Under the pieces are notes generated by a model that did no database searches, was not told the DNA's origin, and worked only from the letters and a program-made list of their open reading frames with translations. Positions 1 to 64,000 of a stretch of 64,000 nucleotides of DNA are shown one piece after another. This stretch comes from Candidatus Bathyarchaeota archaeon. Lineage in GTDB: Archaea > Thermoproteota > Bathyarchaeia > Bathyarchaeales > Bathycorpusculaceae. How positions within the stretch are numbered: position 1 is the stretch's first letter; every line of letters begins with the position of its first letter. A program made the translations under genes and the position numbers. The DNA lies in assembly GCA_963720565.1 (NCBI GenBank), contig CAVRFW010000002.1, positions 52,011-116,010 on the forward strand, given 5' to 3'.

Positions 1-295
1 ATTCTTGGGTTCTTACTATCTGCATTTATCATCAACGAATAGCAAGATTTACGATATAGTATATGAATCAAGTTTTCAAATCAACAGTATGCTTCAATAA
101 GGAACATGTCAAAAATCGATTAGGCTTGGAAATACAAGCTTTTCTCCCTTCAAAACACAGAAAAAAGAAATAGAAAGGACCGCCCCTGAATAATCGCCAA
201 ATCACTCTGCCCCGTTGCTACTGCTGTGTTCATAAATATTATAAGGAGCATTTCTCAAGCAGAGTAAAGAAGGTGATATTGAAATATTTGAACAG

Positions 296-1273
296 TTGGG
301 AGCAGTTGCCAACGCACTCATCTTACTTATTTCTATCCTTCTCTTGGTAATAGGCAGCGAGATAACGATAAGGAATTCAGTCAAAGTCTCGGATATAACA
401 GGTTTTGGAAAAACAACCGTTGGTTTTATCCTAGTAGGTTTCTCCACCTCTCTGCCTGAACTCAGTGTCGCCATCTTCGCAGTTGCAAATCCTGAAAACG
501 TCGGAGTCTCAATAGGAAACGTATTAGGCTCCAACATAGTAAATATCGCCTTGATTCTGGGCATATGCATTATCATAATGGTTGTAGGACACACTGACTT
601 CTCAGGTTACATCATAAACTTGGCCAAGGAGGAAATGGGAAACCTCCAATTCGGACTTTTCATCGCATCAATCATACCAGTCGCTTTGCTCTACATCGGA
701 TATGCAAGCCGATTCATTGGCGTAATCTTGGTCACCATCTTCGTTGTTTACATGATTCAATTGGCAAGAGCCAACAAAACATTGGCACCAAATCCCTCCT
801 CTTCTGATAGAAGCAAACTCCGAAACTACGCACTATTCGCACTGGTTGGCGCCACATTAGTAATTGCAACTGCATTCTTCATTGTTGAATCAGCCACTAC
901 CCTCGCTGTCAACGTCGGAATACCACCAGTCGTAATAGGCGCCACGATAATTGCTTTCGGAACAAGCATACCTGAATTAGCCACAAGCATCAGTTCCGCC
1001 CGCAAAGGCTTTTTTGATTTGGCGCTTGGCAACATTGTCGGCAGCGGTTTCATCAACATCACGCTAATCCTTGGTGTAGCCTTGATTGCCTCTCCGCTAA
1101 ACGTCAATATTGCTGCGTTCTCGAATTTGGCTCTATCGTCGCTTATTGTAAATCTGTTTCTATGGTATTTCTTGGGCAGCGGAAAAATAAGTTGGAGAGA
1201 AGGCGCATTATTCTTGGCTCTTTATGCCGCGTTTCTGGCAATAAGCTTCGGAGGCTACAATACTCAAGGGTAG
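296..1273 (+). CDS. Ca2+/Na+ antiporter, YrbG/CaCA family
   Basis: About 10 TM helices; two alpha-repeats (STSLPEL...GNVLGSNIVN and GTSIPEL...GNIVGSGFIN); AGGTGA RBS at 271-276. Confidence 0.9.
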   Translation: MGAVANALILLISILLLVIGSEITIRNSVKVSDITGFGKTTVGFILVGFSTSLPELSVAIFAVANPENVGVSIGNVLGSNIVNIALILGICIIIMVVGHTDFSGYIINLAKEEMGNLQFGLFIASIIPVALLYIGYASRFIGVILVTIFVVYMIQLARANKTLAPNPSSSDRSKLRNYALFALVGATLVIATAFFIVESATTLAVNVGIPPVVIGATIIAFGTSIPELATSISSARKGFFDLALGNIVGSGFINITLILGVALIASPLNVNIAAFSNLALSSLIVNLFLWYFLGSGKISWREGALFLALYAAFLAISFGGYNTQG

Positions 1274-1459
1274 CATCCCGCGCCTGTCCAACATTTCAAA
1301 ATATGACAAAAAGCCATAGTCCATGGAAAAACCCCCTTTTTAGCAACTAACCTATATATGCAGCATCTCACTAGCACAAAGACTGTTGGGATTCTTCTAG
1401 AAACAGTCAAACCTAGTCTGACAGGAATACTTTTTCAAGAAAGTTCTAGCAACCAAAAA

Positions 1460-2146
1460 ATGGAAAGGAAATATTTGAACCAAAAAAAACCAACAATAAT
1501 CGAGAATCTCGCTTTCCTCTCAGTAAAGCACAGAGTATACCTCGGAGAACTCTACAAGGCATTAGTTTCAGCCAGAATAACCAGCGAATCCTCCTGCGCA
1601 AACTTAACAGTCCAATATCGTGGCAGTGTTGACAAAGAAGCTATCTTCCTGATAACAGAATACGGTAAGATCGTTGTACAGTTTCGAGCACCTGAAGAAT
1701 TCCTCCAGAGGAAAAACATATGCTTTGAGTCTTGGATGAACACAGATACCGTACGCAAACAATTGTCCAGACAAGATTGTGGGTCGCACCTTTGTATCAT
1801 GGTTCAGGACCTGCGGCACGGTATGAAAAGAGTTAACGTAGAGGCCGAAGTGCTGGAACGCCCTGAAGCATCGTCGGTTCGAACACGTCACGGGAACAGC
1901 GCTACAGTAACCAACGTCTGGATAGCGGACGAAACGGGAAAAGTCAAACTCTGCCTCTGGAATGAGCAAGCAACCTCCTTCGCCGAAGGTGACACAATAC
2001 AGATTAAAAATGCCTCAGTATCAACGTTTAGAGGCGAGAGGCAACTGCGCCTAGGGAGAACCGGATCAATTAACGTACTGCAGGATCGGGCACATGCTCG
2101 TGCACCGAGTCAACAATCTGAACTCACTGCCAAGAACACAGTCTAA
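1460..2146 (+). CDS. Single-stranded DNA-binding OB-fold protein with an N-terminal extension
   Basis: C-terminal half VQDLRHGMKRVNVEAEV...IADETGKVKLCLWNEQ...IKNASVSTFRGERQLRLGRTG is an archaeal SSB/RPA OB fold; start placed at ATG 1460. Confidence 0.75.
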   Translation: MERKYLNQKKPTIIENLAFLSVKHRVYLGELYKALVSARITSESSCANLTVQYRGSVDKEAIFLITEYGKIVVQFRAPEEFLQRKNICFESWMNTDTVRKQLSRQDCGSHLCIMVQDLRHGMKRVNVEAEVLERPEASSVRTRHGNSATVTNVWIADETGKVKLCLWNEQATSFAEGDTIQIKNASVSTFRGERQLRLGRTGSINVLQDRAHARAPSQQSELTAKNTV

Positions 2147-2351
2147 AGCAAGCTGCCTTTCTTCAATTCTTGATAGAGCAGACTAGCGCGCCTAATACTG
2201 CAACATATCCACCCGTGTTCATGGAAACATCATCTAGGCTACGGAGACTAAATAGTCGAATTTAAAAGGAGTACGCGACATACATAGTCGTCGCTTTCTA
2301 GACAAGCAAGAAAACCAAAAAAATTAATCGGAAGTTGAGGGACTCTGAAAA

Positions 2352-2447
2352 TTGGCTCAATGTTCATGCGGCAAAAACGCTAACGTGTTCGAACGCGGCA
2401 AAACAGAATGCATCGACTGCTACCTACAACGAAAAAGAAAACTGTAA
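2352..2447 (+). CDS. 31-aa zinc-finger microprotein MAQCSCGKNANVFERGKTECIDCYLQRKRKL (not in ORF track)
   Basis: TTG start after GAGGGA RBS; CxC...CxxC motif; basic tail; TAA 2445-2447. Confidence 0.6.
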   Translation: MAQCSCGKNANVFERGKTECIDCYLQRKRKL

Positions 2448-2616
2448 ACGCGTATAGCCTTCAAAATAGGTCGCCTGGTTGACATTCGAGATAAGGCAAA
2501 GTTGAATATGTACAATACTCAACTCTAATCTAACGCGTTAAAATCTCCTTCTTTGTTCAAATTCACGCAATAGACTTAATAACGATGACGACATTTGAGG
2601 CGGAAGTGTTTCAACC

Positions 2617-2958
2617 ATGACAAAAAAAGTTCAAGGCAAAAACAGACTAATCGTGAAAACTACCAGAGCAAAGTCTCTTACAACTGTACCCTTCGAAAGC
2701 GGCTTTCAATTCTACACAGCCGTTGGAAGCTACACTGGAGTAACCGCTACTAATCTCAACGAGTTCGCCGCGATGCTACAAACTATTCCAGTAGAATCGA
2801 TAACTTTCCATTTTCAACGGAAAGACTTCCAACAATGGATAAAAGACACCTTTAATGAAACAAGGCTTGCCGAGCAAATGAACAACATAATGCAGGGATT
2901 ATCCGCTGAGGACTTGAGAAAAGAAATCCTCAGCATTGTCAAGACACGTGCAGTTTAG
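2617..2958 (+). CDS. DUF5752-like protein
   Basis: FQFYTAVGSYTGVTATNLNEF...ESITFHFQRKDFQQWI signature. Confidence 0.75.
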   Translation: MTKKVQGKNRLIVKTTRAKSLTTVPFESGFQFYTAVGSYTGVTATNLNEFAAMLQTIPVESITFHFQRKDFQQWIKDTFNETRLAEQMNNIMQGLSAEDLRKEILSIVKTRAV

Positions 2959-3146
2959 TTGAGAAGAAACCCTTTTTAAGTTAATAGGGTTGTAGCGCTT
3001 CTCTTGCAGCGTGGGATTTGATTGACCCCTTTTTCTAGGTGGAGAAGTCCCTTGCAAATCCCTTTTTTTGTGCAGTGCGCACTTGTCCAAAAAGCTCGAC
3101 CTTGCTTCATTCTTCAGGATGTCTGCAGTCTGCTGAACAAGAAAAA

Positions 3147-5181
3147 CTACCGCAACTGTTCTTCCATAGCTGGACATAGGACGAAAGCGGAGCGAGCGGG
3201 CAGATAGAGACTAAGCATATTTCGCCTTCGTGCCTCAGTATCGTTCACGAGAGTGAAGTGGACTTGCTCGGGTATCAGCCGACCGTGCCCCCCATACTTT
3301 GGGGCGTCACAGTCCAGAATCATCCAGTATTTTCCAGGAGGAGCCTCAAACCGATAATCAGTGAAGGATTTGTGAGGATTAAAGTTAAAGGCGAAAATCA
3401 AATCAGCCCTCTTGAAGATAATGACTTTGTCAACGAAGTTTTCATGCAGAAGCTGCGGGACTGACGATTCAAGGAGCCGCTTTGTCTTAGCCATTGCGAT
3501 CATGTCACGGTCAAACATGGATAGCAGATGATACTTCAGGTTGGGGTCATCTGCAAGATGCCATTGTCGACGTGCATGCTTGAAAGACCAGTTATTTCCT
3601 TCTCGGGGGAAATCTATCCAGTCCGGGTGACCGAACTCGTTGCCCATGAAATTCAGGTAACCATTGCTAGCCGTGGCCAGAGTTATCAAACGGATCATCT
3701 TGTGCAACGCCATTCCCCGCGACACCCTTGGGTTGTCGTCACCAATCTGCATGTGATGGTACATGTCTTCGCCAATCAGTCGAAAGATAAGTGTCTGATC
3801 TCCCACTAACGCTTGGTCGTGAGATTCAGCGTAACTAATAGTTTTCTCGTCTTTCCTAGAGTTTGTGAGTTCAAACCAAAGATCACCAGTGGGCCATGTC
3901 TCATCTTCATAATCCTTCGTTAAACGAATCCAGTAGTCAGGCACCCCCATTGCAAAGCGATAGTCAAAACCGAACCCGCCCTCATTCTGAGGAACCGCTA
4001 AACCCGGCATCCCGCTGACATCTTCGGCTATGGTAACGGCGTCTGGCTGAACACTGTGAATCACCCGGTTTGCCAGAGCCAAATAGGCCAATGCATCTTC
4101 ATCCACGCCGCCGTCAAAGTAATCCCTGTATGAAGTGAACACTCGACTGAGACCATGTTCGAGATAAAGCATACTAGTGACGCCGTCGAACCGAAAACCA
4201 TCAAATCGGAATTCATCTAGCCAATATCGACAGTTCGAAAGCAAAAAATGCAGAACCTCTGGCTTGTAATAATCGAAGCAGCGTGAATCCCAGGCCTTGT
4301 GTTTTCCACGCAGGACCTTCATGAAAATACTGATACAATGTCCCGTCGAAGCAACTTAATCCCTCAACCTCGTTGGACACGGAGTGAGAATGGACCAAAT
4401 CCATAAAAACGGCAAGTCCATGGCTGTGAGCTGTATCAATTAAGAGTTTCAAATCCTCCGGCGTTCCGTACCGCGATGAAGGAGCGAAAAAGTTTGACAC
4501 CTGATACCCAAATGAACCGTAGTAGGGATGTTCCTGAATGGCCATCAACTGCAACACGTTGTAACCTGCATCAACAATGCGCGGAAGCACCCCGAAAGTA
4601 AATTCACGAAAGGAACCAATCTTCTCTTCCTCCTGCGCCATACCAACGTGTGCTTCATAGATTAACGGGACTTCTTCAGGTCTTTTGAAACGAGTTTTCC
4701 AACGATAAGCCTTCGGAGGCAGCCACACTTGGGCATTGAAAATCAAAGTTTTCGGATCTTGCACAACCCGTCGAGCATAAGCAGGAATGCGATCCCCCTC
4801 ACCCCCCGACCAGCAAACACGAAGCCGATACAAGTCACCATGAGCCATTTTATCTGCAGCCAAGCGAATTTCCCAGACACCAGACCCGTTGATCTTTTCC
4901 AGCTCAAATTCTCTGCTAACCTGCCATTTGCTCATGTCCCCTATCAGATAAATCGCAGTAGCGTTTGGCGCCCATTCACGAAAAACCCATTCGCCGCGTT
5001 GGAAATGCAGACCAAAATATTCATGGCCAGACGCAAAATCTGCCAGAGTCATTCGCGACTGAGTGAGCCGCAGCTCTGTTTGTTCAATACGCTCCAACCG
5101 ATGTCGAATCTGACTCGAAAAAGGAGTTAAATACGAATCACTTTTCAGAAGGCGAGTCAATCGGCTCTCAAGGTCGCTCAT
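3147..5181 (-). CDS. glgB: 1,4-alpha-glucan branching enzyme, GH13 (split by +1 indel near 4312)
   Basis: EWAPNA, IYEAHVG, QLMAIQEH, FRFDGVTSM, AEDVSG, YAESHDQ motifs; the two ORFs join as HEG-PRGKHKAWDS. Confidence 0.92.
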
Positions 5182-5368
5182 CTACAATCCTTGTTTTGTT
5201 TTAATTTCCAAACAACTTAACCTTTTCTTTAAACTCAGGAAAAACCGAAATGCCCTGCTAGCTATAGAGCTCATGCTTGTTCCAAAAATGGCTTAAAATG
5301 GTTTAAAATCCGTCCAGGCGCGCTCACAAATAATTTGCTCGCGTTGTCGTTTCACTCGACAAAGCGCC

Positions 5369-6685
5369 TCATTTTTCTCCGAGCATTCGTATCGCGTTTG
5401 AAGCTGACAGGGCGGAGGTTTCCATGCTTGAGACCGACGGCTCTATGGCGTTGACATATATTAGCCGTTCATCCATGCGGGTCGGAGGCAACTTGGTTAC
5501 GGGTTTGAATATTGGGTAAGCGGCTTTCCAGCAGTGCTCTATAACAGGGACTTCTCCATTCTTGAAGATGCCGCCAAATATGTTGTGATCGAGGGGTTTT
5601 GGCGAGGAAACCGTTACCAGTGACTCTCCATCGCTTGATTTTTGGATGTTGTAGTGAGTTATTGGATCTGCGTCTTTCGTAGTCAATACAATAGATGGAA
5701 GCTCTGCAGCGTTTTTCAGACCAAAGTAGTCCGGGTCAAGAACGCCACGCATAACCCGCCTGTAAACGGCTCGATAAGGCTGAGGCTCCCAACCGTCCAT
5801 GGACAAGCCATCAAACTTTATGTCCGCAAGATCTAGAGGTGTTGCGATAATCACGCTTTCGAAAACCGTCATGCCTTCCTCAGTATACACCTTGTAATTT
5901 CCTTTGGGCGTCTTTTCTATCACTTCAACTTTTCGCCCCAGCTTAATCGCTGCATCAGATGCCTCTGCAAGATGAACTGGCAGAGTGTTGTTGCCATCAG
6001 CCAAACTGTATATTTCGCCGGAGTAGACTCCAATTAAGGACGAAATCCCTGCGAATCCTCCTAATTCCGCGTTCTGTGAATATATGATCCTTGTGATGGG
6101 GGCTACAATTTCATCGATGAATGCTTGGCTTACACCTCTCTCAATTAAGACTTCAGAAAAGGACTTTTTGTGCCATTCGTCCAGGCCTGCGGACTTAAGA
6201 AGTTCACTTATATCAGCAGGGTTCTCAAGTTCTTCTCGGTATAGTCTATCAACTTGTCTTTTTACTTTCCTTAGAAGAAGGAAAACTTTCCCCAAACTGA
6301 GTCTGTACTTTGCCACAAGCTTGAGGCTAGTGGCAAATTCCTGCTTGTTTGACCTAAAAACGAATTCTGAACCGTTCCACACTCCGAAATCCCTGCGCTC
6401 TTCGATGGCGGTGATCTTGAGCCTCTCAGCTTTCACAATGTCTAAAAGTGTCCTGTTGAAGCCATTGAAGAAGGCTGCTCCCAACTCAAGAGCTACCCCG
6501 GAGGATTTATGTGTCAGGATCCTGCCGCCTATTCTGTCCTGAGAATCATAGATAGTCACCTTTACGCCTGGAAGACGTTTGCGTGCAAAATATGCAGCAC
6601 AACAACCTCCAATACCCGCACCAACGACCGCCAAATTCTCCATCTGCATTCGAACATGTATGAGCACAGAATCAGATAAACCCAA
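5369..6685 (-). CDS. FAD-dependent oxidoreductase, prenylcysteine oxidase/lyase-like
   Basis: GAGIGG Rossmann motif; IGGR; ELGA; TRIIYSQ; VIIATPL; WKAAYP; YVNAIEPSVSSMETSALSASN; true start may be a downstream ATG (MQMENLAVVG). Confidence 0.8.
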   Translation of the reverse strand: MGLSDSVLIHVRMQMENLAVVGAGIGGCCAAYFARKRLPGVKVTIYDSQDRIGGRILTHKSSGVALELGAAFFNGFNRTLLDIVKAERLKITAIEERRDFGVWNGSEFVFRSNKQEFATSLKLVAKYRLSLGKVFLLLRKVKRQVDRLYREELENPADISELLKSAGLDEWHKKSFSEVLIERGVSQAFIDEIVAPITRIIYSQNAELGGFAGISSLIGVYSGEIYSLADGNNTLPVHLAEASDAAIKLGRKVEVIEKTPKGNYKVYTEEGMTVFESVIIATPLDLADIKFDGLSMDGWEPQPYRAVYRRVMRGVLDPDYFGLKNAAELPSIVLTTKDADPITHYNIQKSSDGESLVTVSSPKPLDHNIFGGIFKNGEVPVIEHCWKAAYPIFKPVTKLPPTRMDERLIYVNAIEPSVSSMETSALSASNAIRMLGEK

Positions 6686-6767
6686 GCGGCGTCTACCTAA
6701 ACTAGATGAATTGGAAAAAAGAAGCTCAATCTGAAAGCGAAGAATGAGGCTAAGGCACTGACGTGTC

Positions 6768-7253
6768 CTACTTTGTTTCCGTTAGTAGACTTTCGAAAAT
6801 GCGATGATGTTCCTCTTCATCGGACAAGATCCGCACAAAAAGTTTCTCTGTTATGTAGTCGTCTTCTTTCTTTGCTGTGGCTATTATTTGTTTGTAAAGA
6901 TTAATTGCGAACTCTTCTTCCGCCTTATCTATCTGCAGTATATCCGCAACAGTTTTCCCAAGAACGAGAGGAGACACTTTGGTGGGCGGTTCTCCTCCCA
7001 GGTTAGAAACTCTCTCTGCAATCGCTTCCGCATGCCGCATCTCGGTAATGGCTATCTTCTTCAGGGATTTCCCTGGAAGAAAAATGGACCTGTGACTGGC
7101 CACAAAGCCTGCGGCTTTCAAAATAGATGAGTCTCCCCCAATGTGGAGCGTGTGCTGCATCATGTACTGCATTGAAACCTTCATTTCTCTGCCTGTCGCG
7201 TCGATGAGCAAAGTCAACAACTCTCCCGAGATTTGCGTATTTTTTTTTGCCAT
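6768..7253 (-). CDS. Bacterioferritin/ferritin-like diiron protein
   Basis: Ferroxidase pattern RE(M)...EMRH...EE(FA)...EEEH. Confidence 0.85.
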   Translation of the reverse strand: MAKKNTQISGELLTLLIDATGREMKVSMQYMMQHTLHIGGDSSILKAAGFVASHRSIFLPGKSLKKIAITEMRHAEAIAERVSNLGGEPPTKVSPLVLGKTVADILQIDKAEEEFAINLYKQIIATAKKEDDYITEKLFVRILSDEEEHHRIFESLLTETK

Positions 7254-7422
7254 AAGAATCCCATTTGCTTATTTACTGCTAATTCAGTCGAGCATTTTAT
7301 TTAAAGTTACGTGACAACCGCGCTACTAGAACGTCATCATAAATTGCGATATCGGAGTTTGAGCAGGTAAGAATTAGGTGAGAGCGCCAGCGTCACCAAA
7401 ACCTTCATTTCTCACCCGAATC

Positions 7423-8223
7423 TTACTTGACGATAGCCTGAAGGGTTCTGGCGGTGTTTACCCAGATTTCGACTGTCTCAGAAGGAGGAGTCCGCCTAAC
7501 CAGGCGTCTCTCGCTGTTAACTTTTCTCAAAGTCTGAGAAAGATAGCGAGGATTTCTCGTTGAAAGATCAGAGACCGAGTTAACTCCTGCCGACTCTAGA
7601 AGTGTGGCGTATTTTCTTCCTACACCTCTCACTCTAAGCAAATCTCCACGATACACCCACCTAAGCAGCGTCGTGTAGGGCACACCAACCCGATCAGCTA
7701 ATTCTTGTCGCCTACGCTCCGTAGCACAGACTCTGAGCAAGTCATTGACCGAGTGTATTCCTGAAATTCTTAGCAAAGCACCATACGTCGGCCCAATACC
7801 GTCCACTATTTCAACGTCTTGTTCCAACCGGAGCTGACTTCCTGTCGTCACAACACTTGGCGGGTTCTTCATCGCTGCGGGAACCACCGTTAGTGCTGGA
7901 GGTATCGTCTCTGTGCGCGGATCAACAGGTTTCGCCTCAGGTGGAGGAGTTGATAAATTAGGAGACTTAGGCATAGGCGGAAGCGGTTCGCGATCTCCTG
8001 AGTAACGAACCACGCCGAAAACAGACGCGGCAATGATAGCCCATAACAGTCCGTTCAAGACACTGGTTACAAGAGAGGCGACAGAAAACCCAAAAATAAG
8101 ACCCATCACCTGGGGGAAACCAAAATACCTTAGAAGCAATTGGGCAGGAGGAAAACCAGGCAGCACTAAAGTAATCCCCACAAGAATCAAGAACGAAGCC
8201 ACAAACACTGCTGCAGTTTTCAT
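7423..8223 (-). CDS. Membrane-anchored DUF4332 (HhH-like) protein
   Basis: 2-3 N-terminal TM helices, Pro-rich linker, IVDGIGPTYG / DLLRVRGVGRKYATLLESAGV / LVRRTP. Confidence 0.8.
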   Translation of the reverse strand: MKTAAVFVASFLILVGITLVLPGFPPAQLLLRYFGFPQVMGLIFGFSVASLVTSVLNGLLWAIIAASVFGVVRYSGDREPLPPMPKSPNLSTPPPEAKPVDPRTETIPPALTVVPAAMKNPPSVVTTGSQLRLEQDVEIVDGIGPTYGALLRISGIHSVNDLLRVCATERRRQELADRVGVPYTTLLRWVYRGDLLRVRGVGRKYATLLESAGVNSVSDLSTRNPRYLSQTLRKVNSERRLVRRTPPSETVEIWVNTARTLQAIVK

Positions 8224-8362
8224 GCCTAGCAGATAGGCACCTCATCTTTCTTTACATTTATGAAGTTGAAGTCTTAATCAAGAATAACCCTCGCAGCTAA
8301 CGAAAACCGCTGTAACCTCCATTGAGAACCGTGCGATCCAGTCTTTCTCAACCTGCAACATG

Positions 8363-8602
8363 CTACACGCTATAGCTAAATTCCGGAATCTGCCTTCGTA
8401 GCTTAGGACCAGGTATTGTTCCTTCAAGCTTTTCACATTGACAGGTTTCGTTTTCTTCCTTCGTCTTACATTGCTCACAGAGCCCGGAAAGTGGTTTCGT
8501 GGAGATTTTCTGGTAGATGTATAGAGGGTATTGTGTGCAGTTCTCGCACCAGTGCCACTTGTCATAGTCGCTTCCCCTAACGTAGTCCACCAATTTGTTC
8601 AC
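8363..8602 (-). CDS. Small Cys-rich putative Zn-binding protein
   Basis: WHWCENCTQYP...LCEQC...CQC; purine-rich GAGAG RBS-like run directly before the GTG. Confidence 0.6.
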   Translation of the reverse strand: MNKLVDYVRGSDYDKWHWCENCTQYPLYIYQKISTKPLSGLCEQCKTKEENETCQCEKLEGTIPGPKLRRQIPEFSYSV

Positions 8603-8619
8603 CTCTCTCTAATGTTAAA

Positions 8620-8698
8620 GTGCGCGCGCGTCGGCACGCAAAGGTCGTTGAAGCCAGGATCGTGCAGGAGACAAGGGGGATTTTGAGCACGCGCGCAC
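8620..8698 (-). promoter_or_regulatory. Candidate structured 5' leader RNA of the 8363-8602 gene
   Basis: 11-bp closing stem 8688-8698/8620-8630 (one U-G on the minus strand), inner GCACG/CGTGC stem, TATA-like TTTATTAA at 8725-8732. Confidence 0.45.
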
Positions 8699-8968
8699 CA
8701 GTTTGGTATCTGCAATATTGAGTGTTAATAAATATTGTTGCTAACCAGTCCAACAGAAAAACAACTATCCCTCCAGAGCACACACACACGAGAACAATCG
8801 ATCTCCTATAAGCATACGTCAAAAAGACGCTAAGAGAACAAGAGGACAGATTCTGGCGGTCGCCAGGATGCAAAATTCGCGAAACGTCGTTTCTGCGCTA
8901 ATACATTTTAATGTGGGTAACGACAAAAAGGATGTATCCCAGCGCCTGCTGCCAAGGTTGGCTCCACA

Positions 8969-9622
8969 TTGGAATTTGAAAAAGAGTATTTCGACTACAA
9001 AAGGTACATGACCAGAGAGAAAGTAATCAAAAGTCACGTCTTAAAAGTGTTGGACTGGGCATCCAGAGTGATCGACATAAACCTCCTCAAAGGAACAAAC
9101 CGAACTGCCCTAGATGTAGGCTGCGCATGCGGGTATTCCTCCCAAGTGCTGTCACAGTTGGGATATCGAACCGTTGCAATTGACTTGTCAAAATGGGGGG
9201 TCCAGCAAGCGCAAAAAAATAAAAACGGAGACTTCGTGGTATGCGACGCCCAGGCAAACCTTCCCTTCAAAGAAGGAAGCTTCGACTTGGTAACCTGCTT
9301 TGACGTTCTAGAGCATCTTGAGTCTCCTGAGAGCGCACTAATGCAAATGCTCAGAATATGCGCCGGAGCCCTGGTCTGCACCACTCCTAACGGAACCGTT
9401 GAGAAATACGTGAAAAGAATAATCGGAGACTATGACGAAACACACATTAATAGCCGTTCGGCTCCCCACTGGAAAAGAAGCATTGTAAACATAGCGCATC
9501 CAAAAATAGTCAGAGTAGACACGTTTTTAGACTTCTCTGGGAAAATGGGGCAAAGATTCTTCCATAAGTCGTTTGAGCTGCCTAAACTCGGGTCAACAGT
9601 CCGAGTCGCAATTGCGAAATAA
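8969..9622 (+). CDS. Class I SAM-dependent methyltransferase
   Basis: ALDVGCACG motif I; SFDLVTCFDVLEHL; TTPN. Confidence 0.88.
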   Translation: MEFEKEYFDYKRYMTREKVIKSHVLKVLDWASRVIDINLLKGTNRTALDVGCACGYSSQVLSQLGYRTVAIDLSKWGVQQAQKNKNGDFVVCDAQANLPFKEGSFDLVTCFDVLEHLESPESALMQMLRICAGALVCTTPNGTVEKYVKRIIGDYDETHINSRSAPHWKRSIVNIAHPKIVRVDTFLDFSGKMGQRFFHKSFELPKLGSTVRVAIAK

Positions 9623-9983
9623 GCGCTTACACAATTGAGCTTATTTCCGCTGTCAAGAACCTACGTTTTCCTCGAATCAGAGGAGCAACCGCAATCAGGA
9701 ATAATCACGACACTATTGTTGTTGGAAGCGCCAGTCTTGCTTCTTCTTCTTTCACGTTAATGAAAGGTTTTTTTACAACGATAAGTCATGCAATTGGCAC
9801 TTTATGCTTTAACAGTCTTTTCAATGCTCTAAACGCTTTTCTTTCGGCACCTTCCTGGTGTGCGTTAATGCTTGAATTACAGGAAGCTAGTAATAGTCGA
9901 GCATCAATCACAAACCCTTAGCTTCCAGTCATTGGTTAGGTAAAAAGCCGAAGCGGAGTTGTTTTAGGATACAAACTAAATAG

Positions 9984-10341
9984 AACCAGTCCACAATCAT
10001 TCACGAATACATCTCCAAGTTACCCAAAGATGTTAGAGATATTCTAGAAGAACTGAGATGGGTGATCAAGAAAACAGCACCCAAAGCTGAAGAGACGATA
10101 AGATACGGGATACCTACATTTTCGCTCAACGGCAACCTGGTACGCGCGCTGGTACATTTCGCAGCTTTCTAAAACCACATTGGCTTCTACCCAACGCCCT
10201 CAGCGATCGCAGCTTTCAAAAAGGAATTGTCCCCTTCAAACAATCAAAATGCACAGTCCAGTTTCCATTAGACAAACCGATTCTACTTGAATTAGTGAGG
10301 AAATTGTGGAATTTGGGATGCAGCACAATACATCAAATTAG
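9984..10341 (+). pseudogene. Degraded DUF1801/YdhG-like gene
   Basis: Manual translation EYISKLPKDVRDILEELRWVIKKTAPKAEETIRYGIPTFSLNGNLV(RALV)HFAAF*NHIGFYPTPSAIAAFKKELS...VQFPLDKP; in-frame TAA 10170-10172, internal duplication, frameshifts, no start codon. Confidence 0.8.
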
Positions 10342-10639
10342 AAATAGTTGGCAAAATTGTCATATTCTGAGTGTGACCAAAATAAGGCAATTCAACAGGT
10401 CAAGTTAACACAATTTCTCCATAACACGTTTTCAGCAATTCTTGGATGCGAGCACGCAACCTGTTTATTAACCAAACTCTCTGAAGAATCCTCTAAGAGG
10501 ATTTCAAAAACTCAAAAAACACGCCCAAGTATTAACACTAATTCAGCAACTTTCACCTTTGTTGAAAACCAGCTGACTAAGAAAATATCAAACAAGTTTA
10601 AGTCTCCACAGTCAAGGTAATAGTCGGGAAAGATGAACC

Positions 10640-10816
10640 ATGAAGCGTTTACAAGTCGTTAAGGTTGATTTGCTCGACGGAGACACTCACTTCGTTCTTC
10701 TGGATTCCAAGTATTCCAAAAAAAATGAAAACGCAGAAGACTACGACGAAACGGAAGTAAAGAAAGAGTCAAAGAGGGACGCCTCAAAACCGCTGACGCT
10801 GTTTCGAGCTGACTAA
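10640..10816 (+). CDS. 58-aa hypothetical protein MKRLQVVKVDLLDGDTHFVLLD...PLTLFRAD (not in ORF track)
   Basis: Clean ATG-TAA ORF with protein-like composition in an otherwise empty region. Confidence 0.45.
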   Translation: MKRLQVVKVDLLDGDTHFVLLDSKYSKKNENAEDYDETEVKKESKRDASKPLTLFRAD

Positions 10817-11148
10817 GACCAAACCTTCCTGTTTCATCCTCACAGCTGTTTAAAAAAATGAGATTTGCGGAAGAAATATCCTGCCTCACGCGAATACCTT
10901 GACATTTACGTACCTCACCGCTAGAACCAGAAATAACATGAAAGCACTCGCCAAGCCACGCTAAATTAAAAGTTGCTTGCGTCTACATAAAGTCTTTCAG
11001 ACGTGTTGTTTTCCCCGCCTCGGTCTCTGTTAAATCAGTAACCCTAAACCAACCGCACGAGGTACAATTCACTAGCCTGCTCTTGGCATTAATCCCCAAT
11101 TCCCTGAAGCACAGAGGGCATCTCAAATTTTGTTTATCTCCTTGGAAA

Positions 11149-11349
11149 CTAGCTACTTGTGTCGAGCGTCAAGAGAGGACAATCCTTGCTACATTTCTCC
11201 ATTTCACAGTCTTCACTAAACATTAGCGAAGGAAGACCATACCCCCTTCTATGACTATTGCATTCATCCAACACTAAACGTTCCATTTCTTGAAGAACCA
11301 CAACATAATTTCTAACAGCCATCAACGCTAACCTTCCAAAGGATACCAC
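11149..11349 (-). CDS. Small Cys-containing hypothetical protein
   Basis: C...CxxxxCxxxCP; probable start ATG at MAVRNY after GAAGG. Confidence 0.4.
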   Translation of the reverse strand: MVSFGRLALMAVRNYVVVLQEMERLVLDECNSHRRGYGLPSLMFSEDCEMEKCSKDCPLLTLDTSS

Positions 11350-11502
11350 GGGTTACAAGCTAAAACTAATTCATTGCAAGCTGAATATTACCGGTTATTT
11401 CCAAACACGATATGTTAATTCAGCCAAAATCGAAATGTTCAGAATAGTCCCTCGATGGGCAAAGAACACTTAAAAACGAAGCTTAACCAGTTGTACAAAA
11501 CA

Positions 11503-11838
11503 TTAGAGAGAATGGGAAACCACGAGTATATTGTTCAGAATAGTCATCAAAAGAACCATTGCAGCAATCGTATATCCCACTCTGAGCGTAGTGCGAACAA
11601 AAGAAGAAGATTCACTATTTTTGTCCTTCAATCCTTGGAGCATCCTTTCCCCGAAATAGTACAGTAAACCCACAAACACCGTGGTCGCAAGTTTCACCGC
11701 AGTAAAAGCTACCAAGTTTGTCCTGGTTAGCTCCGCGAAAAACGGGTTGACCTCAACAGCCCCGAAATAGGCAATTCCGACTATGGTCGTCAGCCAATCC
11801 AAGTATCCCATAAAAAAAAGCGCCAAGCTAGGATACAT
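11503..11838 (-). CDS. DUF5658-like membrane protein
   Basis: LDWLTTIVGI...GAVEVNPF...FTAVKL...ILNN; 3-4 TM helices. Confidence 0.7.
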   Translation of the reverse strand: MYPSLALFFMGYLDWLTTIVGIAYFGAVEVNPFFAELTRTNLVAFTAVKLATTVFVGLLYYFGERMLQGLKDKNSESSSFVRTTLRVGYTIAAMVLLMTILNNILVVSHSL

Positions 11839-12097
11839 CCTGACTCTTAACGTGCTCGCCTCATCTCTCCCTCCTCGATGAACCCAATAATAGAAAGGGC
11901 TTTGGTGTTTATGACATATGTAGAATTCTCTTATAGAAAACAAGAGCAAAAGATCTACTCAAACTCAGAGACTTGCCGGTTAGCGCGTGATCTTCTGTAG
12001 AATTAGGCAGTTGCCCCGTAGCCCAAGACATCTGTATCGGGAGTTTCAGATATCTCTTGAGCCCCATTCCCCAGAGCACGCTGCACAGCGCCCGCGA

Positions 12098-12649
12098 TTA
12101 TGCAAGTCGTACTCTTTCAACGTACAAGACGCTTCCTTTTCCCGAAGAGGACCCCTGCGACACCTTGAAGCTAGAACCAAGTTTCTCTGCGAGTTTTTCC
12201 ATTATCTCGGCGGATACGTCACTGGCACTTGTTATTTCGAGATATTCTTGCTCGGCAAGTGTCTGAGCCTCGGAGACTATGTCTTTCACCATTCTCTTCT
12301 TGTTGCTGACTGACCTACTTTTCAATTCTCCATATTGGGGGCGTTCGAGCTGGTCAACCTTAACATGGGCCATGGTAAAGGCCAATTCATGTTCGCCACG
12401 TTTTTGCCTGCTGTCTTCAAGCTTCTCATTGCGGGATTTCCCTTGCAAAGCTGACAAAACCTTGCCGTCCAAGTAGACAAAGTAGGCTAATAGAACCCCG
12501 CAGAAACCAATCAGCAGGGAAAAGCCAAGTGCAAGTGTTTGTCCCAGACTCATAGACTGCCACTCGCCTAGAAGAACGGACAAAACGCTAATAATTGCGA
12601 TTAATAAGGCGATGACGTAAACGATTACAATAAGTCCTCTGAACTTCAA
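12098..12649 (-). CDS. Hypothetical membrane protein (2 N-terminal TM helices)
   Basis: Two hydrophobic helices followed by a soluble domain. Confidence 0.55.
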   Translation of the reverse strand: MKFRGLIVIVYVIALLIAIISVLSVLLGEWQSMSLGQTLALGFSLLIGFCGVLLAYFVYLDGKVLSALQGKSRNEKLEDSRQKRGEHELAFTMAHVKVDQLERPQYGELKSRSVSNKKRMVKDIVSEAQTLAEQEYLEITSASDVSAEIMEKLAEKLGSSFKVSQGSSSGKGSVLYVERVRLA

Positions 12650-13482
12650 TCTTGCTTTGCCCCCATTCTGAATAGGTTACGCTGTCCAGTTATTAAACTT
12701 CCACACATACAAAACGGCTTTCATTGTAATCGGTAAATGCGATTTTTCGGATAAGAACTGCAACTGGAGAGAAGAGACTGTCGCTGAAGACTAAAAATTT
12801 GGAAAAGGAAATCTGCTGATTTTGAACCAATACGACGGCTTAGAGCCTTGTCTTACGCTTCAAATAGCAGTCTATGCATTCTGTTCTTCCGTTTTCGAAT
12901 ACGTTAGAGTCTCTACCACATGAACACTTAGTCAAAGTGCAATTCACCTCAAACTCTGTGGTTTGCTGACCTTTTTCGATTCTTCAACTTTAGATACACT
13001 GAAGCCTGTTCGGGTTCCACTTGTTTCTTCTTCGGTTTCCTGGATGTGTTTAGACAATACTCCCTTATTGCCGTGTATTCTAAATCTTCTAGCATTATAC
13101 TTCCACATCTTTAGCCCAAGTGATTCGGCCACTTCCTGGTCTTTAAGCCTTCAAGCGTGAGTTACCGGTCTGCGCAGTCTGATTCAAGTTCGTTGACGGA
13201 AAATACCCCGTAGGCTATGTCTCGATCAAGAATTGTTATTGTTGTTTTTCTCGGGTCGATTAACCACGCCCGCGAGCGCCAGTTTTTCATGGAACGGTTT
13301 TTTCGTTTGAAGGGGTTTATCATTTGGTTTTTCCTTGAAACACTCTATAGGAAGTATTAATAAAGCAGTTATTCTTGAAGTAGCTTATCGTATCTTCCGA
13401 TATAGTACTAAACCGAAATATCCCTTTAAAACCGCCTTCGACACGCATATAATACAAGGAGCAAGGAGGAGGCCCCTACCCC

Positions 13483-13596
13483 ATGAACACATGGTCAAAC
13501 ATGTTCAACATAGGAATATATTCTATGATATTTCTATTAATAGCAGTCGTAGTTTTCGGATTCATATGGGCAAAGTACGGCAAATACAGCAGATAG
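13483..13596 (+). CDS. 37-aa single-TM microprotein MNTWSNMFNIGIYSMIFLLIAVVVFGFIWAKYGKYSR (not in ORF track)
   Basis: Strong AGGAGGAGG RBS ~10 nt upstream; TM helix plus basic tail. Confidence 0.6.
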   Translation: MNTWSNMFNIGIYSMIFLLIAVVVFGFIWAKYGKYSR

Positions 13597-13666
13597 ACCA
13601 ACGCCGCCCCCAACCAATCCAGCTCGGCCACAAGACACCCAAAAACTGCAACCCAAATATGAAGGT

Positions 13667-15423
13667 CTATGCTGTCGCAAAATTGTCAGCGTCTTGACTG
13701 CTTTTCGGTCTCTTAAGAGCTACAAAAACTATAGCAGCAATTGAAGCGATTCCAATGGCTGCAGTAGCATAGAAAGCCTCGGGCGGTATCGTACCCGAAT
13801 TGTTCCTCGTTGGTTCTGGCGAAGGAGTAGGTGAATCTGAAGGCGTTTCTGAAGGCCCAGGCGTAGGAGTAATAATAGGCTCCGCTGTGTCTAAAGTAAT
13901 AGTGTCAGAAAATGTGTCAGAAACCGAACCCAAGCTGTTCCTAATTTGATAGTAAACTGTCTTCGTCCCATTACCAGAAGTCAAAACCCACTCTTTTGTT
14001 CCCGATGGAGATTCCCACCCCTCACTATCCCACATGCCATCGTTACTATATCTCACCTGAGAAACGGGCAAGAAAGGATCTGTGTAAGTCAAAGTCAACA
14101 TCACCGACTCCGAAGTCGTAGAATCAGCATCATTATTGATGACGATAGAACCGGTTGGAGCAAGCGTGCTTAGAGTGATAATATCCGAGAATGTTGAGCT
14201 GTTAAGCCCCGCGTTATCTCTAACCTGGTAATAAACTGTTTTTTCTCCGTTACCAGACGAAAGCGTCCACGACTTAGCGGACGAAAAACTCTCCCAGTCC
14301 TCAGTGTCCCAAAAACCATCATTGCTATACCTAACCCGAAACACGCCTGACATCGAATCAGCCGCAGTCAACGTCAAAGACACGGAAACAGATGTCGTAA
14401 AAGCGTCACCGTCATTAACCACAATAGAACCCGTGGGCGAAACAGTATCTAAGCCAATAGTATCAGAATACGCGGAAGCCAAACCAGCACGATCGCTAAT
14501 CTGATAATAAACCGTCTTATCATCGTCACCAGACAACAAGGACCAGGCCTTGGTCGACGAAAAATCCTCCCAAGGTTCAGTGTCCCAAACACCATCATTG
14601 CTATACCTAACCTGATAAACCCCAGATGTCGGATCGTTCGCAGTAAGAGATAGAGTAACAGATGTTGAAGCGGTGAAGGCATCGCCATCATTAATCACAA
14701 TTGAACCGGTGGGGACAGAAGTATCCAAACCTATAGAGTCTGTATACAATACAGAAACCGAACCAGCGCCATCCTTCAATTGACAAAAAACGTTTTTGAA
14801 ACCGTCACCAGAAGACAGAGTCCAAGACTTAGGCGACGAAAAACTCTCCCAACCTTCAGTATCAGACGCCCAACTCCCGGTATTACTCAATCGAACTTGA
14901 TTAACTCCCGACGTCAAATCAAATCCGGTCAACGCCAAAGACACAGAAGCAGAAGTCGTAAACGCTTCACCACCGTTAATCACAATAGAACCCGTTGGGA
15001 GAACAGTATCCAGCACTATAGTATCTGAATACACATCAGATATCTCGCCAAAATAGTCAGCAAACTGATAGTAGACCCTCTTGCCGCCATCACCAGACGA
15101 CAAAGTCCAAGCCTTGGTTTTGGTTTCTGGGAAGGCTTCCCACCCCTCATTGTCATTACGCCAAAGGACATCGTTACTATACCGGGCATACTCCACCAAG
15201 AGAGAGCCTTCCGCCGTCAAGCGTTAAAGTCACGTCCGACGAAGTGCGTATATGTATCGCCATTATTGATTACGACAGAACCAGTGAGTTGAGCAAACAC
15301 TACCTGCAACCTGACTTCAAAGAACAAAGTGAAGGCACATAACAGCAACAAGGCTAAGGCTATTTTAGAAACCGTTCTTCTATTCAATATTCTCCGCCAT
15401 CTTCCAGACATAAAGCCAGACAC
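13667..15423 (-). CDS. Cell-surface protein with five ~93-aa beta-rich (Ig-like) repeats, PT linker and C-terminal TM anchor (frameshift ~15220-15240)
   Basis: Signal peptide ending VVFA; repeats TGSIVIN-GDAFTTS...VRYSNDG-W...KTVYYQI-D...YSDTI-LDT; IPPEAFY-TM-KRPK. Confidence 0.85.
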
Positions 15424-15579
15424 AGTTAATATGGATTATGAAATTTTCTTCGCCGCAACGCGCATCGTTGTTCTGAAATAAAATAGAACTAACAGAAAAT
15501 TTTCCCAAAATTAAACGCAACTCTGTTTAGTCTTCAGCCGCCAAGAAGACTAACATCTTAATCAATGGCCAGTTCTTGC

Positions 15580-15885
15580 TTATTTCTTATGTCTTCTGAG
15601 GACAAACAAAGCCATGTTAACAACACCCGCTGCACATATGACTGTTATGGGGCAGAAGACTTCCGGAGGCAGAGGTTCGGTGGACATATTTTTGGTTCAG
15701 ACGATGATGAAGGTAAAACAGAAGGTGATGGAGATTGCAATGGGTTTGGCATTGGAGTTGGAGAAGTCGGAACTTCAGTCGGCGCGGGATTAGCTGTCGG
15801 TGCAGGAGTAGAGTATATCGGTGTAGGTATGGGCGCTGGAGAAGGAGTAAGGTTCGGAGTAGACGTTGGAGTAGGAAGTAAGCGT
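15580..15885 (-). pseudogene. Orphan C-terminal fragment (PT linker plus TM anchor) of a surface protein
   Basis: Minus strand reads PTPTSTPNLTPSPAPIPT...SSSEP/ MSTEPLPPEVFCPITVICAAGVVNMALFVLRRHKK*; no N-terminal domains, begins right after the upstream stop. Confidence 0.65.
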
Positions 15886-15889
15886 GTGG

Positions 15890-16728
15890 TTAGTAATGTG
15901 AAAAGTCGATGGGTTCCAACTTCGCTCTTAATTTATTAATAACCTCAAGAGACAAGCCAGTTTTCTCGCCAGCACCAACGAATCTTCTTCCGTAATCTGG
16001 TTTATAAGAACCATTCCAGAATCAGCCAAGTGCAATCTGGTATCAATGTTTAGGCCTCTGACGCAGCTCAGAGGGTACAGGTTTTTTTCCTCAATCATGC
16101 TCTGCAAACTAAGGTTTGTGGGCGTGCTCCAGCCTATCTGAAGAATACCCTTACAAACGCCATACTGCGTGGCATAGTCAGAGTACTTCGTGTTGGTGAC
16201 AATCATGGCTTTGTCAATTTTCAAGTTGCCTCTTCCAAGATCATAACCTTCCGTCACATCTTCCAACACAGCCCGGGCTATTCGACTCTCATCCAGTCCG
16301 GTGAAGTGATGATAATTTACGTGGTGTTTTGCTTCAACCAAGTAGGTGACGTCATTCTTTTTTGCGATGCCATCAACCTCATGTTCAACACATTTCCCTT
16401 TCAATATTCGGTTCGAACTAACCTCGAACCCATTGTGAGACAAAAGATTCTGAACAAATATCTCGAATTCCGGCTTCGAAGCCATCAAGCTTAAGCCCTT
16501 TCTCAAATCGTAGATCTGGCTGACGTGAGGTTTGTATTTGCGCATAAATTGGAAAAGCATCTGCAAAATCTTAGCCGTCGAAATTCCGTCGTAAAGCCTC
16601 TTCTCAATCTTGTCCGCAACCTCAAATGCATCTCGCCTTGTTGCGCCCATCCTCATGCAAGTCTTCACAATCTTGTTTTTGTCAAACAACTGTCTCGAAC
16701 CATTTGCCTTCGTCACCATGGTACCCAA
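15890..16728 (-). CDS. ATP-cone domain fused to Mrr-like PD-(D/E)xK restriction endonuclease (frameshift near 15960)
   Basis: VTKANGSRQLFDKNKI ATP cone; FE...HEVDG...VEAK catalytic motif; corrected C-terminus LARKTGLSLEVINKLRAKLEPIDFSHY*. Confidence 0.82.
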
Positions 16729-16915
16729 GAAGAACTCACCTTCTAAACCCAATTTGCAGTATCACAACATAAGCATTACTCACTTCACCCCAACCTTTTC
16801 AGCACAATTAGCCCAAGCGACTCCTGAAGAAACACGGTTTTCCAAATTTCCTGAGTTTCAAGTTGGCTCGAATACGTTTTTAAGGAAGAATCCTGAAATT
16901 TCAAGTTGAGACCAC

Positions 16916-17527
16916 ATGTACTTCAAACAGTTACAACAACACGGAGACAACTTCTCATACATTATTGCAGATGAAGAAACACGAGAAGCGGTTGTCGTTG
17001 ATTCAAGTTACAACGCCGGAGAAATAACACGAATTTTAATAACAGAAAAACTGCACCTGAAATACTTGATTAACACTCATGGACATTCTGACCACACCGC
17101 TGGCAACGAGGAACTGCGCTTCAAGTTCGGCGTCAAAACCATTGCTCACAAGTTGTCCAGGAACAATCCAGACGTCACCGTTGAGGACGGAGATGAGATT
17201 AGGGTCGGCTTAGTCAAAATCAAGGTAATCCATACACCAGGGCATACTCCTGATGGAATATGTCTTCTCGTGGAAGGAAAAAAAATGTTAACAGGAGATA
17301 CGTTATTCATCGGCGAATGCGGCAGAACCGATATGGCAGGTGGCGACTCCGCAAAACTACACAACAGCTTATTCAACAAACTAATGAGACTCGGAGACGA
17401 AATAGAGGTTTTCCCAGGACATGACTACGGACCAAAACCTCGCTCAACAATCGGGGAACGCAGATCAAATTACGTCCTGCAACCCCGCACCGTTGAAGAA
17501 TTCAAAGTCTTCATGGGCACACCATAA
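16916..17527 (+). CDS. MBL-fold metallohydrolase (glyoxalase II-like)
   Basis: THGHSDH, HTPGHT, TGDTLF, PGHDY. Confidence 0.9.
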   Translation: MYFKQLQQHGDNFSYIIADEETREAVVVDSSYNAGEITRILITEKLHLKYLINTHGHSDHTAGNEELRFKFGVKTIAHKLSRNNPDVTVEDGDEIRVGLVKIKVIHTPGHTPDGICLLVEGKKMLTGDTLFIGECGRTDMAGGDSAKLHNSLFNKLMRLGDEIEVFPGHDYGPKPRSTIGERRSNYVLQPRTVEEFKVFMGTP

Positions 17528-17655
17528 CAAGCAGTCTCTCTATATACACCAATCTCCCTGCTCAAAAGCGTGCTGTATATGCGCTTTCCATATGAACAAG
17601 CCAGTACTTACGGTTTCTCCACAAATTTTAAGCGCCAAAAGTCAATTCTCAAATT

Positions 17656-18098
17656 GTGATTCAGCATGAAGCTTCCGAATATGTTTCAGTAGAAGAAGTG
17701 AAGAAGATTTGTCAAGCACTAAAGATTAGAGATTGGACAATGTTGGAGAAAGCCGAGGTAACTCTTCAAGAGGCTGAAGCTGTACTAGCGGAACTTGAGA
17801 CAAAAGACATGAAGATATCCGTTGAGAACTTCCGTATAGGATTGGAAGTGGAGCTTGAACATGGAATACGCTTTCCAGAAGCAACGTCACAAACAACCAT
17901 CCGATACTGACGGGCAAAATTGTGTTGGCACACTTCAAAGAAACCTTGGATTATTATCAGCGGTTGGAAGTAGCTGAAATAGAAGGAGACCTGTTGAAGG
18001 CAGTTGTCAGGAAGAACGCCCCAAAGATTGCAATTCTATACGAGAGACTTTTGAAAGCAAAACACCAACTAAGCCAAGCGGAAAAAGAAATGATGTAA
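17656..18098 (+). CDS. DUF5661-like protein (frameshift ~17883)
   Basis: FRIGLEVELEHG...NVTNNHPILTGKIVLAHFKETLDYYQRLEVAE after frame correction. Confidence 0.7.
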
Positions 18099-18277
18099 TA
18101 GCGCGCGTTGCTCCTGGAAAATTCTGAAAACAAGAAGCGCGAATCATTTTCTCTTAACTGAGTTTGCTGCAATATGGCATGAATTTGGTAATAAATCTGG
18201 AAAAGTGATTAATAGCTTTTGAGTGCAGAATGAAGCAATTAGAAGGAATCAAAATAGTAGAAGAAGAGGCAAACATA

Positions 18278-18526
18278 ATGAAGCAAACACGCGCCTATAA
18301 TTTGGATCTAACCAAAATAGAAGGAGAGGGAGACTTCACATGCCCAAAATGCGGAACCTCGATGTCTCCTGACGATTGCAGCGAAAAGACTTACGCTATT
18401 CTGGAAACAGCGTTCAGCCATCATGGATTGGAAGAGCTTGTGATTCGATGCTGCAACTGCACAAGTCAAATACACTTAACTGGTTTCTCTCTCCTTCGAG
18501 AACTCGCTGAAACCGAGAAGGCCTGA
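18278..18526 (+). CDS. Small zinc-ribbon protein
   Basis: DLTKIEGEGDFTCPKCG...CCNC...IHLTGF. Confidence 0.7.
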   Translation: MKQTRAYNLDLTKIEGEGDFTCPKCGTSMSPDDCSEKTYAILETAFSHHGLEELVIRCCNCTSQIHLTGFSLLRELAETEKA

Positions 18527-18683
18527 GAGAAAAACGACAAAGCCATGCTCAGCAGTACCCACATTTGACACTGCACAACGTTTTGTGTATCCTTGAACAT
18601 TTTCGGTAAACACGGGTGTTATGCATGAACGGCGAAGGGAAAGTAACTTCGCACATTTGAAACAAAAGATTTTGGGAAAGATC

Positions 18684-19211
18684 TTATGCGGTTAGGAGTT
18701 TGGTTCCCACATTGATTATCGCTCTGACATCGCGGGAAACGACTGCTCGAATCTTGTCAACCTTGTCGGTTTCTTTGCCGTAGCATTGGAGCCATTCACG
18801 TACCAATCCTTCAGCCCAAACATTGTCTTCTGCCATCACGGTGAAAACTAAGCCATCGTTGAAACTGGATCCGCCGGTTTCAATTTGGAAGAGTTGAAGG
18901 ATGGATTCTTTTTTGTTTTTTTGTTGCTTAAACGAGATGTTCTTTTCCATTTCTTCTAGGAGATAGCGCTTTTTGTCAGCAATTGCGTCGGACTTGAGCT
19001 GTAATTGTTCGAAAGTCTCGATTAACTGTCTTTTCTCTGCTGCAAGTTGTCTCTCTTCTTCTTTTATCGCTTCCAAAGCAGAAAGCGAATTCTCTTCATC
19101 TACAAACTTCTCAGCGGTTGCATCGATTAAAGGAACTGCTTGTAAAGAATTCGCTTTATCCTCGTTTTCGTCTTGAACCTTACGACTTTTCTTCAAAAGT
19201 CCTGGCGACAT
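18684..19211 (-). CDS. Hypothetical protein with coiled coil
   Basis: GGAGG/AGAGG RBS; charged heptad segment. Confidence 0.6.
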   Translation of the reverse strand: MSPGLLKKSRKVQDENEDKANSLQAVPLIDATAEKFVDEENSLSALEAIKEEERQLAAEKRQLIETFEQLQLKSDAIADKKRYLLEEMEKNISFKQQKNKKESILQLFQIETGGSSFNDGLVFTVMAEDNVWAEGLVREWLQCYGKETDKVDKIRAVVSRDVRAIINVGTKLLTA

Positions 19212-19235
19212 TTTTCCTCTCTAACCTCCACTGCT

Positions 19236-19646
19236 TTAGTCTTCACTTGCTTGGTTGATGCTTTGAACATCCAACTCTTGTATTTGGTCGTCTTCTGATA
19301 ACTGAACGTGGGGGATCTTGACAGAAGTTCCATTCTTTGCAGTTTTCTTTGTAATTGACTCTATCAGTTCGATTCGTTTTTGCTCATGTGTTATTATCAT
19401 TACATGTTTCAAACGATGATACATGCTTGTGTTAATCGATCTGTCCTTGCGGAGCTGGCGTAGGCGGGCTATGTCGTTATCTTTTGCTGTTTGCAGCTTT
19501 TTTCTTTCCTTAAGGAACTCGTTGATAATTTTGACGTTTTTCTTGTTTATGAGTTGCTCTCTTTTCTCGGACGGAAGTATGCTGTAGATGAGATTGTGCA
19601 GTTCCATGTTCTTTTTCTTCCCGTTTGCTGTTGAACAGTATCTCAT
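19236..19646 (-). CDS. Hypothetical basic helical protein
   Basis: ORF co-oriented 24 nt upstream of 18684-19211. Confidence 0.5.
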   Translation of the reverse strand: MRYCSTANGKKKNMELHNLIYSILPSEKREQLINKKNVKIINEFLKERKKLQTAKDNDIARLRQLRKDRSINTSMYHRLKHVMIITHEQKRIELIESITKKTAKNGTSVKIPHVQLSEDDQIQELDVQSINQASED

Positions 19647-19831
19647 GTATTAACATATAATAATCATGCTTTCTCACATGAAATATTACCTATGTCGACA
19701 TACAGTCTGTTGTACGCATGTACAGTATGCGTACATGCAAAAAGCAGATACATACCTCAGCTCATCAAAAAACCATGCGAACAAGTTATTGAAAAGAAGA
19801 AAAAAGAAGGTGTAGTTTACTAAAGCTGCAA

Positions 19832-20814
19832 TTAGAAGTACTTCTTGGTTGCGAACGCTGCAATTGTAGGGCCAATCACTATCGCCACAGCCACTATAGC
19901 CGCAGCCCTAGCCCAGTCCCCGGTTATGCCAAAGAAGCCTATTCCCCAATTCGCAATCCCTAACGCCAAAGCACTCAGCACGAGAGCAATCACCAGACCA
20001 ACAAAGCTAATCAGAAGCTCCTTCAGAACCGACACACCTTTGGGTTTGGCTTCAGCTAAATCACCTTTCACCTTAGAGACACCCACGCCAACAGGTTGAA
20101 CCGAAACAGTCTGGAATAGACCGTCCTTCGTTTCAGCTTTAGGCAAACCTCAGGAACCTCAACCTCAGGCAACTTTACCTCAGGAACCTCAACCTCAGGC
20201 AACTTTACCTCAGGAACCTCAACCTCAGGCAACTTTACCTCAGGAACCTCAACCTCAGGCAACTTTACCTCAGGAACCTCAACCTCAGGCAACTTTACCT
20301 CAGGAACCTCAACCTCAGGCAACTTTACCTCAGGAACCTCAACCTCAGGCACAGAAGTTCTTACTTTTGCCATTTTTGCTTTTGTGGATTTTGCGCGTTG
20401 TTTGACTTCGCGAGAGATCACGGGTTCTTCCATTGTCATTCCGATTACTGCTGAATCATCAATTTCCGCGTTACCGCTTCTCTTTACAACGTTAATTCCA
20501 GTTAAAGCGCTATCTTTTGTTTCGTATCCTTCGCTTGCAGCGATTATTTCTCCGTTTGAAGCTTTCAAATGGAACCTGTACTTTTCAGCTGCGTCTTTGA
20601 ATATTTGGTATTTTGGATGCAAAACTTTTCGATCGTTAATTGTTAGGTCTTCTATTTCTGAATCACAGTTCTTCTTGACGCTATTGATACCCTTAATGCA
20701 GTTTGCGTAAGCTTCGTAAGCTTCGCTGGCAGCTACAATTTCACCATTTTCAGCTAAAACCCGAAAACGAAATTTCTCTGCAGCATCTTTAAACATTTGG
20801 AATTTTGGCGGCAT
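19832..20814 (-). CDS. Tandem YegP/DUF1508 domains, [10 protein letters not shown] repeat linker and 2 C-terminal TM helices (4-nt deletion near 20146 splits the frame)
   Basis: Two KF/YQxFKDAAEKxRFxxxAxNGEIxAASExYE units; restoring CTTT in the last repeat joins the TM ORF 19832-20146. Confidence 0.8.
20141..20351. repeat. Perfect 30-bp tandem repeat CAGGAACCTCAACCTCAGGCAACTTTACCT, six copies plus partials
   Basis: Identical units at 20151, 20181, 20211, 20241, 20271 and 20301. Confidence 0.97.
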
Positions 20815-20969
20815 TGAAACCACAGTTTCCTTTTGAGAATTGGTTGTACTAAAAGCTTTTGCTTCAGATGCATAATCAACATGGTTCAAGAGATAGAACG
20901 TTAAAATTTTGCCTATAGAAGATTATTTTGAAAACAAAAGCAGATGGCTACTCAAAGAGCATGAAAAAC

Positions 20970-21398
20970 CTATGTTTTTCGATTTTCCTCTTTGAATCGT
21001 TGCAATCTGCCTTCGCATTCTTTCTGCAACCACAGCCATCGCTCCAGATACCATTTGTTACTCCAAATCTCTTGTTGCTCATTAAGCCATTTTTCGGTCC
21101 CAATAGCCTTCTGTCTTTTAAGATTCTCTATCGCAGGCATATGGTGAAGCCAGATGGGACTGTAGCAGAACTGAATTAGTTTTGAGCAGGGCAATTCGTC
21201 GCACTCCTTGCAAGTATCAAAGCCCTTTTCCTCCACGCAACATCGGTGAATGTCACAGTTTTCACGATGTTCCAAACTCGCACACGATCCGCACATGCAG
21301 CTGCAGCCGTGGCAGCTCTCGCGCTTCAAAAAATCAACACAGACACCACAATAGAGACAACATGGCGCCGCCAGGTTCCGGTCATTTTTTTCGTTCAA
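20970..21398 (-). CDS. DUF3795-like Cys-rich protein
   Basis: APCCLYCGVC...CHGC...CDIHRCC...CKECDELPC. Confidence 0.78.
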   Translation of the reverse strand: MNEKNDRNLAAPCCLYCGVCVDFLKRESCHGCSCMCGSCASLEHRENCDIHRCCVEEKGFDTCKECDELPCSKLIQFCYSPIWLHHMPAIENLKRQKAIGTEKWLNEQQEIWSNKWYLERWLWLQKECEGRLQRFKEENRKT

Positions 21399-21474
21399 GC
21401 TAGAACTCACGCTGAACATAATAGCAACAGCAAATATATAATTCCCAGCTGGCGCACTCCAAGGAAAGAAGAAA

Positions 21475-21976
21475 ATGAAATCAGCAATCAAAATACGTAA
21501 CTATCGAGACATCGATAAGGAAGCCTGCCGCTTGCTCTGGAGAGAGCTGACCGAGCGCCACAGAGAAATCTACCAAGAGCCAACAATCGGCGGCGAACAT
21601 CCGGAAGAATATTTTGACAAATATCTGAACAAGGTTGGACCTGCAAGAATTTGGATTGCCATAATAGACTCGGAAGTTGTCGGACTAACTGGACTTGACG
21701 TCTCTGGCTACGAGGCAGAAATAGAACCCCTCATAGTCACAAAGGCACACAGAAACAAGGGAGTAGGAACCAAACTATTAGAAAAAGTCATTGCTGAGGC
21801 ACGCACGATCGGAATTAGCTTAAACGTTTCGCCAGTTGCAAGAAATGTTGAGGCCATTCGATTTTTCCACAAGGCAGGGTTCAACAAACTTGGAAGAGTC
21901 GCAGATGTTTATAGGTTTCTCAAACCGAACATGGAAACGATATTTGGAACTCTATGGATGCAAACTGAACTACTAG
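21475..21976 (+). CDS. GNAT N-acetyltransferase (frameshift ~21900)
   Basis: LIVTKAHRNKGVGTKLL; NVEAIRFFHKAGF. Confidence 0.85.
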
Positions 21977-22093
21977 ACGATAGCAAAGAAAATCATCATT
22001 GGCTCCGCAAAACTTGATTTAGCAAACCTGCGGGCTAAGCTTCCAAAAAAAGGTGGAAGACGAGACTGGAAATGAAACCACCCAAAACCAAGT

Positions 22094-22303
22094 TTATTTC
22101 TTTCTTTCTACAACGAATGCAATTTTCACGTTTGCCCTGTATTCAACGATTTTGTTTTTCTCAATAACTGCTTTGCAGCTTTTCACATAGATAGACTTGA
22201 TGTTGTCAACGGTCCTTGCAGCTTCTGCTAACGCATTCTTAACAGCGTCTTCCCAGTTGGTTTGAGAGCTACCTATCAGCTCAATTATTTTCACAACAGT
22301 CAT
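22094..22303 (-). CDS. Dodecin family protein
   Basis: VVKIIELIGSS...WEDAVKNA...EYRANVKIAFVV. Confidence 0.9.
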   Translation of the reverse strand: MTVVKIIELIGSSQTNWEDAVKNALAEAARTVDNIKSIYVKSCKAVIEKNKIVEYRANVKIAFVVERKK

Positions 22304-22496
22304 ATCTCTCAACTCTGCAATAATTATTGGGTGCAAACTAGTTATTGTTTTTGGTCCAACCGCTATGCATGCAAAGCAAGTTTTTTTGGAAATGAACGAG
22401 ATTTCTAGGTGCATCATATGGGTATAGTAACACTCGATCCCACGACTTGGTAATCGTTCAAATGGCAAATGCCTTGAAGATTCTCAAGGCTTGCAC

Positions 22497-22706
22497 TCAG
22501 AGCTTGAAAAACAAAGGATTCTTTGCTCCGCATTTGGAGCAGTAACGTTCTATCATAACTGTCCAATTTCCGCATACTTTGCATTTCGCCTGAATCTTCA
22601 TACCACAGCTAGGGCAGAAATACTCATGGTCCTCTAGTGGAGTACAGTAAAGTAGCCTCCCCAAATCATAACGGCACCTTGGACAAACCTGTTCTGGTAT
22701 TCCCAT
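22497..22706 (-). CDS. Double zinc ribbon protein
   Basis: Four CxxC pairs. Confidence 0.75.
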   Translation of the reverse strand: MGIPEQVCPRCRYDLGRLLYCTPLEDHEYFCPSCGMKIQAKCKVCGNWTVMIERYCSKCGAKNPLFFKL

Positions 22707-23096
22707 AACGACACTACAATAGTCTTTAGATTGAAATGTCTTACGATTCAGGAGCGGGTAGTTCCAAGAATCATATTATCTACTTCGATAACCAGTCAAC
22801 TGGAATGTGAAACTGGGGTCATATCGTGTTAGATATCCTCATTGCATCGCAAAACGCGTGTGCTATTGATACGCGTTCAAGGCAGGAAATCCGTTAACAG
22901 TTGCTTCAAATCCAGCAATATTCCATTTCAAGATGTGGATATCTCGATTAGCGTGCGCAGTAAGATGCGTATACCTCGCCTATCGTTAAGTAATCTTCTC
23001 CAAATTGAACCTTAATCCAAACCAAAATCAAGTCTGCAACCGCAAAAAATGCATAGGAAACATCTGCATTCCTAACGCGTGTTCGGAACATGTTCC

Positions 23097-23849
23097 TCAG
23101 CTAATTATGGCAAGTAAACCAAGAGTTAGAATGAAACCCACGATTAATCCGAAAGAAGTCAAATGTTCGTGCCCATGCTCATGAGCTATTGGAATCAGCT
23201 CGTCCACAGTGATAAATACCATCACTCCTGCCGCGAAAGACAAGGCAAATGGGACCAATCCGGGCATAACAGTAAGAAGCAAAGCCGCAACCACCGCCCC
23301 CAATGGTTCTGCCAACCCTGCAAGCAAAGCAATTCGAAACGCGGACCGCCTTGAAGTTCCGCTCATACGAAGAGGCAAAGCTATGGCTATACCTTCAGGT
23401 ACGTTATGCAGCGCAATTGCCACGGCTATTATTAAGCCAATTTCCGGGGAAAAGAAATACCCTGAAGCGACAGCGATACCCTCCGGAAAATTATGTAAAG
23501 TTATGCCGATGGCAATCAACGTGCCTTTCCTAAGCATTTTCGCATCAATAGCTCCTTTTTCACGCACTATGTGTGTGTGGGGCAAAAGAAAATCCAAGAC
23601 GAAAAGCAAGACAGTGCCCGCAATAAAACCCACGGCTACTTGAAACAAACCGGATATTCTCAAGGAGTCAAACATAAGTTCCATAAACGAAAGCATTATC
23701 ATCAAACCAGCAGCCAAACCTATCAAGAAAACAAAAAGGCGCTCCCCAGGTTTTCTTACAAGAACTACGAGTCCGCCTAGAGCCGTTCCTAAACCCGCTA
23801 GAGCGCTCAGCAAAATAATTACCGGGATATCAGCAGCCAACTGCACCAC
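23097..23849 (-). CDS. ZIP family metal transporter (ZupT/GufA-like)
   Basis: LHNFPEG and LHNVPEG motifs; DELIP; His-rich loops. Confidence 0.92.
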   Translation of the reverse strand: MVQLAADIPVIILLSALAGLGTALGGLVVLVRKPGERLFVFLIGLAAGLMIMLSFMELMFDSLRISGLFQVAVGFIAGTVLLFVLDFLLPHTHIVREKGAIDAKMLRKGTLIAIGITLHNFPEGIAVASGYFFSPEIGLIIAVAIALHNVPEGIAIALPLRMSGTSRRSAFRIALLAGLAEPLGAVVAALLLTVMPGLVPFALSFAAGVMVFITVDELIPIAHEHGHEHLTSFGLIVGFILTLGLLAIIS

Positions 23850-24154
23850 TCGTTCTTATCTCTTCAAAACATTTCCAGCGACATTTCACTTAATATGTTT
23901 TGTGAACGATAAAGAAAACAAATGCAAGCATGTTTTCACTTTAACTAACCTCTGCTCAGTCTGGGTCAGTCGTTTGCTCGCTCCTCTTTTAAACCCTCCA
24001 AGCTTATGTTGTCCACGAGTTTGCGAGTCTTGCCATCCCCAGAAAAGAGTCCAACGCACAACATCTGTCTCTCCCGCATTGTCTCTTGTTTTCTGAGTGG
24101 AAAACAAGGAAAACGCCAAACTCCCCTCATTTTTCCCGCAAGCGGTGAAGTCTG

Positions 24155-24420
24155 TTGAGTGTGAAAGAGGTTTTCAGCTCAAAAATGAGAATAAAAATTT
24201 TCAAACTGCTATTCACATACGGACAAATGAACACTTCGCGTCTCACCGAAAGTTGAGAACAGACCATAGACTTGCACTGAAACATCTGGAAATGCTAGAA
24301 GAGGAAGGCCTGGTTCAGCACAGAACAAGCGGGAGAACCTGGTTCTACAAGTTTGCCAACACCGTAGGAGCAAATGCTACTGCCAAGCTTCTTGAAGAAT
24401 GGGAAACGAATAATGCTTAG
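24155..24420 (+). CDS. ArsR-like winged-HTH regulator (frameshift ~24250)
   Basis: MSVKEVFSSKMRIKIFKLLFTYGQMNTS / LKHLEMLEEEGLVQHRTSGRTWFYKF; GGTGA RBS. Confidence 0.75.
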
Positions 24421-24541
24421 AGCGTGCCCAAATAGGAAAAAGCAGACTTCAAATAATCAATATGCGCAAACAAAGAAATTCCTGAATAAAAGAAGCGAAG
24501 GTAAATAGCAAGTTAACCCAGCCGAAACAAAAGGTTTGCTC

Positions 24542-24604
24542 TCACCATTCGTCTCCTTCTTCATCCCAACCTTCATCGTCTTCAACGTACTCTTCATCTG
24601 ACAT
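24542..24604 (-). CDS. 20-aa acidic micropeptide MSDEEYVEDDEGWDEEGDEW (not in ORF track)
   Basis: TGAGGTG RBS 7 nt upstream; BRE/TATA-like AAAAGATTTAGTAAC further upstream; strong GAN codon periodicity. Confidence 0.6.
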   Translation of the reverse strand: MSDEEYVEDDEGWDEEGDEW

Positions 24605-24745
24605 CCGCAAACACCTCACACGCAGCGGTATGGCAATGGAAGTTACTAAATCTTTTCATAACAAGGAAACTAATAAAAACACATACTAACTAGCGAGAGT
24701 TTGCATTGAAAGTGAGTAAGAAATTGATGATTTTGTCCATCGTGT

Positions 24746-25384
24746 TTATTGAATAGTTGCCAAGTAGTGCGCTATCCCAAGCAGAATGAATTGAACGGCT
24801 ATAGCCGCTAGCAAAAGAGACATGACTCGCGCAATAACCACTGATCCTGTTTTACCTAATACCTTGTAGATTGGATTGATATATCGCAAGATGAGCCAAG
24901 TGAAAAGCATAACAATCAAGACTGAAACAATTGAAACGAGAATGCCATAGGTCTGAAAGTTAAGTATTGTCGTGGTTATGGCACCCGGACCCACAAGAAG
25001 AGGCATGGCAATGGGAACTGCTCCAAGACCCTCCACCGACTCAGTACTCTCGTAAAGTGAACCCGAAACCAGAATTTTCATCGACGTAATCAAGAGGAGA
25101 AGCCCACCAGCAACTTGAAAACTGTTAATCGAGATTCCAAAAATAAGAAATATTTCTTGACCGGTAAAGGCAAACACAAGCAGAAGGGCTATTCCAACAA
25201 TGATAGCTGTGTTAAAAATTTTCCTGCGTTCAGCATCAGTCAATTTCTCGGTTAGTCCCATAAAAATAGGAACGTTTCCAAAAGGATCCACAATAATGAA
25301 TAAGACAATGGCGGCCTTTACGACGTTTCCAAGCGTGCTGACTATCGCTTCGGACATAGAACCATCGGTAATCATATTTGGCAT
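24746..25384 (-). CDS. MarC family membrane protein
   Basis: VDPFGNVPIF; AVPIAMPLLVGPGAITT; RVMSLLLAAIAVQF. Confidence 0.92.
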   Translation of the reverse strand: MPNMITDGSMSEAIVSTLGNVVKAAIVLFIIVDPFGNVPIFMGLTEKLTDAERRKIFNTAIIVGIALLLVFAFTGQEIFLIFGISINSFQVAGGLLLLITSMKILVSGSLYESTESVEGLGAVPIAMPLLVGPGAITTTILNFQTYGILVSIVSVLIVMLFTWLILRYINPIYKVLGKTGSVVIARVMSLLLAAIAVQFILLGIAHYLATIQ

Positions 25385-25503
25385 GAACTAAATAAAAGCG
25401 TTAACCAGAAGCCCAGCAAAAACCTGGCTATCTAATGTATTAACTTTTTCAGCGAGAACTGAAATCAGTTCCTGCAGAGCGGGTTTTGGCAAGCGACTGA
25501 GCA

Positions 25504-25854
25504 TCACATTTCATAATCTGTGCTTCTTTCAGGCAAAATCTTCAGCAGTTTCACAATTTTGGCCTCGTCCACATCCTCTAGCGAATAAAACTTGACGTGC
25601 CTCATTATCTTGCCTTTACCTTCGAGCAACGCCATATGGTTCTCCGACAAGCCTTTCACTGAAAATCCCAGGTTCACGTGGTCTCTTAGAGCAACTACAT
25701 AGAATTTGCCTTCATACCAAGGCACCCCCATTTTAACCTCTTCTTTGATAGTCGGGAAGGTCTTAAGAATAATACTTCTTAACCGCTGAATAATCTCCCT
25801 CATCGGAGACTTCTGTTTTTGCGCATACTCTCCTACATCCAAGTCTTTTTTCAC
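25504..25854 (-). CDS. DUF1801 (YdhG-like) protein
   Basis: EEVKMGVPWY...HVNLGF...LLEGKGKIMRHVK. Confidence 0.8.
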   Translation of the reverse strand: MKKDLDVGEYAQKQKSPMREIIQRLRSIILKTFPTIKEEVKMGVPWYEGKFYVVALRDHVNLGFSVKGLSENHMALLEGKGKIMRHVKFYSLEDVDEAKIVKLLKILPERSTDYEM

Positions 25855-27569
25855 CAGTCTTCGGATTATCTTTCAAGTCACAAATAAACGTGATGTTTAC
25901 AGTTGAAACCATCTCTGAGTTTAGCGAGATCTTATCAAAACCGCCTTTTTCGCTTTTCCCACCCAACTCGGGTTGGAACTCGTTTCTTATTTTCATCTCT
26001 CGTCGCTTCTTGTTGTATCCCAAGGCGTAGCCATGCGTGGCGTCCCTTATCTGCCTAACCAGAAGCATCATTCGACTTTTTGAGTCAAACTTGTGTGGCA
26101 AAGCGTCATCAGGCAAGTAGATCTCCTCACGTTCTTTCGCCAAGCCAATCAGAGGAAGTTGCAATCCAAGCTTTTGCAGAGCTTTTTTCGCTGCGGATAC
26201 TTGCCCATGGCCACCGTCAACGATTATCAAGTCCGGCAATGAAGCTTTCTCGTCTAGAAGGCGTTTGTATCTCCTTGTTACTATTTCGTTGATGCTTGCG
26301 AAATCGTCCTGCCCCGGAGCAGTCTTGATTCTGAACCTGCGGTAGTTGCGTTTATCTGGTTTGGCTGTCTGTAAATCGCACCATGCCTGCGACGACGTGC
26401 TCAACTCCCAAGTTGGAGACATCAAAGCATTCAATTACGCGGGGAAGTAATGGAAGACTAAGGGCAGTCTGCAAATCAACCAAAGCACTGTCCTCATCCA
26501 AAGCGGATTCAATGTTTTTCTCAACAAGCTTGATTAATCCGTGTTTGTCGCCTCTTTTGGGAACAGTCAGAGTAACATTCCCACGCCTCTTCGAAGAAAG
26601 AAACTCCTCCAAAGCCTTCTTCTCTGAAAAATCCACCCAGCATTGCGTATTTAGCAAAATTTCCCTTGGAATCTGATTCACGGAGTAGAAAGCCTTCAAG
26701 AAGTCTTGTTCGACCTGTGGCTGCAAATCCATGGAAAACTCCTTTTTCCCAAGCAGTACACCTTTTCTTATGCCCATTTGAACCGCAAGAACCTTCTCTC
26801 CGAACCGTCTGAAAGCTAAAACATCCTGATCAAACCGTCTCTCGTTGTCCACTATCTGACGCTCCGTGAGAAGCCTAATGGAGGCAATTTGATTGCGCAA
26901 TTCAAGAGCACGCTCGAATTTCTGCTCTTTAGAAGCAATGTTCATCTGCAGGAGAAGAATCTCCATGGTTTTCTCATAATTGCCATTCAAGAAGAAGCGA
27001 GCCAACTCAACCTGTTCTGCGTATTGTACATTAGTGACATTTCCTACACACGGTGCAGTGCAAAGACCAATGTGAAAGTTGAGGCATGCTCTCTTCGGAA
27101 ATTTCTTGCAGACCCGGAGCTTGAAAATTCTAACAACGAGCCTCTGCAAATCTTGTCTTGTGAAACCGTCTGTGTAGGGTCCAAACGACTCCAGTTTCCG
27201 GGAGATCTTCCTGCTGGTCAATATTCTGGGAAAGTCTTCTCTGGTTAGGGCAATGTAAGCAAACGTCTTTGCGTCTTTGAGATTGATGTTGTACTTAGGC
27301 ATGTGCTGTTTGACAAGCTTGTTCTCGAGCAGAAGGGCTTCAACCTCATTGTTCACAACAATCCAATCAATACAGCGGACTCTAGATACAAGATGCCTAG
27401 TCTTGGCCGGCTGTTCAGATTCGGAGAAATATGTTCGGACGCGGGAACGGAGGTTTTTCGCCTTCCCGATGTAGAGCACTTCTTCTTTTTCATCCTTGAA
27501 CAGGTAGACTCCTGGATTTGCAGGGATGCTGGCGCTCTTGAATTCTGAAGGATTGACTAGAGGTATCAA
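25763..27569 (-). CDS. uvrC: Excinuclease ABC subunit C (frameshift ~26360; 3' end uncertain, no HhH2 domain visible)
   Basis: [21 protein letters not shown]; CxxPC cluster; UVR domain; FDVSN, IIVDGG, RDATH. Confidence 0.92.
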
Positions 27570-30489
27570 CTGGAAGGCTCCGCCACACCACTTGCTCTCG
27601 AAAGACCTAGTTGGAGTACTCTTCGCAAGAAGCAACCAGTGTATGAGTGTATGTTTCCAGCAACCTCTTCAGGTGTGCCCTGCGCGAGAATTTCTCCACC
27701 AGATTCTCCGCCTTCAGGACCCAAATCGATTATGTGGTCACAGCTCTTTATCACGTCCAAGTTGTGCTCTATGACATACACCGTGTTTCCCTTCGCAACA
27801 AGCCTGTTCAATACCGCTATTAACCTCTTAGCATCGTCAAAATGAAGACCTGTTGTCGGCTCATCAAGCATGTAGACAACATGACCAGATTTGTGCTTGC
27901 TGAGTTCACGAGTTATTTTGATGCGTTGGCTTTCGCCTCCTGAAAGCGTGGTTGAACTCTGCCCAAGTTTTATGTAGCCTAAACCGACATCGAGAAGTGT
28001 CTGCAGTTTCCTGGCAAGCAGAGGTATGTTCTCGAAAAATTGGGCTGCCTCTTCTACCGTCATATCCAATACTTCTGCAATGTTCTTTCCCTTGTACAGA
28101 ACACTGAGCGTTTCCGTATTGTAACGTTTACCCTTACAGTCACTGCATTGCACATAGACGTCGGGAAGAAAGTTCATCTCGATTCGAAGCACACCGTCGC
28201 CTTGACAAGTTTCACATCTTCCTCCTTTCACGTTGAAACTGAATCGTCCCGGGTTGTAGCCGCGCGTCTTGGCTTCTTTTGTAGAAGCGAAAATCCGCCT
28301 TATTTCGTCGAAGAGTTTAGTGTATGTTGCAGGGTTACTACGCGGTGTTCTTCCAATGGGGTCCTGGTCGATGACTATGACGTTGTTTACGAATCTTGGA
28401 ACACTGATGGTTTCGTGCTTACCAATTTTGTCAATTCTCTCACCGAACATCTCCCTTAACACGGGCATAACAGTCTGATTCATCAGTGTGCTCTTCCCCG
28501 ACCCTGAAACACCTGCAATTCCACATAGTACTCCCAAAGGAAGATTGACAGTAAGGTTCTTCAGATTGTTCTCTTTTGCCCCAGTAATCGTGATAAAACC
28601 ACAAGGTTTCCGCCTCTCCTCAGGCACCTCAATTCTTAACTCGCCTGAAAGGTATTTGCCAGTGATACTTTTTCGGTTCTTCATGATTTCTTCCGGAACA
28701 CCTGCAGATACTATGTGTCCACCGTGGACCCCTGCCCCAGGACCCATATCCACAACATAGTCTGCACTCCGTATGGTTTCTTCATCATGCTCCACCACAA
28801 TCAAAGTATTACCTAGATTCCGAAGCCGATGCAGAGTGCTGATGAGTTTGGCATTATCCCTTTGGTGAAGCCCTATACTAGGCTCGTCAAGGATGTACAG
28901 GACACCCATGAGGTTGCTGCCAATTTGCGTAGCTAGCCGAATTCTCTGGGCTTCACCTCCTGAAAGCGTCCTAGCAGCCCTAGAAAGTGAAAGGTATCCC
29001 AAGCCAACATTCTTCAGGAAGCCTAATCGCTCGTTGATTTCCTTGAGTACCTGCTTGGCGATTATCAGTCTCTTTCTCGTTCAGCTGAGAAGGCAAATTG
29101 GCGAAGAAATCCACCGCCTGTTCAATCGACAGATCCGTAACGTCGATGATGTTCTTGTTCTAGAATATGCACCGCAAGCACAACTGGTTTCAAGCGTTTC
29201 CCATTGCAGGAATTGCAAGGACTGGACTTCATGAACTTCTCAATTTCTTCTTTTCGCCACTCACTCTCAGTTTGGCGATAGAGCCTCATCGTTTGAGGAA
29301 TAACACCTTCCCAACCCTCGCGCATCCACATGTTGGCTCCGTTTGACCAGTTCCCATTAATGGGCTCTTTATCCCCGTAAAGAAGTACTGCAAGTTGCTT
29401 TTCAGTGAAATCCTTTATCGGGGTAAAAACGTCAAACCCGTGCCTCTTTCCTACCATGGCCAGTTGCTGTGCACGCCAACTTAGGTCCATCCTTCCGTAA
29501 ACCGCTAAAGCACCATCCATAATCGACTTGCTTCTGTCCGGCACGATTAGGTCTTCAGAGACCTCGGTGATTTCGCCCAACCCATGACACGATGGACAAG
29601 CACCGAAAGGAGAGTTGAACGAAAACATGCGCGGTTCAAGACTTTCAAAGACGATTTCGGGATGATTGGGACAAGCACCAAAAGTGCTTAACACAGCCTC
29701 ATCTTCAAAACGCGTCATTTCCTTTTTCTTATCTGCAACCGCGTTTTCCGCATCAATGACTATCATAGTCCCTTTGCCAACTAGCAGGGACTGCTCCACG
29801 GCTTCCACAATTCGAGAGCGCTCCTCATCCCCGATTTTAACAGTGTCTACGACCGCTTCGATCCAATGCTTTTCGTACCTTACAAGCTTAACTTCCTCTT
29901 TAACAGACTCGGACTGGTAGATCTGCTGGTCTACCCTGATTTTGGTAAATCCTTCTTTCTTCAAATCATCAAATACTTGTTCATGAGTTCCTTTCATTCC
30001 CCTAATAACAGGAGCTAGAAAAATCAGCGCCTTGCCTTTTTCAGTTGCCATTACTAGATTGGCTATGTTTTCAGGACTTCGAGGATGTATAGCGCTTCCG
30101 CACTTTGGACAATGGTGCGTTCCTATCCTGGCGAAGAGCAACCGAAGATAGTCATAAATCTCCGTGACTGTTCCGACGGTCGAACGGGGATTCTTGCTTG
30201 TGCTTTTTTGCTCTATTGAAATAGCAGGAGACAAACCATCTATAGAATCCACATCGGGTTTGTCCATTAAACCCAAGAATTGCCTAGCGTAGGCACTGAG
30301 GCTTTCGACGTATCTCCTTTGGCCTTCAGCGTAAATAGTGTCAAAAGCCAAGGTAGACTTCCCTGAACCTGAAAGACCAGTGATAACGATTAGCTTGTTT
30401 CGTGGCAGTTCCACATCTATGTTTTTGAGATTATGCTCTCGAGCGCCCTTGACAGAAATCGTGTCCCGCATCGCTACCCTCATCCCCAA
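27566..30489 (-). CDS. uvrA: Excinuclease ABC subunit A (two indels ~29160 and ~29070)
   Basis: [37 protein letters not shown], second Walker A GVSGSGKS, zinc fingers. Confidence 0.96.
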
Positions 30490-30540
30490 ATTATTTTTTG
30501 ATGAATCCTACCGTGTAACAACCTAAGCATTAGAACTTTT

Positions 30541-32511
30541 TTATCCCATACGTGTCTTCTCGATGGGGGTGCTGTTCCGCTTCTCTTTAAGATCAAGAGT
30601 CCGTGTCAGTTCCGCGATTGCATCTCTGAACTCGATCGCTTTCTCGAAATCCAATTTTTCAGCAGCCTCTTTCATTCGAGCATCAAACTCAACAATCTGG
30701 TTATGAATGTCTGACACAGCAAGGTGCTTAGCACCTCTTATCTTGCCCTCCTTGTGGGAAACACCTTTCACTATCGTTCGAGGTGTTATCCCGTGAACAC
30801 TGTTGAAACGCATCTGGAACTTGCGACGGTATTTGGTGATTTCCACAGCGCGCTTAATCGATCGAGTTTTCACGTCAGCATAGAGTACTACTCGGCCATT
30901 GACGTTTCGTGCTGCCCGCCCTATTGTTTGGATGAGACTGCGTTCGTCTCTCAGGAAGCCTTCTTTGTCTGCGTCTAAGATGAATATGGTAGCCACTTCC
31001 GGAATGTCCAAACCTTCCCGAAGTAGATTGATGCCCACTAGGATATCGAATTCTCCTACGCGGAGTTGGCGGACAAGTTCTATGCGGTCAAGGCTTTCAA
31101 TTTCGGAGTGAAGATACCTTACTCGGAAGCCCTCTTTGGCAAGATAATTCGACAGGTCCTCAGCCATACGCTTCGTGAGTGTCGTAATCAATATGCGGTC
31201 ACCCTTATCAATCGTTTTCTTTGCCTCTTGCATGAGGTGCTGCATCTGTCCTTCAATGCTATGTAGTTCTACTTCAGGGTCAAGCAGACCTGTAGGGCGC
31301 GTGATGACTTCTACTGGCGGGCCACTCTTTTCTAGTTCGTATTCGGCTGGAGTGGCTGAAACAAAGAGGGTTTTGCCCATCTTTTTTTCGAATTCTTCGA
31401 ACTTGAGGGGGCGATTGTCGAACGCGCTGGGGAGGCGAAAGCCATAGTCAACTAGATTTTTCTTTCGTGCATAGTCGCCATTGTACATTGCTCGGGACTG
31501 AGGGATAGTCTGGTGACTCTCGTCGATTATGAGAAGATAATCTTTCGGGAAGTAGTCAATGAGAACGAAAGGCGGTTCACCCGGGTTGCGTCCGTCGAAA
31601 TGCCGACTGTAATTCTCGATTCCCGCACAAAAACCTATTTCATTGATCATTTCTAAATCGTAGTTGGTTCTTTGTTTGAGACGTTGCGCTTCTAGCGGTG
31701 GAAGTTCTTCAAGCCTATGGACGAGCTCTTGCTTTATTTTTCCGAGTGCACGCTGCTGTTTTTCCTCAGGAACCACATATTGACGGGCTGGATAAAGCGT
31801 AACCCTATCGACCACGAGCTTCGTGTCACCTGTCAACGCCTCAACCTCCTTGATTTGCCTGACTCTTCCCATTTCAAGCTCGACACGAATGATATCGTTC
31901 TCGTAGGCTGGAACCACATCCACAGTGTCTCCTCTTACACGAAACCTGCCCGGTTCAAGAAAAGAATCATTACGCTCGTACTGCATATCGATTAGCGAAT
32001 GTATGAGGTTTTGACGATTGACTTCTTCTCCTAACTCCAAAGTGACAGCCATTGTTTTGTAGTCTTCAGGATTCCCAAGGCTGTAGATGCAGCTAATACT
32101 GGAAACAATGATTGTGTCTTCGCGACTTACGATGCTGGATACCGCGTGCATACGCATTTTCTCAATTTGTTCGTTCACGCTGGAGTCCTTTTCGATGTAA
32201 GTGTCAGTTGTCGGGAGATAGGACTCTGGCTGGTAATAATCGTAGAAGCTTATGAAATACTCGACACGATTATTTGGAAAAAGCGCCTTGAGTTCAGCAT
32301 AGAGCTGCGCGGCCAACGTTTTGTTATGCGCTATTATGAGAGTAGGTTTCTGCAAACGATTAATCACATTTGCCATAACAAAGGTTTTGCCGCAGCCTGT
32401 GATTCCCAGCAGTGTTTGTTTTTGCTTCCTTGAGAAGTCCTCAACGATCTTCTGCACTGCTGCCTCTTGACCCGGTGAAGGTTCAAAAGGCGCCTTCAGC
32501 TCAAACTGCAC
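30541..32511 (-). CDS. uvrB: Excinuclease ABC subunit B
   Basis: GITGCGKT, YDYYQPE, DESH, QTIGRAARN, C-terminal UVR domain; intact ORF. Confidence 0.97.
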   Translation of the reverse strand: MQFELKAPFEPSPGQEAAVQKIVEDFSRKQKQTLLGITGCGKTFVMANVINRLQKPTLIIAHNKTLAAQLYAELKALFPNNRVEYFISFYDYYQPESYLPTTDTYIEKDSSVNEQIEKMRMHAVSSIVSREDTIIVSSISCIYSLGNPEDYKTMAVTLELGEEVNRQNLIHSLIDMQYERNDSFLEPGRFRVRGDTVDVVPAYENDIIRVELEMGRVRQIKEVEALTGDTKLVVDRVTLYPARQYVVPEEKQQRALGKIKQELVHRLEELPPLEAQRLKQRTNYDLEMINEIGFCAGIENYSRHFDGRNPGEPPFVLIDYFPKDYLLIIDESHQTIPQSRAMYNGDYARKKNLVDYGFRLPSAFDNRPLKFEEFEKKMGKTLFVSATPAEYELEKSGPPVEVITRPTGLLDPEVELHSIEGQMQHLMQEAKKTIDKGDRILITTLTKRMAEDLSNYLAKEGFRVRYLHSEIESLDRIELVRQLRVGEFDILVGINLLREGLDIPEVATIFILDADKEGFLRDERSLIQTIGRAARNVNGRVVLYADVKTRSIKRAVEITKYRRKFQMRFNSVHGITPRTIVKGVSHKEGKIRGAKHLAVSDIHNQIVEFDARMKEAAEKLDFEKAIEFRDAIAELTRTLDLKEKRNSTPIEKTRMG

Positions 32512-32603
32512 TCTTCTCCCCCGTGGCGCAACAAGAAGTATTCACAAGCGATTTAAGGACTTATAAGAGTTTGCGGAAATATATCTAAAATCTCACAGGC
32601 TAA

Positions 32604-33204
32604 TCATCTTGCAGTTATTTCTACACTATCAGCAAAATAGGACATCTCAGTCTCCCATCTAACCGAAATTCCGAAAGCAACAAAAACCTCGCCTAGACTG
32701 CCTGTGTTGATTCCGACTGAAAGACTGTATGCTTTCCACCCTGCTACTTGATCGGCAGCGCCCAAGACATGGAAATCGTCTTCAACTTCGGAGTTGTCTT
32801 CACCTATATAGGCCACAACCTCTGCTATGGTGTTGAAGCTTTCAGATGGACTCCACAATTGAAATGACAAGGTAACTATCTTTGCAGAATTTGGCTGAAA
32901 TTTTAGCTTTCGCTCTAACCATATGGTTCCGTCATCCTGTCTTCCGTCGATTTGAAATAAAACAGAATAGTCACCGGAAAAACTGTTGTCTGATGTGCGC
33001 TCAATCTTCCACGCTACTGTTTCGTCTGGATTATTAGGGTCTTCAGGAACTTGAGAATCAAGGGTCCAATCGCTAAAACCTTTCTCAAAACTATCTGAGA
33101 AGAAAGTCCGGTTCAGGCTGCAGTTTCGGAAGCAGAAGCCATACTGCCATGATCACCATGGCAGAAATGACTGCGGTTGTAATCAAGACGAGCCTTTTAT
33201 TCAT
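32604..33204 (-). CDS. Membrane-anchored secreted hypothetical protein (frameshift ~33107)
   Basis: N-terminal TM MNKRLVLITTAVISAM...; continues FFSDSFEKGFSDW...DGRQDDGTIW into ORF 32604-32870. Confidence 0.65.
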
Positions 33205-33346
33205 AATTTTTCAGCTAAATGCATAGGCAAAGCCTGTAATTAAAACTTGGCCACTCAGAATCAGGCAAGTTTCTCTCATCGAAACTTCTTTTCTAAGATA
33301 CAAGCCACTGTATCTATGATGCGCTAATTTGTAGAGACAAGAGAAA

Positions 33347-33905
33347 TCATAAAAGCAAATGTTCAAGGAGAATCTTTATTCCAATAGCGATTAGGATTAT
33401 TCCACCTATTGCCTTTATTTTGTTTCCAAAATATTCTCCGATGATGTTACCAAACAAAAATCCCCCGTAAGAGAGAGAAAAGGTTACAATTCCAATAACA
33501 ACAATAGGAACAAGAATAGCTGTTTGTAGAAATGCGAAACTCAAACCAACCATCAAGGCGTCAATACTAGTCGCAATGGATAATGTGAGCAAAGCACGCA
33601 AACCGAGTTTGCTTTCTCCATGCTGTTCGTCCTTTCCAACAGAATCATGAATCATCTTTGCACCAATAAAAACCAACAGGGCAAAAGCTATCCAGTGATC
33701 AATCCACTGGATCAGCTCTTCCAGCCCAAGACCTGCAAACCATCCAATCACGGGCATAATCATTTGAAAAGAGCCGAAGAACGAGGCAACAACAAGAGCA
33801 TTTTTCCGCTTATGACCTTCAACCAGATATCCCTCTTGCTATCGAAACCGCAAAAGCATCCATCGCCAAACCAACTGCAATTAGCGTAACAGTCAGGATA
33901 TCCAT
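33347..33905 (-). CDS. mntP: Manganese efflux pump MntP family (frameshifted near 5' end)
   Basis: IAVGLAMDAFAVS; FQMIMPVIG; DHWIAF; ATSIDAL. Confidence 0.88.
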
Positions 33906-34180
33906 TCAAATCACGAATCTATTCATTTTTCGGTAGGAAACGATATTGAGCATATAGGCTTTTTGATATAAGCTAATAGTTCTGGTCAAGGTTCTCTTTG
34001 AAAAAAGCAGTCTCGGCATAGTTCTTCTCAATCTGCTTTCCTGAATAAACCATACAATTCTCATTGAGAAAATGAAAACAAGCTGAACGTCTACAAGCAA
34101 TCTCATTGTAGTTTAGTTAGATGAAGATTTGGCAGAACAAAAGAAAAATGGGGAGTCTGCTTTGTTGAAATCTGTGTGCT

Positions 34181-34654
34181 CTACGCTGTGGCAGTAGTAA
34201 CAGGAGCAAAAGGCTGTTTCCCTTGAACAACTGTTGTGCCTGCCATGCGGTCGGTGTATTTCTGTCTTCTGTCAGCTCCAGGTGTAACTACGCCGATTAG
34301 CCAGTCGAGAAATAGGAAAAGCGGATAAATCTTGCTGATGTTGCGGAGAAATGCTTTTCCAAAATCAACTTTACCTCCATTTGCCATCTGAACTTGCAAG
34401 CCTAAGACTCTTTTGCCTATTGTAGCACCCCAGTAGACGTCAAGGATAGCAAAGTAAAGCACTTCAATTAGTCCTAGAAGGAATGGGAACAATAGCCAAG
34501 ATCCATATCCAATTAGCCACAATGAGCCAGCAAAGAGGAGCGAAAAGAATATCAGGTATACTGGAATGGCGATTATTATGCTGTCAATAATTAGCGCAAT
34601 CAACCTGTAGAGCCAGTGATTCACGTCAATCTGCAAACCGTTTTCTGTTGTCAT
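34181..34654 (-). CDS. RDD family membrane protein
   Basis: RLIALIID; GATIGKRVLGL; QKYTDRMAGT. Confidence 0.88.
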   Translation of the reverse strand: MTTENGLQIDVNHWLYRLIALIIDSIIIAIPVYLIFFSLLFAGSLWLIGYGSWLLFPFLLGLIEVLYFAILDVYWGATIGKRVLGLQVQMANGGKVDFGKAFLRNISKIYPLFLFLDWLIGVVTPGADRRQKYTDRMAGTTVVQGKQPFAPVTTATA

Positions 34655-34944
34655 TTTTTCACTCGCAGTTCATTTTGTAGTAAGGGACTATTATGCTTTG
34701 CCAAGGAGAGGACTCACCATAGGCATAGCATGGACAAATGAGACCTAAACCTAATTAGGATTCGAAAACAGAGGTTGAATTGCATGCTCAAAACCAGCGA
34801 GCTTCACAGCCAAACAAAACGTTTTGTTTCCCAGAAAAATCGTAACTAGAGTAGCCCTATGAAGTGGCTATCTGCGTTTCTGATTGGCAAAAGAATAAAT
34901 CCAAAAAAACACTTAACAATAACTGGGATGGTAAGTTTATGTGT

Positions 34945-35139
34945 ATGGGAAAAGTGGTTGTCCGCTGCCCGAAGTGCGCAAAACCGCTGCAGGTTACCAG
35001 ACCAGACAGTTCCCACCCGTTTTGGTCCCGAGATAAACCCAAAGAAGACGAAGGAATAGCCAACGTGATTGTACAGGATCTCGAATGCAATAACACAGAA
35101 TGCTCTACGAAATTCTCAGTATATTGGTACGACAAATAA
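34945..35139 (+). CDS. Small zinc-ribbon protein
   Basis: RCPKC...ECNNTEC...VYWY. Confidence 0.65.
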   Translation: MGKVVVRCPKCAKPLQVTRPDSSHPFWSRDKPKEDEGIANVIVQDLECNNTECSTKFSVYWYDK

Positions 35140-35286
35140 AATAAGAAGCTTAACCAAACCCTCTTTTTTGTTATTTGCCCAAGTCAAGTTCAAAATATCG
35201 CTACCAAAAACAAAAGCCAAATTCAAGCATTTGCCGTAAACAAACCTATCTTCGTATCCTCTTGAAGTAAATGAGAACAACAAAAG

Positions 35287-35361
35287 TGGACCGAGCGGGA
35301 TTTGAACCCGCGGCTTCCGCCTTGCGAAGGCGGCGATCATACCAGACTGATCTACCGGCCC
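35287..35361 (-). tRNA. tRNA-Ala(CGC), no intron, CCA not encoded
   Basis: Acceptor GGGCCGG/TCGGTCC with G3:U70; anticodon arm CCGCC-TTCGCAA-GGCGG; GGTTCAAATCC. Confidence 0.97.
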
Positions 35362-35643
35362 GTCGATTCACGTTTTTAAAAGAGAATACGCATTCAATAT
35401 AAAAGAATAATGCTGCATTACACACGGTATTTTCGGTATCAAGAAGTCTCCAGCATCATGAAAATATTCTTAAGTGATTTCTATTTTGAATTGAAATATC
35501 CAGCTAGCAGGTCCAACATTCACAGGAAACAAACCGGACAAGCTTCAGAGAACTAATAGCAAACGACGGCGACTTCGGTTGCAGCAGATAAGAAAATATA
35601 GTCTGGCAACAAATATACTGTAGCTCTTTGTTGCTTATGGATT

Positions 35644-35919
35644 GTGGTAGATTTGACTAAGACTGTTGTTCTTCCAGAAACTGTTTATAATGATTTGACA
35701 ACTATCCAAGAAGAAATGGCCTCCTTAACAAGAAAACCTTTTTCCACTGGAATGACCGTTTCCCTGCTTATTGCTGTTTACAGAGCCCACATGAGTGAAC
35801 CATGTGCACGAGATGCTTTCAGACAAAGACTGGCCAACGCGGAATTCATGTCGCCCGAGGATTTCGAGAAAGCATGGGATAGTCCACCTTCAAAGGCGAA
35901 AAAACATAGACTTGCGTAA
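35644..35919 (+). CDS. Hypothetical small protein (possible RHH-like N-terminus)
   Basis: KTVVLPETVYNDL beta-alpha pattern. Confidence 0.55.
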   Translation: MVDLTKTVVLPETVYNDLTTIQEEMASLTRKPFSTGMTVSLLIAVYRAHMSEPCARDAFRQRLANAEFMSPEDFEKAWDSPPSKAKKHRLA

Positions 35920-36006
35920 TCACGAATCATCAAGGATCGAAGAATCACCAAGATTAGTCTTCTCATTCAGGTTATGTCTAACAATATTCAGCGCAAATTC
36001 TCGGGT

Positions 36007-36411
36007 TTACCAGAACCCGCCTTTAGAAGTGACTTTAACGTTTGCCTGTAGTCCCCCAAGCCCCAATGCTCCAAAGGTGAAGTTGTAGCTTCCGCTTGGC
36101 AAAGTTATCCAATCACTAGTGTAAACTGTCTGGTCCCCTTGCGCTTTGGCATGCTCCCAAATTTTGGTTCCGTTAACGTCAGTTATGCTGGCGCTCCAAA
36201 GAGCAGAACCGCTACTTATGACAACCTCAACTTGAGTTTTATCATGCAAAATTGGCAATTCAAACTCTTTCTGTTCTTCTTCTGCACCTATCGAAAAAGA
36301 AACCTCCAGTTCTGCGAGATTTCTCGGAAAAGTAAGCGCTGAATACAACCCTGCAATTAATATGATGGCCACAAAAGCGAAAAGCACAATTTTTTTCGTT
36401 GTGTAAATCAC
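36007..36411 (-). CDS. Membrane-anchored beta-rich hypothetical protein
   Basis: N-terminal TM; WITLPSGSYNFTF. Confidence 0.65.
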   Translation of the reverse strand: MIYTTKKIVLFAFVAIILIAGLYSALTFPRNLAELEVSFSIGAEEEQKEFELPILHDKTQVEVVISSGSALWSASITDVNGTKIWEHAKAQGDQTVYTSDWITLPSGSYNFTFGALGLGGLQANVKVTSKGGFW

Positions 36412-36623
36412 GTCATTCTCTCCATTTTGATTTAGATCGAGTTACTAAACGCGCCTGAAGGATTTATGGTTAGCGTCATTGGACAACTGTAAAACTGGGT
36501 AGGATTTAGTAATAGCCTAGTTTGCAGAGCGCTTGAAGTATGCGAGACTGCGCTAAAGCGCGCTATGATCTCAATCACATTTGGAGGAATCTTTCAAGAG
36601 TAATGCCAGTTTCCAGTCTTTCA

Positions 36624-37031
36624 TCAATGAACAGCGTCTCTTGCATAGAACATGAACATAGAATTCTGTAAGAATTTGAAATCTCTTATGCGAACCAAGT
36701 GGCTTATGCAATTGCAGTCGGAGGAGCCGAAGCCTTCAATCGCTTCTCCTTCTCCCTTCAGCATCCTAGCAATGGTACACTCCTCGGTTCTATCTGCTTC
36801 TTTTGCAAACACTTTCAGTATTTCTGCAGCACCACTATCCAGCAAGTAGTCAATGTGCCAAAAGAGCGGTTTCTTCTTCTTGAGGTGACGTTTTATTCGC
36901 CGCTCAAGATTAGACTGTGCTGACCCAACATAAGCGTATAATCCACGCGTAAAACTAATCTCGCCCAAAGCGCCCACAGTCACCAATGTATCCTTCTTGA
37001 CGTTGATTATCAGCACATAGACACCCTTCAA
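36624..37031 (-). CDS. GIY-YIG (DUF123/Uri) endonuclease
   Basis: GVYVL...YAYVGSA...RIKRH...WHIDYLL...GFGSSDCNC.SHL. Confidence 0.9.
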   Translation of the reverse strand: MKGVYVLIINVKKDTLVTVGALGEISFTRGLYAYVGSAQSNLERRIKRHLKKKKPLFWHIDYLLDSGAAEILKVFAKEADRTEECTIARMLKGEGEAIEGFGSSDCNCISHLVRIRDFKFLQNSMFMFYARDAVH

Positions 37032-37223
37032 CGTTCAAGTTCTCCGTCAGCAAAAGCTTGATTCAAGTAAGACTTGTATAACTTTCATCATTCTTCAAAC
37101 GCCAACAATATCTCTTTATTTCGGACAATATTTGTTGTATCTTAGCTACAATAAACGTTTCAGGTGTTCTTGAGACTATCAGAGAATCAATTCATTTTCT
37201 CAATAGCAAATGATTGCCATATC

Positions 37224-39306
37224 TCAACCCTTTCGCGGAAGATCAAGGAGGTCTAACATCTTTACAGCGTTGTTTGTTGGAGGCATGCAGGTTTGACCAC
37301 GACACACGTATGCAGTTGCTTTGTCGCCAATTTTCTCGTAACCCAAACCGGGAGAACTGGGTTTTCTAATAGAAACTGTTAGATGAGGTATGTAATGTAG
37401 CCGTAATGCCTCAATCATCGACAGCGTGCTGCTTTCTTGGACCTCACCCACCAGGACAACATTGTATGCTGGACCCAAGGCAAACTCCAAACCTACAAGC
37501 ATAAATGTGTGTGCTGCCGGAGCTCGAGCTATTTCACCGGAGAAGGACTTGAGCATTCTAATAGCCTTCTCACCAAATGATGCATCGCCAGTTAAACGTT
37601 CCAAGCGCAACAAATCCAGAAGAGCCACTGAATTACCTGAAGGCAGGGCGCCATCATGCAATTCTTTCCTCCTTAGCACAGCATCCTTTGCGTTCTTCGC
37701 GGTGAAGTAGAAGCCACCGTCCTTTTCATCCCAAAACCGTGCAATCATCTGCATTGGACAGCTCAATTGCTGTCAGCAAAATCTTATCATCGAAAGAAGC
37801 TTCATAAACTTCGATAAGGCCCCACACCAAAAACGCGTAATCATCCAAGAAGCCCTCTATCTCGCTATTGCCCTGAGCATAACGATGCAGCAGCATCCCG
37901 CGTTTGTCCCTCATCTTGTTTAGAACAAAATCCGAGGCTTTGACAGCAGTCTGCAAATACTTTTGTTCAGCGAAGACCCGACTGGCTTTCGCCATCGCAG
38001 CAATCATTAAGCCGTTCCAGTCAGCAAGAACCTTGTCGTCCTTCAATGGATGAACCCGCTTCTTTCTAGCTTCGAAAAGTCTTGTGCATATTCTACCTAA
38101 ACTATGAATGGTTTCATCAACTGTTAGTTGTGATTCTCGGGCGACCTGCTCTAACGATTTTTCCCAGTGTAAAATGTTTAAACCTGTTCGCTTCTTGCCA
38201 GGTTCAACATAGTTTCCTTCAGACCGAATGCTAAAAAGCCTAACCGCCAAATCAGCGTCTTCAGGCAACAAGGAGTTCCGGACCTCTTCCTCTGTCCACA
38301 GGTAGAACTTGCCCTCTTCACCCTCAGAATCCGCATCTTCAGCCGAGTAGAAGCCGCCTTCAGAAGAAGTCATATCTCTCATTACGTACTCCAAAACCTC
38401 TTTTACCGTAACCTTAAACTTCAAAGCGCCTGTTGCCCAGTACGCTTCAACATAAGCCAAAGCTAACATCGCTTGATCATAAAGCATCTTTTCGAAGTGA
38501 GGGACACGCCATTCTGCGTCCGTGGAGTACCTGTGAAAGCCGAAGCCCACCTGATCAAAAATGCCTCCCAACCGCATTGCGCGTAAAGTCTTCTCCGCCA
38601 TTGTTAATGCCGTTTTCTCCTTTGTTCTGTTCCAATATCTCATGAGGAAAATCAAGTTATGAGGCGATGGAAACTTGGGAGCCTGACCGAATCCGCCGTT
38701 CTCTTTATCAAAGTTTTGAGAAAGCCATTCGTATGCATTGTCCAGAACCTGCTTGTCCAAATCCCCTTGGGAAGAATGATCGCCCATAGTTTCGAGGCTT
38801 CGCATTATGCTCCTGCCGAAGTTTTCCAAATCCTCTCGACGCGTTTTCCAAACTTGTTCAATCTGAGGGATAAGATCTAACATTCCAATCAAGCCAAACT
38901 TGCTGTTTTTGGGGACATAACTCACAGTGAGAAACGGGTTTTTGTCTGGCGTCATCACTATGTTGAGAGGCCACCCGCAACTTCGACCTATCCGCTGGCA
39001 GACAGCCATGTAAGCACCATCCAAGTCTGGGCGTTCTTCTCTGTCAACCTTCACGCAAACAAACGACTGGTTCATCAAATTCGCCACTTCTTCGTCATTG
39101 AAGCACTCTTTCTCCATAACGTGACACCAGTGGCAGGTCGAATAGCCTATGGATACGAAAACTGGTTTGTCTTCTTTCTTAGCCAGCTCGAACGCCTCGT
39201 CACTCCATGGATACCAGTCTACAGGATTGTGCGCATGTTGAAGCAAATATGGACTCTTCTCATGTATCAGCCTGTTTGCTCTCGGTCTGTTGACTTCATT
39301 ATCCAT
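37224..39306 (-). CDS. Thioredoxin-domain protein YyaL/SSP411 (SPATA20) family (frameshift ~37757)
   Basis: [47 protein letters not shown]. Confidence 0.93.
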
Positions 39307-39374
39307 AAAAAATCAGCACTCTAAGATACCTAAATCGTTGCTGTTTTATTAAGCGTACTACCCACAGCTCTTCT

Positions 39375-39818
39375 CTAGTATTTCACGCTCAGATAAAGCA
39401 GAACGGTCAATGCCAAGAACTCAAAGAGATCCGGCAACAGGGCAAATGGCCCCAGACCAAACGCCATGAAACCGAACATCGACATGAACAATGGATTGGC
39501 GGTTAATGTTCTCAAGAGGAAGACCAAGGAAAAAAGAATCAAGCCCAAAGTGAACTGTGACTTGGTTTTCCTGTATATGTCGACGTAAGTAGTAAGAAGG
39601 TAGCACAAGAGAGCCACATTAACCGTGGAAAGTACCGTTTGCGCTATATAGAAAAACTCGAAATCGAAACGAACTCCCTCCGGAGGTTGGGGACGTTGAG
39701 GGAATAATGAGGATGGAAACACGGAAGAAGCCCAAAAAGCCGCTAAAATCGCTATCGCTGCCAACGTTGAGATTACTACCAACCAAATCTTGATGTTCCT
39801 ATTCATACGAGGTTCCAT
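39375..39818 (-). CDS. 4-TM membrane protein co-transcribed with the wHTH regulator
   Basis: YVDIYRKTKSQFTLGL; four hydrophobic helices. Confidence 0.75.
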   Translation of the reverse strand: MEPRMNRNIKIWLVVISTLAAIAILAAFWASSVFPSSLFPQRPQPPEGVRFDFEFFYIAQTVLSTVNVALLCYLLTTYVDIYRKTKSQFTLGLILFSLVFLLRTLTANPLFMSMFGFMAFGLGPFALLPDLFEFLALTVLLYLSVKY

Positions 39819-39835
39819 TGTTTTCTCTCCTTTTT

Positions 39836-40138
39836 CTACTTTTTCCATAATTTGTTCAGAATCTCCTCAAACAACGCGTAGTTCTCCTCCATCATCTGAG
39901 AAAGAAAATATGTGGCACCATATTTGTCGCCAATGGATGAAATTATCCTGTTCTTCTCCAAAACCGTGAGATGATGCCTCACAGTCTTGTAGTCTAACTT
40001 CATTGAAGTTGCAAGCTGGTTTGCATTCTGCGGTGTTTCTTTAAGAATTTCGACAATTCTCGCACGGGTCGGACCACCACGGGTACCAGCAATCAACCAT
40101 CCAAGCAAATGCCTCAGCGAACGGGTATTTGCAGACAT
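39836..40138 (-). CDS. ArsR-like wHTH regulator (GTRGG family)
   Basis: WLIAGTRGGPTR...NANQLA..LDYKTVRHHLTVLEKN...YGATYF. Confidence 0.88.
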   Translation of the reverse strand: MSANTRSLRHLLGWLIAGTRGGPTRARIVEILKETPQNANQLATSMKLDYKTVRHHLTVLEKNRIISSIGDKYGATYFLSQMMEENYALFEEILNKLWKK

Positions 40139-40333
40139 TCAGCCTTCTCCGTGCATATCGAGATTCCTTGAAAGTTTACTGTTAATAGCATTATAAACAT
40201 GTCTCCCGAACCTCGACCTACATCTAAAATCAACTAAATCAACAGAGAAGGACCACTGGTTCTCATTCGACAGTGTTTCAGCGACTAAAACTTGAAAATG
40301 TTTTCGCGACACCATCCATTTTAGCTTGCATAT

Positions 40334-40368
40334 CAAATTTGGGAGAAAATTGGGTATATTCTTTTAAA
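40334..40368 (+). promoter_or_regulatory. Candidate operator (AAATTTGGG/AAAATTGGG direct repeat) plus TATA box of htrA
   Basis: 11-bp-phased repeat immediately upstream of TTTTAAA 40362-40368. Confidence 0.4.
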
Positions 40369-40537
40369 CTATTAATGAACATTTTCTGATGTTTGGAAAG
40401 CAAATCGCTGAAGAGAGGAGACCTAGATCAATGGGCAAATATAGTGACACCAATCTAGCTGCAAGAAACAGCGGGGATATAAGCATACGCGACGAAGTTT
40501 GTTCGTCATTCAAAAAAACTTGAGAAGAGATGGCAAC

Positions 40538-41767
40538 ATGGAAACTAACCAAATTCCTAAGAAAACACACTCATCAACTATTTTCGTGACTATTGCCATT
40601 GTGCTCAGCCTAATAGGCGGAAGTCTCATAGGATATTCTGTAGGTAACCTACTTGTTTCACAAAACATCGACAGCTTGAAACAGGAAGTATTAGCTCTTC
40701 AAGAACAGGTTTCAACTCTCCAATCAGCGCTGGATTCCAACGAATCAAACGGAACTTACATTGTAGGCGACAGCGCTTCACTTGCCCAACTTTACACTCA
40801 AATCAAAGACTCCGTCGTTGTGATTCGCGGGTTGACAATTTCCTATGATATGTTCCATCGAGCATACTATTCTCAAGTGCAGGGTTCAGGTTTCGTATAC
40901 AACTACGAGGGGCAGATGGTGGTCATAACCAACAATCACGTGGTGGAAGACACAACTAACATAACTGTAACATTCACAAACGGAAATGGTTATGCGGCTG
41001 AAGTGCTCGGATCTGATCCATACGCAGATTTAGCAGTGCTTTCAACAAGTGCTCCAGAAAGCGAGTTCAGCCCCCTTGAAATGGTAAGTTCGTCAACTCT
41101 AAAGGTCGGTGACCCGTTAATTGCCGTAGGGAGCCCCTATGGATTAACTGGTTCGATGACCACAGGCATAGTAAGCGCGCTGGGGAGAACGATAACTGAG
41201 GATCTATCCGGTGGTTACCCTATCGCGAACGTCATACAAACCAGCGCACCAATAAACTCAGGCAACTCTGGAGGTCCACTCGTTAACTATCAGGGTCAAG
41301 TTGTGGGAATAACGACTGCAATAGTGAGCGACTCTCAAGGGCTGGGGTTTGCAATTCCGTCCAGCACTGTGTTGAGGGAAATAGGCTCTCTAATTCTAGA
41401 CGGGTCATACAACAAGCATTCCACAATAGGTGCATCGGGAATAGACATGACTTACGAAATTGCACAGGCAATGGACTTAGATGTTACTTATGGTTGGCTG
41501 ATCGTGGAAGTTGCTAACGGCGGACCTGCCGCCAACGCTGGACTGAAAGAGGGAACTGAACAAGTCGTAGCCGGAGGACAGAACGTGGTGATAGGTGGAG
41601 ACGTGATTATCGAGATTGATGATATTCGAATTAGAAATCTGGATGACATGTCAAGTTATCTAGAAGAAAATACACTGCCTGGTCAGACAATTGAAGTGGT
41701 GGTAGTCAGAGGCAATCAAGTCCTAACTAACTCACTAACACTCGGAAACCGACCGCTTCTTGACTAA
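40538..41767 (+). CDS. htrA: HtrA/DegP-like serine protease with PDZ domain, N-terminal TM and coiled coil
   Basis: TNNHVV, DLAVL, GNSGG triad; PDZ GDVII. Confidence 0.92.
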   Translation: METNQIPKKTHSSTIFVTIAIVLSLIGGSLIGYSVGNLLVSQNIDSLKQEVLALQEQVSTLQSALDSNESNGTYIVGDSASLAQLYTQIKDSVVVIRGLTISYDMFHRAYYSQVQGSGFVYNYEGQMVVITNNHVVEDTTNITVTFTNGNGYAAEVLGSDPYADLAVLSTSAPESEFSPLEMVSSSTLKVGDPLIAVGSPYGLTGSMTTGIVSALGRTITEDLSGGYPIANVIQTSAPINSGNSGGPLVNYQGQVVGITTAIVSDSQGLGFAIPSSTVLREIGSLILDGSYNKHSTIGASGIDMTYEIAQAMDLDVTYGWLIVEVANGGPAANAGLKEGTEQVVAGGQNVVIGGDVIIEIDDIRIRNLDDMSSYLEENTLPGQTIEVVVVRGNQVLTNSLTLGNRPLLD

Positions 41768-41812
41768 GCACATGCTAGTAAATTCCCTGGAAACTACTTA
41801 GCGAATATGCCA

Positions 41813-42091
41813 CTATGCAGGCTCGAGAATTACATCTAGAACATAACGGGCGTATTCGTCTTCTGTGAGCAGGAGTCGTTGAAGCTTGGGGATGGTTATG
41901 CGTCCGTCTTTGCCCATTTTAGCGTAGAAGCTCTGCCACCCGCCAGTGTAGGTGTTGACGGCGTTCACGGTGACGTTTAGAAGCTGTTCTGTGTCCATTT
42001 TGAATCGCCAGCGGACTTTTTTGGGGATTTGGATGCGGTTTCCCTTCTGCAACACGGTCTTGAACTTGACTTTCTCGGATAGCGGCAACAC
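41813..42091 (-). CDS. AbrB/MazE-like swapped-hairpin protein (duplicated motif)
   Basis: LQKGNRIQIPK and MGKDGRITIPK. Confidence 0.75.
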   Translation of the reverse strand: MLPLSEKVKFKTVLQKGNRIQIPKKVRWRFKMDTEQLLNVTVNAVNTYTGGWQSFYAKMGKDGRITIPKLQRLLLTEDEYARYVLDVILEPA

Positions 42092-42650
42092 CCATAACCT
42101 CTGACAAACACAGACGCGAGGTGTCGTCTTGTGACATTTGCAGACGCAATCTGCAAGATAATTAAGCGTTGTTTAAAGAAACCAGCCCAAAACAGCTTGT
42201 TCCACGACTGCAAAATGCAAGGACAACTACAACTAATAAGAAATAGCCACACGGGCCTGGCTGGAACATGCTTTTGTGGGTTCAGAATGCAAAGTTGTCT
42301 GGTTCTTCCGTTCTTTTGCGTGTGCTTGCGCTCATACCCCCTTGGAAGCATTATGATTGACAGCAAAACAAGCTCTAACCACTATGCCGTCGCTTTGACA
42401 AACGCGAACCTTTCTGATTTCAGGTCAGCAATCATATTAACTAAAGTGTGTGCTATTATCCGCCGAATGAACCATGTTCAACTCTGTCATGCGTCTTTCT
42501 ATGACATTCCTCGTGTTCCTGCTTTACATTGCCAAAACAGGTCAAGTGCTTCTGCAAGTCGGTTTGGGTGAGAAACACGCAGGGGCAAAATGGACATTTG
42601 AGGCCTTACCTAATTTCTTTCTCTTCAGCCAAAACTGCACCGTCGAGTAC

Positions 42651-45600
42651 TTAGTGGATGCTTATGTAAATTCTTTTTCCATCAAGTTCTGACTCGTGCC
42701 AATCAGCTTTAACTGTCGCGCGATCGTCATGCAAATACACCTTCTTGGTACGAACAAGCCCAGCCATCTCATTCAAGTAAGACTCTGTGAGATCTCGACT
42801 TTCAGCATCAAGCTCGGCTATGTGAACCCCATCAAGCACTTCGGTCGGCACGAAACCCAGCTCTTTCCTCAATGCTTGAACACGACGAGCTAAATCCCGC
42901 ATTATTCCTTGACCAAGCAACGTTTCGTCGCGTTGCCGGTTTACAAACACGAACACGTCGTCGTCTTTGGCTGATACCCAGTTCTCGCCCCCTACATAGT
43001 CAGGCACCTTTCCAGCGTATTCAACTGCCTTGACGTTGGTTTGCTCCAAAAACAAGGTCTCGGCGTTTCTAATTGCCTCTAGTGTCTTCTCCGGAGCGAC
43101 CACTACGACGTTTGCCAATGGCCATCTGCGTTTAAGCTTAGCCTGTTGCCTAGCGGCGTAAACTAGTGAGACGCATTTGAGCAAGACCTCAAACTGTGCT
43201 TCTAAGTCTTTGTCTCGAAGCTTCTCGTTCGGAACGGGCCAAGACTCCATATTTATTGACTCTGGAAGTTTCGGATCAAGTTCTCTGTAGACTTTTTGGT
43301 GCAACGCCTCGCTGAGAAAAGGGGTGATGGGATTGAACAACAAAGTCATTGTCCGCAACGTGTAATGCAGCAAAGAGTAGATGACATGCCGCCTTTCCAG
43401 AGTATCAGGATCATCAGTCCAGAGCTCTTTCCGAACCATGGGCACATAAAGCCTGCTCAATGTTTCAATCACAAAATTCTCCAGAATGGCAACTGCAGCG
43501 TTGAACTCGCATTGCTCCAGCTTTAGTGTGCACTCCTCTATCTTCTCCTGCAGCACAGAAAGCATCCACCTATCTGCAGGCTGCAACTCAATCAAAGTTC
43601 TGTCTAACAATACTTTGTTTCCCGCGAAACAGTATCTATCGGGAGAAAACTCGTCGAATTCGGCATTTTGAAGGAAAAACCTGCTCAAATGATAGAGCGT
43701 AGAAAGTACCTGGTAGGGTCGACGATTGAGTTCTTGCATATCAAAATTCATGAAATCTATGGGAGAACATTTTCTCATAAGGTAAAATCGGCTAAGATCC
43801 GCCGAACTCTTGTCCAGAAGCTTGTTTGTCTCCAGTACGTTGCCCAAGCTCTTGCTCATCTTTCTGCCTCGGGCATCTTGGGTTAGACCCTGGAACAAGA
43901 AAGCGCGATAAGGACCCTCGTTCTTCCCCGTCAGTATTACATGTTCCAGCAGAAGCGAGTTAGCCCATCCCCTCGTTTGGTCTATACCTTCAGTGAGGAA
44001 GTCTACTGGCACAAAATTCTCGAATTCTCTGTCTGAAAACCGGGCATAAGGTGAAGCGCCGCTGTTATGCCATGTATCCAAAACAAAGTCCTCTCTTAGC
44101 ATCCAACCGCCACATTTTGAGCACCTAAGTTTTATGCGGTCAACCCATGGCTTGTGTAACTCGAAATTTTCAGGCACTGGTTCTGAGGCTTCTTCAACCA
44201 ATTCTTTTTTGCTTGCTACAAGTTTTTTCTCGCCGCATTTTTCGCATTTCCAAACAGGTAATGGTGCCCCCCAGACGCGTTCGCGCGAAATGCACCAGGG
44301 TTTGCCTTCTCTGAGGAAAGATATGAAGCGGTTCTTTGGCTCATCAAAGTAATACTTGATTTTTTCCGCTGCCTCAAGTACTTTGGAGTTTATCTTGTCT
44401 GTTCTCAAGAAATACTCCTTCCTGGCTAGCCACACTAGCTTGTGGTGGGAACGCCAGCATGTAGGATACTCGTGCTTGACTTTTTTGACCTCGACAAAGG
44501 CGTTTCTGTTACGCAGTTCGTCGACAACCATGTAATCCGCGTCTCTGGCGAAAACGCCGCTAAACAAGCCCGCGTCTTGGGTAAACTTTACCTCGTCATC
44601 AAAAGGTGCGAAAACCGGCACTTTTCGTCTCTGAGCAGCCCAAAAATCTTCTTCACCGTTTCCAGGCGAAAGATGAACCACGCCCGTTGCAGTGTTGACA
44701 TCCACGAAGTCTTCACCGATGACAGTGTGCACAAGCGCGTTCATAGCTTCCAGTTCCTGCTGCTTGGGAATCATGTCTTTGAGCGGGTAATCGTAATGTG
44801 TTCCTTCGAGACTTTTTCCAGTCTGGGCTTCAACGATTTCATATTTTGATATGCCCAGTTCCTTCATGACCGGTTCTACGCGCTGGCGAACAATTATCCA
44901 GAATTCCTCGCCAACACGCACCTTTGAATACTCAGCATCAGGCTTAACAGCCAACATCGTGTCCGTGATTATCGTGAAAGGCATAGTCGTCCAGACCAAG
45001 AAATACTCGTTCTCGCTGTCTGCCTTTCTAAATTTGAAGTACAGAGAGGGATCTTCCACTTCCTTATACGAGCCTTCATAGCCCACTTCAGCGCTGCTCA
45101 GTGAAGTCTGGCATCCTGGACAATAAGCAACGACGTAATGTCCTTCTTCAAGCAGATCCTGCTCCCAGGCACGTTTCAGGTATTGCCATTCTCTCTCGAT
45201 GTAATCGTCAAGATACGTCCAGTACGCTTTCTTTTGATTAATGAAAATGCCCAGGCGATTGTCAGCTTCAGCCCATTCACGATAGTAACGCATTATGACT
45301 TTCTTGCACTCCTCGATAAAACGCTCCTGCCCGACGCGCTCCAGAAGCTCCCGCTTGTTTTTCACACCCAGAAGCTTCTCAACTTCAAGCTCCACGGGCA
45401 AACCTTGACAGTCCCAACCCGCCCAGAAAGGCATGTAATAACCCTGCATAGTCTTCCATCGGTAGCGAATGTCCTTCATCACTCGCCCCCGGGCATGACC
45501 GATGTGGGGAATACCGTTCAATGTCGGAGGGCCCTCAACATAGCCTAGCAAACCCTTATTCTCACGTTCCAGGAGCTCCAGTTTGTCGCGAATCTGGTTT

Positions 45601-45695
45601 TTCTCCCAGAATATCCGGATTTCCTTTTCCAGTTCAAGCGGTTTGTAATCTCCGAGCAAATTGCTGGCAGAGTTTGGTTCAGATTTGGCAGTCAC
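42651..45695 (-). CDS. ileS: Isoleucine--tRNA ligase (archaeal/eukaryotic type)
   Basis: PHIGH, GWDCQGLPVE, WTTMP, WCISRER, EGIDQTRGW, KMSKS. Confidence 0.96.
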   Translation of the reverse strand: MTAKSEPNSASNLLGDYKPLELEKEIRIFWEKNQIRDKLELLERENKGLLGYVEGPPTLNGIPHIGHARGRVMKDIRYRWKTMQGYYMPFWAGWDCQGLPVELEVEKLLGVKNKRELLERVGQERFIEECKKVIMRYYREWAEADNRLGIFINQKKAYWTYLDDYIEREWQYLKRAWEQDLLEEGHYVVAYCPGCQTSLSSAEVGYEGSYKEVEDPSLYFKFRKADSENEYFLVWTTMPFTIITDTMLAVKPDAEYSKVRVGEEFWIIVRQRVEPVMKELGISKYEIVEAQTGKSLEGTHYDYPLKDMIPKQQELEAMNALVHTVIGEDFVDVNTATGVVHLSPGNGEEDFWAAQRRKVPVFAPFDDEVKFTQDAGLFSGVFARDADYMVVDELRNRNAFVEVKKVKHEYPTCWRSHHKLVWLARKEYFLRTDKINSKVLEAAEKIKYYFDEPKNRFISFLREGKPWCISRERVWGAPLPVWKCEKCGEKKLVASKKELVEEASEPVPENFELHKPWVDRIKLRCSKCGGWMLREDFVLDTWHNSGASPYARFSDREFENFVPVDFLTEGIDQTRGWANSLLLEHVILTGKNEGPYRAFLFQGLTQDARGRKMSKSLGNVLETNKLLDKSSADLSRFYLMRKCSPIDFMNFDMQELNRRPYQVLSTLYHLSRFFLQNAEFDEFSPDRYCFAGNKVLLDRTLIELQPADRWMLSVLQEKIEECTLKLEQCEFNAAVAILENFVIETLSRLYVPMVRKELWTDDPDTLERRHVIYSLLHYTLRTMTLLFNPITPFLSEALHQKVYRELDPKLPESINMESWPVPNEKLRDKDLEAQFEVLLKCVSLVYAARQQAKLKRRWPLANVVVVAPEKTLEAIRNAETLFLEQTNVKAVEYAGKVPDYVGGENWVSAKDDDVFVFVNRQRDETLLGQGIMRDLARRVQALRKELGFVPTEVLDGVHIAELDAESRDLTESYLNEMAGLVRTKKVYLHDDRATVKADWHESELDGKRIYISIH

Positions 45696-45925
45696 GTTGA
45701 ATCCCAGTACATCGCAAATACATCGAGACAGTATATAAAAGCCTTAAGCTTCAAATCATCATAGCATTGATACACATTGGACTTAAATGCCAAACAGATT
45801 AACAAGGTATGCAAACAAGGTATAGCTGACAAACTCAACCATAATTAACATGTAAACATAAAAACAAGTCGAATGAGTCTATGAGGTAATCGTTAACCGG
45901 CAACGACATCGGCAGATGAAAGAAT

Positions 45926-47119
45926 TTGACCAAGATAAGCTTAGGCGTCTTTAACACTCAGCCACCGCACCTGTACTTTGGGGGTGTGGAAAGGCGCATA
46001 TTGGAAACCGCCAAGATACTGCAGGATAACGTAGCCACCACAGTCTACGCTGGTACAAAAGCAGGTTTCAAAAAGCCATTTTCTATGGAAGGAATAACCA
46101 TAGTCCCGTGTTTCTCCACGGACACACTTTTTCCAATGGATAACTGGTTCTTCAACCGGACCCTTTCCGATGCTGCAGGAACGATTGAGGCAGATGTATA
46201 CGAAATGCACACAGTGAGCGGCTACGGCTTCATGAAGACAGCGCGGAGAAGGCACCTCAAGAAAACAATTGTACATACGATCCATGGTGTTCTCGCCGAT
46301 GAATATGCACAATCATTTCAAAGCGGCTCCATGACGCTACGTGCAAGAATCGCTAACCGAATGATGAAACAACTTGCTAAGGTTGAAAAAGAAACCGCCA
46401 TTAACGCCGACTTGACCGTGACTGTAAGTAAATACTCCTCAAGAAAAGCAAGTCAATTCTATGGCATAGATCAGACGAAAACAAGAGTAGTGCCAAACGG
46501 AGTGGACACTAAGAAATTCAAGCCGTTCAACGGCCTAGAAAACATCAAACGCCAAATCGGCATAGAAGGCAAACTCTGCGTGCTTTTCGTGGGCAGACTA
46601 ATACCTCGAAAGGGTCTCCCATACCTGATTGAAGCCGCCAGTTATATTACAAAGCAAATTGATGAAACAGCATTCGTGATTGTCGGAGATGGACCGCTAA
46701 GAAAACATCTCATGAGCTTTGCAGACAGATTGAACCTTTCGGAAAAGTTCGTTTTCCTAGGCGATGTAAACGAAAACGTATTGCCCTCATTGTATAACTG
46801 TGCAGACGTTTTTGTTCTTCCATCAATCCAGGAAGGACAGGGCATAGCGTTGTTGGAGGCACAGGCAACTGCAAAACCTGTTGTCGCATTCAATGTAGGC
46901 GGAGTTCCAGAGGCCATTTTGGAGGGGCAGACCGGATTGCTAACAAAACCAGACAGCCTCGAACTGTCAAACGCGCTTCTGAAGCTTCTGTCTGACCGGT
47001 CTCTAAGAGAGAGAATGGGAGGAAAAGGACGCGAGTTTGTCACAGGTAACTTTTCTTGGGATATTTGCGCCCGAAAAATGCTACAGGTATATCGTGAGGC
47101 AAAGGCTTTAACAGCATGA
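45926..47119 (+). CDS. GT4 family glycosyltransferase
   Basis: GGVE; VPNGVD; FVGRL..RKG; EGQGIALLEA. Confidence 0.92.
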   Translation: MTKISLGVFNTQPPHLYFGGVERRILETAKILQDNVATTVYAGTKAGFKKPFSMEGITIVPCFSTDTLFPMDNWFFNRTLSDAAGTIEADVYEMHTVSGYGFMKTARRRHLKKTIVHTIHGVLADEYAQSFQSGSMTLRARIANRMMKQLAKVEKETAINADLTVTVSKYSSRKASQFYGIDQTKTRVVPNGVDTKKFKPFNGLENIKRQIGIEGKLCVLFVGRLIPRKGLPYLIEAASYITKQIDETAFVIVGDGPLRKHLMSFADRLNLSEKFVFLGDVNENVLPSLYNCADVFVLPSIQEGQGIALLEAQATAKPVVAFNVGGVPEAILEGQTGLLTKPDSLELSNALLKLLSDRSLRERMGGKGREFVTGNFSWDICARKMLQVYREAKALTA

Positions 47120-47638
47120 AACGTTGACTGCCTTCGCTAAGCGTTTCAATTCTTCAGCGCCTATCCATTCAGTCTTAAGGTACTGACAGATTCTCTCATC
47201 GGCGAAGCCAAGGCGCCTTGCTTCTTTAACCGTGTATTGGTAGGCTTCAATTTCTGTTGGTCTATCGACATAATCGTATTGGTCATCGAAAAGCTCCTTT
47301 CCATCCATCAGCTGCCGGACATGGCACAACTCATGGATAAGGTCTAAGTAGATGTCCACCCTGTCTCCGTCATGCAAATAACGTCCTGACACTACCAAGT
47401 GCCCATTGGCGCTGTTGACAAACATGTAACTGCCAAACCACGTTACATCCACCTTGAGGTTACGAAGAACTTCCATGGTTTTCTCTCCAAAGAGGGCTCT
47501 AACCACAGCCACATCTTCGAAGCCCTTGAAGTAATCCGCGAATGCCCGCGTTGAAGCTCCCAAACTGACAAGGGCGTTTAGAGGAAGCCGTCCAAGCAAG
47601 CGTAACGTTCTAAAAACCAATGTTTCCAGTCCAGGCAC
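47108..47638 (-). CDS. Hypothetical HExxH putative zinc metallopeptidase
   Basis: LIHELCHVRQ...PTEIEAY. Confidence 0.65.
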   Translation of the reverse strand: MPGLETLVFRTLRLLGRLPLNALVSLGASTRAFADYFKGFEDVAVVRALFGEKTMEVLRNLKVDVTWFGSYMFVNSANGHLVVSGRYLHDGDRVDIYLDLIHELCHVRQLMDGKELFDDQYDYVDRPTEIEAYQYTVKEARRLGFADERICQYLKTEWIGAEELKRLAKAVNVSCC

Positions 47639-47652
47639 GATAACACCGTCTC

Positions 47653-49017
47653 CTACTCTAAAGGTGAAACTGACTCTATCTTCATGCCAAGCCGAGCCAA
47701 ATCTGAGAGGTCCCCAACTGTGCCCAAACTCGCGTCTATGTTACGATGCTTTGGATGAACCCACATGTCTCCGGGTGAGAGGTTGAATTGCAGAGGAACC
47801 TCTTCTGTAACAGTGTGCCTACCTGCCAAGCACTTAATCATGTCTCCCTTTCTGACAGCTTCATGAAAGGACATGTAGCTTTGAAGCAGCTTCGGTGCGG
47901 AGTAAACTCCGATGCCATGCAATAACACAGCATTCTCAGGTGAGCCCAAGGAATAGATGAAAAACTGAGGCGAAGACGGCGTCTCCTGGAAATCATAATC
48001 AGCTAGTTTCTCGCCTGAAACCGAAAATTCGTCTTCAGCCTGAGCTATGCTAACATCATTAGGGTCAACAGAATTTGGATAAAGTAGGGTATTCTTGTAT
48101 TTGACATCCGCACTCAGCAGTCTTGCACCTTCAAAATGAAGTCTCCCTCTAGCAGCGCGTTTGGAGCCGTAGCCTTTTTTCGAATGAGGAACCGTCAACA
48201 AAGTTGTTCTTTTTGCCATACTCCTTCCCATACACGAGTAGGCTTGGCTTATCGTGTCATAGTCCTTGTGAATTTGACTGATCAAGCAATGCAGCAAGCC
48301 TTCCTTACCTTCTTGCTTCAAAGTCTCAAGGGGCATTCTCAAGGCAGGAAGCAATAGGTCAATGCCGAAAGCTTCCGAGTATTTTCCCAGCTGCTCGTAT
48401 TTTACAGAGTCAATCAAATCCAGATAAGAACCCGTATGGGCTTTGAGATATTCACTTACGAGTTCTGCCTCTTCTCGCGAAACCAGAGTTCCTTCGTACT
48501 TTTTCATGAACTGCGGATCCAAGTCAAGCAAATCTGTTTTGACGTAGGCAACTGAAAACGCACTTTGCCCGCTTTCCACAATTGATTGACGCAGGGGGTT
48601 GAGAGAATACCTGTCCGCTTCTATGTCATCAGTGTTAAGCAAAAAAGCCACAGCAGGTCCCTCAGACGGTTTTTTCAGCAATTCGCAAAGCTGCGATAAA
48701 TCTCGAGCATCGGGCTCATGTAATCCGTAGTCTTTGAAGTAGTTGCTGCAGGTTTCAAGCAGGCGAGCACCGATTATTCCTTGGACTTCCTCCACGGTCA
48801 ACTGTGGATTTGAATACTCGATTGAACCTCTTATGAAGAAGTTATTTCCATCAAAGGTCACGTTTTCTCTCCGACCGGTCTTGAACCTAAAAAAGGAAAG
48901 CGGTTTTCTGCTTCTGTCCTGACCATGGGTTTGAAGTCTAGCAACTAATTCTTTCACACATGACCACGAGGTCTCTAAGAAATCTTGCACGATCGAAAGG
49001 CACAAATCATCTGTCAA
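47653..49017 (-). CDS. 454-aa hypothetical protein, family not recognised
   Basis: Long intact ORF tightly packed in an operon. Confidence 0.75.
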   Translation of the reverse strand: MTDDLCLSIVQDFLETSWSCVKELVARLQTHGQDRSRKPLSFFRFKTGRRENVTFDGNNFFIRGSIEYSNPQLTVEEVQGIIGARLLETCSNYFKDYGLHEPDARDLSQLCELLKKPSEGPAVAFLLNTDDIEADRYSLNPLRQSIVESGQSAFSVAYVKTDLLDLDPQFMKKYEGTLVSREEAELVSEYLKAHTGSYLDLIDSVKYEQLGKYSEAFGIDLLLPALRMPLETLKQEGKEGLLHCLISQIHKDYDTISQAYSCMGRSMAKRTTLLTVPHSKKGYGSKRAARGRLHFEGARLLSADVKYKNTLLYPNSVDPNDVSIAQAEDEFSVSGEKLADYDFQETPSSPQFFIYSLGSPENAVLLHGIGVYSAPKLLQSYMSFHEAVRKGDMIKCLAGRHTVTEEVPLQFNLSPGDMWVHPKHRNIDASLGTVGDLSDLARLGMKIESVSPLE

Positions 49018-49023
49018 ACAGTG

Positions 49024-49865
49024 TCAGCCTCTTTCCAGAGACTCAGGGCTGTATATGCATTTTGCGGTCACTTTCGGACCTAAAAACATTCTTGAAACGT
49101 TGAAATCCTCTTGAAACCCTGAGGCAAAGAGGTGATTTAGAAGCTCAGTTCTCGTTTCTGGGTACACATATAGAGACTTTAAACCCGGGCAATTTGGCCA
49201 GAAGGTTTCCGAGAAGAAGTTTAGCGTCATCAACACCGTTTGCCTTGCACACTAAAGGACCTATCTCTGCCATTCTATCATACAGTTTCGCCGCTGCAAA
49301 ACCTTTGACTTCTTCGTTGTCAATCAAACCATAGCACAGGTTTTTCCCACTGAAAAATATCGACTCCAAGAGCTTTGCTCGATTTGCCCCGAAACATTTG
49401 CTGTCAAAAGCTATTACGACTGGGAACAAACTTTTCCTGAATTCTTTCTAAAGGATTTTTCGGTGTAGGAGAAACCGGTTCTCCTTGCAACACGGAAAAA
49501 TCCTTGTCAAGTTTGAAACCGAAATGCTCGTAGAAAGCGACCAAATGGGTGTAGGCATAGAGTCCTATCGTACCCACTCCTTTACATTTCAGATAGTCTA
49601 AAGCACAGTTCACCAGAAGCCCTCCGGCATTCTTTCTTCTGCAGTCTTCTCTTACGATCAAGTTACCAAGCCAGCCTACTTTCCCGAAACTGACGGTTGT
49701 GGCAATTCCTACACGCTTCGAACCCTGAAGAAGAAGAAAGCATCCCTCAGGCTCAAGAGCCATCGCTAATTCAAAATCCTCAACCGTCATTTTCCAGTTC
49801 ATCGTATTTGAGAGCTGAACGGCGAAAGGAAAATCTTCAGGCGCCATTCTTTCTACACGAAACAT
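49024..49865 (-). CDS. Two-domain GNAT acetyltransferase, YitH-like (two frameshifts)
   Basis: GWLGNLIV..CRRKNAG; FYEHFGF; FDSKCFGANR; EIGPLVC; SLERG end. Confidence 0.82.
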
Positions 49866-50097
49866 GCAAACAGACTCTCATGGTAGAAAATAAGCCTATT
49901 CTGCTTCCAATAAAGAAAAACCGAAACAAATCAAAGTGGCCGTCACATAATTGATTCAAGCTTCCCTCACTTTTGCCCGAACAGAAACAGATGCTGAATG
50001 GGCTTTCATCAGTAACAACATTCAGTACCTGCCATGACATTGAAGAGAAAAAATTTTCGAAAACACTTAACTGGAATTCTGGGGCGATTTGCTGTAG

Positions 50098-51159
50098 CTA
50101 GCTTTTTGCTTTTTCGTAGGCTTGGGCAACACTTTCACTGGTTAAAACACCTACTATCTTGTCAGACGTCTTTCTTTCAGCTACCGGCAGAAGGTCGACG
50201 TGTTCTCGTTTCATTACTTTGTAAGCTTCAAGTATGGATTCATCTTCGAAGACTAGCGGGCGTTTCAAGGGCATCTGTCCAACTGTTAAATTGGTTCTTT
50301 GTTCCGGATTTATTTTCATGATCTCGTCCCATCCTACGATGCCCTGGTAGACGCCGTCTTTTTCAACCAATGCATCGTGATAACGTGCTTTGAACATTAC
50401 TTCCACTGCCTCCGCAAGCGAGGCCTCAGGCCGTACAGCCCCTATTTCTGAGAGCATAACATCTCTTACTCTAACGCCTGCCAGATTAGTTGATACAATG
50501 GTCTGTTCTGCCTCTTCGCTCGCACCTATGTAGATGAAGACGCCTACTAGGATGAGCAAGAAATTGTAGAAAAAGCCGACTATGACCATGCCTATTCCGA
50601 AAATCCTGCCTACATGGGCAGCGTATTTTGTAGCGTCTGAATACTTCATTCTTTCAGCGAGCAAAGCTCGAAAAACTCTGCCGCCATCCATTGGAAAAGC
50701 AGGAATCAGGTTAAATGCTCCCAAAACAAGGTTTAACATTGCCAAATCAAGAATGAGACTTCCAGCTGTAACAAATGAGGGTGCCAAAGTCTCTACGGGT
50801 ACATCCAGAGGAAACAGCCGGCTCAATCCGAAAAGAACACCACCTATTAGAAAACTCACTATCGGACCAGCAAATGCCAATCTCCATTCTATTGCGGGGT
50901 TTTCAGGAACTTCTTCGATTTCTGAAACTCCACCGATCGGGTAGAGAACAATTTTGCGAACTTTGATACCATAGTGTCTCGCGACAACCGAATGTGCCAG
51001 TTCATGAAAAACCACGAAGACGAAGAGGAACAACATCAGTACGAAAAGGTACAGTGCAGGATAATAGAGAACGAAAACCGCAACCATCAGCAGTAGAAAA
51101 GTGACATGCAACTCAACTGGAAATCCCCAAACAGAACCTATTTTGAGAGAATACTTCAT
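50098..51159 (-). CDS. Site-2 (M50) intramembrane metalloprotease with CBS pair
   Basis: HELAH; FNLIPAFPMDGGR; C-terminal CBS domains. Confidence 0.94.
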   Translation of the reverse strand: MKYSLKIGSVWGFPVELHVTFLLLMVAVFVLYYPALYLFVLMLFLFVFVVFHELAHSVVARHYGIKVRKIVLYPIGGVSEIEEVPENPAIEWRLAFAGPIVSFLIGGVLFGLSRLFPLDVPVETLAPSFVTAGSLILDLAMLNLVLGAFNLIPAFPMDGGRVFRALLAERMKYSDATKYAAHVGRIFGIGMVIVGFFYNFLLILVGVFIYIGASEEAEQTIVSTNLAGVRVRDVMLSEIGAVRPEASLAEAVEVMFKARYHDALVEKDGVYQGIVGWDEIMKINPEQRTNLTVGQMPLKRPLVFEDESILEAYKVMKREHVDLLPVAERKTSDKIVGVLTSESVAQAYEKAKS

Positions 51160-51262
51160 ACAAAAACCAAGAAGAAATAGCTACCTTTTAAAGCTTCCAT
51201 ACTAACCAAGAGCGAACCGAAACACCGAAAACTATTAAGTCCTATCTCCCGATGATATAAGA

Positions 51263-53250
51263 CCGTGGATAGTGGGCACACACAGGAAAAAGGAATCGCG
51301 CGTTTTGGTTGAATAAAAGATCTTAAATCCTTCTCTATGTTCTTCAAAGAGGATGTAATTCCGTAAAGTGATGGAATAATCACAGTAGGATTTGTGATTC
51401 TGCCTTATTGAGACTGGATCGAAATGCGTGCTTACTTTCCTCTCCGAAGGCAAAAGAGCCATGGGAATCAAGGTGAACAATAGATGACGGTTGTCAGAAT
51501 TTGCCGGATAAACACTGATAGCACTGGTACGATGAGGAAGCTGAGTACGCGAAGTTTTCGGTTAAAGCATTTGGTTTTGAATAACGAGAATCAGCAGAAG
51601 TTGAGGGGAGAACTTGGACGCAGTATCCGAAGTTAGAAAAAATCTGATGGGCTCTAAAACTAGATGACTTTTGCCAAGAGTCTATTGAAGTCAAGTTTTC
51701 CTGCGATGCGCATTTCCAGATTGAGTGCTCTGGAAGACAGTTTCCTATTGACAAATCTAAATGTAAAATTTCTCCTATACTTCTGGCACCAATCAAACTT
51801 GTAAGACGTATAGCCCCCAAAGAAATTAAGTTCTCTGATGTTCTCCTCGATGCATCTCTCCAAAGTCTTCAAAACCAGCAAATTGCTAGGGCTGCAGGAT
51901 GCATAAGCAGGATCTAAACCGCTCATAAGATAATACAGTACTTTTTCATACTCAAAACCATAAAAGACTGCAATTGGCTTATCATTTACCACTAAAAAAC
52001 GCAACCTAAGGCAATTGATCTCTGAAAAAAGTTTGGCTTCATACATGAACATATCACGTTTCCACTTTTTTCCAAATATGCCAGGTTCACCCCTAGAAAT
52101 CCACCTTTTTTCGTGCATGTCAAAAGAGTTCTGCATCATCTCCTCAAGCGACCCTAGTTCGTAATAGTCTTTAAGCACCACTTTTCCATGTTCCCGTTCA
52201 AGTTTTCTCATACACCTTAGCAGATTCTTCCGAAATTTGACGTGCAAACCTCTAAAAAGCTCATCCAACGAGCCAGGAATCGTCAAGTAAGGAGAAACAT
52301 CTCCTTCTCTTACCTCGAGGTCAGGAATAGAGTGAGAACTCTTTCTGAGCAAATCAACTATCGAGAAAGTCTCTGGAACATCGTTAAAATATAGAAAATC
52401 CCAATCTTTTTGGCCATACAGATGGGCTAGGAACATATTCAAGCATTCAGCCTTTCTTTTTGCCAACAAAATTCCGGGCGCTCTAAAGTAGAGTGACTCT
52501 ATCACACTGTAAATTAAATGTCCCTTGAAGAAATGGTTAGATTTCTTGAGTGGAGCAATCCCCAAAATTTCTTCGCCGTCAGTTGCGCATAAGATTTTGA
52601 GTGTGCTTCCTTGTTCCAGGTACTTGACGCCAGGAGCCATTCTCTCCCAACTTAAGAAAAGTGTGTTGTCGCTACTCTTATTGAGAACTTGGTTCCACTT
52701 GTTTCGCATGTCATAGAATTCGTTAACAGAATTAACTTCATTGACTTTGAAGTTTCAAACTCTCCCAGCAACAATTCCGTTTGAACGACATGAGTGTTTT
52801 CTTAGTCTCTACCTATCCCTCTTGCTGTCCTGTGACGACAATAAACCTTTCGCTTGACTGGAACAAGCGAAACCCCGCAGGGCAAGAGTCGATGCGTGCG
52901 CTCAGTGGTTAGCATGCTTCTCTGATTTTTCTGTATAAGTAGCCATATTCTACTCTGGCTCTTCCGTTGAGAATTGGCTCAACTCTAGGTTCGAAATTAA
53001 TTTTCCAAAATTCACAGCTGTTGCAAGGCGAACCGACAGAGAAGATTTTTTATAACACGGCTTTTCTCAAATCCTGAAATTTCGAGCGCGCGCTTGATTC
53101 TTGTTTGTGGTTGCATGTTTCTTATTCTGTTTCTTCTTTTGTATAGGTGTGCGCTGATCTAAAAAGAGGGGTATTTTATCAGAAAAGGGTGAAGGTGGGG
53201 AAACCGTAGGTTTCCAGCATTTAGTCAGTGTGTGTGCCGTGGATAGTGGG
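51263..53250. mobile_element. Non-autonomous element integrated at the tRNA-Pro 3' end
   Basis: Exact 14-bp direct repeat CCGTGGATAGTGGG at 51263-51276 and 53237-53250; inner ends CACACACA / TGTGTGTG are inverted; no recombinase gene inside. Confidence 0.7.
51660..52709 (-). CDS. CelD/BcsL-like GNAT acetyltransferase (cargo; start may be ~52758 with an indel)
   Basis: LFLSWE; LGIAPL; HEKRW; YLMSGLDP...SPSNLL; YKFDW. Confidence 0.82.
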   Translation of the reverse strand: MRNKWNQVLNKSSDNTLFLSWERMAPGVKYLEQGSTLKILCATDGEEILGIAPLKKSNHFFKGHLIYSVIESLYFRAPGILLAKRKAECLNMFLAHLYGQKDWDFLYFNDVPETFSIVDLLRKSSHSIPDLEVREGDVSPYLTIPGSLDELFRGLHVKFRKNLLRCMRKLEREHGKVVLKDYYELGSLEEMMQNSFDMHEKRWISRGEPGIFGKKWKRDMFMYEAKLFSEINCLRLRFLVVNDKPIAVFYGFEYEKVLYYLMSGLDPAYASCSPSNLLVLKTLERCIEENIRELNFFGGYTSYKFDWCQKYRRNFTFRFVNRKLSSRALNLEMRIAGKLDFNRLLAKVI

Positions 53251-53321
53251 GCTGCCCGGATTTGAACCGGGGTCTATAGCGCCCGAGGCTACAAGCCTGG
53301 ACCAAACTAGCCGACAGCCCC
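53247..53321 (-). tRNA. tRNA-Pro(CGG), no intron, CCA not encoded
   Basis: Acceptor GGGGCTG/CAGCCCC; anticodon arm GTAGC-CTCGGGC-GCTAT; GGTTCAAATCC. Confidence 0.97.
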
Positions 53322-53453
53322 ATACCGTGGTTTCGTGTTTAAGGGTTCTATCTTGAATTGCCAATCACTAAAATAAGCATTATGAATGATATCGACGAGC
53401 ATACAGCTCTATCGGCTTTCTTTGCTTTTTTCCGCCTCTTTGGGTTGGGTCGG

Positions 53454-53906
53454 TTAGAAGTCGGCTGTGAATGTTGTTGCGCCAGCTGGAACATACAGAG
53501 TGTAGTTTTCGCCCGTCACGCCTCCGGGGAATTCCCACGTAATATCGACATTATAAGACTGCCCGCCTACAAGCGTTGCGCTGTATCTTCCCGCGGTGAA
53601 TGGACTACTAGTTTGTACTTTGCCATCCATACTGTTGAAATAGATTGTTCCATCTTGTATGATAGTGATTGTACCAGATACTTGGACTTGCGTGTACTGC
53701 AGGTTGTCGAGTTGGGTTTGAAGATTGGTGACTTGAGCCTGTAGGCTTGTGACTTGATCTTGTAGGTCGCTAATCTGTGTATTCAGCAATGATATTTGCC
53801 TGTCTTTGTTTTGAACTGTACCGTTATAGCTGATTATTGTGCCTACAAAGGCAATCGCAATGATTGCCAACAATACACCCAGTCCTATGACAATTTTGTT
53901 GACCAT
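53454..53906 (-). CDS. Membrane-anchored coiled-coil protein with C-terminal beta domain
   Basis: N-terminal TM; QISDLQDQVTSLQAQVTNLQTQL heptads. Confidence 0.75.
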   Translation of the reverse strand: MVNKIVIGLGVLLAIIAIAFVGTIISYNGTVQNKDRQISLLNTQISDLQDQVTSLQAQVTNLQTQLDNLQYTQVQVSGTITIIQDGTIYFNSMDGKVQTSSPFTAGRYSATLVGGQSYNVDITWEFPGGVTGENYTLYVPAGATTFTADF

Positions 53907-54329
53907 GTCTTTAGTTCCCTTTGCCTTCTGCTCAAGCTATCTTCAACATGCTCAGATTTAAGACTTATTCCTTCAATATGCTGTGCTCGCGTCGAAATAG
54001 GCATTTCTTCACCATTGCGAGAATCTTGTGCAATAGATTGGGTTCAATCTTGCTTCTATTAAGCGAAACAGCAGAAACCCTTTCTTGTGAAGTTAGAAAT
54101 TCTGGGAGGTCACCAGTGGTGAAAAGTCATCTAGAGTTATGGGGTATTACTACTAGAAGAATAGTTCCAGAAATCTTAAAAGCCGTTCTTGGCTACATTG
54201 CAAATTGGAGAAAGCGAGTGTTAACTTTATCCAGAAAAGAAAATGCAAGACGAAAGTGTCACCGAACAGTAGTTTCTCAGGTTTACTCATCACTTGTGTT
54301 GCCTTCACAAAGAAAGGGTGGGTAGAGCA

Positions 54330-54535
54330 ATGTTAGCGAGAAGTAAAGTTTTTCACGTACTCGGTTTGTCCTGTTTAGGCAGTGCTGTCTTCCTCATGAT
54401 TTATGTTTTTTATCATGTTGTGGTGTACGGTGGCATAATTTGCGTAGAACCGAATCTATTCATAGTTGCCGTGAAGTGGGAATGAGTGTTATGGCAGTAG
54501 TGTACTTCGGATACGTCTTCGGCAAAACACTCTGA
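54330..54535 (+). CDS. Small 2-TM membrane protein (frameshift ~54472)
   Basis: MLARSKVFHVLGLSCLG...VEPNLFIVA/EVGMSVMAVVYFGYVFGKTL*. Confidence 0.5.
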
Positions 54536-55306
54536 AGCAGAATTTTCTCATTAACTCTCTGGTTTTGCTACCTGATTGTCAACAAGCGCGCGACTTACGT
54601 AAATGGAGAAAGCTACTTAAGCTTAAGGCTTGATATCGTATTTCCAACAGTGAAGAAGGGCTATGGAGGAGGCGATAAGGTGGCGAGATTGAAATCCACT
54701 TGTTCGAAATGCGGAAGAACCATACTCATTGTTCTTTGATGACGATGAATTTGCCAATGACATTGCAGCACTTGAAAAAAGGCGATTTACTCGAGCATAA
54801 ATGCCCCTCATGTCAGGAGTGGGCAGTATTCGAAATTGAGAAATAGTTAGCTTACTTATTTGACAGCCAACAGAATCTCTCTTTTTTTCTTCACTAAATA
54901 TGAACCACATAGGTACACCATGGCCTTGTCAGCGTGTCAAATACAGTCTTAAAATGATAGCAACAGAATCATGATATTTTGGTGACCAGCAGGCATTCGC
55001 GTCTTTATGCAGCCTTCAAACAGCCGGCAGGTTCTCGTACAATTAAGCAGAAATTGAACCACTAAAAGGTAAAATAAGGCTCATAACTACTTTTAACCGA
55101 TTTCGGAAACAACGTGCGCTAACATTGAATGACAAAACTGAAGTTGCAAAAACAACTTCGACCAAAGACAACGACACAAGAATACAATAGCATGTTGAGG
55201 CAAGCAACATCATCAAGGCGCCAATTTGACAAGTGTTTCTCAGTTTAGGATGAACATCAAATATCCCTAAATCGTTTGGTAGAAGTTGCCAAAAAAAGTG
55301 TGGAAG

Positions 55307-56939
55307 CTATCCCACATTTAAGTAGAGATCGAGACAAACATCAGCATTATCTTGCTTGTTTGAACTGCTCTCAGCGTTTGTTAGTTTGGGTTTCGTCGTG
55401 GAATGCCTCAGCGGCGATGTGGATTTTGATTTTCTGAGCAGCAGTATTACTACTCCAACTATGGCTGCGACCACGATGATAATGGCAGCGTACAAGACTT
55501 CTGGAGGTATACGCACTTGGAGGGTGGCGTTCTAGTTAAACGGTGTATGTTGCAGTTGATGTATCACTATCCGTCATGCCATCCCTGAAAGCCTTAGCCT
55601 TAATCATCGTCGTAGAGCTCACACCGATGGGACCAGAATACACAGTTGACGAATGACGAAGGCTCAGAACCATCAACAGTGTACCTTATGATCACGTCAG
55701 CAGTAGAGCAGCTTATTACAACATTCTGTGACTGAAGTGTAGGTGCCGCTTCCAGGGAAGAATGTTGGAGTCGCAACCTTTCCTGGAATATTGATGTTGT
55801 ATGTTGCTGTGGCTGTTCACTGTCCGTCATGCCATCTTTGAAAGCCTTAGCCTTAATCATCATCGTAGAATTCGACCTCGATGGGATCTGAATACACGGT
55901 TGACGCATGACGAAGGCTCAGAACCATCAACAGTATACCTTACGATTGCGCCGACAGTTGAACAGCGGATGGTCACATTTTGTGCTGAAGAATAGATGCC
56001 GCCCACAGGACTGAATGTTGGAGTGGCAACCTTGGGAGGAATGTTGATGTTGTACGTTGCCGTGGCAGTATCACTGTCCGTCATACCGGTCTTGAAAGCC
56101 TTAGCCTTAATCACCATTGTAGAACCCACCGCGATGGGACTTGAATACACGGTTGACGATGATGAAGGCTCAGAACCATCAACAGTATACCTTATGGTTG
56201 CGCCGTCAGTAGAGCAGCTAAGAGTCACATTCTGAGGCGAAGAATAGTTGCCACCCGCAGGATTAAACGTTGGGGCAGCAACCGTGGGAACTATCAAAGG
56301 TTAATTGTATCCCAGTATGAGGTGCTTATCTTGCCCGGAACTGTCCCTAATCTGGTAACTAACATATTTCATGCCGCCTCCAGACGTCAAATTCCACTCC
56401 TTGGTCGCTGTAGGAGACTCCCAGAGCTTCAGAGCCCCAGATGTTATTGTTTAGTATACCTTACCTTATCTACGCCAGAGCCTGCGTCTTGATATGTTAG
56501 TGTCAGTGTCACAGTTATTGAGGTTGTAGAGGCTTCACCATCATTGATTACGAATAGAACCAGTAGGCGCAGCAGTATCCAGCACGATGGCATCCCAGAA
56601 ATTGCTTATCAACCCTGCATTATCCCTGATCTGGTAGCTTACGTACTTCGCACCGTCCCCTGATGTCAAATTCCAAGATTTGGTGGCTGTAGGAGTCTCC
56701 CAAGGTTCGGAGCCCCAGTCGTGATTGTTAGTGTACCTTACTGCATCCACGCCAGACCCATTATCAGCATAAGTCAGAGTCAACGTTACGGACTCGGAAG
56801 ACGTGTATGAAGCCCCAGCATTAACAACAATTGAACCTGTAGGCGGGGTTGTATCCTGCGCATATGAAACGTTCAGTAGCAACATTGAGCTCAACAGAGT
56901 TATAGCCAAAACTATAATTGACTTTTCTAGACATTGCAT
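55307..56939 (-). CDS. Surface protein: two ~93-aa Ig-like repeats, three FN3-associated/CHB_HEX_C-like modules and TM anchor (many frameshifts; possibly a pseudogene)
   Basis: Signal peptide VSYA-QD; PTGSIVVNAG repeat; VAxPTFxPxGG...IRYTVDGSEP...IKAKAFKxGMTDS x3; IPPEVLY-TM-RKSK. Confidence 0.8.
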
Positions 56940-57344
56940 TAGCCTTCTCTTTCAGTCTTTTATCTTGATGAAAGTTGCGGTGCTAATATACTTTATGTCA
57001 AATTTCTCAATATTGTAGTCAACAGAAAGACTGTAAAATGATCTTTTCTTCACCATTTTTTATGGTTTGCAATTTGTTTTTTCAACTCGTTAGTCACGTC
57101 AAAAAACTCGCTGACGCGAGCGTAAAGTTTTTTGGTTTACCAAGTCGAAACCGTTAAAATTGCGATTTCAATAACAAGTGAGTAAGTTTTTCTGATGGTT
57201 GCTAACCATGATCTCAGAATAACCGCAGCTTTTTAATCTTGCCTCTCAATGCAGATTAGGTGTGAATTTGAGCATCAGGTATTTGCTGCCATTGTGACCC
57301 GCTATGCTTTAGCCTCCCTAACAAGAACAGAATCGGGTTGGAGT

Positions 57345-58051
57345 TCATTCTTTGTAGGGAGCGTTCAAAACCTCTTTAACCTTGTTGGTTATTACAGGTC
57401 CCAGTCCATAAACTGTCTTGGCCCAATCGTTCACGTTAATGACGGCGTTTAGCGGTGTCTGATAGGACCTCAGGATGGCGGTTGCTTTCTCTCGCCCAAC
57501 ATTGGGTAGACTGGCTATGAAGTACACTTGCGCTTCAGCTATTGTGTCTATTTTCTTGAAAGCGTGAACTATTGGCGTTCTTTTTTCGACTATTTGTTCT
57601 TGCCGAGCAGCAACATAAAGAAAGTCAACTGTCTCCTTTTGTGATGCCGTGTTTACTATTGCAATGCCATTCTTGGCCAGGTTGAACATGGCGCCCCAAA
57701 CTGCCGCTGGTTGGATGTGGCTGAATTTGTAGATAATTGGCAAATACCCCTCCAAGAGAATCAACGCTTTCGGGTATGCGTCTTTGAGCCTGAATAACTG
57801 CTCAAAGAGATACCGACGGGTAAGTGTGTAAACAAAATCGTTGACGGTTTTTCTCTCAACCGCACATTGGTCGGATAGTATGTAATCGCCCTTTTCAAGG
57901 GCCTCAGTCTTTACGTTTACACCTCGCTCAACTAAACCTTTAACAATCTTAGTTGCTGTGCTGGCTTCTCGACAGTCAACGACAATAGTCGGATTCTCCT
58001 CGTTTTTCTTTTTCTCTTTCAAGTATGGAACAAGGTTTCGGTTCCTGACAT
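57345..58051 (-). CDS. xpf: Short XPF/ERCC4 structure-specific nuclease with HhH (indel ~58028)
   Basis: VVDCRE; GDYIL; VERKTVNDF; LPNVG and VYGLG HhH; AGGAG RBS before ATG 58051. Confidence 0.85.
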
Positions 58052-58420
58052 TGGCTCAACTCCTGAGTTGTGTTTCCACGTTGCTGTTTTATCTCACTTT
58101 CGTTTTTCTGAAGCGATTCAAAACACGGCTAGTATTGCCTTTGTTCAAGGTTTTCGCGGTCAATGCAAGTGCCCAGCCATTGCATTAGTGATTTTGCTTA
58201 TGTGTTCGTGAAATCTTTCCTTTTCAACACTGTTCGCTTCAGACGCGACTCTGTGTTTCAGAGATGGTTTTGTGTGAGTTTGCTGCTTTTTGGGATGTTG
58301 CATAATCGTGTAATTCAGCTATTTCAGCAGCTAATCACAAGCTAATCATATATTAAGTCTCAATAAACCTTATATTTTGTTTTGGCAACTTAAATGCTCA
58401 AAATGGAGTAGAAACAAAAA

Positions 58421-59696
58421 ATGAACAAAGAAAAACCATTCATAGCGACTATCCTGACTCTAATCGTAGCAAGCACTCTATTGTTTGCATCAACACACTA
58501 CGTCTACGCTGAGACTCTTTTTGAAGACAACTATGAATCAGGAGATTACTCCTCCTGGGCGGGCACACTAACTGCTTCCGGCAGCACAATGGAAATATCT
58601 ACAACCACAGTATATGACGGCGTCTATGCAGCAAACTGTTCCTTAAGCAGCACCCTGAACACATACGCATTTGCTCACTGCACTTTAGTACGCACTGAGA
58701 CCACCATATACCACAGAGAATACATCCAGGTTTCAGCTTTGCCTCCCAGCAGGAGCCGAACTAGACCTGTTTGGCATAATGGACGATCCCCGTACAGCAC
58801 ATCTAGGAACTATAGCAATTGGTAATGATGGCACAGACTATCGTTGGAAAGTAAAATACTACAATAATACTATTGAGAGTACTGAGTATTCCACTGCGGT
58901 TGAAATAAAGGCTGATACTTGGTATTACGTTGAAATAATGGTTAAATCTGGACCTTCAGGAACAGGGCAAGTATCCGTTTGGATAGCTGAAGACGGCACC
59001 TACATAAGAGAAAATGCGCCAACAATCAACTTGACCAACATAACAAATGATGACCTATCTATCGAAACCGTATTCTTCGGCGGTTACGCTACTGGAGCGA
59101 GTTATCCTGTTAGGATACTATCGGACTGTGTAGTTGCATCAACGACCTGGACAGGCCCCATAGACAGCACCAGTCCAACGATTGGCACGATTTCTGCAAG
59201 TAACACCGAGGCTGGAGCTGAGGTTGTCTTAAGCGCGACAGTAACGGACGAAGTGGGAATTGACTACGTGATACCCAGCTGGAATAACGCGGGAACATGG
59301 GTTAACCAAACAGCCATAGATGCCAGCGACAGTCTAAGCTTCGCAGCAACTTTCAGTGGGACATGGAACAATAATTCAGGAACAGTTGTATCAGTTATAT
59401 TCTATGCCAATGATACTTCAAACAATTGGGTTGTCAGCAGCCAATACGACGTCACATTAACAGCTCCAACGCCAACCCCGACACCCACACCAGAACCAAC
59501 AGCAACACCAGAACCAACAGCAACACCAGAACCAACAGCAACACCAGAACCAACACCAACACCAGAACCAACAGCAACACCAGCGCCGACACCGAGCACT
59601 TTGCCAACTGGAGCACTATACGCCGTTGCGATAATCGGAGTCATCTTTGCGGCTGCAGCAACTGCAATCTTGATAATCCTCAAAAAGTCTAAGTAG
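58421..59696 (+). CDS. Surface protein with beta-sandwich domain(s), PEPTAT linker and TM anchor (frameshift ~58750)
   Basis: Signal peptide; FEDNYESGDYSSW; DTWYYVEI; LPTGALY-TM-KKSK. Confidence 0.8.
59487..59583 (+). repeat. 18-bp tandem repeat ACACCAGAACCAACAGCA, five copies (TPEPTA)
   Basis: Direct inspection; one variant unit. Confidence 0.9.
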
Positions 59697-60096
59697 AAGA
59701 TTCAGCAACACAGGTTTAGCTAACCTATCTCCAACTCTTTTTTTTCCTTTTACACTATTCCACGTTACGCTCTATCGGGCATGGTTCATCTGGAATTTAG
59801 ACTAGATGATTTTTGTTCTTTTCTTAGTCTTTAGTTCCTAATCACCCTCGAGAATTTGAGAGTTAAGCATCAACTATGCGAAAACAGAATTACAGCGTAC
59901 TAGTAGCCGTTCACTGAATGTTCATTCGCGGTGACACGATGTTCGAAAAACTGGGAGCAGAATAGTTGTTGTTTAGAATGTGGCCAAACTGTTTCAAACG
60001 CGAAAGAATCTTCGCTGAATGAAGTTGGCGTTCGAACAGAAATTATGTCTGGTTGTTTCTTTATTCTTTGCACTGATACAAAAAAATAGGTGGGAT

Positions 60097-61402
60097 TTAT
60101 GGTCCCTTTTTGGTTATTTCTTTAATAACCCCAGCTGCGACTGTCGTGCCCATGTCTCTGACGGCGAATCGACCGAGTTCTGGAAAGTCAGTGTATGTTT
60201 CTACAGCTATAGGATGCAATGGTTCCATTCTTACCCAGGCAGCGTCGCCAGTTTTCAGGTAGCTTGGTTTTTCTTCAACCACTTGTCCTGTTCGCGGGTC
60301 GATTTTCTTGATGAGTTCGATGAACCTGCAGGCTATTTGTCCGGTGTGGTAGTGGAGAACTGGTGTGTATCCTGCTGCGATGGCTGTTGGGTGGTAGATT
60401 ACGATGATTTGTCCGATGAATTCTTTGGCTACTGTCGGTGGGTTGTCGACTGTTCCTGCGACGTCTCCGCGGTGGATGTCTGTTTTTGCCTACGCCGCGT
60501 ACGTTCATGCCTATGTTGTCTCCTGGTTCTGCGATTGGAATTTGGGTGTGGTGCATTTCCATTGATTTGACTTCTCCAGTTTTGTTTGACGGCATGAAGA
60601 CAACTGTTTGTCCTGCTTTGAGTATTCCTGTTTCTACTCTGCCGACGGGAACTGTGCCGATTCCAGTGATTGTGTATATGTCTTGAATTGGAACGCGCAG
60701 GGGTTTGTTTGTTGGTTTGGCAGGCACTTCGAGAAGGTCTAATCCTTCGATCAGTGTTGGACCTGTGTACCAAGGCATGTTTTCGCTTTTCTTGAGAAGG
60801 TTGTCGCCTTTCCATCCTGAGACGGGGATGAAATTGACTTTTTCTACTTTGAAGCCGACCATTTTGAGCATTCGTGATACTTCGTTCTTGATCTCTTCGT
60901 ATCGTTCTTTGCTCCAGTTTACTGAGATATCGTCCATTTTGTTGACGGCAACTATTACTTGTCGTACGCCTAGTGTAAAGGCTAGGAATGCGTGTTCGCG
61001 TGTTTGTCCGCCTGGACCTATGCCTGCTTCGAATTCGCCTTTTTTGGCTGAGCAGAATAGCACAGCTGCGTCTGCTTGGCTTGCTCCCGTGATCATGTTT
61101 TTGACGAAGTCTCTGTGTCCTGGAGCGTCTATGACTGTGTAGTTGTATTTTTTGGTTTCGAATTTGAGGAATCGGAGGTCTATTGTTACTCCTCTTTCGC
61201 GTTCTTCCTTTAGATTGTCAAGTACCCATGCGAAGGCGAATGTGCCTTTGCCCATTTTTTCGGCTTCTTCTTGGTAAGCTTTGATTGTTCTTTCGTCGAT
61301 TGCGCCTGCTAGGTAGAGTAAGTGTCCTGTCGTTGTGGATTTGCCGTGGTCAACGTGCCCCATGATTACGAGGTTTAAGTGGGGTTTTTCGCTTTTGCTC
61401 AT
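60097..61402 (-). CDS. tuf: Translation elongation factor 1-alpha (+1 A in homopolymer 60483-60487)
   Basis: [39 protein letters not shown]. Confidence 0.97.
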
Positions 61403-61744
61403 TTGTCTATCCTTCCTCTTTTCTATTTATTCTCTTAAATTTTAGTGATTTCGTTAAGACAACTGTTCTTCCAATTATTTTAATCTTATCATGGCAATTC
61501 GGGTTTGAGATTGAAAGAAAAATAGGCTTTTGACATCCACGGATTGTGGCAAATTTCACAAAGGCATTGTAGAAAAAAGGGTTGACTATGAAGAGAGCTG
61601 GGTTTGGGCTGAGCGATGTTGGCGTTGTTTTCTTTCTTTTTTCGGGAGTATAACGCTTTGGCACTGTGGGATTTGTAGTTCTGTAGTGCTCATGAACAAT
61701 AATGTTTATTAATACTCAATATATCGGATTATGAATACTCCTAG

Positions 61745-62224
61745 GTGAAGAAAAAAATGTTTCAAAAAATCTCCGCCGTGACAGTAATCGCAATTGCAGC
61801 CTTAGGATTGGTCTTGACCTATGCAACAGCAGGCGTTGTAAGCATAAGCGAAGCAGCACCCTTAACCAACCGAGCTCTGTCTTCCTCAGGAAGCATTAGA
61901 GCCCTCAACGTGGGTGTCTATTCAGATTATGCCTGCAGTCAGAGCCTGGGTTCACTAGATTGGGGAGACCTTTCACCCGGAGATACTGTAAATAGAACGA
62001 TTTACGTCAAGAACACAGGAAGCGCTGAGATTTCGCTCAGCATGACCACGACAGGCTGGAGTCCTGCAGGAGCTAATGGTCCTCTAACTTTGGTTTGGAA
62101 TAGAGAAAACACAAAGCTAGGCGCAGGCGAAGTGACAACCGCAACATTGAGTCTTGCCGTATCGGAAAGCATAACGGATATCACAACATTTTCAGTTCAA
62201 ATTTTAATCAGCGGCTATGCTTAG
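61745..62224 (+). CDS. Secreted/membrane-anchored Ig-like protein
   Basis: N-terminal hydrophobic helix; LDWGDLSPGDTVNRTIYVKNTG. Confidence 0.75.
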   Translation: MKKKMFQKISAVTVIAIAALGLVLTYATAGVVSISEAAPLTNRALSSSGSIRALNVGVYSDYACSQSLGSLDWGDLSPGDTVNRTIYVKNTGSAEISLSMTTTGWSPAGANGPLTLVWNRENTKLGAGEVTTATLSLAVSESITDITTFSVQILISGYA

Positions 62225-62365
62225 ACAAAATCTTTGATCAGTCTAAATCAACACGCTATTCGGTAGCTCTTCACTGTCTTTTTATGCTGTATAATCGTGA
62301 GTATTAATTAGCAATATACCTGCATGTTAGAAAGCATTAATAGCGAATTTGGTTCAGTGGAATTC

Positions 62366-62506
62366 ATGCGAAAGCAGAATAGGTTAATAATGGTTTTGAT
62401 CATGCCTCTAATGGTGGTAATCTGGACGATTGGTTGGGGTCTTTACTGTGCAGGTTTCCGCAGATTTCCTGCACATAGCATGCAACCTACCGATGAAAAC
62501 CGTTGA
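62366..62506 (+). CDS. Small membrane protein
   Basis: MRKQNR-LIMPLMVVIWTIGWGLY. Confidence 0.5.
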   Translation: MRKQNRLIMVLIMPLMVVIWTIGWGLYCAGFRRFPAHSMQPTDENR

Positions 62507-62734
62507 GTTGGATTGTGTTTAGACCTAAAGTATGCATGAGTGTCGGCAGCTTGTTTGGCGAGGTGAGGCTGAGCAGGACTTCGAAAGTTCAAATTTGAAA
62601 TGTGTAGAAGCGACTGGCGAAAGGAAAGAGTTAGCTGGGATTTAGCGTGGATGCAGAAATCGTATTATATGGCTACGTTGACATTTGTCTCTGTAAGAAA
62701 TTTGGCGGAATCAGCAGGTTAGAGGTTTCTTGTT

Positions 62735-63735
62735 TTGTTGAAGATTAGCGTTAATTTGGGAGAAGGATACAACGACCCGATGCGTTTCGTTGAATGTGCG
62801 GTTGTTGCGGAAAAATGTGGTTTCTATGCTGTGTGGTTCGGTGACCATTTGGTGCCTTGGGTACATAGCCAGAACAAGTCTGCGTATGTTTGGTCTGTTA
62901 TGCCCTCAGCTCTGGAAAGGACAGAAGAGGATTAAGGTTGGTCCGATGGTTACTTCGCCCATTGGAGGCAGATATCACCCGTTGATTGTTGGCCAAGCTT
63001 CTGCGACCTTAGATAACATGTATCCTGGGACGGTTTTTGCTCGGTGTTGGCTCGGGTGAAGCAATTAGTGAAGCGAATTTCTTTTCGGGTCATTGGCCCC
63101 GATGGCGGGAGAGAATTGAAAGGCTTTCTGAGGCGGTGGTTTTGATGAGAAGAATGTGGGAGAGCGAAGTGGAGTTTACTCATCAGGGAAAATACTTCAA
63201 GGCTGAAAACTTTTATCTGTACACCAAACCCAAGACCAAGATTCCGGTTTATTTTGCTGCTCAGGGAAGAAAAGCTGCGCGTTACGCGGGAGTTTACGGA
63301 GACCACATCGTGACGATAAACACGCCTGAGGTTTGTCGAGATGTGATTTTCCCGGTCTTTGAGGAGTCTGCAAGGGCGGTTGGGAGAGATCCCTCAGGAA
63401 TGGAGAAAACGGTTGAGGTCTTGCTTCATTTTGCTGACGGAGATAATGGAGTTGAGGAAATTAGAAAGTCGGGGAATGCGGGTTTCCTGGCTAAGGGGTC
63501 TTTTTCAGAGACTAGCCCAAAGAAAATACAAGAAATGTCTATCACAGTGAGTGATGAAATCATCAAAGACAACTATACCATTGTTTCCTCACCAGATGAT
63601 ATCATCGAAAGAATCGAGGAGTACTTCCGTTCTGGTGCAACACACGTTGAACTGGTAACTCACTCATTCCCTGAAAAAATCAAATATATAGGCGAAAAAG
63701 TCTTGCCATATTTCAACGAAAGGGAGCCTAACTAA
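62735..63735 (+). CDS. LLM-class (probably F420-dependent) oxidoreductase (two frameshifts ~62925, ~63035)
   Basis: AEKCGF..VWFGDHLVPW; RYHP..VGQA.ATLD; LGVGSGEA; AARYAG. Confidence 0.88.
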
Positions 63736-64000
63736 TCAACAAGATAGAAGCCAAAAGAACGAAAACAATTTCATTATTTGTTTTCAGAGCTTAGTTAGAA
63801 GCGCTAATCAGGATAAGTGAAAATTACTGCGGACTTTGATCAAATCGTAGAAGGATTTGAAGTGGTGAACGTTGTCTAAATAGAAAAGGACAGGGTGGCG
63901 TGCACCTTCGATGCGAATTGAAATATTCTCTTCATATAGAACAATAGTATTCAAATCGCAAATTTTCGAGGAAATAGCAAAGTGTTATTCAGGGAAAGAT

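Follow-up and report, generated by a model that had tools for sequence, protein, structure and literature searches.

What brought a 1,960-bp segment without a recombinase gene to the 3′ end of a tRNA-Pro gene in this Bathyarchaeia genome? An earlier, sequence-only reading of the locus proposed a Cas1-less, casposon-like element moved in trans and kept a tyrosine-recombinase attachment site as the alternative. Our analyses indicate that the insert very probably descends, as a non-autonomous form, from a family-2-type casposon whose lineage has CA-repeat ends and lacks PolB. Coordinates refer to the window, the whole 64,000-nucleotide stretch of DNA that was analysed.

Results

An exact 14-bp duplication and short inverted ends bound the insert

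The insert lies between two exact 14-bp direct repeats, a distal copy at 51263-51276 and a tRNA-side copy at 53237-53250 (both minus strand). In agreement with the sequence-only reading, the repeat consists of the last 4 nt of tRNA-Pro(CGG) (53247-53250) and 10 nt of trailer; it occurs only twice in the 2.09-Mb genome, each time at an edge of the element. The tRNA end was mapped by Rfam, which detected only the tRNA on the element and placed this intact gene at 53247-53321 on the minus strand (53246-53321 by ARAGORN); its T-arm and 3′ end would be the target. Immediately inside the duplication, terminal inverted repeats (TIRs) made of CA repeats match over 8 bp and diverge from base 9 (distal TIR 51277-51284, plus strand; tRNA-proximal TIR 53229-53236, minus strand). 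A genome-wide scan for any 14-mer (two mismatches or fewer) flanking CA-repeat ends within 40 kb returned only the 51263-53250 element and no further CA-ended element with a target-site duplication (TSD). The insert was described earlier as carrying AT-richer cargo, and it does have a lower G+C content than the window (41.0% versus 44.4%), but base composition is weak evidence, since G+C is likewise ~40% in the flank at 53.6-55.4 kb.

Several other features of this genome (G000) were recorded. The tRNA-Pro(TGG) gene is followed by a CA run (G000:C6:4042-4054) one base short of the spacing described below; no partner end was found in the genome, and the run is possibly a solo end. Two contigs each have a tRNA-Arg(GCG) call, with identical 3′ ends (G000:C1:3964-4042 and C5:65336-65414), possibly an att copy of an integrated element or an assembly overlap. 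Elsewhere in the window, a GNAT gene upstream of the neighbouring M50 peptidase gene is seemingly split over three overlapping ORFs (49024-49865), and two repeat copies spaced by 254 bp, 81-92% identical, occur with broken frames in a surface-protein-like gene (55544-56297).

A family of CA-ended elements shares the geometry of the insert

We found 14 further complete elements, 448 to 15,553 bp long, with the same end type and the same partition of the duplication (4 + 10). The 14-bp repeat is exact in 10 of them and has one mismatch in the other 4. Their targets are not restricted to tRNA-Pro: CA-ended elements also occupy the ends of tRNA-Gly, -Trp, -Lys, -Ser, -Met and -Leu, as well as tRNA-arm mimics.

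Pattern searches gave a broader view of this family. A metagenome scan for a tRNA-Pro end followed by a CA repeat returned 44 loci, about 15 of which were true tRNA-Pro ends, the CA run mostly beginning 10 nt after the discriminator; two complete small elements (462 and 817 bp) were recovered. The remaining matches were rejected as due to chance or cut by contig ends. Across 301 genomes of the host family, the combination of a T-loop motif and a CA repeat behind it was matched 96 times in 64 genomes, with a spacing of 23 nt in 66 cases, 22 nt in 9 and 24 nt in 21. A reversed-pattern control gave ~45 matches over the three spacings, and some of the 64 pattern-bearing genomes match by chance. 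The modal spacing of 23 nt is the one at which the tRNA-proximal TIR of the insert starts, and it was also found at 9 of the 10 T-loop/CA sites in 20 loci fetched solely because they encode a ~400-aa Cas1. Fetching 40 loci around pattern matches or casposase genes gave complete elements in 9 cases; several loci yielded no partner end despite ~19.7 kb of downstream DNA. No match was found in the plasmid collection searched, and viral contigs gave 4 pattern matches and no casposase.

Some members of this family have a more complex organisation. A 15.5-kb CA-ended element (L142 2675-18227, genome G025) has an exact 14-bp duplication and no casposase; its cargo comprises V/A-type ATP synthase subunits I, K, D, B, A, C and E and a mechanosensitive channel. 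T-arm mimics lie 35-60 bp inside the proximal end at L063 2824-2930, L078 2730-2960, L129 8986-9089 and L070 560-800; behind each come a 14-mer and a further CA end, so that units of 55-65 bp line up in short arrays. At L063 12260-12290, the distal duplication abuts a G-rich end like those of classical family 2 casposons, which suggests that two end types used one target.

Large relatives carry a solo casposase

The sequence-only reading had envisaged a tRNA-targeting Cas1 or transposase acting in trans. In agreement with this proposal, the larger family members inspected carry a solo Cas1 of ~405 aa and no tyrosine integrase in their Pfam-scanned ORFs. A casposase is encoded by 6 of the 14 complete relatives (L063, L072, L075, L126, L127 and L129) and is absent from 8. 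L126 (9,014 bp, at tRNA-Pro GGG, with 65-bp TIRs) and L127 (8,338 bp, at tRNA-Lys) come from the host's own family.

The Cas1 proteins of L126 and L062 match the Methanosarcina mazei casposase structure (PDB 6OPM) over their full length, with E values of 1.8e-75 and 4.6e-78, whereas the next PDB matches (2e-22 and 4e-25) trail by more than 50 orders of magnitude; the alignments reach residue ~402 of ~405 and cover the helix-turn-helix (HTH) region at the C terminus. The catalytic E, H and D/E motifs are kept. In a quick version of the tree, which included no published casposase references, 20 casposase-like proteins formed one clade apart from 31 other Cas1 proteins (SH-aLRT 100), and the L062, L126 and L127 enzymes formed one subclade within it.

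Casposases are scarce in the host family. The insert's own genome (88.8% complete) yielded no Cas1 of any type by Pfam family or casposase profile, and the casposase clade is represented in 3 of the 301 family genomes. One of these, G468, has sites on contigs C37, C45 and C79 that are identical to G160, a genome from another family, and its casposase groups with the enzymes of that family; these contigs may be mis-binned.

Most of the autonomous relatives also encode three other proteins, OrfA (~127 aa), OrfB (~125 aa) and an ATPase (~290 aa). An HTH gene adjoins cas1 in L064, L067 and L074 and is of the HTH-HEAT type in L067 and L074. The model of OrfB (pLDDT 84) gave primase-polymerase domains as top matches in two fold searches, both weak (African swine fever virus PrimPol, Z 6.1, rmsd 3.0 over 100 aligned residues; LigD polymerase, E 3e-3). 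Together with conserved DxD, H and DD residues, these fold matches suggest that OrfB may be primase-like. The ATPase profile had only weak Walker-A matches in the PDB, the best being MCM8 (E 0.005). No PolB, HNH or tyrosine integrase domain was detected by Pfam in the ORFs of L063, L075, L126, L127/L185 and L129; for PolB, L072 was judged by ORF size, its largest ORF having 410 aa.

The link between Cas1 and CA ends is one of co-occurrence across elements, which leaves a distinctly improbable reading in which OrfA, OrfB or the ATPase is the integrase and Cas1 a passenger. The three genes do travel together, in 12 of 21 casposase loci, and HUH/IS200 transposase folds appeared at low rank in the OrfB searches (Z 5.1; E 0.08). 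Against this reading, none of the 6 complete large elements lacks Cas1, not even L129, where the trio is missing; Cas1 retains the catalytic motifs described above; and the 4 + 10 geometry is that measured for its close homologue from M. mazei. To our knowledge, HUH transposases make no target duplication, which counts against OrfB in this role.

The repeat is a target-site duplication rather than an att core

We favour a casposase as the integrase, and the repeats themselves bear on the same question. The duplicated 14-mers differ in 15 of 15 elements, the insert included, while their length and the ends of the elements are constant. A repeat of constant length and variable sequence, lying mostly in the non-conserved trailer, is a TSD and not an att core.

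A tyrosine-recombinase island that has lost its integrase, with the 14-mer as att core and the joined ends as a palindromic attP, is thus highly improbable. The joined ends of the insert do form a palindrome around 8-10 bp, and the genome has three tyrosine-integrase matches beside other tRNAs (L001, L002 and L003, on G000 C5 and C13, adjoining tRNA-Arg, tRNA-Trp and tRNA-His; two are short fragments). However, an att core has to be common to element and target, at odds with the 15 different 14-mers, and it would not lie mostly in a variable trailer. The two extra palindromic bases are not kept in the relatives: an alternative 10-bp duplication with 10-bp TIRs, raised earlier, proved to be a coincidence of this trailer, as the matching bases vary in other elements. 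No integrase domain was found in the Pfam-scanned ORFs of the complete relatives, a scan that covered relatives other than L072 and L098 and 11 of the 15 ORFs of L142. Collectively, the differing 14-mers and the solo Cas1 of the large relatives support the casposon-type reading and the TSD, and the attP entertained by the sequence-only reading is largely refuted by the former together with the lack of an integrase domain in the relatives scanned.

An empty site and metagenome contigs support the insertion

The host gene on the distal side encodes an M50 peptidase with CBS domains (50098-51159, minus strand). In the same-genus genome G002, this gene and tRNA-Pro(CGG) are adjacent and the insert is absent. 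The M50 start codon and the tRNA discriminator are separated there by 108 bases, compared with 113 at our locus after taking away the element and one copy of the repeat, so the empty site that was expected in relatives exists in a congener. G002 is another species: its flank is 76% identical to ours over 123 nt and its trailer differs. Two other same-genus genomes (G001 and G003) are rearranged at the locus and uninformative on the empty site. Two genomes of the family (L010 and L021) resemble each other in a ~50-bp trailer behind tRNA-Pro(CGG) that has no CA ends; an element of another type may occupy this site in them.

Contigs from 4 of 4 sequencing runs (4 studies, the best 4 of 24 listed) contained parts of the interior and flanks at ~95-98% identity, which indicates that the element is common to close strains. 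Among the pieces listed for these runs, all contigs, none bridged either junction and none held a circular junction or an empty-site joint; coming from contigs, this negative does not speak against the existence of such forms. Support from independent DNA, which the sequence-only reading had hoped to find in reads, thus extends to the interior and flanks and stops short of the junctions.

The rough chance of a 14-bp repeat alone is ~0.1 over all tRNA ends of the genome, and the inverted ends add ~2e-5; it is therefore the combination that beats chance, not the repeat by itself. Although such a repeat near some tRNA end has that chance of ~0.1 and no listed contig bridges a junction, a chance repeat or an assembly artefact is scarcely credible given the inverted ends, the family geometry, an empty site of matching length and the interior and flank sequence in four studies.

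Relics tie the insert to autonomous elements

Two short stretches of the insert resemble parts of autonomous elements. Bases 22-46 of the tRNA-proximal end (53191-53215, minus strand) are identical at 24 of 25 positions to the 65-bp TIR of L126 and occur once in the genome. Across 73 genomes, the 17-bp core of this motif was matched 12 times, in 8 of them: twice inside a proximal CA end, four times near an oppositely oriented CA end, twice directly after tRNA-Ala without a CA end and four times elsewhere. It marks tRNA/CA-end junctions and not TIRs specifically. The second stretch (51481-51553, plus strand) is a frameshifted 5′ remnant of orfA, the conserved ~127-aa gene of autonomous elements. 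It is 77% identical to orfA of L062 over 62 nt (E 3.5e-5 against 1.6 Mb of loci) and was detected by nhmmer with an E value of 2e-4 within the element; it was the sole match genome-wide, where the E value was 0.2, and the protein-HMM match in the element was not significant. Protein-level HMMs found no orfB, ATPase or regulator in the element. As the L062, L126 and L127 casposases form one subclade, the TIR relic and the orfA relic point to one branch.

The cargo is an acetyltransferase gene that has probably moved horizontally

The only sizeable ORF of the insert (51660-52709, minus strand) is an intact gene for a 349-aa GNAT acetyltransferase (Pfam PF13480, E 4e-24). Its database homologues are labelled CelD/BcsL family, and the CelD-like GNAT described earlier as the sole cargo is thereby confirmed; the name rests on these labels and does not imply a substrate. 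The closest genome copy, in G531, belongs to another genus (79% identity in amino acids, 87% in nucleotides over 1,128 nt) and sits among ordinary metabolic genes. Copies of the adjacent M50 gene within the genus reach only 73-74% identity. This comparison suggests that the GNAT gene has probably moved horizontally. The homologues in G531, G342, G522 and G495 were considered as sister elements and rejected, the regions fetched having no CA ends with a TSD. A cargo-protein scan of genome contigs gave one distant bacterial match. The assignment of the host to Bathyarchaeia agrees with one named homologue of the cargo.

A proposed route of insertion

By analogy with the biochemistry of the M. mazei and Aciduliprofundum boonei enzymes, the casposase would recognise the T-arm and 3′ end of the tRNA. 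It would join each of the two CA-repeat ends to a different strand, with the joining points 14 bp apart and the first of them 4 nt inside the tRNA gene. Gap repair would then create the 14-bp duplication and leave the tRNA intact. Internal deletion could have removed cas1, the primase-like gene and the ATPase from an autonomous element, and the GNAT gene would have been acquired. Because the 25-bp TIR piece and the frameshifted 62-bp orfA remnant were kept, the insert is most likely a deletion derivative with a horizontally acquired GNAT gene.

Whether the element shrank before insertion and moved in trans or decayed in place is about even, the orfA remnant being compatible with either. With its perfect duplication and intact cargo, the insert looks slightly more like the product of a recent, clean event. 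The cassette has one copy in its genome, and among 75 end-bounded segments, a limited sample, the same Cas1-less cassette was not found at two different sites. The insert would be immobile in its present host unless a casposase arrives.

Discussion

The closest known counterparts of the insert are the family 2 casposons of M. mazei. In the parts of the reports available, their TSD comprises the last 4 bp of tRNA-Leu and 10 bp beyond (PMC6977970, PMC4779613), and, as here, the tRNA is left intact. The relatives' Cas1 is a full-length homologue of 6OPM with a C-terminal HTH, and an HTH-HEAT gene beside cas1 (L067, L074), tandem stacks and solo ends are further features common to the M. mazei casposons and the CA-ended relatives. 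The differences are as clear: the 3′ ends of the M. mazei and A. boonei casposons are C-rich, whereas those of the insert are CA repeats; the M. mazei TIR has 31 bp and that of the insert 8 bp; no PolB or HNH was found in the relatives, which mostly have the ~125-aa primase-like gene and the ATPase; and the insert has no Cas1 at all.

The parallel with the A. boonei casposon at tRNA-Pro, drawn by the sequence-only reading, holds for the type of element. AciBoo-C1 of A. boonei and NitNCS1-C1 of Nitrosotalea, both of family 2, use a T-arm-dependent target at the 3′ end of tRNA-Pro, as the insert does. The M. mazei geometry is nonetheless closer: the A. boonei TSD, in the sections of PMC5137440 at hand, which also give the T-arm requirement, has 15 bp of which 5 lie inside tRNA-Pro, compared with 14 and 4 in the insert. 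In addition, both casposons carry PolB, unlike the CA-ended family, which has a wider range of tRNA targets and uses tRNA-arm mimics.

Scored on the definition of Krupovic (2014), the insert has TIRs and a TSD and lacks its own Cas1 and PolB. PolB belongs to the original definition in the available text of PMC4046053, PMC9939771 and PMC6452270. The 8-bp TIRs fall under the published range of 25-602 nt, as given in the available part of PMC4046053; those of L126 reach 65 bp. The shortness of the TIR match had been a reservation of the earlier reading. Since the accessible part of PMC6614799 reports that five terminal bases are enough for end recognition in A. boonei, 8 bp is long enough. Within family 2, the casposase with a C-terminal HTH is found in the relatives only, and the core of PolB3-like polymerase, HNH nuclease and two HTH proteins was not found in the complete elements scanned. 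The insert behaves like a family 2 casposon yet fails strict membership, having no Cas1 of its own and belonging to a lineage without PolB.

Lack of PolB is also typical of the proposed family 5 casposases, described as mostly PolB-less and proposed to be non-self-replicating in the available part of Salgado et al. 2022 (PMC9755687). These enzymes have no C-terminal HTH and branch near subtype I-A Cas1, whereas the relatives' Cas1 has the HTH and matches 6OPM best, so that the CA-ended casposases form a different group.

Casposon ends without cas1 have precedents. M. mazei has solo-TIRs, according to the available part of PMC4779613, and the chromosomal casposon of M. mazei mobilised an engineered mini-casposon lacking Cas1 in at least one case, according to that of PMC10359463. 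Unlike these, the insert is natural and has both ends, a perfect TSD and intact cargo. In the mainly open-access literature covered, as far as the accessible texts go, we found no description of casposons in Bathyarchaeia, of CA-repeat casposon ends or of natural two-ended Cas1-less casposons, the natural forms found being solo ends; TIR tables in the supplements of PMC4046053 and PMC4779613 may bear on these points.

A broader and tentative proposal, possible rather than probable, is that the CA-ended elements form a Cas1-driven gene-cassette system, whose rare autonomous member replaces PolB with a minimal primase-polymerase and an ATPase. Such a system might move any DNA bracketed by a 7-9 bp CA repeat into tRNA 3′ ends and into the tRNA-arm mimics carried just inside the elements' own ends. 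If so, polar cargo arrays could be built from units ranging from one small gene to the V/A-ATPase operon of L142, and the 2-kb insert would be one cassette delivered in trans. The system would also be a present-day counterpart of the transition in which a casposon target site gave rise to the CRISPR leader-repeat, except that genes would take the role of spacers.

The insert is thus a casposon derivative found in nature, with both ends and with cargo, and its lineage seemingly lacks PolB and has different end sequences. It permits a direct test of the need of casposons for PolB and of the sufficiency of 8-bp ends for movement in trans. A single-protein integrase that acts on a conserved tRNA arm and has ends of 8 bp and up to 15 kb of natural cargo could serve as an insertion tool. 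In the host family, the T-arm and CA-end pattern is present in 64 of 301 genomes, some of them by chance, against 3 of 301 for the casposase. This excess of pattern over enzyme suggests that these archaea have a route for delivering genes into tRNA ends.
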